From NCBI GenBank assembly GCA_907165135.1, contig OU015568.1:9486001-9550000 (forward strand): DNA of 64,000 bases, read 5' to 3'. Position numbers and translations under genes: made by a program. This document shows, one piece after another, positions 1 to 64,000 of the stretch. This stretch comes from Oikopleura dioica. Taxonomy: Eukaryota; Animalia; Chordata. Every line of letters begins with the position of its first letter. The stretch's first letter is position 1. The notes beneath the pieces were generated by a model. It saw only the letters and a list, made by a program, of their open reading frames with translations. It did not search any database and was not told the origin of the DNA.

Positions 1-1440
1 ATCGCTATCTGAAATCGTCGCATAGCCACCTAAGATAATTTCATGCCAAAATCATTTTAGTTTCGAGAAATACCAGCTTGCTTTTTTGGCATGTTAGCTT
101 GGCGCTCCTGCTCGATCAGGCGCGCTTCTGCTTGAGCCTCTGCTCTCATGATTTCCCGGTGTCGGTCGAGTTCGATATTCCACATTCTTCTCTTTCAACG
201 ACATTTTTCAATACCCCGATAAGGCCATTGTGAATATAAAAAAAGACCGGTTCCTGAGATTCTTCGCTCGATTTGCGAAAACTTACCAAACTGGCATATT
301 TCCGCATTTTCTCACCTAGCGGGCCTTGGAGATGCCTGAGCTCCCACTCGACGAATTCTGGAATCGGCGGGGGTGGTGGTTCACTATTAATTTATTTTCT
401 CAACAATTCAGTAAAACAGTTGTAAGACAGACCTAGGTGGTGCAAAACTAGGCTCTGGTGGAGGGGCTGGCTGATCTTTTCGGAAAGAAACTGGCCCTTG
501 ATGCGGGTTGAAATCATATTTATTTTGCTGATTATTCTGATTGAAAGAATTGTTGGCATGATATGGTCCATAAAAGTGGTTGTTTGATTGGTGAAATGAT
601 CCTCCGTGAGCATCCTCCTCTTGACTCTCTTTTCCTTGATACCAGCTAGCTTGAAAATTGGGATCCATTGCATTTCTCCCTCTTGGATTTCTCCCAGGCT
701 CAGATGGATAACGATAGATGGTGTTTAGCTGTTGGGGTTGACGCGGCACCGATCCAAATCTTGGCCCCTGTCCCCGGCCCCTCAATTGAGGCATACCACC
801 GGGCCGGGCCGGTCCTGGTGGACGAACTTTTTTAAGTCTCTGGAAATGTATCAAACAATCTCTTGTCTTTAGAAATCTTGATGTTCTCTTATTCTAATCG
901 GTTTTTATATATCAATTGTTCTCAAAACTTTTCATTCAGTACTGTGCGGTGACATAACATTTGAGCAACTCCTGCAGTAGTTCATGTGAATTTCTCTGAG
1001 GAAGATAAATGTTTGAAAAGAACGCAAAAATGTTTGGAATTTCTTGATATGAATTGTATTGAATATGATTGTGAATTGAAATTTTGTGAAGTTGACCTTT
1101 GAAATTCTCTCGTAGACTCGTCCCTAAAACCGATCCTCGTATAAATAAAAATTCAGGAGAAGAACTTACCTAATCCACCGCTGCTCAAATTCGCATTCGG
1201 TCCTGGAGCTTCTGGCCTCGTCACTGGGCGCCCGCTGCCGCGAAAACTCATTCCAACATGATTTCGAGGATCGTCGCTCTTGCTCTTTTGCTGAAACTGA
1301 TTATTTTGATTCTCTCCGTATCCTCTTCGTCCTTGTCTTCCGTTATTACTATCAGGCCAAGGGCTTGCGCTCTGCGAGCCGCCTCGTCCAGGAGAACCTC
1401 TTCCTCTGTTTCCTCCGCGATTTCCACTGGGCCGCCACAT
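1..1440 (-). CDS. Uncharacterised multi-exon protein with a Gly/Arg/Asn/Gln/Pro-rich N-terminal region; 3' end runs off the window
   Basis: ORFs 1153..1440 (MWRPSGNRGGNRGRGSPGRGG) and 408..854, with a GTAAG donor near 1170. Further exon-like frames lie at about 70-380 (EPPPPPIPEFVEWEL; RRMWNIELDRHREIMRAEAQ). Exon chain not fully resolved. Confidence 0.5.
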
Positions 1441-1672
1441 TGAAAAGTGTCCGATTTCTAAAGTGAAAACTTCATGAAACTTGTTCAGCTCAAATCAAAT
1501 TATTGAAATTGACGCAATTGGAGAGTAACTGGCAGAGTAAAATTGAAGAAATGTCGAGTTAGAAAAATAAAATTGTAAAATCTACATTGACATGAAGGAG
1601 ACTACCAAAATTGTAGAACTTGAACAGACTGATTCCATCTACACAAAATTGAAAATAGAAATAAGAATTGAT

Positions 1673-2510
1673 CTAATCTTCTTTGAGACTTCCTACTTCT
1701 TCGACTTCGAGTGGGAGGCCGTGCACTGCGTAGTCGATGATGTAGCCGATGCCAAGCATGATGAAATTAACTGTAGAGATGCCAAGCGCGAGCAACATTA
1801 GCTGCCACCAGCGAGACATTAAAAGAGGCGTCTGTGCCGAACCCTCGAATATTAAAATGCTCAATTGCCACCTAAACTGGTCAGAAATGAAAGCTTCAAA
1901 AACAACTTACAGAATGAAAAATCCTAAGGAGCCGAATGATCGTTTCATCGCTTTTCCAAAACCATCCGTGTCGTGTGGCGCGAAAAAACTTTCCACAAGG
2001 GCGAAGAAAGCGGGCAACGTATACATTGTGTGCCCGTACCAGCGGGGGAACCATCTCGATCCATTGACCCAGGAGATGTTGAAATTAACAAGGAGACAGA
2101 ACCAGACTGTTGTGCAGAATGTCAAAGAGCACGGCCGGGTCACATTTACGAACAACTTTCTATTGAAAAACGATTATTTTCAAAATCAATCGAGAAAATC
2201 TTACCCTGACACTTTACGCAATCTGGAGCCCGAGTTTGATCGCCAGAACTCGTCAATTATCAGCAGAATGAAATTGATTGTTGAAAGAACAACCAAGCAA
2301 TATGATCCTTTTCGAAAATCACCTCCATATCTTCAAACGTTAATAAGTTTTGAAGTTTCTTTCTGATATCGGTTTTCTTTAGTTGACTTACTTTTTGTAT
2401 GGATTTGGCTGGGGCGTGTATTCGTTCACTAATGATGTGTATCTCAAGGCTTTAATATATGCTAGAAGAACGCTTAATCTGAAGAGCGTACGGATTATTC
2501 GACCAAACAT
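1673..2510 (-). CDS. FAR-17a/AIG1/ADTRP-family multi-pass membrane protein (4 exons)
   Basis: Splicing three GT-AG introns gives MFGRIIRTLFRL...KYGGDFRKGSYCLVVL...WFPRWYGHTMYTLPAFFALVE...LWQLSILIFEGSAQTPLL...IDYAVHG. By eye this aligns to the AIG1 motifs YGGSWKFLT, PGWLNHGMHT and LWVCWVHHVTGMWVYPFL. Confidence 0.72.
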
Positions 2511-2617
2511 ACGATTCTGAACATTTTTTTTGCAAAAAAGTTTCCATTCCAAATTTCCTTTATTATTAAATATCCGTCACACAAACAGGAAATGGCAGAC
2601 AGAAACTCTTTTTACTT

Positions 2618-5600
2618 CTACTTTTGTGAAAAGATCATTGGCGATCTACAAAGTGGACAGGTACTATTGTTACTCGTGGAAAACCACTTGTAGAGACATT
2701 CTTTGTGGAACTTCTTGCCACACGTTCTGCACGGTAATCGCGGTAATTGTTGACCTAAAAGATTTGTTCTCTCGTTGTTTTGTTGTGAGCACTGGCTACC
2801 TTTTCCGTAAATAATACTGTAGCAAATGTAACATTCTTCGAGCCCGTCAAATCGCTTGTGAAGGTTTTGCGACCATTTTCTCAGACCAGACGCGAGACCA
2901 GCCCCTGTTGCCAGCGCTTGCTCAAGTTGAAAGAGCCACAATCGCCATTCGGAAGCGTTCACGCCCACTGACTTCAACCCTACCGTTTTATAGTAAAATA
3001 TTATTCAGTCTTTTCTTATACCTTGAATAGAAGGTTGAGAGAGCGGCCAATCAACCGGAAGCGTGATCATAATTTCGACTTCCAGATCATCCCTCGTGTA
3101 AGAAGCAGAAATACTCCTCGATTTCGAGTACGGAATGCACGTGATTCCGGAAATCACCTTTACAGACTTCAGTTCTCTCGCGACAAGAAGCTGGGAAAGA
3201 TTTTGCTGCGTGTAATCCTGAATGTGACGCTGTAAGCTTCTGTTTGTCAATCCTTTTTGCCAGAGACGGACGGCACCGGGGCAACGTTGGGCGATTTCGT
3301 TTACTCCCCATAAGGACCATTGTTGAGTATTGTACTCGCTGCATCCTGAAAATCGACAGTGTGAGGACTTGATAACTGTGAAAGTCGGAAACTCGCGAGA
3401 GTGTTCATTTTAATTACCTATCGCAGTTTCTCCTCCGATTCTCATCATTTCCTTGGGTTTAATATTCTCTTCCGGCAGCAGCGGCCAAATCTGATCCAAT
3501 AACCGGTAGCAATGCTCCGAGTCCAAGAAAAAGTGAACATGACTGGGCGATCCAGACACTTGAATAATTTCCAAGCAAATGGAAACCGCAAGGACGCTTG
3601 CTCTGACTGAATTAGAATCGGTTGCGCCGTCGATTTGAGAAATTATCTTGAGCGAGTTTTCAACGTAAACGCGGGGTGGCTCCGGTGACTTTTCTTTCTG
3701 TTCGTAAAGGGCGAGGATTTTAGGGATCAGGAGCTTCAAAAAGTGATAGCTAAAAAGGGCGTTATTTCACAAGAAAGAACTTTATACAAAATGGACTTAC
3801 CCGGTCAAAGCAATGAATAAATTATCATCGGTGATGAACTTGAAGGAATGATTGATCAAAGAATTAATCTCATCCGGCAAAACATCACTGTAGTCCACAC
3901 TCAGCTTCAGCGTCGGTTCAAAGTTTTGCAACTCATCAAGGCCAATTTTGGAGATACTGTCACTCAAAGATTGCATGATCGAATAAAGAACGACTTCGGG
4001 AAAATCATTTCTGCTTGAAACCAGTTTGAAAAAAATGGTGAGGATGCTTCCAGAAATCTGAGGGACAAAGAACTCTTTCCAGGTATCGAGCATGTCTGCC
4101 GGTAAGCTTGGGTCAGCAAGAGCGCCGGGAGAGTTGAAAAACTCGGTCAGCGTAGCCAAAACTCCTAGAACTTCTTTCATGAGGCAGAGTGCTTCTATTC
4201 CAAACGTGTCTTCCATTGAGCTGAGATTTTCCAACCAACTGGTAATGTTGCAAAGCACGAAATCCCACTGTTCATTTGTCAAATCACTTCGTGCGAATTT
4301 GACGGCCGCATTCAGCAGCATCGCTAAATTTCGTTGCTGCTCGAGTTTCCAGTTTTCGATTCCATTTTCAACGACTTGCGCTAGTACCCCAATTACTCTT
4401 GAGGGGTCGTCGGAGAGTCGGCCAATGACGGCGATGTTTTCTTCCACGGAATCCAGCTCCAGATTTTCTGCTGTTAGCACTTCAGAAACCCGAATATCGA
4501 GCTCATCTTCTGATGACCCAAAACATTCTCCATCGGTATTTTTGATAAATTTAGATGCTTCGGATTCAGCAGAGGATCTGGAAGAATTGATTTCGTAGAT
4601 GAAATAAGACAATATTTCTACAGAAGACTCGTTCGAGAGTCGAATGGCTTTGAAAGCGTCTAGTGAATGAACGGAGAAATTATTAAAAGGTTTGAGATAG
4701 TCCCTGACGAGCGATGAGATTTCCTTTGTAAGCTGTGTTGACTGGAGGGAAAGGATGGCAAGTCCCTTTTCGATGAGCAGGAGAAGCAGCAAGTCTTTCG
4801 CGCACAAGTCAAAATTCTCGTCTGGGCATTGATAAACGCGACCGAAGATCTTTGAAAGTGGTGCGATTTTGGTTGAAATATTGTTTTTCATGTTAAACGC
4901 TATCGTTAAATCGTCAAATACAGCTCTTAGGAATCCAAGTACGTTTTCGTCCACGGTGAATAGCTCCTCATTATCGTCTTCGTCAAGAGTTTGATGCGAC
5001 AAGAACTTTAGTTGTTCAAAAACCCTCATGCAGCATGCATAAGACATTGTTGAAACATCAGTGTGGAAGAACTTGAGAAGTTCGTAAACGAAGCACCTGA
5101 TGACGACTTCAAAGGTTTCTGGCAAGTTTGAATGCGCAGTGTTGATTAAATTTGATAATCCCGCTTCCTCGAAGTCCCAAGTGATCGAGATAACTCGGGC
5201 GAGATTGGAGCCGATTTGCGGTAAGACGGCGACGTTTTCCGCCCGAGGGTCGTAAAGCCGGATTTCTGTCAACATCACTATTTCATCGAGTTTCGAAACT
5301 TCGGATAGCGCAAGTTCTAGTTCTGAGTTGAGCTTGTCTTTCAAGTTTACGTGACTGTATTTCAAAATCGTACCACAGCACTTTTGCCAGACACTGCTCC
5401 TCGGTCTTTGGAATAGTTTCATTGTAAAACTTTCGGCAATCGACTGGCTGTTTTGATCATCAGTAGCTTTTGAAATTTCATCGAATAGAACTTTGAGCAG
5501 TGGCTCCAATGATTCCGGTTCTGCCGCCATTTCTTCGAGAATAGAAGCGCAGGACGAAGCGGATCCGCGAGCAAGATCAAGGAGTATGTTTGAGACTCCA

Positions 5601-7511
5601 TCGAAAATGCTGGTCTTTGGCTTTGAGAATCGAAATTGATGATTCTCAGGCTCTTCTACATCCGCTTCTTCGCCTTTTTCTGTCGCTACTTCTATGATTG
5701 TTTCTTTCGCTGTTTTCTCGGCTATTTTTCGGGATAAGTTGTACTTAGGAAGAAGCCACAAAGAGACCAACTCATGATTGCGCACTAGAATATCTTCTAG
5801 TTCTGTTTTCAATCCTTGGCAATTCTCTTCGCACTCTTCGGCGATTTCGTTGTACAGGAAGTTGTAGATTGCGTTTTTGAAATCTTTGGTAGCATTTTTC
5901 GCAAGTATAATGATAATTTCGAGCTGAAGCAAGGCAAATTCAGGCTCAAGTCGATCAGATTTTGAAACCAGTATTCCAACCAAATCGATCATTTCGCGTT
6001 GAAGTCTTGAGGTTTTCGAGTCTTCTGGAGTTGAATTTTCTGTTTCTGGATTTCTATTGAACGCTACTCCCCTTGGTCGATCACAATTTACCATGTGTTT
6101 GATGAGTTCAACGCATTTCTTTACCCGCGCTGCGTTCTTGTCGGATGGATTTTCTGCAAACTCAGAAATTGTAGATTGAAAGCAGCTCTCAACTGATTCT
6201 AGCAATGCGTTGAATAAGTCTTTCTGGCTGGCTTTCCACTGCGACATCAAGTTGTAAAGAGGCTTTGCCACTTCTACTGGAGCACAGGAACCGCCATTTA
6301 TGCATTCTACCAGAAGATCGCTAACGATTTCCGCCGAGTTCTCGATAATTTGATTCACTTGCGCGTACTGTAAACATTCCAGAAGAGCTGAAACAGCTGC
6401 TTTCAGATCGATCTTTGCTTCGATTTCTTTCATTCCTGTCAAATAGTTTCCAAAGAAATTTTCAAAGAAAGGGCCTCCAGTTAAATTTGACGGAATCGTT
6501 GCAATCAGTGGAAGCATGTGAGGATAAATGAGTGTTCCGCACCCAAAACCACCTCCTCGGAGAACTGTCCAAAGACCAGGGACGAATGCTTTCAGGAAGT
6601 TCACTGCTTCAAAAACACTCGAGTCGTTTTTGGATTTCTTGAGCAAAAGCAAAACTCCTGCCCAAAGTGGCCTCACGCAGTTCGGTTCATTTTCCGCCAG
6701 GCTCGAGAGAACTGATTTTGACCATTCACTGATATGCGTTGCGTCCTCTTCTTTTAGTTTTGCAACGGCTAGTTCGAAGAAACCGGATCTGATGCTCGCT
6801 TCTTTGTGGCGAGAAAGCTTCCAGAATGACTTGGAATCGAATAAATTTGAAATATCCAGCGGCGTCTTTCCAGTGTCGTTGTATCTTGCCAGGCATCGGA
6901 GACCTTGAGAAATAAGTCGATTTACTTCGAGCTCAGAATCTATTGATCCCTTTTCCGGTTTTTTGAGCACCATTTCTGAGCAGTAAATGACCAGTTCTGA
7001 TGAGATGTGCGAAACGACTTGTTTAATTTTATCTGGGAAGATCAGATCAAGACCTTTTGAGCAAGTCGTGGAAGAGATCGAGTACTCATCAGCCGTACCG
7101 TAGATAAGTGGCGGCATGATCGACTTCAAATAAGGAGCAGATTGCTTTCCAGAAAGTTGAAGAACGCGTAAAGTGACATTGTGCGCTTGGCTTCTAACTC
7201 TTGGCTCCGGATCTGAAACTGACTTCGAGTAGTAGCGAGGCCACGCTTTCAGCATCGCAGTTATCGTCCCAGACAAATCGCTTTCCTTATCCTCCAATAT
7301 CCCAAGAATCTCTTCAGAAGCCTTGATTCGCGTCGTTGCATCTTTTTTTCGAACTCTTTCTAAACGCAACTCTCAGCCGAGGATCAAGGTCTTGGTCGAG
7401 CTGTTCTTGTCCGAAGCCAGTAAAGAATCCAGCTTGATTTTGTTCATAATTCGCGCTAGAACTTGCTGCTTTGTACTTGCTTCGCTCGGCGGTTCCTTTC
7501 TGCCGACCCAT
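2618..7511 (-). CDS. LTN1: E3 ubiquitin ligase listerin (HEAT repeats, RWD, C-terminal RING); +1 frameshift at 7343-7349
   Basis: N-terminal KAASSS...SKKDATTRIKASEE, WPRYY...DPEPRVR, PGAVRLW, RWD-like segment, and C-terminal RING ECYICYSII...CRTCGKKFHKECLYKWFSTSNNSTCPLCR. GT-AG introns near 3740-3790, 3346-3417 and 2980-3022. Confidence 0.93.
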
Positions 7512-7812
7512 TTGAACTGTCTAAAAAGAAATATATCTAGTGCTGCGATTTTGGAAGAGTCTTTCTTTCCAGTAGATTGATTACGTGGAACTAGGACATT
7601 ACTCTGATCCGGAGCGATTAATCTACACCTGAGTAGTTACGGCACCTGTTGTAAAAAGAGGTTCGAACCTTCGTGTTGCACTTCAAGCGTGACCGTCTAT
7701 CAGATATAAGCTGGAACGAGGCAGCCAGAAATCAGAATCAAACTCGAAACAGTTTCAAAAACAAAACAAAAAAAGTTTTAATTCCTTTTTTGAATTCCAA
7801 AAGAACACAAAA

Positions 7813-8853
7813 ATGAGAGTTTTTGCTCTTTTCTTCGCCTTCGCTTCGGCTTTGGACGAGATGCTCATGCTACTGATGATGCAGCAGCAACAACCGAGTG
7901 AGATGCAGAATAACCAGCTCAACACGCTTTTCCCACTTTTGATGCTAAGAGATTCGAACGGAACTGCCTTCGAGAACCAGCAGCTATTGATGATGATGTT
8001 AATGCAAAATGGAGGCCAGCCACTCGAAACCGACTCGCTTCTTCCTCTCATCATGTTGAACGACGACAGTGCCGACTTTTCCACTCTCTTCCTCGCTTTG
8101 AACATGTTCCAGCAGGATTGCGCAACTCGAACCGACACGGCCATTCAGAACCTCATGCCAATGATGCTCATGGACAATGCAGATCCCAACCACTCGCTTT
8201 TGCTCATGCTCATGTTCCAGACTATGGGCGACAATCCTCTCAGCATGGACCAAGTTATGCCTTATTTTCTCCTTCCTGACTTCCTCGACAACACCAACAC
8301 CACTGACGATTCCAACGAAGCCCTCCTCATGATGGTTCTTCTTTCCTCAATGACCGGCGGCTTGGAAACTGAGCAGGGCTTCGCTAACAGCTTCAACATG
8401 CTCCTCCCCCTTCTCCTCGCTGATGATGCAAACATCGCCGACGATGACAGTCTTCTCATCCTCATGTTGACCATGCAATCGCAGTCGCCCGAAACCGCCA
8501 TCGGCAGCAACATGATGCTTCCTCTGATGTTGATGAGCGGTGACAGCAGCAACGAAGTCCTCATGTTCTACATGATGATGCACGGAACCAAGCCCGTTTG
8601 CGAGCCCACCCCAGTCGTTCCCGAACCAGCCATTGTCTACGTTGACCGAGAAATCACGACTCCAGCGCCAACGCCAGAACCAGTCATTGTCCAGCGACCT
8701 GTTTACATCCAGCGACCTGTCTACATTGAGCGCCCTGAGCAGACCATCTACCGAACTTTCCAGCTTAACCCTGACGGAACAAAGACTCTTATCAACAGCG
8801 AGGAAGGACCAGTCCAAGGCGGTCGACCTGTTGTCGGATCTCCTGAATACTAA
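7813..8853 (+). CDS. Secreted, Met/Leu-rich repetitive protein with a Pro/Val-rich tail (single exon, 346 aa)
   Basis: Uninterrupted ORF with signal-peptide-like MRVFALFFAFASA, recurring LLPLxMx and LLMMM segments separated by acidic/Asn linkers, then PEP and RPVYI repeats. Confidence 0.8.
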   Translation: MRVFALFFAFASALDEMLMLLMMQQQQPSEMQNNQLNTLFPLLMLRDSNGTAFENQQLLMMMLMQNGGQPLETDSLLPLIMLNDDSADFSTLFLALNMFQQDCATRTDTAIQNLMPMMLMDNADPNHSLLLMLMFQTMGDNPLSMDQVMPYFLLPDFLDNTNTTDDSNEALLMMVLLSSMTGGLETEQGFANSFNMLLPLLLADDANIADDDSLLILMLTMQSQSPETAIGSNMMLPLMLMSGDSSNEVLMFYMMMHGTKPVCEPTPVVPEPAIVYVDREITTPAPTPEPVIVQRPVYIQRPVYIERPEQTIYRTFQLNPDGTKTLINSEEGPVQGGRPVVGSPEY

Positions 8854-9058
8854 GCTTCTCAACCAACCAGACTGACGATAAAATATCGAGCATCTGCCTT
8901 TTCTGCTTTCAATTTTCCAAACCATCTTCTTCCGTAATTATTTTCAGATTCCACGCACCAATTTCAATTCATTCATTCTTATCTTCCTATTTGCCATAAT
9001 ACCAAAACCAAAGAAATAAAAAAAATCAAAAATAAGTTGGGTTTTATTCGTTACTTTT

Positions 9059-10414
9059 CTATTCAAAGCAAAGTTTTCTTCGTTTCGATCGAAAAGCAGG
9101 TTTTCCCGGCCCCTTCATCGGCGACTTTCGTTTGTAAAAAGTCGAAATATTTTCGAACACTTCTTCAATATGTTTAGTAATAGCAGCAAATTCTTCATTT
9201 GGGAGTTTCTTGGCAGTGTCGGAAGTGGTTGATTCTTTCAAGTTGGTGTTTGGGAAATATTCTAAGTAAAATTGATCTTCGTCGGGGATTTCGTCTGGGA
9301 CTTTGAGAAACGAGCACATTGCGGTTATTCGCGTCCAAAGCTTTGCTGTGGCTGGAACGTTATATCCTCCGCCACCGAGGATCATCAAAGGGCAGGAAGT
9401 GGAAATGAGGTATTGGATGATGTCAAGATAGCCCTGCTGCGTCACCCTGAAGTCGAAAGAAGTTTTTTCTGGTGGTGACAACGAAGACTTACCTCAACGA
9501 TTTATGCGGATCATTGAAAAGAGCGTCGCCTCCAGCCTGGCAGACGACGTAATCCGGGTTGTAAATAGAAAAAGCTTTCTTGATCGAATACTTTGTCAAA
9601 GCAACCCATTCTTCATCCCCGATTAATTCTGGCAAAGGAATGTTCACCGCAAAAGTCGCTTTCTCTTCATCATTCGGTCCACCAGTGCCAGGAAAGAAAC
9701 CGACAGCGTAATGATGAACGGAAATCGTTAGAACTTCTGAATTCTTGAACGCTTTTTCAACCGCATCACCGTGGTGGAGATCGAGGTCAATGTACATGAT
9801 TTTCTTGCTGAAAGTCTGGAGGGTTTTGATGGCGATGACGATGTCATTGATGTAGCAAAATCCGCTGGCCTTGTTTTCAAACGCATGATGCCAGCCGCCG
9901 CACCAGTTGAGTACGATTTTTCGCTTCTTCTCGGTCAACAACCGGGCGGCGGTTAATGATGTTCCAGCGAGAAGAGAAGCACGCTCAAGAAGGTTGTCTC
10001 GCGGAGGACAATCGTATGCGAGCCCGTATTTTTCCTCGTACTCTTCGTCTTTTGATTTTTGAAGGGCAAGGAGGTATTCGTTTGAGTGGGCCAGTGACAT
10101 CGTTTTGGCTGGGCATTGGTCGACTCGGTGGATGTAAATGCGATTCAACAAGCCATATGATTTGATCAGACTGTATGTCATCTAAAAAGAGTCATCTCAA
10201 GGGTATAAAATACTAAATCTACCTGGCACCGATCTTTAGTTTTGATTGTATCATCGATCAATTCTAACTCTGCATCGGATGGATAGATCAGTCCGGTCTA
10301 AAAAGCGGACAGCTAGAGGATGATTCCAGAGGGGAGAGGTACCTGAACGAATCTCTTCGGCGATTTACTCGGGGACAGCTTTATCTGCTCCTCAATCAGC
10401 TCTGCTCTATCCAT
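9059..10414 (-). CDS. HDAC8: Histone deacetylase 8-like (class I HDAC), 4 exons
   Basis: Motifs GLAYDCP, NWCGGWHHA, SGFCYIND, YIDLDLHHGDAV, GFFPGTG, GGGGY and IPDEDQFYLEYFP, with GT-AG introns joining the frames. Confidence 0.88.
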
Positions 10415-11084
10415 GTACTTGGAATTTGCTTTTTATACCATTCTATTACTCAAAATCTAGCTTACCGCATTTTGATAGATATCATGTAAAAGTTTTGAAA
10501 ACCCCATTTTTAGTAAAGAAAAATGAAAATAAGGATGCTCAACCCTTTTTTACGCTTGGTTGAACAGATGATCCTCGGAGTCAGGTGACTTTGGAAAGTT
10601 AGAACTTCAAAAAATGGGAAATTTTATTATTTTTTATGTGGGTAATGGCGTTTGTACGAAGAGAATCGATACGAAAACTGAGTATTTTTCGAATCAATAG
10701 TGAATTTTCACAAATAAAAGCATTTTTAACTGGACAAAAGATGAAAGTTTTTGAAAGATAAAACTGTTTTAACACAAATATTCATTAGAAGCCTAGTTTG
10801 AAAAATCATAAAAGGATCAAGAAGAAATTTCTCTTCCCGAAAAGTTGAATCGACAGTGAAGTATGCTTTCAGGCACTTTCCGCTGCTGACGAATCAGAGC
10901 GCGCAGAAAATAGTCGAAGTTTGAAAAAAAGTCATTATGGTTCCTGATCGAGAGAAAAAAGGAATGGACAGAAATTCAAGATTGGAAGAGAATATGGAGA
11001 AATCGCATTTGAAATTGAAGAAAATTTCTAGATGTGACTATTTAAATTCAAATTGGGTTGCTTTCTGCTTTCGTTCGTAAAATT

Positions 11085-12556
11085 ATGAGAGTTAGTTCTG
11101 CGAATGAATCACTGCTTATGCTGCTGTTACTCTTTTTCAATCTGTCTTTTGCTTCGATTCTTCATTTCGAAGAAGACGGTGACGCCTGGGACGATACAGT
11201 TCCTTGCGACGCGCATGAGAACCCAACAGATCGCTGGGGCCTCGAAGGGACCGATATCCAGCTGGACTGTCAATGTCACAAGAAGATAAAGAAGTGGCAC
11301 GGGGCTATTTGGGCCGTCAACTTCACCAAGACCCAGGAAGAAATCAACAATCTCACCCGAAAACCGGAGAAGACAGCTTTTTATGGACCGAAAAACGGTG
11401 GCTCCAACACTCTCTCTCCCTTCATGATCGACGATCGACCCCCAAGCGACCACTATGTAAAGATTCACAAACCAAAGACAGCTAGAAATCTAACATGCCA
11501 GTTTCCGTTCACGAATTATGGCCGAGAATTCAATCAGTGTGTCGCATCTGGGAGACATAATCAGCTTTGCTGGTGCGCAACTCAACCTGGCGCTAGAATC
11601 GACGAACTTCCAACCTCCGAAACAGAACGAGGCTTCATTCCTCCTAAAGAAGGAGCGACGGCTATTCAGAAAAAGACTGTTTGGGACAATTGCCAATGCC
11701 AAAAGCACCAGAGAGGAATTCAAATTTGGACAAACGCGGAGCGAGGGAAGCCTTGGAAGCCAACTAAATGCGTCTTTCCGTTTGTTTACAGAGGGAAACT
11801 GTATGATCAGTGCATTGATTTGCCTCCCCCGAGTCCGGAAATCAACAACGCTGCGTTTTTCTGGGTCGATGTGGAAAGTGGACATGATAGTGAACTGAGT
11901 GCCGGGTCGATATTCAAAGGGTGTTACAGATTTTGTTCAGGTAATGAATAAATCTTCAATAAAATCCGGAATACATAAAAAAATCAGGTCTTTCAAGCTT
12001 CAACGACAATGGCCGCTGCGATCACTGTAATGGTTACTGTTGCTCGCTCGATCCCGTGCTCAACAACTGTCCCGAGAAGTACGTCAATTTGCTAAGAATG
12101 AAAAACGACGAACTCCCCCTTCTGAAAAAGCTCTCGACCTCAACTTTGTACTGCATTCATCAAGAAGGCTACAAATCGACAAAGTCTGGTTGTTGGTGCG
12201 GCATCAAGAGGCATGTCCGCGGATTCGACGATTGGGGCTACTGTCCGTGCGCCGAGCCGATTACTGAGGGAATCTGGCAGAATTGGTCGCAATGGTCGGA
12301 TTGCGCTAGTGACTGTTCGCGAATGAGCGTTAGATACAGAGCCTGTGCTTCCAAAAATCCGACGATAGGCTTTTCAGGTCCTTTTTTCAACCATTCCGTC
12401 TCAAACATGTTTTCAGGAAGTGCTACAGGCACGGATGTTCCAATTTGCGAAGGTCAGCACATCGTCCGACGTCAGTGCCATTGCCCAAATCACGAAACAA
12501 TCAGATCACGTGTTAAAATCCGCCAAATGGATCGCCAACTTGAGATAAAAACCTGA
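11085..12556 (+). CDS. Secreted/extracellular Cys-rich protein with two fibronectin type II-like domains and a thrombospondin type-1 repeat; may continue into the next gene
   Basis: Hydrophobic leader (LLMLLLLFFNLSFA); CQFPFTNYGREFNQC...WCAT and CVFPFVYRGKLYDQC (FN2); WQNWSQWSDCASDC...RYRAC...CEG (TSP1). GT-AG intron near 11941-11987. Confidence 0.7.
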
Positions 12557-13671
12557 AGAGCTATGATGCCGGAAAATACTTTTGTATCAAGGAAACTGGA
12601 CAGCAGGATGATATTAAAACAACTGATATTATGGGAGAGATTAATTTGCACATTGTGGAGCTGAAGAAGATCGATATAGTGCTCGATTATGATGTAAGAC
12701 TGTTCATTCTGCAGTGTCAGTTTGTTTGACAATGATTTCAGCTCGATTCAAGTAAAGAATGGAAACTGTTGGAGGGAGACAAGTGTTCGATGTGTGGCGA
12801 TTTGGTCGGTGAAATCCAACAAATGGCGATTTGTTTCGAGCCAGGAGGAAAAGAGCCTTGCAAAAAAGTCCATAGCCAGTTAAAAATTGCTGCTTGCACG
12901 ATGCAATGTCCTCTCCATCTATCAGACGCCTTCGAAGTTCCTGCTACGGACGGCATTCCTGATCTTATGACCAAGTAAGAAGCGTTTTTTTATTTATATG
13001 AATTTGCTTTTGTAGACATGACATTTTCTGGCAAACTCAAGTCGTAACAGCCGGTGATTCTTTGCGACTTTTGTGCCAGAGTAGAACGAAAAAGAGCTTG
13101 ATGAATGCGCCTCTCGGCTGGGAATTTTCACCAAATGATGGGACGAAAGCGATTTCCCTTACAAGAATGAACGGTTTTTCGAAGGATCCGTATCTTGGCT
13201 TTATTTTACCAGACAACTCGTTGTTCATCGAGCGACTGAATTATACCCACTCTGGAATTTACAAAGTAGGGTTTCTTCTCTATCTGTAAATAATCCTTTT
13301 TAAAGTGCAAGTTGAAATGGGAAACGGTTTCAATGTATCTTGTTGAAGTCAACGGTCAAATGCTCAGATCGAGTCTAGATTTCTTGGAAAACGTCGCTTT
13401 CTGGTCAGGAGCCTTCTTCTCGTTTTTCATGTTCTTCTTGATGGCAATACCTGTTCTCTCAAGGAAGAAAATGGGAAGTCTGGAAAAAGTTTACGCGTTT
13501 GCGCTGAAGAAGGCAAACCAAAAAGCGTTTGACAAGGAAATGATGGAAACGGCAAGACGAGAAGGGATGGTGCTGTTTCGAGCGGAAGAGGAGGAAGATC
13601 CCTATTTGAAAGAATACAACAAAGAGTACGACGATATTCCGCAAGAAAATACGAGTGAAGAGACCAGTTAG
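12480..13671 (+). CDS. FAM187-like Ig / Cys-linker / Ig single-pass membrane protein module
   Basis: Restoring one A at 12547-12551 gives LEIKNLKSYDAGKYFC (Ig DxGxYxC). Then CSMCGDLVGEIQQMAICF (cf. FAM187 CDRCGVRGEQWRIGLCY), ACTMQC, second Ig LRLLC...GWE...LFIERLNYTHSGIYKC, and TM VAFWSGAFFSFFMFFLMAIPVL. Three GT-AG introns. Similarity judged from memory. Confidence 0.62.
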
Positions 13672-13910
13672 AGTCGATCAACTGAAACTGCCATTTATTT
13701 TATTATCATTACTCATTTAAATTATTTTTACAGTCATTGCCAAAATAATAAAGCTCATCCTTATCATACGAATCAGTTTCCGCTCTGTTAAAATTATCGA
13801 TTTTTACTTTAAAATTTTCTTCTCGAGAACTCAAAATCAATTTGTTTTCGCTGAGTCCATAAATGCTCCGAATAAGTCAGTTTTGGGGAGTTGATAAAGA
13901 TCGCCAAAAA

Positions 13911-16900
13911 ATGGCGACACCAGTTTTTGAGCGAAAAACCGTTTTAACCGATGTCGATCCCAAGCTCATTGCTTCTCAAAAGTGAGTTTGAAATAACAGC
14001 ATAATTTTTAACGTGAGAGAAAGAGAGAAAACACCATGTTTCGGCGAGTTCCGCACACGCATCATGGGTTAGGGGATGAACAAGAATAAAAAGAAGAGCC
14101 TTAGGGGCGTCTGTAGCATAAGAAGCGTTAGTTATTTTCTCACTCTTGCGCATTTGGGCACATGCCAACGCGTGGGAGTTGCGCAATGATCCCCGTCGAT
14201 TGATCTGATCGTTGTACTCAGCAAGCGCAAAAATATCAATTTTTTCTTGTTTTTTGATTACGGAACATCGTAATTATGGATAATTATAGGCGGAGGCTCT
14301 CAGAGAGTCCCGAAAAGGAAGATGTTTTTGTTCCTCCGATAGTATTTCCTCGACGAGAAATATTGGAAGAGACATTACAATCGGTGTTTTAACCTCTGGT
14401 GGCGATGCTCAGGTACGTTTCGTTTTACGTAATCATCGTAAAAATGATGACCGAATTAGGGCATGAACGCTGCCGTCCGCGCCGTCGTTCGAATGGGAAT
14501 TCACTGCGGTTCGGATGTCTACGTCATTCAAGAAGGCTACCAAGGACTGATTGAGGGCGGCGACAAAATCCACCGAACAAAGTGGTTCGACGTCTCGGGC
14601 ATCATCGAACTTGGCGGAACAGTGATCGGCTCCGCCCGATGCATGGGATTCAAAGAACGCGAGGGTCGAAGAACTGCGTGTTTGAACTTAATCAAACGGT
14701 CGATCACCCATTTGTGCGTTATCGGCGGCGACGGTTCCCTCACCGGCGCGAACAAACTGCGAGAGGAATGGACTTCCCTCGTGGAAGAGCTCCACAGTTT
14801 GAACAAAATCACAGTCGAGCAAAAAGCGACGTACAAGAAACTCCACATTGTCGGCATCGTCGGCTCGATCGACAATGATTTCTGCGGCACCGACATGACG
14901 ATTGGCGCTGACTCGGCTCTCCACAGAATCGTCGATTGTGTTGATTCGATTGCGACGACTGCGCATTCTCATCAGCGAACATTTGTTTTGGAAGTGATGG
15001 GAAGGAATTGTGGATACTTGGCGTTGTGTGCGGCGCTTTCTTGTTGCGCCGATTGGGTTTTGATCCCGGAGAGTCCGCCAGAAGAAGGATGGGAGAACCA
15101 AATGTGTGAGCGGTTGAATCGAGCTAGGTAGGGTCGATCTGTAATTTGTGATGATAATTTGTTAATTCAGAGAGTACGGCAGTCGATTGAACATTATTAT
15201 CGTCGCAGAAGGTGCAATCGACCGAAATGGCAACGCGATTTCAGCTGATTATGTGAAAAAGATCTGTACGGAGCGTTTGAACCAAGACACACGAGTTACC
15301 GTCCTCGGCCACATCCAGCGTGGAGGCCGACCATCTGCCTTCGATCGAATTCTCGGAACGCGAATGGGTTGCGAAGCCGTTCTCGCGCTCCTCGATTCTA
15401 CCGACGAAACAGAAGCGGCAGTCATCGCGTTGAAAGGAAACCAAATGGTGAGAATTCCAATGATGGAGGCGGTCGCTGAAACGCAAGAAGTAGGAAAAGC
15501 GATTGCGGCAAAGAACTTCGCCCGAGCTATCGAGCTCCGTGGACGAACTTTCAACAGGAATTTAAAAATGTGGCGTGAGCTGGGAACACGTGATCCTTCA
15601 ATTCCACTCGACAGTGTTGGAAAAAAGAGAATCGGAATTGTGAACATTGGCGCGCCAGCTGGAGGCATGAATGCGGCGATCCGAGCAGTCGTCCGAACTT
15701 GCATCAATCAGAACCAAACGCCAGTAGTGATCAAGGACGGAATCGGAGGTTTATTGACGCCGAACAATGTCCACGAGTACAAATGGTGGGATGTGCGAAA
15801 CTTTACCGCTCATGGAGGTACTAGTGTCGGAACGTCGAGAAAAGTTCCATCGAATTTCGGAACAGCGAAGATCATCGAAGCCATCAAAGGGTACAAACTT
15901 GATGGTCTCTTGATCATTGGCGGCTACGAAGCTTGCACAGCAGCGAGAGAACTGATGGAAGGAAAGCTCTCCATCCCAGTCGTCGTGATTCCTGCGACGA
16001 TTTCAAACAACGTCCCTGGCACTGAATTCTCAATTGGTCCAGATACATCGCTCAATGCTATCATCGACGCTTTGGATAAAGTGAAAACGTCTGCGGCTGG
16101 AACACGACGACGAGTTTTCATCGTTGAAACAATGGGTGGCTTTTGTGGATATTTGGCGACTATTGCTGGAATCGCTGCTGGAGCGGACTCCGTTTACATC
16201 AATGAAATTCCTCAAGATATTTCTGTAAGGATCTCAGATTTTTCTCTTTTCATTTTTGTTTCAGGAAATTTCTCAGAACGTACGAAGCCTGATCGAAAAA
16301 ATGAAAGGGCCAATCAAGCGCGGCATCGTCATTCGAAATGAAAATTCTTCAAAGCACTACAACACCGAATTCTTGCACAATCTCTACGCCGCTGAGGGAA
16401 AGGGCGTTTTCGACGTGAGAACGATCACTCTTGGCCATATTCAGCAAGGAGGTGCGCCTTCTCCCTTCGACAGATCTTATGGAACTAAATGTGGACATAA
16501 TGGAGCGAAGAAAATTATTGAAATCTTGGAAAAAGGCGGCAAGCCGGAAGGAAAAGCCTACCTTGTTGGCATGAACCGTCGTCATGTAAGATCTGATTTC
16601 AGAATTTTGAACCGTTATGAGTTTTTAGATGGACTTTACTGAACTCTCCGATCTAAAATCTATCTCCGACTCTCCAAAACGGTAATTTCAAAGTCTCACA
16701 TGCCAAAATCAACTACTTTTTCAGCCGCCAAAAATCCGAGGAGCAGTGGTGGATCAATCTCGTTTCCATGCAGCGAATCATGGCGCACTATCACAACCTC
16801 GACTATCATACTGAAGTTATCGACGCTCCAAGACGGTAACAATTTTATCCGATTTCTGCTTTCTTCTGACTCTGTAGTCTTAGAAGCGAAATGGGCAAGC

Positions 16901-17004
16901 CGCCGATGACGATGCCAATTCGTCCTCCAAGCGCGTTGGACACCGCCGGTTCCTTCAACTTTGACCCTCGTTTGCTCGGAGACTCCGATGAAGACTCTGA
17001 TTAA
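13911..17004 (+). CDS. PFK: ATP-dependent 6-phosphofructokinase (eukaryotic duplicated type); first exon tentative
   Basis: [11 protein letters not shown]|[39 protein letters not shown], second half [37 protein letters not shown]. First internal intron is 47 nt (14413-14459). Stop at 17002-17004. The ATG 13911 exon is one base out of phase with the 14290 acceptor. Confidence 0.93.
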
Positions 17005-17159
17005 GATTTATCCTCTTCCTGTTTATTTAAAAATGACTGTACAAAAACATGCTTCTTCAACAAAAATTACACCAACAATGAAAAATATAAGTTTTCTTAT
17101 CAGTTCAAAGCTTCAAAAACTGACTTTTTTCTTTCAAAAGAATATCGAGTTTGAAAAAA

Positions 17160-18040
17160 ATGGGATCGCATGGAATGACCGACGATGAAATTCTAGTGTA
17201 CCTATTTGACGCGATCAAGAATCCCGAAGCCGTCAATTTTGCGCAGGTTTTGAACGACAGGCGCGTGAAAGAGTGCAGGGTGAAATATAATAACGACAAG
17301 TGGAATATGGTTTACGAGACGGTGGAGCTCTTCGCATACGGAACGTGGGAAGATTATGTGAGAGGAAGGCAGAATGGAAAGTATCTCGTGCTCGATGAAC
17401 TTTGCACAATGAATTTGAAGGTTTTGAGGTAGATTCTTTCAACGACAAAGGAAATCCTTTATTTCAATAATTTTCTAAAGTCTTATGACGGCAAGAAAAC
17501 AGCTAAATACAGGAGAAATTCCATACGATCTTTTATACGAAAGACTCGGCGTCGAACACGGGAACACTTGGGAGCTCGAGCAAATCGTCATCGGAGTGAC
17601 CCAGCGGGGGTTGATGAGTGGCTACGTCGACCAAGAAAAACAAACTGTCTTTATCAGAAATATCCTCACCCGTGATGTGCGACTCTCAGGTTAAAAGATC
17701 TTTCATGAAAAAATATTGAAAATGATTTTTATAGAAGCAGAACAGCTCGCAGAAAAGGCGAAGTCCTGGTGCGAGAAAATTCAAAACAAGCTCGATAAAA
17801 TGCGGAAAGCGGAACTCGAGGCAGATCAAAAAGACCTCGCACAATTCAATGCTAATGAAGATCACATTTACAAGCTCGATAAGACTTTTCAATATGTAAA
17901 GCTTCAAATGATCGGTAAAATACCAATTTTCTTCAAAAATTCAATTAGTTTTAGCTCAGGCGGGAGGAAGTAGTAGCTCTTCAAATCAGCCACGAACGAA
18001 GAAGACAAAAGTCAAGCCCACAAATATGATGACAACATGA
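17160..18040 (+). CDS. COPS7: PCI-domain protein, COP9 signalosome subunit 7-like
   Basis: LFAYGTWEDY, KVLSLMT, IPYDLLYERLGV...ELEQIVI...GLMSGYVDQ...LTRDVR, AKSWC; three short GT-AG introns. Confidence 0.68.
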
Positions 18041-18137
18041 ATTCAAAATTTTAAACACTGCTGATAAAAAATATTCTTCTTTGTTCGAGAACTCTTCACT
18101 TAATTTCTCACTCGAACGCGCAATTTCAGAATTGAAG

Positions 18138-18284
18138 ATGACCCGCTGGGAGCCTCCAACAGTGAACACCCCTACCGTGAAGACTCAGTCTGACTTTCAT
18201 CGTAGCTACGATCTAACCGTCAGTGACGCAGCGCAACAGTGGAAGAAATACATGAAGCAGCTACAGAGTAAATATAAAAATTGA
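18138..18284 (+). CDS. Candidate 48-aa microprotein MTRWEPPTVNTPTVKTQSDFHRSYDLTVSDAAQQWKKYMKQLQSKYKN
   Basis: ATG-to-stop ORF preceded by a TTTCAG acceptor-like motif, located between COPS7-like and CCNK in a co-directional cluster. No homology recognised. Confidence 0.35.
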   Translation: MTRWEPPTVNTPTVKTQSDFHRSYDLTVSDAAQQWKKYMKQLQSKYKN

Positions 18285-18420
18285 TGCCTGTTTTTCAATC
18301 TGAAATCTGCCAAAAAATTATTTCTCTGTTAGTACTGGTAAACAACTGAAATAAAGTCTTTTTTCCAAACAAGAGGCCCGTTTGTGCTGGCCTCACTTTT
18401 TTTACAATAATTTTGTTAAG

Positions 18421-20230
18421 ATGTTACCTTGTTGGTATTGGGATCGAAAAGATATTGAAAACTCGCCATCTAGGCAACAAGGACTCTCGGCAGAAAACGA
18501 AGCTAGGTATCGAAAAGAAGGAGCGAAATTCATTCACAAACTCGGGCTCGAACTAAAGCTTCATCACGATACTCTTGGTAATTCTTTTTTTAATTTTTTC
18601 CTTGTTAATTTATTTGATTTCTAGCGACCGCTGCAGTCTTCTATCATCGATTTTACCAACAACACTCGTTCGTCAAGTTCCGACAGCGCTATGTTACTGC
18701 CACTTGCTGCCTTTTTCTAGCTGGAAAGGTCGAAGAAACGCCGAAGAAATGCAAAGATCTTGTGCGACTCGCGAAACAGCTTCTTTCCGAGCAACATTTT
18801 GCCAGTTTTGGTGGCTCAGGCCCAAATGCGGAAGTAACGGCCAGGGAGGAAGTGATGGCCATGGAAAGAGTTTTGCTACAAGCGATCAAATTTGACTTTA
18901 ACGTTGTTCATCCTTATAAATATATTATTGAGGTAAAGAAATGCTCATAAAAGTGAGTTGTTTTTGATCATTTTTAGTACGCGGAGCAGTTGAGAAATGA
19001 TATTCAAGGAAGGATTGAAGAGAAGCAAATGGAAAATCTTGTCCAGAAATGATCATAAATTTTCAGTTAATTTTGTTATGAATTAAAAAAACAAAATGAT
19101 GATCTGAAAATGAAGCAAAGCTGGAACTTTACCAACGATTCTCTTCAAACGACGCTTTGCCTTCAATGGGAGCCCGAAATTATCGCGATCTCAATGATCT
19201 TCTTATCAGCAAAGTTGGCAAAGATTGAAGTTCTCGCAGCGTCAACGAAATGGTGGGAAAAGTTCATTCCAGATCTGAGCATGGAACTGATCGAGTCAGT
19301 TTGCCATTCTGTGCTCGATATTTATCAGAGCTCAAAGATGAAGAAGAGTAAAACACCCAAGCGTAAAGGTATTCCTTTTCTCTTCTTTTCGATCTCTTCC
19401 TTTATCTTTAAGATGTTGTTCATACTGAAGGAACGCCTGAAAAACGACTGAAAGCGGATACTGTCGACCAAGGAATGCTTAAGCAGCTCATTCTTCAAAA
19501 TCTGGACGCTGGAAAGCTTTCTGAACGTAAAAAGACTTTATTTCTTTCATTATTTATCCTCGATATTTAAGTCGTTCGAGCACAAGCAGAAAACGCAGCG
19601 AACAATCAGCAACAACAAAATCAAGCTTCCGAAACGCCCACACCTCGCATATCCTCACAGCCACCTCACGATGTAAATACCCGTCATTTTCCAGTTCTAA
19701 GAACTCGTTTGATTTTAAGCACCGACCACAGCCGATGAGCGCTTCTGTTCCAACAACTCCCATTCAAGCTCATGGACAGCGGCCACCGTTCCAGCAAAAT
19801 CTCAATACAAATCAATTTCATACACCACAACCTCAAAGGGGAGGACATCAGGAGTTTTCCGGTGCTTGGAGACCTTCTACTCCTCAAAATGTAGCTTCTT
19901 TCTTTTTATCGCATTTGTGAATCGTCACTTTAGATGAATCAGGGAGGACCTCATGGAGGATATGGAATGCAAGGCGTGCAACGACCCCCAGTTCCAATGC
20001 AGCATCAGGGATACGGTGGAGGCCCAGCGCAACATGGCGGCTGGGATAACACTAGAAACCAACAACAGATGAATGGAACTCCTTCTGGCCCACGCGGAGG
20101 CAGGCGCGGCTACGGGCCTTCTGGTAATAGCTTCGGACAAGGAAAGGATTTAATCGTCACCTTAACTTTTCATTTTGAAAGCTCTATTGAATCCAAAAAG
20201 GAGGCTATCAAAACCAGAGTCAATGGAGAT
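18421..20230 (+). CDS. CCNK: Cyclin K with Pro/Gln/Gly-rich C-terminal tail (3' end approximate)
   Basis: MLPCWYWDRKD...SP...EARYRKEGA...LKLHHDTLATAAVFYHRF, LAGKVEETPKKCKD, ERVLLQAIKFD...HPY, SWNFTNDSL...LQWEPEIIA. Confidence 0.9.
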
Positions 20231-20352
20231 AAGCAATATTATTTTCCTTTACCTGACCACTTCTGCCTGAATATATCATTCGTCCAAAGTTTCATTTTTA
20301 ACAATTTTAAATAATACTCTTCTCCCAGAATGGTTTTTAAATAGAACGAGGT

Positions 20353-23300
20353 ATGGCAGCTTGCTACGATTACTTTTACATCGTTGGCCCTTCGCCGGAA
20401 ACGAATAGTCCTCGAATTCTTGCTCACGTGCCTAGATCGGTTCCGGGAAACACATGGGACAATGAGGCACATCTTGCGGTGTTATCACTCCCGCTCGGCT
20501 GCAGAGAGTTGAAGGAAAACTCGACTCGATCATGTCATTCGTTTATCTGGAAAAAGGAAGATGGATCATCTTCTTGGGTGCACGCAATGGAATTTTGGAA
20601 CCCTTCTGGAGGCCTAAGCCACGCGCTTGCGCTAATTTCAAAACGAGCGTTGATTCTTTGCTCTCATAAAATTCTTAATCTCATCTACGATCTTGTCTTT
20701 ATATCCGGCTTGCCCTTGGACTCGCTGCAGCAGCTATTGAACAATGTCTTTGCTCTGAAAGAATCGTCCAGTATCACCTCGTTCCAAGTCAATTGCATCG
20801 ACAGTATCGTCATCCCGCCTCGTTATTCCTCCTCAATCTCGCTTTATAAAACTTTCGAAAAAGTCCCAATTGTCAAAATTGTGAAAATCATTTGCTCGTT
20901 GCTGCTCGAACGACAAGTCGTCATCATCTCATCCAACATGGAAGAACTCGCTTTACTGACAGAGTCGTTAAAATTCCTCCTCTTTCCTTTCCCTATGCCA
21001 GACACCTACATCCCCTTGCTACCTTGCATTGCCGGAGCAGAGAGCTATCTTGAGGCGCCGATTCCGTATATCATGGGAATTTATACTCAGTCCATGACAC
21101 CTGGTTTCTTGGCAAACTTGCTGCTCGAATCGAGCGGTCGAACAGTTTTTGATATGGATGATGGAACCCTGATCGTTGACGAAACTCTTCCTAAATTTCC
21201 CTTAGAAGACCAAGTCATCGATCTCGCCAGAAGCCGGTTCAACGAAATCAACAAAAAAGAACTTGAGCGATTGAAAAAGCGCGAGAATAGCTTCTCTTTG
21301 CATGGAAAATCCATTCCTGAAGACAATGACGACTTGCTAGATGAAATTCACAATGAAGCTCTTTCGTTGCCCTTCAAAGTCGCCTTCGCATTCATGTTTG
21401 CTGGTTTCGAAAACTTTGTTATCAATTCCAACGAATCGTCGGACATAATTCGATCTCGTGAGACTTCAAGTCTTTTTGACAAAGTAGCATTCTTATCCGA
21501 GCAGCCGGAAAGTCACATGGCGTTCTTGTCAAATTTCCTCGAGAGTCAACCGTTTGCTGAATTCATGAAAGAAAAAATCCGTCTTGCGGAGCTTTGCAGG
21601 GAAAGTAGTCTTCCGAGCACGATGCATCACGTGGTCAAGTTCGAGCAGATGATCTATCGATTCCAGAGTTTTCACTCGACTCTGGATGGCAGTGAAGAGC
21701 TTCCCCTTTCATCTCTTATTGCTCAGGAACCATTGTTCAAGCCAAAAGTGAAGAAGGAAAAAGTGGAAATTGAAATCAATGACACACCATCAACGGAATT
21801 TCCATCTCTGTATTCCGCCGAATTGTTTCATCTTCTAAGCATCAATGATAAGCTTGTACCTGACGACGGATTAACTCCAACGCCCGGTACAATGCCGTTT
21901 ACTGGACCGGACGATATGTTTTCAAAAGCCGATCCTGGGACGAATAGCGTTGATGAAAGCTCTGTAAATCCCGAAATCATGTTTCAAGAAAACGTCAAAT
22001 TCATCGAACGGGTCGTTTCAGACGTGAACAAGCTGATTAAACGCATCCTTCTCGGCCGCTTGGGACGAGAAACCGCGTCCGAGTGGGGCCATGAAGTCAA
22101 GTACTGCCACCAAACCGAAGAAAATGTCCAAATCGGGCAACTTTGTGATCTGCTCGAGCGTATTTTCAGACATGGAAGCAAGTCAAAACGCTCTCAATCT
22201 GCTCTCTGGAGTTTTCTCCTTAGTTTCAGAGAATATGCGCCTCCAGAAACTCCTCAAATAATAACCGCTGAGGATAACCAGCAAGGTGTGTTTCGTTCAT
22301 TCGCGAAGAAAATCGCCGGTCTGGAGTACACTAGAGATATCAAACCAGTTGTTCGGTCGCCTGTTGCTGATATGAATACGGTTCTAAAAATGACAGGTGA
22401 AAGAAAATTAAGGATTGGAATATTTAATTTCTCCAGGAATTCAATCTGATCGAGGTCGAGTTCGAGCATGGATACGACTTGCAGTTGAAAAGCGTCTTCT
22501 TTCTCATCATTTGAGTTGTATAACTTCAAATCCTGTGATCGTCAATGAACACTACAAATCGTACGGACTGATACAATGCAGGGATAAATGGGAAGAATGC
22601 TTGAATTATTTTCTGACGCTTGGAAAGACACAGGTTTTGATTTTTCTTGAAACTGTTATGAATTATTTTCATAAGGATGTCGAATTTAATTGTTTTACCG
22701 ATGGTTTTCCCGGAGCAACGATAAAATACCGCATTTGGATATTTCCCGGAGAAAGTCTTATCGGTATCTCCGAAACTACTGCGAACATTTATGTGAAACT
22801 CGTTGGCGAAAAGGATGAAACTCCTCGAATACCGATTCATAACAAAACTACCCTAGAAGTGGAATTTGAATGCAATAACTTGGGACGCCTGGTTGTTCTC
22901 GCAATTGGTAATAGAAAACCATTGAATGAAAAAAAATTACTTAAAATTAGGACACGATAACTCGGGGATGTTCCCTGCTTGGAAGGTGAAAAAAGTGCTA
23001 GTTCGGAACGAGGTAACTGGAGCTTTTTGGAACTTTCCATGCGGCAAACCGATTGGAAAATCAGTTGGCGATGGAGCTCTTGAGCGAATTCTTACTGCAG
23101 AAAGGTTGGGATTGACGATGTCGAAAGAGCGTAGAGTCGTCTCGATTTCTACAAGGAATGGTTGAATGAAATTATTTTTTTTTTGCTTGAGCATGTGACT
23201 TTAGGAAAAAGAGAATGAGCATGAAAATCTTTGCTTGATTATTAGAATAGATTGGGGGAATGATATTTAATTCTTTTATAAAACCAGGAATAGGCAAACA

Positions 23301-24071
23301 ACACAAGGCGCCCGCTCCAAAGAAAAGTCTAGAGACGACCTTCAGAAGAACTTTCATCTGACCGTAAACAAAATACAAGTCCTCATGAACATGGAACGCC
23401 CCCAAGCCCAAGCGATCAATGGTCTACTTTGTGGTGAAAATGGACTCGTTGAAAGTAAAATCACTCTTTTGAGAAAATCGAATGTAATCGTCTTAGATTT
23501 TTCGGACATCTTTGTTCACGAAATGAAAACAAGTCGACTGAGAACGAACTTTGCTTGGGATGCGATTTACCACACAGCGCAGCAGATCATTGCGGAGCCG
23601 ATTCACTCCGGAGATCCTGAAATCCGCTCTAAATTCCTGGACGTATTCAATGAAGTTCAAAATAAATGCTCTGACGGAGGAAAAGAGGGCAAATTTCAGG
23701 TTCACAATTCATTGAAAATTTATTGTAAAAGAGAGTTTTCAAGACATTTGTATGCGTCGTTTTGAGAGACAAAGTGATGTCACAGTTTATGAAGATTGTT
23801 AGAGATTGCTGCAACGAACTTTACTCATCGTCAGCTTTTCTTTACGAGCAATCAACTGTGATTTTCCTTGAAGAAATGCTCTCTTATCTAGCCACAGTGA
23901 AAGTTCTTGCTGTTGATGACTCGTTAACAAAGGTGAAAGGAGCACTTCGCCATGGCATGTGTTATTAATGTTAATTTCTAGGGAATCGAGAAAGTTGAGC
24001 TGAAAACACCCGACCTGACAACTTATGAAAGTCCGATACCGCTAGAGCATATGCCAGAATCTTCCGTTTGA
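20353..24071 (+). CDS. DENND5: DENN-RUN-PLAT-RUN Rab GEF (Rab6-interacting protein 1 type)
   Basis: DENN (SLLLERQV, YIPLLP...YLEAPIPYIMG, FDKVAFLSEQPE), RUN (LCDLLERIFRHG, DRGRVRAWIRLAVEKRLLS), PLAT (NIYVKLVGE, NLGRLVVLAIGHDNSG...W), second RUN (LLCGENGLV, GKEGKFQ) and terminal LTKGIE. Confidence 0.86.
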
Positions 24072-24236
24072 AATCCATTTAAACTCTTTTCTTCATTTTT
24101 TTCTTTTCAACGCAACTTCAAAACCAACCTTCTCATCGTGCAATTTTTACTGACCTTTGCTTCTTCAAAAAACTCCTGTGATTAATTCTACTAATACAAT
24201 TTCATATTACACATCTAAAAAGTCCTAGCATGGAAG

Positions 24237-27200
24237 ATGAACCGATTAATATTGCGCTCTAGCTCTAGAATGTCGTTTCAGAGCGCCAGTGCTGTTAGAA
24301 GCCGACTTCCGACTTTTAACAAAATTCCGATCGATCTCGCTACAGAGGCCAAGCTCTTGAATTTCAATCAATTGGCTACTGTTGACTTGCGAAATGCAGT
24401 TTCAGCAGTTGCGGCGGCGAAAAATAAGAAGGTTCAAAACTTCAAGCTTTTTGAAGTGCTTGAATGCAGTTTTTCTAACATGTTTATTGTGATGTATCTG
24501 TTTCTGTTGTACTTTGTGAAGAAAACTAACCAGTCTTCTCATAAGTTTCTTGTAAAGTTTTTCTTTTTTGAGGGCTTTCTTTCAGACAGTTGGATTGTAC
24601 GAAGAAGTCCTCATCGACTGGCTCAAGAAGTTCGACGCTCATCTTTCCGACCGAACATTCTTCGTTGCGGAACGCCCAACAACTGCTGACTACGCAGTTT
24701 TCTCGGAACTAGCCGTTGCATTTTCAACCCAGTACCCAGAAGATCGCATCAAAACCGACTTCGCCAATCTGCATCGTTGGTTTCGAACAGTTCTCGTGCA
24801 GAACTCCGCCAAACTCGGATCGTTTAGATATTACACCCCACCACCAGCGGGAATGAACACGAATATCACCGCCAACGAGGTGCGAACGCAATTTCTTGAA
24901 TTTTTCAAGGAGCGTGAGCACCCTTATGTCCACTCGAGCTCGACCATCCCTCATGATGATCCTACTCTTCTCTTTGCCAACGCCGGTATGAATCAATTCA
25001 AGTCGATCTTCGTTGGAACGATTGATCCATCTTCCCCAATGGCCAAGCTCAAATCCGCTGTTAATTCTCAAAAGTGCATCCGAGCAGGAGGAAAGCACAA
25101 CGATTTGGACGATGTCGGAAAGGACTCTTACCATCATACATTTTTCGAAATGCTGGGAAGTTGGTCTTTCGGAAATTACTTCAAGAAAGAAGCAATCGCT
25201 TGGTCCTTCGAGTTGCTCAACAAAGTCTGGGGAATTCCAGCTGATCGTCTTTACGCCACTTACTTTGAAGGAAATCCCGAAGCTGGACTCGAGCCCGACA
25301 ATGAAGCCCGTGAAGAATGGCTAAAATATCTCCCTGCAGATCAGATTCTCCCTGGAAACGCGAAAGATAATTTCTGGGAAATGGGTGACACTGGCCCATG
25401 TGGCCCTTGCTCAGAGCTTCATTACGATCGAATCGGCGGACGAAACGCAGCCAGCTTGGTAAACATGGACGATCCAGATGTCCTTGAAATCTGGAACTTG
25501 GTCTTTATGCAGTACGATCGACAGCCTGACAAAAGTTTGATTCCCCTTCCCGCCAAATCAGTCGATACTGGAATGGGCCTTGAGCGAGTTGTCTCTGTTT
25601 TACAGGACAAACGCGCAAACTACGACACGGACATGTTCTCTCCATATTTTAAGAAAATCCAGGAGCTAACCGAAACCCGCGCATATACCGGTCTTTTCGG
25701 CGCGGAAGACAAAGACGGTGTCGACATGGCCTACCGAGTGCTTGCTGATCACGCTCGAACTCTTTCCATCGCTCTCGCCGACGGTGGTCGACCAGATAAC
25801 GTCGGTCGAGGCTACGTCCTCCGAAGAATTCTCAGAAGAGCAATTCGCTATGGTCACGAAAAATTGAACATGAAGGTCGATGATTTTACCGCTCTTGTCG
25901 ATGTCGTTGTTGAGTCACTCGGCGACGCTTTCCCAGAGCTCAAGAAAGATCCTGAGTCTACCAAAGAGATCCTCAAGGAAGAATGGATTCAATTCATGAA
26001 GACTCTCGATCGAGGGCAAAAAATTCTAGAGCGAAAGATCAAACAGCTCAATCTCACTGACAAGCTTCCTGGAGACGTTGCCTGGCTTCTTTATGATACC
26101 TATGGCTTCCCATTAGATTTGACCACGCTTATTGCTGAGGAACACGGACTGACTCTATCCTGTGACGAATTTGAAGAAGAACGCCAGAAAGCGATCGAAC
26201 GATCGAAGGGAGCTGGTGCTGGTGTTGATGAAAGTATCAATTTAGATGTCCATGCTCTTGCGAAGCTCCAGGACGATGGTGTTCCAACAACTGATGATTC
26301 GCCAAAGCAGAACTACGACGCAAACGAAGCTGGTGAATACTCTTTCAATTCGATCAAAGCAAAAGTTTTGGCCCTCCGATTCAACAAAGAATTCCACCAA
26401 AATTGTGACAGCTGTGAAGTAGGAATCGTCTTAGACAAGACGAATTTCTACGCTGAGCAAGGTGGTCAAATCTATGACTTGGGCTACTTTTCCCGAGAGA
26501 ATGATGATGACTTTGAGTTCAACGTCAAAAATGTACAGATTCGAGCTGGATATGTTCTTCATGTAGGAACTTTAGTTGGTAAATTGGCAGTTGGTGATGA
26601 ACTTGTTCTCAATATCGATATTGAGCGACGAGTGAACATTATGCCAAACCATACTGGAACGCACGTTCTCAACTTTGGCCTCAGATGTGTCCTTGGTGAG
26701 AAATTCTATTTATCCTCTCGATAACCTTTTATAAGGCGAGGCTGATCAGAAAGGATCTCTTGTTGCTCCCGAACGACTGAGATTCGATTTCACCGCAGGT
26801 GGAGCTCTCAAGCCAGCTCAAATCAAACAGGTCGAAGAAATCTGCAATGAAGTAATCACCCGAGGTGGAGCTGTCCACTGCCAAGTCTCTCCACTCGCTC
26901 AGTCAAAAGCTATTCAGGTCGGTACCCGTCGTTGTAATCATTTTAAATCGAATTTAGGGTCTGCGAGCTATGTTCGACGAAACTTATCCAGATCCAGTTC
27001 GGGTTGTTTCAATCGGTGTTCCAGTTAATGAACTTCTTTCGAATCCCACATCTGGTGCTGCTGACAAGACATCAGTGGAGTTCTGCGGCGGTACTCACTT
27101 GAGAGACATTTCTCATGCAAGAAAACTCATCATAACTACGGAAGAGGCCATCTCAAAGGGTATCCGACGAATGATCGCGGTCACTGGTGCTGAAGCAGAG

Positions 27201-28019
27201 AAAGCAGATCGACAGGCTCAGAGATTAGGGACGGTTGAAATTGAATTTATTTGTTACTAAAATTTTTCGGGACGCAAAGATCATTCAACTCAAAATAGAA
27301 AAGGATGTGAATGAGCTAAAGGTGGAAGTCAAAGAAGCAATTCAAGCGAAAAACACCGCGGATGCTAATCAACGTGCAATTACTCTTGGGTAAGTAATGC
27401 TCGGAAACGCTCCATTTTAAATTTGCTGCAGTTATTCATTATTTTTAGAAAAACAATGGAAGTTGCACCGATTTCTGCGTGGAAACGTGCTGAACTTGTT
27501 GATGCTGTGAAGAAGGCAAAGATGGAGATTGTTCAATATGAACAGAAGGTATGATTGTAATATTGACTAAATTCATTCTTGATTACAAATTAGGTGCAAA
27601 AAGAAAGAATCGCCAACTTAAAATCTGAAACCGAAAAGCGAATCGACGCCGGAGATGTTGCCGAGCCAGAAGTACTCCTCCTTGATGCAGGCAGCAACAA
27701 CAAAGTTCTCAATGAAATTCTCAAACTCTACGCAAAGAAATCTCCGAAGTCGCATGTGTTACTCTTCAGTGCGGATCACACCGCCAAGAAAGTCCTTTGT
27801 CTCGCTCAAACTCCCAAGGTCTTGACTATATTTATTTCTCATTCTAGCGTTTTTAAGGGCTCAACATTGAAAGCAAACGAATGGGTCGGTTCAATTAGTC
27901 CTCTTATCGATGGACGAGGTGGTGGAAAAGACGTTCAAGCGCAAGCGTCGGGTAAGAACGTTGCTGGGCTCAATGATGCCCTTGCTAAGGCAAAGGAATT
28001 TGCTGCAGCGAATCTTTAA
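24237..28019 (+). CDS. AARS1: Alanyl-tRNA synthetase with an N-terminal GST-like extension and a possible mitochondrial presequence
   Basis: [73 protein letters not shown], editing HTGTH and CGGTH, C-Ala GRGGGKD. Intron 24432-24585 links the N-terminal exon in frame. Confidence 0.95.
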
Positions 28020-28255
28020 AAGTTCAACTTGATGCTAACTAGCATGATGCTAGTTCTGTCTGTTATTATTACTGAAAACTAACTTATCTCTATGTCAAAT
28101 TACTATTGATATAGAATTTGAGGGGCAGGTGTCGAATAAATGAGAATTATCTCAAAATTGGTAAATTGCTTCTCTTATTTTAGATAAAAGAAGTAACAGT
28201 CGTGTTTACAGTTGTTTATTTGCATTTATGCACAAGACTTCTATCTTATCATATT

Positions 28256-30268
28256 TTACAAAGTTTCGGATTTATTATCTTCTTGTTTGAAAGGGTCGTC
28301 CACGGCTGCCTCAACAGATTCTTTCTCCGGAACGTCAACTTGTTTCCTCTGAGTTCTAAAATGCTCCACAATGCCAATAAGGATGAGAAATCCTCCTAGA
28401 GCAAACATCGTATATTGAAGAGAGCTTCCAATCTTCATTGGTTTTACGGAGGCCTCATAAAGCGATCGGGCAGTGTCGTCGTCAAGCTATAAATTTGTTC
28501 TTGAACTATAAATTTGCCTTTTTGCAAATACCTTCATGGTTTCGTTTGACCAGAAAATCGGCCATACAACTGCGTCTTCATTTTTGACTTGATCAAGAAT
28601 GCTAGAAAACGATCATTTCAACTACCTAGGTTTAACATCGTGCGTACCTAATTCGTTTATCCTTCTTGACCAAAAAGTTGATCTGGATCTTTTTTGAGTT
28701 GAACGTAATTGCACCAGAATTCAAGTCGTATCCGTTGAAAGAAGTATGCTCAGACTGAGAAATTTTTATTCATTGAAAATACTGGTGACTTACATTTCCC
28801 CACTCAAAAAATGGAGTTTCGTGGGGATTCATCCCTTCAATATCTTCTCTCCATCGGAGTGAGCCGCCGGAAAAGTGCGGACCTAAATTCGATGTGATTT
28901 AGTTTTTAATTTTCTTTTACCAGTGGCAACTGCAGGCGCTCCCATTTGACACTGATCCATCATGTGAAGGCCATCATACTTTTCGCACCATCCTTCAGGA
29001 AGATTTGGTGAACAGTAACATCTGTTTTCCGGTCGGCTTTTTGTGTAAAAAACATCTGGCGGGCCAAACCAAACTTCCGACGGGATCTTGTAGCCATCAC
29101 CTTCAAGATTCACTGTAACTTTTGCAGGAACCATGAAAACTGTTCTGCAAAGATCAGAGATGAAAAAATTTAGAGTGTCTTCCTTGCGAGTGTCAGTGAA
29201 AATTGATTGTCCATCTGTACCCTCGATTCTATTACAGTAATTGACTTTGTCTTCGCCGTACCAAGGCGCAAGGTCCGTTTTTCCTTCCCACTCTAGAATT
29301 TCATTCACTCGGTAAGCGCAAGTTGTTTGTCCATCTAAGCAGCTCTGTCCGTTTCCGTTTCGATTTTTGAAGTGATCCCAGCCACTTCCTGGTTCTTCGA
29401 CGGTGCCGTTCTTTGGCTGAAAGAGACCGTAGGTGAGGTTAATGAAGATATCAGAAAGATCTTCTAGGATCGGTTTGATTGGCGAGACCGGGGCTTGATC
29501 AGCTGCCCGATCGGCGAGGTTTTGGCCGAGTTGTTTGAAAATATCGTCTTCAAAGCCAAAAAGAATCTGGTCTACGGTTTTCTCGTCGTCGTATAATTTT
29601 GCTCCTGCGTTGACAAACACGTCTTCAGCGAGAATCATCAACCAATTCTCAAGGTTTTCTTCGTAGCACTCTTTTGGCGCTTGGAACCCGACACAATTCT
29701 GCTTTGAAAGCGCAAAGTTGCAGTCAGCAGTTGGTTCTGAAATACCCTTGTCGCATTCGATGATGATTTCGTTGTTTTTCCAATCTCGTTTTCGCGAGAT
29801 GTCGGTGACGATTCCATGGATGGCGTTTGCAACAATATTTGCAGTCACTGGTTTATCGTCTTTCTTACAGTCTTCACAGGAATACTCTTGGCTCCATGTA
29901 AACAATCGCGTTTGTCGGAAAGAATAATAAGTTGAATTTTCATAATCTCCATTATTCTGTTCGATTTGATCTCTTCCATAATTTTCCACGTAAGTGTAAG
30001 GCCCCTTTTGGACAAAAGAAAGTTTCTCATCCGTGCCGGCGACATATTCTGCGCCATTTTCCAGACTCCAAAAGTAGAATTCGTAGAGCACAAGAGGACT
30101 TGGATTTCGGAGATTTTCGTAAAGAATCGTTCCATTTTTCATAACATTATTTTTCTCCAGCTCCGATACTGTCACAATATCAATAAGTGGGTACATAACA
30201 GACGCTATAATTATGAAAAGCAGTCCGGTGCCGCCGAAGACTGCTCTTCGGTCACAACAGCAACCCAT
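28256..30268 (-). CDS. CD36/SCARB (class B scavenger receptor) family protein
   Basis: MGCCC + TM1, FYFWSLEN, FVQKGPYTY, GTDGQ, FFISDLCR, CYC, GPHF, KKIQINFLV, PIFWSNET and a C-terminal TM; four GT-AG introns. Confidence 0.86.
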
Positions 30269-30627
30269 TTTCTCTTTAGAATAAGTTCGCTATGGCCGGT
30301 CAAAAAAGTACTTGTTGCTCGGTCTGGGTAAATATGCAAAATGGAATTATTATTGAGAACGCATGCTTTTCGGAGTAGTGCAAATAGTCGCCGGGCGTGG
30401 TTAACTTATTATAAAATCAAAGCAAAAAGAGGCGTTGCCAAACTGTATGATTGACCTTGAAAATCAAGGTAATTTAACGTTGATTGTATTTTGTATGAAA
30501 GTTTTATTATCAGGCGCTAGATACAGGGGCAAAAAGAGACAAGAAGCGTTCTTGACTATTTTTTAAAATGAAAATTGTTACAGCGCTAAATTGTTAGCAG
30601 AGGTTTTATCAGGTAGGTTTTTTGGAC

Positions 30628-31330
30628 TCAAGCTGATGAGGTGCTTTGTTGTGCCATGATCTGAAGCACAGCGTCGTATTTTTCAAAAACATCGGTAGGG
30701 AGAGCATCGCAAGTATTGTCATCTTCCTCGTGGATGAGCTTGCAAACACTTTTAAAAGGGATGATATTTCGAAATTCAGACAGGATCCGAAAAATTTGAT
30801 CCTAAGCAGCGTGCGCTGGAAATCGTGTCTAAAGCTGCTCGAATTTCATCCCTTTCCTATTGACGACAATTCGGCGGAGCTTGGTGATTCGCCGTCTCAA
30901 TCCCTCACGTCGAATATCAAGACTTCGTCCGATATCGCCATCACATTGGATTGATTCGTCGATCAGTTGTTCCATCTTCTGGATGTTTTTGTAGCTCTAT
31001 TTGAAAGACCCGTTAGAATTGAAAATATATCTCTTACCTACGTTAATGAGGGAGCAGTTCTCGCCACTGCAGGAATTTCGAACGATGAAGGATTCTTCAC
31101 CAACTTCAGTAGAAGCCAGTTCAGGATTGCAAAGAAGAACATTTTTTCTAAAAGCGTCTCCTGTATTTTCGATTCTTCTCGTGACTAGAATTTTCATTTA
31201 GAAAATGTCAAATAGCGGGTTTTTTCAAGCTACCTTTTTCAAGTTTTCCGTACGTGCCCAACTTGCCCTCGGTGCCAATCCACTCTTCTCGCCAATCCTC
31301 AAGTCGTCGAACGTACCTGTTTGCTTTGTC
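30628..31330 (-). CDS. Possible uncharacterised multi-exon gene (coiled-coil-like segment)
   Basis: Protein-like frames MEQLIDESIQCDGDIGRSLDIRREGLRRRITKLRRIVVN and VCKLIHEEDDNTCDALPTDVFEKYDAVLQIMAQQSTSSA*, with splice-like boundaries. I could not build a single consistent exon chain. Confidence 0.3.
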
Positions 31331-32099
31331 GAGACTTGTCACTAGAAAACGGTGATTATTCTGAGAAGAAAAAGTGCTCGGATGAATATTAAACCGAAGA
31401 TCACTTGTGCTTCTTTGCTGTTTTGTTTTATACTCGAGATTTTCAAGTTGAAATTGAGGACTTTATAGAATTATTTAAAAATCAAGGAGGACTTACACAA
31501 ATCTTGAGCAGCGCTGGCAGCAATGAGAGATGCAAAAACTTTCATATTGAAGTTATAAAATTTGTCTTAAAAAGCTTGGAGAAGAGGTGCTCTGATTTTT
31601 TAAAAACCTGAATGCGGCTCCACATGCTTACTTGAGTACTTATAGTTCGGAGGGATGAAATTTGAGGAGCTTTTGAAAATCCGCCGCGAAGCTTCTTAAT
31701 TTTGAATTTGGCTCAAGGGATTGTTCGCTTCTGAACCTTACGAGGAAATGGATGAGAAACAAAGTCACTTAGCCGCGAATAAGCTTCTAATGCAGATTAA
31801 CCTTACGTAGTTAAGAAAACACTTTTGCTGGTAAGCGGATTACATTGAACAGCCAAAGTATCAGACTCGCCAATGAAATATTTTTCCCAGGCCAAAATAT
31901 CGATTATTTCAAAAGCCAAAATAACTTCCAGCGCGAATTCTGCGCTGCGTTGTCCTGGAGACAACTCCCTTGATCTTTCTTTTTTTGAACAAAAATTTCG
32001 AACGTCGCTGAGTAATTTTACAAATTCAAATATTCATCGTCAGCAAGAACTCGTGCAAAATCAATGTTTAATACTGGAGATACTCCAACTCCGGGTCAG

Positions 32100-34881
32100 A
32101 GAAGTCTTTTGAGCGAGTTATCGGCAGCAGTTGGGCAGAGGAAAGTGAAGATGGGACTGCTAGACTCAGGGGAGTTTTATTATCAAGAAATAATGCCACA
32201 AATGTCAAGATAGGAGTTCAGGACTGATTGACTAAAACTAAAAAAAGACTCGGATGATGATTATCTTGATTTTCTGAAAAAAGAGAATCCAAAAACGGCC
32301 TTGTCGACAACTAAGACGATGAAGGTCGCAAATCTGGACACTGATTCGGGCTCAGCCTCCGGGACCGAGTCGATCGCAGATGATTACTCTGACGACTCTT
32401 TTGCTACTTCGGAGAAGTCGGAAGATACCATTCAACCAAAGATCGACAGGCATCATGTTAGAATGATTTTCAATTTCTCTAAAAGGGAATTATCGTATTT
32501 TTCTTTAAAATTATTTTTTTTTGCTAACGCGACGAAAGCCCAAAATCTCTAAAATCTTCTCGATCGGCGAAATCGATTCCAGATAATGACGATAGCTCAG
32601 TCGATGATCTGCAAGCAACTTCTAAGCCCTTCTCCAAAACAGTCGAAACGAACAAATCGGCCAAAGTCGATGATTCCATCGATGAGTTACTCGCCGCTTC
32701 GAACCCGTTTCTCAAGAAAACGCCGAGAAAGGATGAAACGATTGCGGAAATCGCTGAAGAGCCGAAATCTCCAAAATCATCCAAATCCCAATCGCCTAGA
32801 AAGAGCAAAAGCTCAAGTCCACCTCTCATTTCTGCCAGAAGCAATGTGTTGTCTAATCCGGAAGCAGGAAACGAAGACAGCTCAAGAAGATCATCCCTCA
32901 AAAAATCGACATCGGATGGATTTCCCGTCCCAGCGCCAAGATCACGTGCTTCATCAGAAGCTCCTGAAACCAAAGAAGAAAAGAGCCAAGATGTCAAGGT
33001 GAGTCTCAGTTTTTTTTTAATTTCTCTTCGAACTTTTTTCGGAGCTTATTTAGACCTCTTCAATCCCTGATCCCGTCCAAGAATCTGAAAATCCGATTCC
33101 GATCGCCGAGGAAAAGAAAGAAGCTTTGAAAGAAATCTTCGCCACGGCGATCGAAAACGAAAACACCGAAGCCACAGTAACAAAGAAAAAGAGACCCGAT
33201 AGTGCATTTGGGCGACGGATGCAGAAACTCATAGGAATAGGCTAGATTTGATCCCTTGCTTTTTCTTAAAGAAAGTGTTTAGAGGAGCAGCTGAGCCACT
33301 TGAAGTCCTTGTACTTAAAGCCCTTTTTCTCCACGTTGTCTCAGGCTCTGACACTCATACAATTCTAAATAGTTTTGGCTACCGCTATACCGTTATCTTC
33401 CAAGCTACCCTGCCTCATTTGATACCCTATTGCTTGCAAAATAAGCCCTCAAATAACACCGCTTCCAAAATAAGCCAAGATAAGAGAGTAGAAGAAATGG
33501 CTCTGCGGAAGGCGCCGCAAAACTTCCTGAAAATTACACCGGACTTGGATCAACCAGAGCTTTGGAGGATTTGCAAAAATTTAAGGTACAGCCGCTTACA
33601 AGTATTTCATCAAAATTTTAGGAAAACGGGCTAAACGAGGAGCTGAATGGTGCCCGTGGTCAGCGAAAAAGTAAGTCTATCCCACCTTGAAATTAGTGGT
33701 GAAATAATCTTTCAGTGGCTTATCTCGCTTGGCTCAAGAAAAAAGAAGAGACACGTCAGAAAGAAGAAGAACGACGGAAGAAGAAAGCAAAAGAGGAGAA
33801 AGAAGAACAGGCAAAAAAGAATAAACCTAAGCCAAAAACTGTTCAAGCCGCAAAAACAATGGGTCCAGCTGCGGAAGGCTGGCTCAAGAATAAGGAACGT
33901 GGTTCAACTCATTTTTAACGAGATTTTTGAAAACTACTCGCTGAAGTCTTTGTTGAACTTTGCTCTAGGAAGAATACCTCAACGAAAAGGCTCGAAAGGA
34001 AAGAGAGAAGAAACGAAAAGAAGCGGAAGAAAAAAGGGAAGCAGAAGAGGAGAAAAAAGCTAACGAGAAGCTCGTAAAGCAATATCGAGAGCGCAAGGAA
34101 TGGTTTCACTTTGCTCAAGAAAGATTAGAGCATAAAAGATTAAGGCGATAAGCCATTCAAGTGGTAGACCTAGAATTGTCCGTTCAATAATAATCTTTCG
34201 TAATCCAGGGGACTATCAAGGACTCTCTTTGCTGAAATCAGAAAGGAAAAAGAATATCAGGAAAAGGTTCGAAAACAGCGTGAAATTGAACAAGGTAAGT
34301 TTTTTCTTGTTAACATTGCTGGAACATGTTCTTGTGACGGGATGCAGTCGTGTTCTTACAGCGAAAAGTACTACTAGAACTAGTGTATTTGAATTTATAA
34401 TGCATTGAACGTCTTTTCGCTTCAATAAATGTAACGAATTTCGCTTAAATTTTTTAACCACCGAGACTTTGTTTCATTAAAAAGATATGAATTCAATATG
34501 ATCTTTTGAAAAAATATACAAATTCCAATATTGACATGCCTTTTTAGAAAAACAACGAGAACTCGAAGAGGCAAAAATGGAGAAGAGAATTCAGTCCGCG
34601 AAAATGAAAACAGAATGGGAGAAGAAAAAACAAAAACAAATCAAGAAGCAAAAACAAGAGCAACAAGCGCTAGAAAGAGAATTAACCCAAACTCAGGTAA
34701 CTTTTAAACTTTTATATTCGTCCTAAAAAAGTGCTAGATGATCCAAAAAGACGAAAAAATCCAAAACGGTCGCCGTGCTTACGAAGAATGGCAGAGGCGG
34801 AAAAAGCTGGAAGCAAAAGAAACAAAAATGTGGACGCTTTCTTATGAAGATTTCACCGAAGAAATTCGTCCCTTTTACTAA
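32100..34881 (+). CDS. Lys/Glu-rich coiled-coil protein, MAP9/ASAP-like (start approximate)
   Basis: Acidic N-terminal DDYSDDSF, Ser/Pro-rich middle, and repeated W-containing helices AYLAWLKKKEE, AEGWLKNKE, KTEWEKKK, AYEEWQRRK; many short introns. Confidence 0.5.
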
Positions 34882-37800
34882 ACTATCGATTAATACTTTT
34901 GCATTTACTTTTTTACCCATTTTGATATACATTTTTGTACAAAGGTTAAAAGAATAAACATGACTTGTCGTTCTCGCAGCTTTATCTATCTGAATTTGTT
35001 TAGAAAGATGATCATTTAATTATGCTGGATTTAATACAGCTTGATACATAATATGATCCAGGTCAGGGATCTGCATCACACTTTAATCTCATAATATAAG
35101 ATAAAATCTAAGCTTTCTTTTTTTTCTGATATTTGATGATTCTTTTGATATTAAATATGGTTGACGCACACTTTTTGGGTAACCGAGTAACAGTGACACC
35201 CTTAGTTGCTTAATAAGGACTCACATAAATAGACATTTTCGGCAGTAAGGAAATTATACGGTATTATGCACACTCATTTAATCTCGCTAAAACTTGTTCC
35301 CAGATCGATCTCGTTTCCATTATCCGTTTGAAATGGCTGTATAAATTCTCACCGAGCCACTGTAGTTCAGTCGACTGCATTTAACGAAGATGCAATCAGC
35401 GATAAAGTGGAGCACTTAAAGTTGCAATGTATTCAGTCCACGTCGTGAAAGATTAATCGACACCAGTAAGCAGGGGTACTCCGGCGGCCAACAGGCATGC
35501 ATGGGCTGACATGCAAAACCACAACTTTGGCTAAACTGAAAACTAAGAGCGTCAAGAGCAAACGAAACACGAATAACTCTTCATCAGTTCGCAACGGTAA
35601 GAAAACAAAGAGAAAAGGGGTTGTTCCATGATGAATAAAAAACGCGAACTTTAGACATTTTAGTGGCAACAGAAAGCCATTTCCTGTAGCCAGAGAAAAC
35701 ATTTCTGTCCGACAGTAGTGGACTACAGTTTTTTTTTCTTGCAAAAGTCATTTTTTAAATGAGCCACAACCTGATTTCAAAAAAGGAGAATTAGTTGTCT
35801 TGGCTTCATAAATATTAAAATTCAATTCAATCAATTTTTAGACAGGCTCAAAGGTAATTACAGGCGACAGCAAAATGGAAATCAAAAATAAACCTAGCAA
35901 AGTTGAAAAAACCAAAACGATGAAATATTTAGATAATGAGGGCTGAAGTAATGATCCAGTAATGTCTGAGAGTGTCTGGATAAGCCGGCTGTCGAGGCCT
36001 AGCCCGCCGGTTCAAAATGGTAAAGTCAAGAAGAAGCACTTTGTTAAGTTTGGAAGCAACCAAGGATCGGATCGATTCATCCCACTCTAAAATCAACTGA
36101 AGTCGATGCTACTTTTTACGATGTTTTCTATTATAAGCCGCGTTTTCACATGTTGATCCAGTCGCGTTTTAGCGAAGCTTTCTCGGCATAAATATGTAAA
36201 TTCATTCATGAGGCATTATTGTGACAATTTTTAAATTAGACCAAAATCCTTTTTGGCTACGTCCACCCGATAATTTAGAATTCTGAATTGGATTAAACAG
36301 AATCTCCTCCCTCTCAGACTCTGTCTGTTTTTAGGAAATTAAATCAGTCAGAGTAGAAAGTCGAAGTGACCTTCGCCTTTCGCACTGTATTAACTTTACG
36401 ACAGTCGTTTATTTATAAACAAGTCTCATCAACACAAAGTTCATCCATATTCGATAGCTTTGTCCATATGCGATGGATTATTCACTGTTTCATAAATAAT
36501 GAAGACTATTTTTTCGAACTTTTGTCGATTTCGAAATTCTTTGTGTGGGATCAAACATGATTAAAATCAATTTGACAATCAGAAAATCACTGTAGACAAA
36601 GTTTGGGCAGTAAAGAACGTTATAAAATAGCACTCGCGTCAATTGAAAAGGGTTTTAATCCTTTTACTAACTGATAAAAGAACTTCGTTGGTCATTTGTG
36701 ATCACTTATCGAGGTGTTGATAGCCTCTTGGCAGAACTTTTACAGTGCCTTTTATACTTGCGAACTTCTTTTTGAAGTTTTAGGTTTATTTTACTTTCAG
36801 AAGATGTGATTCTTCTATTGAGTAGTTAACCTAGTATGCGTAAATCTAATGTACAAATTGAGCACCTAAAATAGAAGCATAGGAGAAGCCCTTTTAAACA
36901 AGGACCCCATAAGAAAATGTCCTTCAGAGTTGACGAGAGGTCGCACTTGATCCGGTCTTGCCTATTGTACAGTCAGGGCAATAGCCTGTGGGCCCAATTT
37001 TTACTCTCGCGCGCCTTTTCTCTCTTCTTCAATTTTAATTCTGCTGTGACGCATGTGAACACACCTTGTCTCACACTTTTTACCCTCGAAAAAAATATTT
37101 CAAACAGCTGCTCGAATTAAACAGAGATTGAAGAAGAAATTCCCAGCTCCGTGCTCTTTTGGAGACATAGAAGAGAACCTCTCGGCGGGAGAGAACGGAG
37201 AAAACGCGCTTCCGCGGCTCGAGTACTTGAATTCCCGCGTTGAGGTGGTTTTATGGTGCGTCGGGAATGGGAAACGGCTCTGCGGTCAAGCAGGACTCGG
37301 GCCAGTCTGAGAACCTGCCCCTCAGACCCCCTTCAGAAGGATCGGGCACATTTTTGACAGGAATATGCGTTGTCGATATTGACAGAAAGAAAGGACGTTT
37401 TAGATTTTTATTGGATTGAGGAAGAGGTCACGTTGAATACTTGATAACAAGCGGTTATATCTGAACATCGGCCATGTCTTCTACCGATTCTTTGAGACTC
37501 CAGTACTCGTATTTATACAGTCATTTTTCTGTTTTCTGCATTTCCGATTTTCATTTACAGTTTTCATCAATTGATAATTGGCGTTTTTGGAACATTCTTG
37601 ATTACTATTTAAATAATTTTTATTGTCATAATTAGAAATTTAGTGATTTTTTCACATAAGAATCATAAATGAACAGTATCTAATCTAAAAATGCATCGAG
37701 AAGAGCGTAAACAGTCTATCTTTTTTGTATTCGTTCCATTTATTGATTTCATTAATTTTTAAATTTGTATTGACTCACAAAATCGAGATTATAACCGTTT

Positions 37801-38044
37801 TCGACAACTGCTGAATGAAAGCTTAGATCAATATCATTTTATTTATACAAAACCTCTGACTTATTTCGGACTCGTTTGGTTTAAATCGATCCGCGAAAGG
37901 GCGAACCTCCGAAGTGCCCGGGAAAGTCGTCGTCGGTCGCGGCCGAAAGACGAAAAATGAAAATCATAAGCCTTCATTCTCCCTCTCTTCAAAGGAAGGG
38001 CTGATTAGTTTATGTCACTTGGAGTAATAGACTATCTTTTCAAG

Positions 38045-41159
<3,115 letters not shown>

Positions 41160-41348
41160 CAAAGATCTCAACTTTTTATATTTTGCAAATATAGTTATTC
41201 AAGTGCCTTAAACTTTGTCACACAATTAAAAATAGCTATCTGTACAGAATAAAGATCCACTTATGCCTTCAATCCAAAACGAATTCTCTTTATTACAGTT
41301 ATTATTCATGTCGGAGACAGAGGCACCAATACAGCAAATATACAGCAG

Positions 41349-41625
41349 TCATACAACAGTGATTTTTGTTGACTGAGTATCGATTTGAATCTGGAGATCC
41401 GCTTTTTCGTCGTTCTGATCGTCATTTCTCGCGTTTTCTTCGAGTTGAAACATTGAAATCAAGGAAGAAAATGACATATTTTTCACCTTTCAACGGAGAG
41501 CAAAGATAATACAGTGCTAAAAATGCCATTGCCAAAACCACGCACGAAAGCGAAACAACAAGAATGATGCCCTTTTCTCCCCAAAATCTATTCTCTGTTT
41601 GCTCGGCTTCGCCTTCAGAATGCAA
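41349..41625 (-). CDS. Small single-pass membrane protein ending ...TQSTKITVV* (N-terminus unresolved)
   Basis: TM GIILVVSLSCVVLAMAFLALYYLC, then a GT-AG intron near 41440-41490 joining in frame to an acidic tail. No ATG found at the start of this exon. Confidence 0.42.
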
Positions 41626-41927
41626 AAGATCTTTATGGAGAAATTTAACAATAGCGGTTGAAGAGTATTTTTAAATCAAATTTCTCACATGACCATGTTC
41701 TACCTTCGAAGTCTCTCTAACAAAAAAGAACTATCTATCTGTTACTGTGACTAAAACCAGCGTAGTAACTCATGTCGTGGGTAAAACGAAAACGCGCTAG
41801 TCTGACGTATATAACTTAAATACGCATTAGAATAGATAAGTGTGAAAAATGCTAAGAAGGTGGGGTAAAATTGACAACTACGGCCTTATCGGCTGTGGAG
41901 AGTACACAAATGTAGAACCAAAACAAG

Positions 41928-42197
41928 GTGCAGAAAAACAACTGCTCTGGAAAGACTGGTCAACAGTTCCATGATTGCGTCGCAAAAGAACTCGGAAAAG
42001 GAGCTTCGAAAATTTGCCCTGGAACTGACAGTGCTCATTTTCTCGTTTCAAAGCCAGGTAAAGTCCACACAAGAACTCTTTCTGACTATATTGAAGGAAC
42101 TCCGATGTACTTTGCGATTTATGGGGGTGGATACTCAAGCACAAACAAATTCGATACTGTCGGTTATTGCGTTGGAATGGATTTTGCCTTAGAATGA
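41928..42197 (+). CDS. Possible short Cys-containing ORF of unknown function
   Basis: 89-aa open frame with protein-like composition (…TPMYFAIYGGGYSSTNKFDTVGYCVGMDFALE*). No start exon or homology recognised. Confidence 0.22.
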   Translation: MQKNNCSGKTGQQFHDCVAKELGKGASKICPGTDSAHFLVSKPGKVHTRTLSDYIEGTPMYFAIYGGGYSSTNKFDTVGYCVGMDFALE

Positions 42198-42458
42198 AAA
42201 TATTAGAAAAGGATACTTTGAACATTCAAAAAAACTGTTCAAAAAGTTGAAAACGGTTGTGTTTTACAAGTTTTTATTCAAGTTCGTTAAAGGATTTTCG
42301 CAGGAAAAAAAAGGTTTCTAAATGAGATTTTCCTACAAGTAGACGTATAAGTGAAATTGGCTTCTTGCTGAGCCTGGCAGACAAATACAAGTTTTCTATA
42401 AACTTTCTTTCTTCTTTTTTTTATTTAATACTGGCGGTTGTTTCGGTTGGGCATCGCA

Positions 42459-45400
42459 CTAGAATTTACTTGAGTATGATTTGGTAGAGAAATCAACTTA
42501 CCCTCGGTTAGGCATGGGCCAGTTTCCATTTCCCTGCGGTCCGCCGAAGTTAGGCTGTCGTCGTGGTCCACCAACGTTCTGCTGGAACGATCCACTCATG
42601 TTTTGGCCGCCGTAGCCTCGCGCTCCCTGTGGAGCTGGACGATTCTGGCCTCCATAGGATACGCCACTGGGAGCAGCTGCAGCGGGACGAGACTGACCAG
42701 GTGGTTGGTACTGAGATCCGGAGGATGCTCCGTAGCCTGTAGTGCCACCGACTCCTCCTCGAGGGCCGCCGCTGTAAGAAGAAGACGGGGCAGTGTAGCG
42801 AGTTCGCTCGGCCTCCAGTTGCTTCCTAAAATATTTGTGATCAAGTGAAATTGATTGGGAAAATAGCCGACCCATTAATTTCTCGAATAAAAAAAATCAG
42901 AAATTTTTTACTATGATTTTATCATTGAGTTCATTTTAAAATTTTTTCCATCCAAAAAGCCTTTTTAATTTTCGGCTTTCTCAAAAATTCTTCATTAGCA
43001 AAAAGGTATTTGTTTCGCAAATTATCCCTCAATATTTCTTTAATCTTAATAAATTTATCCCTCAGGATAAGCGGGATTAGATGAGCCGGATATATTATAT
43101 AATGAAAATATGAAAAAGTTAAATTTTTATGATTTTTTATCAATAAAATACCCCGTAAAACTCGATCCATTGATTCATATCATATATTGAAATTTAGAAA
43201 AGTCCAGTCACTTTTTGACGGTCACCGATTCAAATGCCTTCGGCAGGTGAACAAACTCGAATAAATAAGTCTCCAAAGAAGAAGCTACCAAGATTTCTTC
43301 AAGCTCGAAAGAAAATTATTTCTCTTTGCTGTAAGAGAAGAACTCGCCCAGGAACTTTTTTGTGAATAAAAAGCGGCAAGTTTTCAATTGCCCGACCCAA
43401 CCGGTTGATAAATGTGTGTTGATAAATGAAAGAAAGTCAAGTCAAGACAAGAAAGTCTGACGTTTGGAAGTCGTACTTTTCTCGCTCAAAGCGTTCTCGT
43501 TCGAGGCGAAGCGCGTTTCGTTCCTTTCGGATCTTTTCAGATTCGAAGTTGGACTGAAGCGCGTGAATCTCCGCCTCCAGACGCTTGTTATCGTCGATGA
43601 GCTTCTTGATGTCGTGAGATAAACCATGTTTTTCACGCATCATTTTTTCTTGGTTAGTCTTCTCGAATCTGTAATCCTTCTCCATGGCCCGAAGGTCATT
43701 TTTATATTTTGTAGTGCTCGCTTGCATGTCTCTAACTGAATATTTTTTGAATAAAAGCAAACTCGTTATCATCAACTCTTAACCCTACCCCGCCGAATTG
43801 GACCTTCTAGGTTCAGCTACGATACATCGTTTTGAACTTTAAGAAAGGTCTGTACTTATTCCTGCTGAGATGTACACATATTTAAAAAGAAGGACTGTCT
43901 CAGAGGTGGTAAATGGTTCTCAAAGAATGCATCAAGGTATTTTAGGAGAAGTCTCTCCCAGGTTCTGATTTATGCACTGAATAGCACCCTTAAGGCAATT
44001 ATTTACCACCAGATTAACTCGCGAAGTAAATCGAGGTCCTCGATTTGAGATATTCTATAGCGAGTTATGAGTAAATCGAACTTTATACCGAGAATTTGAA
44101 AGGCTAAATTTCCGCATTCCTTCAAATCAGAGTGTAAAAAGTTAGATAAATTTGAGAAAGTATTGGTGCCAAAGAAACATAATTTTATTCTTTCCTGTCC
44201 AAAGTTTGGACTCCAAACCAATTGTAAAACACAAGCTAAATTTGGTTCTGTCCTTTTTAATCCCTTCCGAGCTTTTAGTGCGAAGGTAATTTTTCTATGA
44301 TGATTGTTGATTCACTAATTTACTGATATGGATGCAGTAAACCACGTTTATCAAGAACTTCTTCCGGCATTCAGCTCTATAAAAACTCGAAAATTTTCAA
44401 GGCGGGGTAGGGCAATAAAGAGTAACTCCTAGAAGTAGAAGCTCCATGCTGACATCTGTTGTAAACCGCTGCATCAGTTACATGCAAAGCAATAGAGAAA
44501 TAGAAACGGAGTGAAAAACTTACGTTCGCGGGTGCGATTCTTGTGCTGACTGCGGACATTGTTGAGCTCGTTTTCGGCCTTGATCAGTCGAGTCTTGACA
44601 TCGAGCACAGCCTTTTTCTTTTGGTCAGTTTCGTTCTAAAGTTAGTAAGTTTTCGGATCTTGGACACAACGCGGAGTACCTTGGTCTGTTTAATCTTCGA
44701 CTCCATCTGAGCGTCGGTATTCTGGGGCATTGGCTTGGCCGGATTTTTGACGGGCGAAGGTTTGGCTGGAGCACTATCGTCAGCTTTCTGTCGCTTAGGC
44801 ATGAGTCCATTGACCGCGTTGTTCGCTGCATCTGCAGTTCGTTTCTGTGCAGCCTTGGTGGGAGAAGCCTTCTTTAAAGTTGGATCGGCATCGACGCGCT
44901 CGACGGTGATCTTTCCCAACTCAGTAGTCTCGGAAAAAACTTTGAGGGCAAGCTCGTGGTCGGGCTTGTCCTTGAGCTCGATGTAGGCAAAGCTTTCCTG
45001 GGTTGCGCGGCGGAGAGCAACCTTCAATGCTAGAACAGTACCCTTGATTTCATTTTTGACAAGGAACTCCTTGATCGTCATCGCTTTTACGCTTTTCTGG
45101 AGGCCGCAGATCCAGATACCGTTCTTTGCTTCAGCAGCTGGCTGGGCAGTTCCACCGTTTTCAGCTTTCTTGGCGAGCTGTTCTTGTCGCTTCTTTTCGG
45201 CCGCTTCCTTTTTCTTTTGCTGCCAGGCTTTGCGTTTCTCCGCCTTGGTCATTTTCTTTGGAGTAGCTTTCTTCGGCGACGCAGCCTTTTCGGCAACAGG
45301 AGTTTCCTCCTCTTTCTTTTCTTCTGCCGGTGCTTCTGAAGCTTCAGCGGGCTTGGAAATAGCTTCGGCGGCTTTCGGCTCTTCCGCTTGCTCTTCGGAG

Positions 45401-46492
45401 AGATCATCGTGCTCGACTCCAAGAGTAAGCTGATCTTCTTCCGGCTCTACTTCCTCTTCCACCGGTGCTGTTTCTGTCTCCATTTTTCTTCGTCTGCTGG
45501 CTCCTCTGTTGGATCAGGTCGTTTGGGTGTAGCATCGCCTGTTTCTTCAGCAGCAGCGGCTTCTTCTGCGGATTCTTGCTCCTGTGCAGGTTCTTCTGCG
45601 ACCTCCTGGGTGACATCGGCAGCTTGCTCTTCCGCGGCTTTATTGGCTTCTGCGACTTCCGATTCTTGGATTTCTTCAAATTCCTCTGCTGGCTTTTCTT
45701 CTTCGACTGGAGCAGCTTCCGTTTCCATAGTTTCTTCAGCTTCGGCGGTTTCTTCGGCTTCTTCGGCAGCGGTAGTTTCTTTTGCTCCTCTTCAGCTGTT
45801 ACGGCTTCTTGTTCAGTTGCTTCTTCAGCTACCGCTTCGTCTTCAGCTGCCGCCTCGTCTTCAGCTACGATAGTGTCCTCAGCCTCATCGGCTTCCTCGA
45901 CTGTCTCGTCGGCTACCTCAGCGACGGATTCAGCCGCTTCGACTTCGAATTCAAATTCATCCGGATCTTCGCCTTCATCTTCAAGCCAGTCAGACAGCAA
46001 CTGAATAAAATATTCAGCGAAAAGTTCAATAAAATAGGTGACTGCCTTAATCGTCGTTAAAACGTTGCATCGGCTGCCTTAATCGTCGTTAAAACGTTGC
46101 ATCGGACTGCTTTAGTCGTCGCTAAAACGTTGCATGGGCTGCCTTAATCGTCGTCTGACTCATCTTGCCTTTTTCAATTTCAAGATAGGTAGGCGCGCGC
46201 CAACCAGCGCTTTCAGAGTGTTTCTAGACTTTCCAGATTCTCCCAAGACGACGATTAAGGCAGCCCAATGCAACGTTTTAGCGACGACGATTAAGGCAGC
46301 CGATGCAACGTTTTAACGACGATTAAGGCAGTCTCCTATTTTAATCATCTTTCTCGGTCGATTCGATTCTAGATAAAGCGTTTACCTTTCGAAGGGCGTC
46401 GGGCTTGTCGGCCTGGCTTCGTCGGACTTTGATTCCATTTTTTCGATCTCACATTTCACCTGCTCGTCAGTCAATTCCTCGAGCTTAACCAT
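42459..46492 (-). CDS. SAFB: SAFB/SLTM-like protein (SAP domain, acidic region, RRM, coiled coil, Gly-rich tail); three apparent 1-nt frameshifts
   Basis: SAP-like LEELTDEQVKCEIEKNGIK...ALRK|LLSDWLEDEGEDPDEFEF; RRM GIWICGL...FAYIEL...KITVERV; RLERERFERE coiled coil; GT-AG introns 46001-46385, about 43741-44523 and about 42826-43466. Confidence 0.78.
46030..46343. mobile_element. Non-autonomous foldback/MITE-like element with inverted arms built from a 32-nt tandem repeat, flanked by TA
   Basis: Left end TAAAATAGGTGACTGCCTTAATCGTCGTTAAAACGTTGCATCGG matches the reverse complement of the right end (TAAAATAGGAGACTGCC...) with one mismatch. About 3.5 units on the left and 2.5 on the right, with a roughly 90-nt spacer. 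Confidence 0.8.
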
Positions 46493-46856
46493 GATCTAAA
46501 AGTATCAAATTGATAGAAAAATAACTATTGAAGCAAATGAGGAAGAGATTATAAAAATGTTAACCTTGCTGATATAATATCAGTGATATTAGCGGAATTC
46601 CTTGTAAAAAGTTTAGACACAAAACCCAAGGATATTCGCATTTTCAGGATAAAATATTTGACTCTCTTTACTCTCTCGTTCTGATCGAGGAGTGGTCGGA
46701 TAGTGCCAGTTACACGTGAGCTCTAGAGAAAAATCCTAGTTTGCAGCGCAGCTGAACTAGAATTGTCTCGAAGAAAACGTGATAAGTAAAACGAAAGAAG
46801 GACAGTCATCTTTTATTCGTCTTTCTTCATGATATTTTTAACAGAAGTTAGCAAGT

Positions 46857-49007
46857 TCATCGCTGAGATCTTGTATCGGCAAGGAAATATGGAGAGTTTG
46901 CTATAACCTAAAGCAATTTTAAGAGATATGAATAAAATAAATTCCCTACCAATGGATCTTTTCCTAGAATGATATCCGCTGCTTTCTCGGCAATAGCAAT
47001 CGTCGGAGCATTTAAATTTCCCGATGCTATGCTGGGCATTATTGAAGCATCGATGACGCGCAATCCTTGTGTCCCAAAAACGCGGCATTCTGAATCAACG
47101 ACCGCCATCGGATCTTCTTCTTTCCCCATTTTGCAGGAACAGGCTGGGTGATAGACGGTTTCGATGAACGATTTGATCCATTCTTCTATTTCTTTGTCGT
47201 TTTTGAATTCTTTACCGGGGACGAGTTCGGCTTTCCGGAACTCGTCAAATGCTGATTGGGCGAAAATCTCGCGCGTAAGTTTCAAACATTCGACGAGATC
47301 GGGCAGGTCTTCCGGGTGGGACAGGTATTTTGGATCGATTTTTGGATGCTCTCTGAAAATAAAAGTACTTGTAATAGACATGAAAAGAAATTCACCTTGG
47401 ATTATTGGATCTAATTTTGATATGCCCCGTCGATTTAGCCCGCAATGTTCCAACATGAGCTTGAAAAGCCTCTTCAGTAAGTTCCCCACGGCCGTGATCA
47501 AGATACTGGCTTGGCACGAAATGTAGTTGAATGTCTGGATGATCAAGTTCTTCCGCCGCCTTGGTCCTGATAAACGCTCCAGCGTGGAAATGATTCGTCG
47601 CGCAGATGCCAGTTCCTTTGAGAAACCACTCGGCTCCGATGAGCTGCATCAATGGCGATTTTTGATACTTTTGGAGTGAAAGGCCGGGTAGAGTTCTATG
47701 CTAAATTTTGAGCTCAGAAAGCATCAAAGCTTTAGTTACTTACAGAAACGGAGATTTCAATATGATCTTGCAGATTTTCACCGACGCCAGGCAAGTCAAC
47801 AATCGGATCAACTTCGGCCTTCTCTAATTCAACTGCGTTTCCGATCCCAGAAAGTTGAAGCATCTGGGGCGAATTGATTGCTCCTCCACATAGAATTACC
47901 TCACTAGCTTCGATGAAGAGGTTTTCTCCAAACGAATTTCGCGATTTGAAGCTAGAAATATTCACGCCAGAAGCAGTTGTCCCGCTAAACACGACTTTGT
48001 CTACAAGAGAATCTGACAGGATCGTTAGATTTTCTCGCTTTCGCGCTGGGTCCAGATAACAAGAAGAAGCATTGGCTCGGGATCCATCGTACTTGTTAAC
48101 TGTCATCGGCAGCTTTCCAAAACCCTCTTGTTGATAGCCATTTATATCTTCTGTTTTCGCATAGCCTGCTTCAACCCCTGCTTGAATGAATGCTTCATAC
48201 AGTGGAGTGTTAAAGTCACCGTCAGCTACATGAAGTGGTCCACTTCTTCCTTTGTAGAAATCATCTTCTTCTGCCGCGTAAAAGTTCTGGGATTTTTTGA
48301 AATAAGGCAGAAGGTGATCATAGTTCCATTTTTCATCCCCAATCTCTTCCGCCCATCGATCCTGATCTTTTCCATGGCCTCTAACGTAAACCATCGCATT
48401 CAACGAGCTACTGCCTCCGATAACTCTACCACGCGGCCAATAGAAGGAACGATTATTCGCGTGCTTTTGAGGAACAGTTTCGTAGAACCAGTTGTATTTT
48501 TCATCCTGCAGATTGTACTGCAACGCAGCCGGCATGTGAATCTTCCACGACAGTATTTTTCCCAGTCGGGAGTCATGTTTTGCGAAAATATTATCAGACG
48601 GTCCAGCTTCCAAAAGAAGAACATTTTTGGATCCGTCTTCGGAAAGTCGATTTGCGAGCACGCATCCTGCTGATCCTCCACCGCAAATTATAAAATCGTA
48701 CTTTACTTTTGCAATTTTTCTTGCTTTTCTCAGCCAGAGCATTTTTTCTCGGGCAGATTTCGGTTTTTGGAACCGCGCAAAAATGCATTTATTTGATATT
48801 TTGATCAAATAAATGATGAAACAAACAAGTTGAGGCATGGTTTTGACAGCAAACGTACTCTTCCATGGTTTCAAAGTTATAAAGAACCCTGCTTTCTATC
48901 GAGTTAAAACAACACTTTGATTGAAGAAAAAACTGTAGAAAACTATATTCTGCTCTTTTAAAAAATCGGAGGTTAGAGTATGGAATGCGGCAATGAAGAT
49001 AAGGCAT
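46857..49007 (-). CDS. CHDH: Choline dehydrogenase (GMC oxidoreductase); start uncertain
   Basis: YDFIICGGGSAGCVLANRLSE, LLEAG, HMPAALQYNL, WPRGRVIGGSSSLNAMVYVRG, VGENLQDH, PDIQLHF, YHPACSCKMG, LRVIDASIMPSIASGNLNAPTIAIAEKAAD. Confidence 0.9.
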
Positions 49008-49017
49008 AGAAATGATT

Positions 49018-49972
49018 TCAGTAGAACTCTTCAGATTCGGGGCTGATGCGCTCGATCGCCGCCTGGATTTTCTCGTAGACTTCGAAGGCGGTGATTGAGG
49101 GCTGCTCTTCGATTTGAGGTAGTCGGAATGCGTGGTTTTTCATCGTTAGAGAACCGAAGCTGGTTTGTTCCATGTACTCGAAATCGCGAATGTTTGGCTC
49201 TCCATAGGAGCACTGAGAGAATCATTAAACCGGTAAATGGAGATGATGGTACCTTAATCGCTTTTGCCATTTCAACTTTTTCAACTCTCCCAAGTCGATC
49301 TTTGATTTCTTGTTCAATAAGGTTCTCTTTGTTGACATCAAGCCCGATCAAGTCCTTATAAACTGAAAGAATAAGTTCATTTCTTTGTAAAATTGTGAGG
49401 ATCTACTTTTATCATACGGATCGAAATTCAGTTCTTGAACTGCTTTGTCCCTCACACTCTTCTTCAAAACATCTGATTTGAGAATATGCTCCTTTGCATT
49501 GAATTTTTCTTGCCTGAATGATCATGAAATACGAAAAAAAACGTTAAGTTTACTTTATTTGCTCGATATTCTGCACCAGTAATTGGGTAGAATTCGTCGC
49601 GACTAATGGAATGTCTGGAATGCCTTCATCGTACGTTGTTATTTCCAAGTCTGATGATTTTTTAAACGAGCTTGCCCCTGAAGTTGACGCTCTCGATTGA
49701 GGTGGTGGGTCTATTTGCGTAATTTCGAGGTCAGAAGATTTTGTAACGGTCGATTTTGAGCGATATTCCGATGGAGCTGTGCTAGCCGTCAGAGAACGGA
49801 TTGTTGATGCGTCTGTCTGATGCTCTTCGTCTTTTACAAAATAGTTAATCTATTGTACTTGTTAACCATTCTCCTTCTTACCAATATCGCTTATATCAAG
49901 CTCCTCCGTAAGGCCTCCCGTACTCGACCTAACCGATGGGACCGGAGCATCCCTTTCAATACTTTTATCCAT
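49018..49972 (-). CDS. Uncharacterised multi-exon protein (Ser/Thr-rich N-terminus, helical C-terminus)
   Basis: ATG 49972 and exon frames linked by GT-AG boundaries, ending FEYMEQTSFGSLTMKNHAF...AFEVYEKIQAAIERISPESEEFY*. Confidence 0.5.
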
Positions 49973-50469
49973 CTTCAAAATATGAAAAAATAACGAGGAA
50001 GAAAGTAGAATAACTTAAAACTTGAAATATTGAGCATAATCACTCGATTTTAGGCACGATTGCTACAACCCAGGTAAAAACTACGATTCAGAGAACGATT
50101 CACAGAAATTAATGTTTTTGTTGCGTATTTTTTTCTTTTTGAAAGAGAGTGGTGAAAGTTGAAAGTGAGGAAACTTGAATGGTGGGATAGAATGGATAAT
50201 AGAATTTATGTATGTTGTAATGCGCGTTTTTACTGAATACAGCTTATTGTTAACATTGAACTTGGTAGATAAAGAAGCGATTGCATTATTTTTTTGTTAG
50301 GAGGAACCAGCACCACTTTTTCATAAATAAGGAAGATATAAATAAAGTTTTTTAGTTTTTTTTTTCAAATGTACAAATCATAGGTTCTTTGAGCGATAAA
50401 CTAGAACAGAAAGATGAACAGACAGAGCAATTAGAAGTGATAGATAGTACGACAGGAGAACGGTTTTCT

Positions 50470-51883
50470 CTACCACGAGAGCTTGTCGAAAAGCTCGTAG
50501 TTTTTCTCCAGGTCCATGTTGAGCTCGAGTTTTGCCTCGCGACAGGCTAGTCGGGCGGCGCCATAGGCTGAGGTGACTTTTGGTCGGACGAGGGTTAACT
50601 CTTTTAACTTCGATGTCTTTTGTAGAACTAAAAAGGCCGGTTGTCTTCCTTGATTTTGCTTTCAAACTTACCATTTACAAAAAACTCTTTCATAAATCCC
50701 CACGACTTCCAAACCGAGCCAACGCAAATCACCACCGGTCCTCCTTTCTGCGAGATCATCTCCTCCGTCATATTGCGCTGAATGGCCACCACATGCTGAG
50801 CCAGCAGCCTACCGGCCTCAGCGAAGCATGACAGACTCAACTCATCGCCCTCCTTCGCGAGCATCGCGAGACTCTTGCAGAAGCCCGCGTAGTTTGATTT
50901 GTCGAATTTGGCGGCGTAGAAGACGTCCAACATTTGGCCCCGATCTTCGACGCCGAAGTAGTTTTTCATTTCCTCGAAGACGCGGTCGACTGGGTATTCG
51001 CATTCAATCAGATTGTCTTCGTGGTCAAACACAGTCTTCAGGGCCTAAAGGAGCTTTTTGAGTAAAGAACAAAAGGCACTGAATTGGTGAAGAATGCGGA
51101 TTTACAGATTGCTCAAACAATCTTCCACAATTCAGCGCACTACTGGGCGAACATCAATGAAGAACTCGTAAATCACTATTTGACGAATTCGACGCGGCAT
51201 TTGAAAACTTTTAAAGTAATTCGTAAAAGAATTCTACGTACGCGATGTGTAATGAAAAACGCGCTGCCCTCATCGCCGATAAAATGGCCCCAGCCGCCGC
51301 AGCGCGCCGGAGAAATCGTCGTTAATCAGTTGACAATTGCTGCCAGTACCGGCGATGAGGACGATGCCTCCGTTGGAGCATGTAAAGACCGAGCCATATG
51401 TATCGTCGTAAATTGAGATTTCTTTGAAGAGCTGGCCACAAGCATCCTGAAAACAGAAATTTTTCGGGCTAGAGTTAAATGGGAAAGTCCAGTCTTATTC
51501 GATATATTGGCCGAAAAATACCTGGAATACTGTACCTGGAGGTGCTCCTTGATTAAAACTTCCATCCCATCTTGCGCCCCTGAGATCGCTAATCCAACAC
51601 AGTCAAACTGCGTGCCTTCCGGAACATTAAGCTGGAGCCACAGTTTCTCTAGTAATTCCATCAACCTGTCGGTCAAAAGTTCGAGCCCGATGAGATGGAC
51701 ATTTGTTCCTTCGCCGATTTCCTCTGCGAGTTGTTTTCCATGCTCGTTAACTTAAAGATGCCCATCATTACTTTAGTTCTTAACGATTTCCTGTATAGGA
51801 AAAGAACAAAGAAGATGCCAGTATTTACCTACGATGGCTGTTGTATGGGTCCCGCCACCTTCAACTCCAACATACAAAGGCAT
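50470..51883 (-). CDS. NAGK: N-acetyl-D-glucosamine kinase; apparent 2-nt frameshift at about 51302-51307
   Basis: MPLYVGVEGGGT, GLAISG, GGIVLIAGTGSNC, CGGWGHFIGDEGSAF, FAEAGRLLAQHV, VICVGSVWKSW, SAYGAA. Confidence 0.9.
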
Positions 51884-52412
51884 CAAATAATCAACAAACA
51901 CGCCTCGGGCAAAAAGTACTTTTTTGATGTTCCAGTCAGCAGTAGAAAGACTCTGAAATCACGCGTCCAAATTTTTCAAGATACTTTTTTCAAAATTTTC
52001 TCCTTGTCAAAAAATCAAACGCAGACAGAAAAGAAACGAATTGTGGTAGAGTTTTTCTTTTATAGTCCGAAGCGCGGGGCGCCCTCTATCATAATTCATA
52101 AATGGTCATTTTTTAGATTTTCTTTTGCGTTCAGAGAAATTATTATTTTTGAAAGTCGTGCAAATATGCGAGTTTTTAATCCATCGAGATTTCATTCCAA
52201 AAATTTGAGGGATTCGAAAGATTTTTTAGATCGGAGATAATTTTTAGTTGACTGTAATAATAAAAAATATAACAAACAGGGAAAGGAAAAAGGATAAAAG
52301 ATTTGATACAGGCAAAGTCCGCACGAGAATGAAGAAAGGAGGCAGAAGTGATCGCTTTAGTAGTGAAGCAACTATGGCGGCCAAATTGATTTATTTTAGC
52401 TGAATTTGCTTT

Positions 52413-53640
52413 TCAGTATCGGTTGATGCCGAAAACGCGGACGCGATGGAATTGTGGGAGCTTGGGAAGTACACTTAATAACAGGGCGGCGGTGTTCCAC
52501 TGGAAGTGTTCGTACTCGTATTTGGTGTAGAAAGAAGCTAAAAAATGAGAAATTATGTAAGCTTGGAGGCTTGTTGGGACGACTTTTGATGGATGCTGAC
52601 GTCAGAAGAGGCAGTAAAATAAGCATAATAACAAACAAGATAGCTTCATGGCCTTTTCAAAGTTCCCTGTAGGAAATACCTACTAGGAATATTTTATAAG
52701 ACTAAATATCATGAATATTGATTTATACGGAGCTTTGCAATAAAATCAAGGAGGACTATCAGCGTTAAGATTCCAAAAAGAGTTCAAATATGCTCTGATC
52801 AAAAGTTTTGAAAACGAATAAATTGGCAATCAAATAGACGAATATTTCCATGACGTGTCTATTAAAAATCAAAGGCAAAGCATAAACGTTGAGTCCAATT
52901 TAATGGACAGTTAAAGATTCCCAAAAGCCACAAAACATTTAATGATCCCGAAGCCCCTGACGTCAGCGGCACTTTTATTCAGCATATTTTTGAGATTCAG
53001 AATTTATTGAATCAATTGATTCTGAAAACACTAATTCTCAATAATCACATGTAACTTACCGAGTAAATAGAGAACAATGGAGGCGGAGAGAAAGAATTTG
53101 CGTGCTTCGGTGAACTAGAATGACAGTTTTAAAGCGCCCTTCTGACAAGATTACGGCAAGGATTTGTACTTTTGTTGAATTATGAACAAAATGTGTTCTG
53201 CAGATTTAGTAATCATGCGTAGGTAAGCAAATTTAGTTCTTAGAAATTTTTTTCAAGCACTTTCTATAGGTAGAATAATTTTCTGACCTGCTCTTCGCCG
53301 TCCATTTGTTCCCATCCAGTCAAAAATCTACTGGATCCTTGATCTGTAGTGTGGAAAGGCGTTCCTTTGACGGAATGCATGAGCAGGTACATGAGAATCG
53401 AATGCACGACATTTGTTATTGTCCAGCACCACTCGACAGTGAGTACTTTCGCTCGTTGAAAATATAAAATGCTAATTATGAAGAAAACACTTCTACAATT
53501 CTCAACAATCCTGGAATGCAAAGAATAATGAAGTGAAGCAAGAGAACGACGAGGACGTAGGATATCCAAATGCCTCTTGAGTTCCAGACGTTTGTGTTTG
53601 GATTTGCGCAGCTGTGGGCCGTTCCGACTACTCCAGCCAT
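52413..53640 (-). CDS. ORMDL: ORM1-like sphingolipid biosynthesis regulator (4 exons)
   Basis: [67 protein letters not shown]. Confidence 0.92.
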
Positions 53641-53767
53641 TCTAGAGCTCGTTCTCAAAGTTCCTTGTTTAATTAGTCACTTGTTTATAATTTCCTAAAA
53701 GTTGATTGAACGGTTGTAAGTGGAAGTGAAGAAAGCAACGTGTGTGAGTGTATTGTTTTTCTCTTTA

Positions 53768-55197
53768 TCAGTTTTCTTTTTTCTTGGCGACTCCTGGCGC
53801 CAGTTTGTCACAGTAGTCGTACAGTCGGCTCTGTCCGCGAACCTCTGTGTCGAAGAGAGGCACTTTCGTTATGTGAAAATCGCAGTAAAGATCCTCAATT
53901 TGATCCAAGTACTTTTTCTGTAAACTAAAAGCTTGGGGTAAAAACGGGGAAAAAGCAGTGAAAGAAAACCTGGTTTGTGCTTTGCAAGTTTGGCAATTGT
54001 GGGCGTTCATTGTTGGCACAAGTCTATTCACGACGATATTTCTCGAATCAATACCAATATTTGCCAGTTCCTAGTCAAAAAAAAGGATGAAAAATTAAAC
54101 TTTGGTTCTTTTTGTTACCTGGATAAGGCGCTCGGTTTCGTACAGAGAGAGGAATTCAGCGATACACACGCATATGAAAGTACTCAAGTCCGGATTTGAG
54201 AATTCTTCTTTCATTTTTCGAACCGTAGGAAGAATGTCCCCGAGCTTTTCGGTGATAAAATCTGAGTTCAAGTCCAAGTTCAGCATTGACTAAAATATTG
54301 TTGCAACGAGAGAAGCAAGAAGCCTTTACATAAAGTCATATAGAATTGAATATAAGAACAAGGAAATGCACCTTGGCCATATTTAAAATGGGCCCAAATC
54401 CGCTATTTGAGGAGCCATCAAACATCCCCAAAATCTTGCCGATTCCATTCTCAACCGTTCCAGGGAAATTCAACAATCTGAGCGTATGTCCCGTCGGGGC
54501 TGTGTCAAAGATGACACAACTGTACTGCATGTCTGTAATGAGCTTCATAACCTCAGAAAAACTGACTGCTTCGTCAACGCCTGGCAAGGTTTGGGCAAAG
54601 TCCTGCATCATCTTTTTCATACCACTGTTTTCCGGGGTCATTTAAAATTAAGCAAGTAGAAATGTAATAAAAAGAGCCAGAAGTTATATGACCCAAAATT
54701 GTCAGCGACCATTTCTTCGGGCAGTCCCTCGACTCCTACATTTGGATCGATCTCCATCGCGAATAAGTTATCGAACCCGTTGACTTTTGTCGGAACCTTT
54801 GAAAATTTCTGGTCCTAAAAAGAGGCTTTGAAAGTCGGAACGGACAGAAAATACATACGAAAGAATCAGAAATATTGTGAGCTGGATCTGTTGAGATCAG
54901 CAACACTTTTTCTCGGACATGAGACATCTTTTAAAAGGGATAAATCATCGTTAGATCTTTCAAGAATAACGGAGTGACGCCCTTATTGTCTTGTAGCAAT
55001 ATAGATTTCGGAACTTGATCTTATTTCTATGATAAATTTATCCGTTCCAGAACTGCCAACGAGCAGGAAGTAGAAGTCTTCCCGACTCCACCTTTTCCTC
55101 CAACAAAAATCCACTTCAAACTCTCCTGTGTCAACACATTCATCAGCGTCGGTTCAAATTCAAAACTATCTTCAGCATCGTGAAACTCGTCCGCCAT
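53768..55197 (-). CDS. GET3: GET3/ASNA1 tail-anchored protein insertion ATPase
   Basis: [71 protein letters not shown], CxxC (CQTC), YLDQIEDLY. Confidence 0.95.
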
Positions 55198-56593
55198 TCT
55201 CTTTTCTTTAAATTTTTGAAATTTTAAGAAACGCTTTGGTTTTCAGTTTTCTATTGAATTCAATTGAGAAAAGAGGGTTTAGACTTTCGGCATTTTCTGC
55301 CGATTTTTCTGCGTTAATTTTTAAATTAATTTTTAGTTAATTATTGGGTGTGATTTGCTAGTCAATTATTATTTGATTGTAGATTGGTAAAGCTATCGGC
55401 AAAGACTGTTTTAAGACTATGGTCTAATAATACACGCCGCCGGTAGGAAAGAAATTCTCGCGTAAGAAAGGCTAGAAATGAACTTTTCGCAGTTTAAATT
55501 AATCATTTAACTCGACAGTTTAAACCAGTAAACAGCCGAAACTGCAAAAGAGAACGAGGAAAAAATATGAATCTGAGAATCACAGGAAGCGCTAAACACC
55601 CGGAAAGTCAGTAGTAAGCAAGGAAAATTTATAATAAATAAACGTGTGGTTGTATTGTGTGTTGTGGTCGTTTTGATTAGTTTTCGAAACGCCCCTCAGG
55701 GGTGAAATCAAACTCGAAATCGCCACGGCCATAATTCGCTACAGGAGGTTTGATAAAGGTGATAGAGTTTTAAAACTTTAAAGTAATAATAGGAATGTTG
55801 GCAGGCCAATTTTAATTTCATAGTTGTAAAATTTATAATTCTAGCAACTGGGATGGGCACATTTCTCTGGTTTCAGGGGTGGATGTTGGCTAAGATGGCT
55901 TTTGATTGGCCAAAACAACGAATACTTATGTCTAATTGGCTTAAGGCCCAAAGAACCCCATTTTTAAAAAGAAATGTGCCCACCCCAGCCAGCAGGGTGA
56001 TTATTAGTTGAACTAGAAAGTGGAATTTTCGATTTTGTCCGTCGTTTTTAGAAATCGTCGTAAAAAAGCGTTGGAAAACGAAAAAAAGGGATGAAATGTA
56101 GGAAAAAATAACGCAAGCTTCAAGCAAGGAAAGATAACAAAAAATTATGGCATGCACAGCATGGTGAGTATGGACTTACACGGGTCGACCGGTGAGTCGC
56201 TAGAGTGGGGGAGTTTTTTTATCAATTCGGAAGAATAAAGAAATAACCCTAAAGTTGGTGTAGAAAGTTAATGATCGACCTTTTGGTATTTTCAAAACAC
56301 CGAAATCTGATCATCAGCCAAGTGAAATAAAAAGAATAATACAACGCACAAAAATTTAAAATATAATTTTTGTGAAGTCATAATTCGGTCCTTTCTAAGG
56401 ACCAGAACTAGAATGATTACGTAACGTTTAATTTTTTGTAAAACAGGTTAGTAGCCAGCGACAGTTGAAATTGGAAAAAAAGACGAAGATTTTGAGTTTT
56501 CAAAATCTCCGAAATCGCAAGAATTTTCATCAAAATATCAAAAATGGCGAAGAATGTTTTTTTTTTCTCTTTGAACTTGGGAATTTTCGTCTT

Positions 56594-59500
56594 TTAGATT
56601 TTTTTATCTTTTGGAAAGAAGGCCACAGACTGAACTATATGATGATGCTGCTGAATGAGAATAAATTGAAATAGTAATAAAGTAAAGTTGTTAATTAAGT
56701 TTGAAAGTAAAGGTATCAAAAAAGTATAAAAAACGAGCTTCGAGAAGAAGGAAGATTTTCTTTCTTCTTTTATTTGTAAAACTCTAGTTCCAGTGCTCGT
56801 TCCAGCTGCTTGTTCGCCGGTGGAACGAATTACTCTTAAAAAATAGCTCAATTGGGATCAAGAAAGTGTCATTTTTTACCGATAAATGACCGGTAGATCC
56901 GTGGTCTGGCATCCTGAGTCCTCCAACAGAACTAAGATCATTGGACGAGGGAGATTCGAGCATCGTATTTTCGTGCGCTTGGGGATTCCAAGTTTCCATT
57001 TTTGTCGAATCGTTCCAGCCACTAGAAGTTGTCGGAGTAGACCACTCCAGATTATTCGAAGAGTCGTAATAGCTCCTAAAAACGGTTTGAAATTCAAACT
57101 TTGGATATCAAAAGAGAATTTTGAGGCTATAAACAAATGATCTTACTCTGATCCTTCCATTCCCGGTGGTGGAGGTGGTTTTACAGGTTGTTTATTGATG
57201 TGAAGCCTCCTAGCATAACGATCTACTTCCGGATCTCCTAGAAAATTAATAAAATTAAATTCGTAGGAAGTTTTACTGAACCTGTAGGAGGCAAATGAGG
57301 CGCCTGTCCATGTGGCAGCCGCGGCCACGAGTTTGGTTTTGAATAGTTGGACGAAACTGAGCCAAACTCGCCGCCGAGCTCATTGTCACGGTAGCAATCG
57401 CCAATGGGCGACAATTGCGTTTTATGAGTGTCCCCGAGTCGCGAGCTTTCGTTCAGGTGCGATTGAAACGAGTCCGAGCGGAATTGCATCGGCCCTAGAA
57501 TTTCGACGATTGTTAAATAATAAATGTATTTTTTCGATTACTTATCGGCTTCGGCCAGTGACGTCTTCCCTGAGCGAGACGTTCGGAAGAGCTAGCGTGC
57601 TCGTATCTCGCCTGCTGCTGCCCTGAAATAACAAAAAGTGAGCTTCAAAGCGGCATTGTGATATTTACTCTGTGGATGGAGAGGTTGCTTAATCACAGGT
57701 CGATGCGTCGATGTGGAACAGTGCGACTGCGAGTTCTCCGAGCGAATGCTGATGTCGGATGTCTGTCTCGATGGGCCCTTTGAATCCATTGAAATCAACG
57801 AGGACTTTGATCGAGAAATGCTCCCTGTCTTCGACAAGGAAGAGGAGAAATCGCCAGAGAGAAGTGAAGCCACGGTGCTCACATCGTTCCCGAGTCTGCA
57901 AGTTCAGTTTTGAGTCGCATCTTTGTAAAGAATTTATTACCTAGATCCTTGACGACGGGACAGACTTGGGTGTCTTTGTTTAAAGTCGGAAGAAGAAATG
58001 CTGAATTTGAACTTGCCGCAGAACTCGTGCGCGTGCTCGTCCATATTTTTCGAGGCAGAGAAGACGACTTCATAAGTTGCTTTGACAACTGCAATGGCGG
58101 ACTCTGGATTGAGCTCGCGCTGCAGATGTGAAACGCGCTGTGGATCTTCTTTGATCTGCCAGCGCGACGGAACTGAGACGAGCACTGTCTTGCCGTCGCT
58201 CCGCTCGAAGTGCTGTTGTTTGGTTATCGTCGCTTTGCCTATTTGAGGATAAAATAGAATTGAAAACATAGAGGACTCACCGCGACAGTCTTCCATTTTG
58301 GCGAAAGATACAAGGCCCAAATTGCCGAAAGCGACGCTCAACGCTGCTTTACAAAGTTGAACCCAACGAGATGGACTTTCAGGGATCATATAAGAGTAGA
58401 AAATATACACAAAAGAATTCTATGGCTTTGTAAATGGATGAAAGGGTTAAAATTAATGATGATCCCTAGCAAAGCTCGTTCAGAATTTTATTGGCAAGAC
58501 TTGCTCTCGCATCTTCAACGAGATTAGGGCTAATTGACTGGATTAAATTCTCCACAGCTCGTCGCTTGTGTTGCAACAGAGATCGAGATGACAGCTTTGG
58601 ATCTCCGTTTTTCGCTTTTGTCTTTGCGTAGCTCGGGAAAAAGACATTCGCTGAAGATGTTTTAGGATTTGAGAATGCATAGAAACGAACCGATTTCGAT
58701 TTGGATATCGGGAATTTCACGCTCGACGAAGTTGTTGTTCGTCTCTCGTAACACAAGAAGGGTGGTTTCAGGGTCACAACATCCGCTGAAGAGTTCTTTG
58801 AGAGATTCTGGTCGATAAGTCAGGAAACATGCCGGCATGATAAATTCGCTGACTTTTATTAATCTTCGTAATTGCTAAAAATGAGAACTATCGACGAGGT
58901 TAGTTTCGAAGACATTTACATTTAGATATGCGTCAAGTGCAACTTGAAAATTGTTGGTAAGTTTTTCTAGCGCAGAGTTTTTGGTGTTGGTGTTGGAGCA
59001 GTGCAGAGCATTAACGATGTCTGTCGGGCTGATGCCAGACTTGGCCCGAAGTCTGGCGGTTTGGCTTTTGATTGCCTCGCACATTTGAAGGCATTTATCA
59101 GATAAGGTGTACATTGAGTGTTCGCGCACGTGACAACTTGGTCGAGGCACTGTACTTTCCGTTCTCAAATTTGTCCATTGATAATTGAATTATCATAATT
59201 CAGAAAAATTTATGAAAAAAAGGATGAAAACGAGTTCCTGTATAATCGTCGCGCAGTTGCAAGTCATTCATCAGATTGCTCATCATATTTCCAGACCTTC
59301 CACCAGAGAAGGCCGGATTATGACGACGCATCGGGTCCATTCCCATGCTACTCAGATTCTGTTGATGATCAGCAGCTTGCTGGTCACGGAGAGTGGTTGG
59401 GTTAATTGTAGCGCTAGAAAATTAACCATTTATATCCATGGTTATAAACTTATATCGAAAGAAACAAGCCTTTGGAGTTCCAAATGTGAGAAGATGAAAG

Positions 59501-60200
59501 AAAGAGCTTGAAGTTACCTTAATTCGCTTTCTACAGATAACAAGGACCGTGAAATAAACTCAAGTTGTCGGAATGTTTCTTGCTTATTCGCCAGCTGCGC
59601 CGCTTGTTTGAGAGTATTGATGATTCCGTTGAAGCGGTTGACTTTCTCCTGCAGCATTTTTTCGCTGCAGTAGTATTGAATCCGGCTCAATGTTTGAAGA
59701 AAGTCGTTGAGCGAGCCCGAGTCCTCGGAGGTGGTCTTTTTGTACATGTATTCGAGACACTGGCCGAGCTCGTGATAGGTGTTCAATGGAGGATTGCGGG
59801 CGCGGACGAACTCGATGATCAACGAGTGCAGCCGCTGGATTGCTTGCTCGGAGATGATAGGTGTGGGGGATGGGGACAGGGAATGCACATGGGAAGGGAC
59901 GTGGTGGTGCGCGACGGGAGAATTGTGCGCCACTTGGTGGTTAACTTGCTGTGGTGCCGTGGGCGGGAGATTTAGGTTACTACTGCTGTGGTAGGATGAC
60001 GGGGAGAGGATTTGCGAGCCGTTGTGGCTATTTTCGTACACGGGGTAGCAGTTGTAGGAGGTCTCGGTCCCAGATAACGATCTAGTAAGAAATGTTAATT
60101 GAATTTGATCGTTCAGGAATTAAAAAAATCGTTATCTATTATTGTTTATTTGAAAAATACCTTCGATCGTGTTCATTGCCGATAAAATTGCGGCCATTCG
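56594..60200 (-). CDS. Uncharacterised large multi-exon protein (His/Pro-rich N-terminus, helical central domains, Ser-rich C-terminus); boundaries approximate
   Basis: Consecutive exon-like frames 59514..60041, 58875..59168, about 58470-58860, 57937..58410, 57592..57882 and 56784..56999, with GT-AG boundaries. Family not recognised. Confidence 0.5.
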
Positions 60201-61391
60201 TGCCGATCATTCTTGCGTCAACAACCAATGCTTGTCACTTACATATTCTAGTGGTCAATAAAGATTTATTTCTGTTATTTTTTCGGATATTTTTATGGGT
60301 TGGTCAAATAAGAAGAGTGGAACTTGAAAAACAGAATAGACAATTTACCAGTAGTATATTTATAGTACAAAAGAAAAAGTAGTAGAGTTTGGAAAAGAGA
60401 GAAAACAAACTTTCCCGCGAGTGGAAGTTTCGAAAGATGAAAGGTTTTTTGTTTGAAATATAATTACAACAATTGAAAAAAGGAAGAAGAATTTTTATCA
60501 TCAGAGCGCTTTCGGCTTAGATGTTAAAATAATAATAATAATGGATCGTTTTTGAAGAAATGAGGGAGGTGATTCGAGAGGAAAGAATGAAAAAATAAAA
60601 CGAGAAACAACATAGAAAGTAGTCAAGTAGTGTTACTTTAGGGAAAGTCTTCAGGGCAGCGCGAAGCTATTTTTTCTTCATTTTAAAAAGAATCGTTTTT
60701 TAAAAATTGTCAAGTTTCAAGCGGTAAGTAAGATTCAGAGAAATACGAAAAACGTACGAGTTTTTTCCTTTAGAAGGTATTTTTAATTTATGAATTTTAC
60801 AATCAGAAAGATAAGATTACGTGATGATGTTATTTCTTCTTGCACACAAAAAAGGGTGAAGGTAAGATTATTTTATTTGAAGGCATGTTTATCTTGCGAG
60901 ATTTAATGGAGAATAAAGCAAAATAAAACGGATTTCAAACCGCAAGTGAATCCTAAGAAAAGCCTTCGATAAAAGCTCTATTTCCATAAAAAGTCGCAAA
61001 ACTACCTCATCATCTGGCAGCATATTACTTGAAATGAGTTTTAATAGGAAAAGAACAAGCAACCTGGTAAATAGATCTCGACCACGATTTCTTTACATTT
61101 TTGGTCGACAAGAAGAAACAAATAACGGCAATTGTGAGAGGAAAGAAAGGAGTGAGATAATACCGGCGGATCGGATTTTTGATTAGGTTACTGTCATACA
61201 AATTGCATCAATAATTAAAATAGAGAGAAAAGAACAAATCAGACTGAGTTGCGTTGAAAATAGATACCATGTATTTTTTGGAGAATAATTTGGAAAAGCT
61301 GCTTTGCGGCCTTTTTTGTTGAAGAAAATATAGAATAATGAAATGAATCTAGTCTCTTTTACGCGTTCGTTTCAGTCTGTTTTATTTTATT

Positions 61392-64000
61392 TTAGTGATT
61401 TTTGGTAAACGAAGGAGCACTTTGGAGCACGACAGTGTGCGCCTGTTGCTGCTGCTGCGGCGGAGGGTTAAATTGCGGCTGTTGTTGTTGCTGCTGCTGG
61501 CTGACTTGTTGTACTGTCTGATTGCTGCTGTTATTTTGTGAGTTCCGCGATGCCTCTGATTCGTCCTTCTTCCTCTTTGTCGCGTATTTGTAGACTTTGT
61601 TCGGATCTCGCTCGACACCGTCAAGGCCCCAGTCGTCGTTGGGACTTTTTCGTTGTTTGTAAAAAATAGAGATGAATGGCTCTGTCGGATGCATTGCTTT
61701 TCCTGGGTGGATCTTTTTGAAGTGCGCACTAAAAATGAATTTTAAAGAAACCAGAAAGAAAACGATCAACTTACAATCTGTCATTATCATCCTTCGCCGC
61801 GACGAGTCCTCGGAAAATATCCAACCTCTGAGCGACGGAATTTCGATGGCACATTCGGCATACTTCGACGGACTCGATTTCCTCGATCGTGTGCACTTGC
61901 TCAAGATGCTTGCGGAAGTGGGGGACTGTGAGTTCTTTGCAGCCGCCGCCGCGATCGTCGCACATTGGGCAGATGATCTTCTGGTAGAATTGGCGCGCGT
62001 TCCAGACGTACACTTCTCCGCGCTCGCATTTTAGTTTAGGCATGCGTTCTGAATATTACGTTTTGTCAAATAACTAATGTGTGGGTTTGGGTAGGGTTAA
62101 GTCGGTTGAAGTTCTTTTTTACCTTTCTTTCGTTGTTTCTCGGCGTCCCGTTCCTCCTGGTCGTCTTCTGTCTTGACCAAAATCTCTTGAATATTTTGCG
62201 CAGTTGCTAAACTGTGCTGCTGTAAATTGTTGCTCATTTTTGTGTTATTCGGATCGTGGGAGAGTTGCCTCTGGAGAGAGACTTGCATAGGTTGTGGTTG
62301 GTGCGGATGAGGGTCCACTTGCATCATATGGGCATTGTTCGGGTTCACTTGCATATGATGCGCGTTCATCATGTGCATGGTGGACTGAAAAAAGAGTTGA
62401 AATTTTCAACTTGAAAAGTGGGTACGAAGAGGGTGTTCTTACGTTTGGATGGGCAGGCTGAACTTGAGGAGAATGAAGAATTTGAGGTATTCGTTGTTGG
62501 TTCGGTTGTCTATCACCTGCCTTAGGCAGCCTAGAAAGTATAAGTTAATCTAAGTTTAACATAAATTGTTTAGCTTACGGTCGCGCCATAAAAGATTGAT
62601 GTTGTTGCTGCTGCGGTTGGTGATGATGATTTTGGCGATTTTGGTCTGGGTTGTTGAGCGAAAGGTTCGGTTCAAAGTGTTGCGGCAGCGCGATATCGAA
62701 GTCACCGAAACTCGTGTCGATATCGAGATTGAGGCTGTGCTCGGCATTAATCGTGAAATTGAAAGCAGGATCCGCCTTGACCGAGTTCAACGACGAGCTA
62801 TCATGATGCGATGAAACGTCCATCATCGCCACAGCTTGGCGCGATGTTCCCGGTTGATTCGTGCGGATCGGTGTGGTTCGGATAGCTTGTTGTGTGCTTT
62901 GGGGGCTTTGGGAAGGTAAACACTGTGACTGAGATTGGAGTGGGCTTCGGAGGAACGAGGGCTCCTCCGTTTTGATTTCTTGCTTCATGCTGGCCGGACT
63001 TGGCAGCGAGGTCGACTGCGAACGCTGTGGTGGAGGAAATGAGTTGGATATAATCTAAAGTCCCTGATATATTGTTTTTAGGTGAGTTTTACCTGAATTG
63101 TGTCCATTTTTGAGGAGTGCTGTAAGTTGTTTTGATTTTGATGTTGATGATGGTGCGTTTGATGATGTTGCTGTGGTTGTTGTTGTTGATGATGGTGATG
63201 GTGTTGATGATGCATTTGATTGCTCGAAGAAGCTTGCTGCAGACGAATAGGAATCTGATGAGGCACCACCGACATTGGATCACCAGGACCAGGCGATGGT
63301 GGTTCCAATTTAATCTGAGCAGGAGCAGAGTGTTGTCGATGAATCCCTTGCTGCTGCTGGATGCCCATGCTTGTCGGTTGCCTTTGCTGCTGGACTTTCG
63401 GTGGTGGTGGCGACATCTGCATCGGAGAGACATTTGGTAACTGGCTGGAGGAAGAAACGCGGGGAGATGAAGCGTGCGAGGGCAGTTGTGTAGTAGAGGA
63501 GGAGGAAGTGGAAGTTGGGGGAGGAACGTGCTTGAGAGGAACTTGAGGGCTTTTCTGCGGCGAGGGAGACGATTTTGCCGCCGAGTGTGAGTTTTTGTCC
63601 GTGCTATGGTGAGACGTCCGTTTTCTGCGCGACTGTGAAGCTTCTTTCTTTTCCCAAGCGGAGACAAATTTTATTTCCTCGCCTTTATGCTCCAATTCTT
63701 CATGCTCCTGAAATCGTCTAAATCTGAGACGTAAAAATAACTCTACCTGGCGTTGGTCGAGTGTAAAAAATAAGCTTGAGAAATCGGGCAAGCCGAGGCC
63801 ACTTTCTTTCGCCTCCTTCGCCTTGTCGATTCCAATATGATAGCATTTCAAGCAAAGGACGAGATTTTTCGAATGCTCAATTTCATTCTCTTTTTTGTGA
63901 ACTTCCGTAATGTGCCGCCGCCAGTAATCGGCGCGGATAAAGTTGATACCGCTCTTGGACGGATCTTCGGAGCGAATGCAGAAGGGACACACAACTTTAC
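61392..64000 (-). CDS. C2H2-type zinc-finger protein with Gln/His/Ser/Pro low-complexity regions; 5' end outside the window
   Basis: CPFC...HITEVH, CLKC...HEELEH, CPMC...HLEQVH, CRMC...HFKKIH, polyQ/H tracts and KQEIKTEE/IKLEP SUMO-like motifs. Confidence 0.6.
63140..63215 (-). repeat. CAY/CAR trinucleotide-rich coding tract (poly-His/Gln)
   Basis: Forward-strand tgttgttgttgatgatggtgatggtgttgatgatg encodes HHQHHHHHQQQQPQQHHQTHHHQHQ on the minus strand. Confidence 0.7.

Follow-up and report, generated by a model that had tools for sequence, protein, structure and literature searches.

Is an alanyl-tRNA synthetase (AlaRS) with a GST-like domain at its N-terminus made by Oikopleura dioica, and if so, what would the added domain be for? 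Eukaryotic synthetase complexes are held together by GST-like domains. A reading of the window (the whole 64,000-nucleotide stretch of O. dioica DNA analysed here) from its letters alone, below called the sequence-only reading, had proposed that an open frame ahead of the usual AlaRS start encodes a GST C-terminal helical domain, acquired in this lineage by an enzyme that normally lacks one. The last point agrees with reviews on GST-bearing synthetases, which name only GluRS/EPRS, MetRS, ValRS and CysRS and place no such domain on AlaRS.

The quoted peptide, its frame, the intron and Met 24853 are all present in the window. The phase-0 GT-AG intron at 24432-24585 joins the in-frame upstream peptide to AlaRS as had been described, and the public annotation uses the same exon 1-exon 2 join: its protein P0002 (CAG5086037.1, 1108 aa) is ~100% identical to the window and starts at the second Met (24270), not at 24237. 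The enzyme is of the cytoplasmic type, with a PF01411 match (E 1.3e-204) and with PF07973 (tRNA_SAD) and PF02272 (DHHA1) on the full-length products, and the locus is the sole alanyl-tRNA synthetase gene of O. dioica. Its features are as follows (long form, product that includes exon 1; SL, spliced leader).

23982..24071, + strand: end of the upstream gene, which encodes a DENN domain (Pfam DENN/dDENN in related loci): its final coding exon with the stop codon, TGA 24069-24071.
24129..24160, + strand: conserved intergenic block holding a pyrimidine run and TACTGAC (24148-24154), which resembles a branch point.
24230..24262, + strand: short upstream ORF in another frame, its AUG 7 nt before the exon-1 AUG.
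24237-24431, + strand: AlaRS exon 1, 65 codons, ending in KNKK.
24237..24332, + strand: codons 1-32 of exon 1, a presequence-like leader (composition, amphipathic moment, conservation).
24333..24431, + strand: second part of exon 1, predicted to form the GST_C-like domain's first long helix (AF2 model, alignment).
24432..24585, + strand: intron 1, also the outron (GT-AG, phase 0, 154 nt).
24586..24852, + strand: start of exon 2; in the long form it codes for what is left of the GST_C-like domain, in the SL form it serves as a 5' UTR without AUG (Pfam, SL joins).
24853..26695, + strand: canonical AlaRS Met and remaining exon 2, catalytic core (Pfam tRNA-synt_2c, E 1.3e-204).
26736..28019, + strand: AlaRS exons 3-8 including the stop (P0002 exon chaining, mapping of cDNA L001).
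26736-26917, 26958-27233 and 27280-27389, + strand: exons 3-5, as in the public model.
27449-27548, 27594-27818 and 27858-28019 (stop included), + strand: exons 6-8, as in the public model.

At the exon 4/5 border the public model and cDNA L001 disagree. Exon 2 opens with TVGLYEE at 24586 and is free of stops up to the AlaRS start, so that 267 in-frame bases precede Met 24853. Intron 1 has a weak donor (GTTCAA), ACTAAC at 24525-24530 and the acceptor CTTTCTTTCAG, and no intron of the AlaRS gene is longer, the rest having 39-59 nt against its 154 nt.

The appended part is the ~110-residue helical half of a GST-like domain of the eEF1B-gamma/ValRS type, as the sequence-only reading had it. Specifically, the 89-residue extension in exon 2 matched Pfam GST_C with 35.7 bits (cut-off 20.7; E 1.1e-8), Arc1p_N_like with 30.3 bits (cut-off 27) and GST_C_2 with 28.6 bits (cut-off 24.9), while exon 1 alone gave no Pfam match. 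The best PDB match by sequence was 5dqs (eEF1B-gamma; E 4e-5). An AF2 model computed with alignment A1 was all-helical with a pLDDT of 86.5 (35 for the single sequence, residues 1-260, without alignment), and its best Foldseek match was again 5dqs_A (TMq 0.74, rmsd 1.8 Å, 123 columns), a fold match that is partly built in since eEF1-gamma relatives make up much of A1. The exon-1 helix 23-49 of this model packs on the exon-2 helices (pLDDT 88-92); it aligns with the corresponding helix of the eEF1B-gamma relatives, and the loop that follows it is shortened.

The broader description as a GST-like domain holds for the helical half and fails for the thioredoxin-like half (GST_N), which is absent: exon 1 is without Pfam match and has only helices in the model, and further exons would not fit in behind the stop of the upstream gene at 24071. 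The EF1G domain (PF00647) was not matched in the AlaRS protein and is present in the relatives P0025, P0026, P0027 and P0038. The sub-type of the fold known from eEF1B-gamma and ValRS stands here, too, N-terminal on a synthetase; the present case differs in that the carrier is AlaRS, only the helical half is found, EF1G is missing and the domain is optional at the mRNA level. The Arc1p_N_like and GST_C matches also constitute a likeness to MetRS, EPRS, AIMP2, AIMP3 and Arc1p (5bmu, 5y6l, 4bvx), and the alignment profile of the AlaRS head matches AIMP3, EPRS and MetRS chains, more weakly than eEF1B-gamma. The domains of the MetRS/EPRS/AIMP/Arc1p group, however, retain the thioredoxin-like half (one of the two known interfaces), which the AlaRS head does not.

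A search of 1.84 billion representatives yielded one other GST_C-AlaRS, P0023; a relatives search from P0023 returned only P0023 itself, and the ESM Atlas only plain AlaRS clusters. To judge from these collections GST_C on AlaRS is lineage-restricted, in line with the proposed lineage-specific acquisition. P0023 (transcript L013) comes from a more distant SL-bearing species, in which the mRNA reads SL|A-ATG and continues with GST_C and AlaRS in one ORF; its GST_C part matches 5dqs with E 5e-15, and its N-terminus is acidic and not presequence-like. Because this more distant species makes the fusion from an SL-AUG mRNA, the GST_C-AlaRS fusion predates O. dioica.

Which mRNAs leave the locus was examined in transcript contigs. 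The SL (17-31 nt of the 40-nt O. dioica sequence as published, PMC6883708) is joined to ACAGTTGG, i.e. to position 24586, in five transcript contigs from five samples (L001-L004, L016), all of them from a sister O. dioica lineage with ~83% nucleotide identity to the window. An in-frame TAA lies within the SL, and each SL-joined contig has the MNTNIT Met (24853) as its first ATG. The SL join at 24586 thus strips exon 1 along with all AUGs ahead of MNTNIT, and such mRNAs encode plain AlaRS. For the window's own lineage the SL evidence is limited to one metatranscriptome contig (X1, 305 nt, 99% identical to the window) that ends 3 nt from the acceptor. Trans-splicing at 24586 is accordingly shown in the sister lineage, and we infer it for that of the window.

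AlaRS is co-transcribed with the upstream DENN-domain gene as one transcription unit. In RNA contig L011 the two last introns of the upstream gene are absent exactly at their GT..AG borders, and the contig runs on through AlaRS exon 1, a retained intron 1 and exon 2; compared with intron-bearing genomic contigs it is 95-99% identical. Two further contigs considered as RNA evidence (L014, L015) proved genomic. An exact search of the JGI contigs for the cis-spliced exon 1-exon 2 junction gave 0 matches, and the protein fragments of 79-250 aa that include exon 1 all read into the intron, none being joined to exon 2. Three species-labelled oligo-dT RNA runs had 0-2 partial reads over 1.5 kb and hence provide no junction count. 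Three other routes to a product were ruled out: retention of intron 1 as a coding route (its 154 nt shift the frame and are unconserved), exon 1 as a small ORF of its own (the read-through tail is unconserved) and trans-splicing at the internal TTTCAG (24279), after which no in-frame AUG would remain.

Evidence for the upstream coding part comes from comparison among lineages. Frame, donor and peptide are conserved across five or more divergent lineages of O. dioica, which is beyond chance. In exon 1 dN/dS is 0.10-0.20, in the extension 0.12-0.17 (AlaRS core, 0.016-0.03); counted by codon position, differences number 4/4/20 in exon 1 and 13/10/32 in the extension. A 9-nt deletion in the second part of exon 1 (L006/L012) is in frame, and the exon-1 ATG and the GT donor are conserved. 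Intron 1 has diverged, and its length is not divisible by three; it can be taken as non-coding because its length varies by lineage (154/146/135/145 nt) at a p-distance of 0.33-0.38. We consider this strong evolutionary evidence that purifying selection acts on exon 1 and the extension as protein. Transcripts trans-spliced ahead of the MNTNIT Met, which had been set against a fused domain beforehand, are found for the short form (the five SL contigs at 24586), which goes half way towards refuting that domain, yet the extension is still under purifying selection. The long form is supported by selection, conservation and annotation, and the short form is seen in RNA. Taken as a whole, the sequence-only interpretation is partly supported.

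The 267 nt before Met 24853 have also remained free of start codons: 12 sequences have 0 ATG in any frame (core windows of 267 nt have 5.4 on average), and the probability of this absence is 0.04 under synonymous resampling and 0.10 under dinucleotide shuffles. Moreover, dS is lower in the extension (0.6-0.9) than in the core (1.6-2.3).

We suggest that a single acceptor (24586) has two uses, with cis-splicing and SL trans-splicing in competition for it. Trans-splicing discards exon 1 and leaves a 5' UTR of the SL and 267 AUG-free bases, with 24853 as first AUG; its product is an ordinary AlaRS, which would be the major form. Cis-splicing would use the weak donor at 24432 to join exon 1 to exon 2, a step proposed from conservation and annotation (no such RNA was found), and would give a minor long form composed of a basic, Ser-rich leader of ~30 residues, the ~110-residue GST_C-like domain and AlaRS. 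Such a two-isoform design is likely in our judgement. Upstream elements may bear on it: the block at 24129..24160 is kept in all lineages while its flanks have diverged, and it may support an SL acceptor ahead of exon 1. The short upstream ORF may keep the long form scarce; in other lineages its place is taken by ATGAGATGA, which overlaps the main exon-1 AUG.

The long form, we propose, is the mitochondrially imported AlaRS, with the GST_C module inherited and still constrained. Its leader (the first 30-32 residues) has 6 basic and 0 acidic residues, 8 Ser/Thr and an amphipathic stretch, and is disordered with low pLDDT in the AF2 model; it is conserved among the lineages with changes mostly in third positions, and one lineage has Asp at leader position 19. 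It is called presequence-like from its composition and has no cleavage motif. O. dioica is reported to be without nearly all mitochondrial tRNAs and without mitochondrial aaRSs except those for Gly, Phe and Met, the mitochondrial AlaRS thus having been lost (PMC11384887). Given this loss the long form is probably the imported enzyme. We know of no use for a folded GST_C domain in mitochondria, nor, to our knowledge, has the route of cytosolic synthetases into O. dioica mitochondria been described. With these points weighed together, a mitochondrial role of the long form via its presequence-like leader is an evenly balanced proposal, and the explanation in full (two forms by splice choice, the long one imported) is one that we favour by a modest degree.

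The sequence-only reading had seen in the added domain a means of docking. Docking of the long form to eEF1B or to a multi-synthetase complex would not exclude the mitochondrial role, nor the reverse, and we regard it as possible but doubtful. Somewhat more doubtful is the reading that gives docking the whole weight, in which the long GST_C-AlaRS would be cytosolic, its head docked to eEF1B or to a rebuilt multi-synthetase complex and its leader a flexible tail. The closest relatives of the head are eEF1B-gamma GST-like domains, which have been solved with eEF1B-alpha and eEF1B-delta (5dqs, 5jpo), and in deuterostomes ValRS needs its GST-like domain to bind eEF1B (PMC4394549). In addition, the GST_C domain is under purifying selection, the P0023 fusion is made from an SL-AUG mRNA and has no presequence-like N-terminus, and AlaRS belongs to the synthetase complex of T. 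brucei. However, the assembled mRNAs skip GST_C, so that most AlaRS would be undocked; the fold is present only as its helical half, with the shortened loop; and some imported AlaRS would still be needed, for which the locus has no other candidate leader.

That the extension is coding-constrained although only SL-joined mRNAs were found could also be reconciled by a non-AUG start on the SL mRNA, e.g. at the conserved TTG 24595, which would yield a truncated GST_C-AlaRS without exon 1. The frame is open from the TAA of the SL onward, and yeast ALA1, which starts at upstream ACG codons, is a precedent. We nevertheless find this very unlikely, as it leaves unexplained why exon 1 is constrained in the matching frame, why the donor is conserved and why the indel is in frame; in addition, the context of TTG 24595 is poor and the exon-1 helix is integral to the bundle as modelled. 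Still less probable is that O. dioica makes no long protein, exon 1 being an annotation artefact and the extension a fusion relic kept as 5' UTR/outron: cis-spliced RNA is absent from the collections searched, L011 retains the intron and the low dS of the extension relative to the core hints at constraint at the RNA level, but a relic would have decayed, whereas dN/dS is 0.1-0.2 with a strong third-position bias across lineages at dS 0.6-0.9, the frame is intact without a stop, the indel is in frame and ATG and GT are conserved.

The favoured explanation, splice choice with import of the long form, has parallels in other organisms. Arabidopsis AlaRS has two AUGs and, like yeast ALA1, a single gene serves cytosol and mitochondria. 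These resemble the O. dioica locus in that one gene encodes an N-terminal extension ahead of the Met that begins the cytosolic enzyme. They differ in that translation starts at alternative sites on similar mRNAs and the extension is a short presequence with no folded domain. T. brucei IleRS is dually targeted by alternative trans-splicing (PMC3273800); there, too, one synthetase gene is combined with mitochondrial tRNA import and the site of SL addition decides on the presequence. In T. brucei two SL acceptors compete, whereas in O. dioica the SL would compete with cis-splicing at one acceptor and the proposed long form carries a folded domain.

With a module of the eEF1B-gamma type on AlaRS, conserved in two or more divergent larvacean lineages, the list of GST-bearing synthetases grows longer. 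What the public gene model (1108 aa) describes is probably a minor product. It is a speculative and rather unlikely extension of our data that larvacean AlaRS is toggled by the cis/SL choice at one acceptor between a free cytosolic form and one with GST_C and an import leader, with the same design on other synthetases, as part of a lineage-wide rewiring that would replace the lost mitochondrial synthetases and remodel docking. Finally, splice competition at one acceptor would be a concrete mechanism for the supply of mitochondrial AlaRS and, if true, a chordate counterpart of the trypanosome solution.

Established at this AlaRS locus are an mRNA that is trans-spliced to the spliced leader (SL) and encodes plain AlaRS, and a coding-constrained long open reading frame (ORF) in which a GST_C-like domain precedes the enzyme. 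The public Okinawa O. dioica annotation matches the window, and its model P0002 (CAG5086037.1, "Alanine--tRNA ligase", 1108 aa) aligns with ~100% identity over eight exons (24270-28019). The 267 bases before the usual AlaRS start (the MNTNIT Met, 24853) are in open frame and reach back to the AG at 24585, and a phase 0 GT-AG intron of 154 nt (intron 1, 24432-24585) joins this extension to an upstream exon of 65 codons, counted from ATG 24237; on re-reading of the window the coordinates, peptide and intron of an earlier sequence-only reading were all correct. The start codon candidates for the long form are 24237 and 24270, and public databases carry the long protein solely as an automatic model. 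At the border of exons 4 and 5 (27229-27297) P0002 also includes a stretch of eight residues, GTIIQLKI, that sister-lineage cDNA lacks, which reflects either a mis-set annotation splice site or a lineage difference. On the opposite strand just 3' of AlaRS lies a Cys-rich ORF of 461 aa (28883-30268, -).

Five SL-joined contigs from five samples, all from a sister lineage and not the window's own, define the trans-spliced transcript: the intron-less 3244-nt sequencing-run contig encoding P0001 (a close relative of P0002 with 80% identity over the extension), three contigs from JGI metatranscriptomes and one more (L001-L004 and L016). Each has a GTCCGATTTCGATTGTCTAACAG-type 5' end of 17-31 nt followed directly by ACAGTTGGATTG, which corresponds to window position 24586, and the GTCCGATTTCGATTGTCTAACAG-type sequence is the 3' terminus of the SL published for O. 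dioica (PMC6883708). The SL carries an in-frame TAA and MNTNIT is the first ATG in each contig; these mature mRNAs lack exon 1 and therefore should yield ordinary AlaRS. For the window's own lineage we found one 305-nt metatranscriptome contig (99% identical), which ends 3 nt from the acceptor, and the species-labelled RNA runs have almost zero reads on the locus.

The intron 1 region is also transcribed together with the gene upstream:

20353-24071, + strand, upstream gene encoding a DENN/dDENN-domain protein

In the RNA-derived contig L011 the last two introns of this gene are missing, cut out precisely at the GT..AG borders; genomic contigs that match it at 95-99% identity retain them. Further on, the contig runs across the intergenic region, through exon 1 and the unspliced 154-nt intron, and into exon 2. 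Since L011 spans both genes the DENN gene and AlaRS are co-transcribed, and they make up an operon-like unit whose spacer is unusually long (stop 24071, SL acceptor 24586). Intron 1, being unspliced in L011, is thus either removed late or acts as an outron.

Aligned genomic contigs, which represent at least five divergent lineages of O. dioica, argue that the long ORF is coding. Conservation covers exon 1 and the extension, and the intron and intergenic DNA have diverged (p-distance 0.28-0.38, many indels); intron 1 is 154, 146, 135 and 145 nt across lineages, no multiples of three. No lineage has lost ATG 24237, the GT donor or the reading frame, and in one of them exon 1 is shortened by a 9-nt deletion that stays in frame. 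The dN/dS values are 0.10-0.20 (exon 1), 0.12-0.17 (extension) and 0.016-0.03 (core), and differences fall mostly at third codon positions (4/4/20 in exon 1 and 13/10/32 in the extension). In-frame AUGs able to start the long ORF are present in exon 1 only, and intron retention breaks the frame; therefore selection would act only via a cis-spliced mRNA or via non-AUG initiation, the latter being a much less plausible route to constraint on the extension. On these grounds the long form would be NEVERTHELESS real, its own RNA and 5' end not being among the transcripts found. The exon 1-exon 2 junction has zero matches in the JGI contigs, and the protein fragments containing exon 1 all read through into the intron, none joined to exon 2, so the RNA expected from the sequence-only reading was not recovered from either source. 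Trans-splicing upstream of MNTNIT, which that reading had taken to count against a fusion, does occur in the five contigs joined at 24586, but the long ORF is still coding-constrained. Between lineages dS is 0.6-0.9 in exon 1 and the extension (24237-24852) vs 1.6-2.3 in the core (24853-26650), which suggests an additional RNA-level constraint on the dual-use region, although saturation in the core may contribute to the difference.

The 267-nt stretch has no ATG in any frame in 12/12 sequences, and equal-size windows in the AlaRS core have at least 3 (mean 5.4); the probability of zero ATG is 0.10 with dinucleotide shuffles and 0.04 with synonymous codons resampled and the protein fixed. This is the pattern expected where coding sequence doubles as a scanned 5' UTR. 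Intron 1 has a weak donor (GTTCAA), is three times longer than the other introns of the gene and has the best pyrimidine tract and CAG of them all, features that fit competition between cis- and trans-splicing. Just 5' of the exon-1 AUG an out-of-frame AUG, its position kept in all lineages, opens a 10-codon uORF in the window (24230-24262); elsewhere the uORF is ATGAGATGA, its stop overlapping the main AUG, in other lineages.

As to the added domain, the 89 residues encoded by 24586-24852 score above the curated thresholds of Pfam for GST_C (35.7 bits, cut-off 20.7, in agreement with the sequence-only assignment), Arc1p_N_like and GST_C_2; exon 1 by itself has no Pfam match. By sequence, the extension as a whole comes closest, among solved structures, to the GST-like domain of human eEF1B-gamma (5dqs_A, E 4e-5). 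Only 26 matches came out of the 1.84 billion cluster representatives searched, and the longer ones scanned are eEF1-gamma or multi-GST proteins. An AlphaFold model built with an alignment of relatives is confident (pLDDT 86.5), with residues 1-20 disordered and the exon-1-encoded long helix (P0002 residues 23-49) packed on the exon-2 helices. Foldseek ranks eEF1B-gamma GST-like domains at the top (TMq 0.74, rmsd 1.8 A), a match partly built in by the many eEF1-gamma sequences in the alignment. The thioredoxin-like half is absent, and with the stop codon of the upstream gene at 24069-24071 it could not be fitted in. The module, shared between exons 1 and 2, therefore corresponds to the helical C-terminal half of a GST-like domain of the eEF1B-gamma/ValRS type, and the domain type first proposed holds for this helical part (Pfam, 5dqs_A, model). 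The extension's relatives also included an unusual GST-synthetase fusion, P0031 (673 aa, metagenomic), a histidyl-tRNA synthetase with complete GST_N and GST_C at its C-terminus. The metagenomic P0022 (642 aa), P0024 (338 aa) and P0027 (526 aa) are eEF1-gamma-like but have their GST modules duplicated, with GST_C-type domains in tandem sets of two or three and, in one of these proteins, an EF1G domain as well.

The reviews consulted give GST-like domains on GluRS/EPRS, MetRS, ValRS and CysRS and name no AlaRS, consistent with the initial view that AlaRS normally lacks one. Full-text literature searches gave no paper describing such a domain on AlaRS and none mentioning both Oikopleura and the multi-synthetase complex. 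In a related species, JGI contig L013 (922 nt) has 28 nt of the same SL, then A-ATG, and encodes a single ORF, P0023, comprising a GST_C domain and the AlaRS N-terminus. Its GST_C is fuller and eEF1B-gamma-like (5dqs_A, E 5e-15), with an EFKYCQERAKF tail, and its identity to the O. dioica protein (48% overall) is far higher over the AlaRS portion than over the GST portion. The GST_C-AlaRS fusion is accordingly older than O. dioica and, with several ATGs within the GST region and an acidic N-terminus, it looks constitutive and not mitochondrial in the P0023 species. Two additional searches for relatives found no further GST_C-AlaRS.

With respect to function, the leader from Met 24237 is conserved and modelled as disordered; its first 30 residues include 6 basic, 0 acidic and 8 Ser/Thr residues and an amphipathic stretch, and by composition alone it may resemble a presequence. 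Klirs et al. 2024 (PMC11384887) report that tRNA-Met is the only tRNA kept by the O. dioica mitochondrial genome and that, of the mitochondrial synthetases, all but those for Gly, Phe and Met have been lost from the nuclear genome; some AlaRS must therefore enter mitochondria. Trypanosomes meet the same need for IleRS by alternative trans-splicing (PMC3273800), and the locus has no leader other than that of exon 1. Given the basic leader, this need, the sole leader and the IleRS precedent, we favour import as the candidate role of the long form, with roughly an even chance of being right. Docking of AlaRS through its GST-like head, raised earlier for eEF1B or the multi-synthetase complex, is a putative role that we consider possible if rather doubtful: relatives of the domain bind eEF1B-alpha and eEF1B-delta (titles of structures 5dqs and 5jpo), eEF1B binding needs the ValRS GST-like domain (PMC4394549), the fusion of the sister species shows no presequence-like character, and selection on the domain is well above the needs of a spacer. 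The AlaRS case combines known kinds of arrangement, a GST-appended synthetase and dual products via alternative SL use, in which the long form would be the mitochondrially imported AlaRS.
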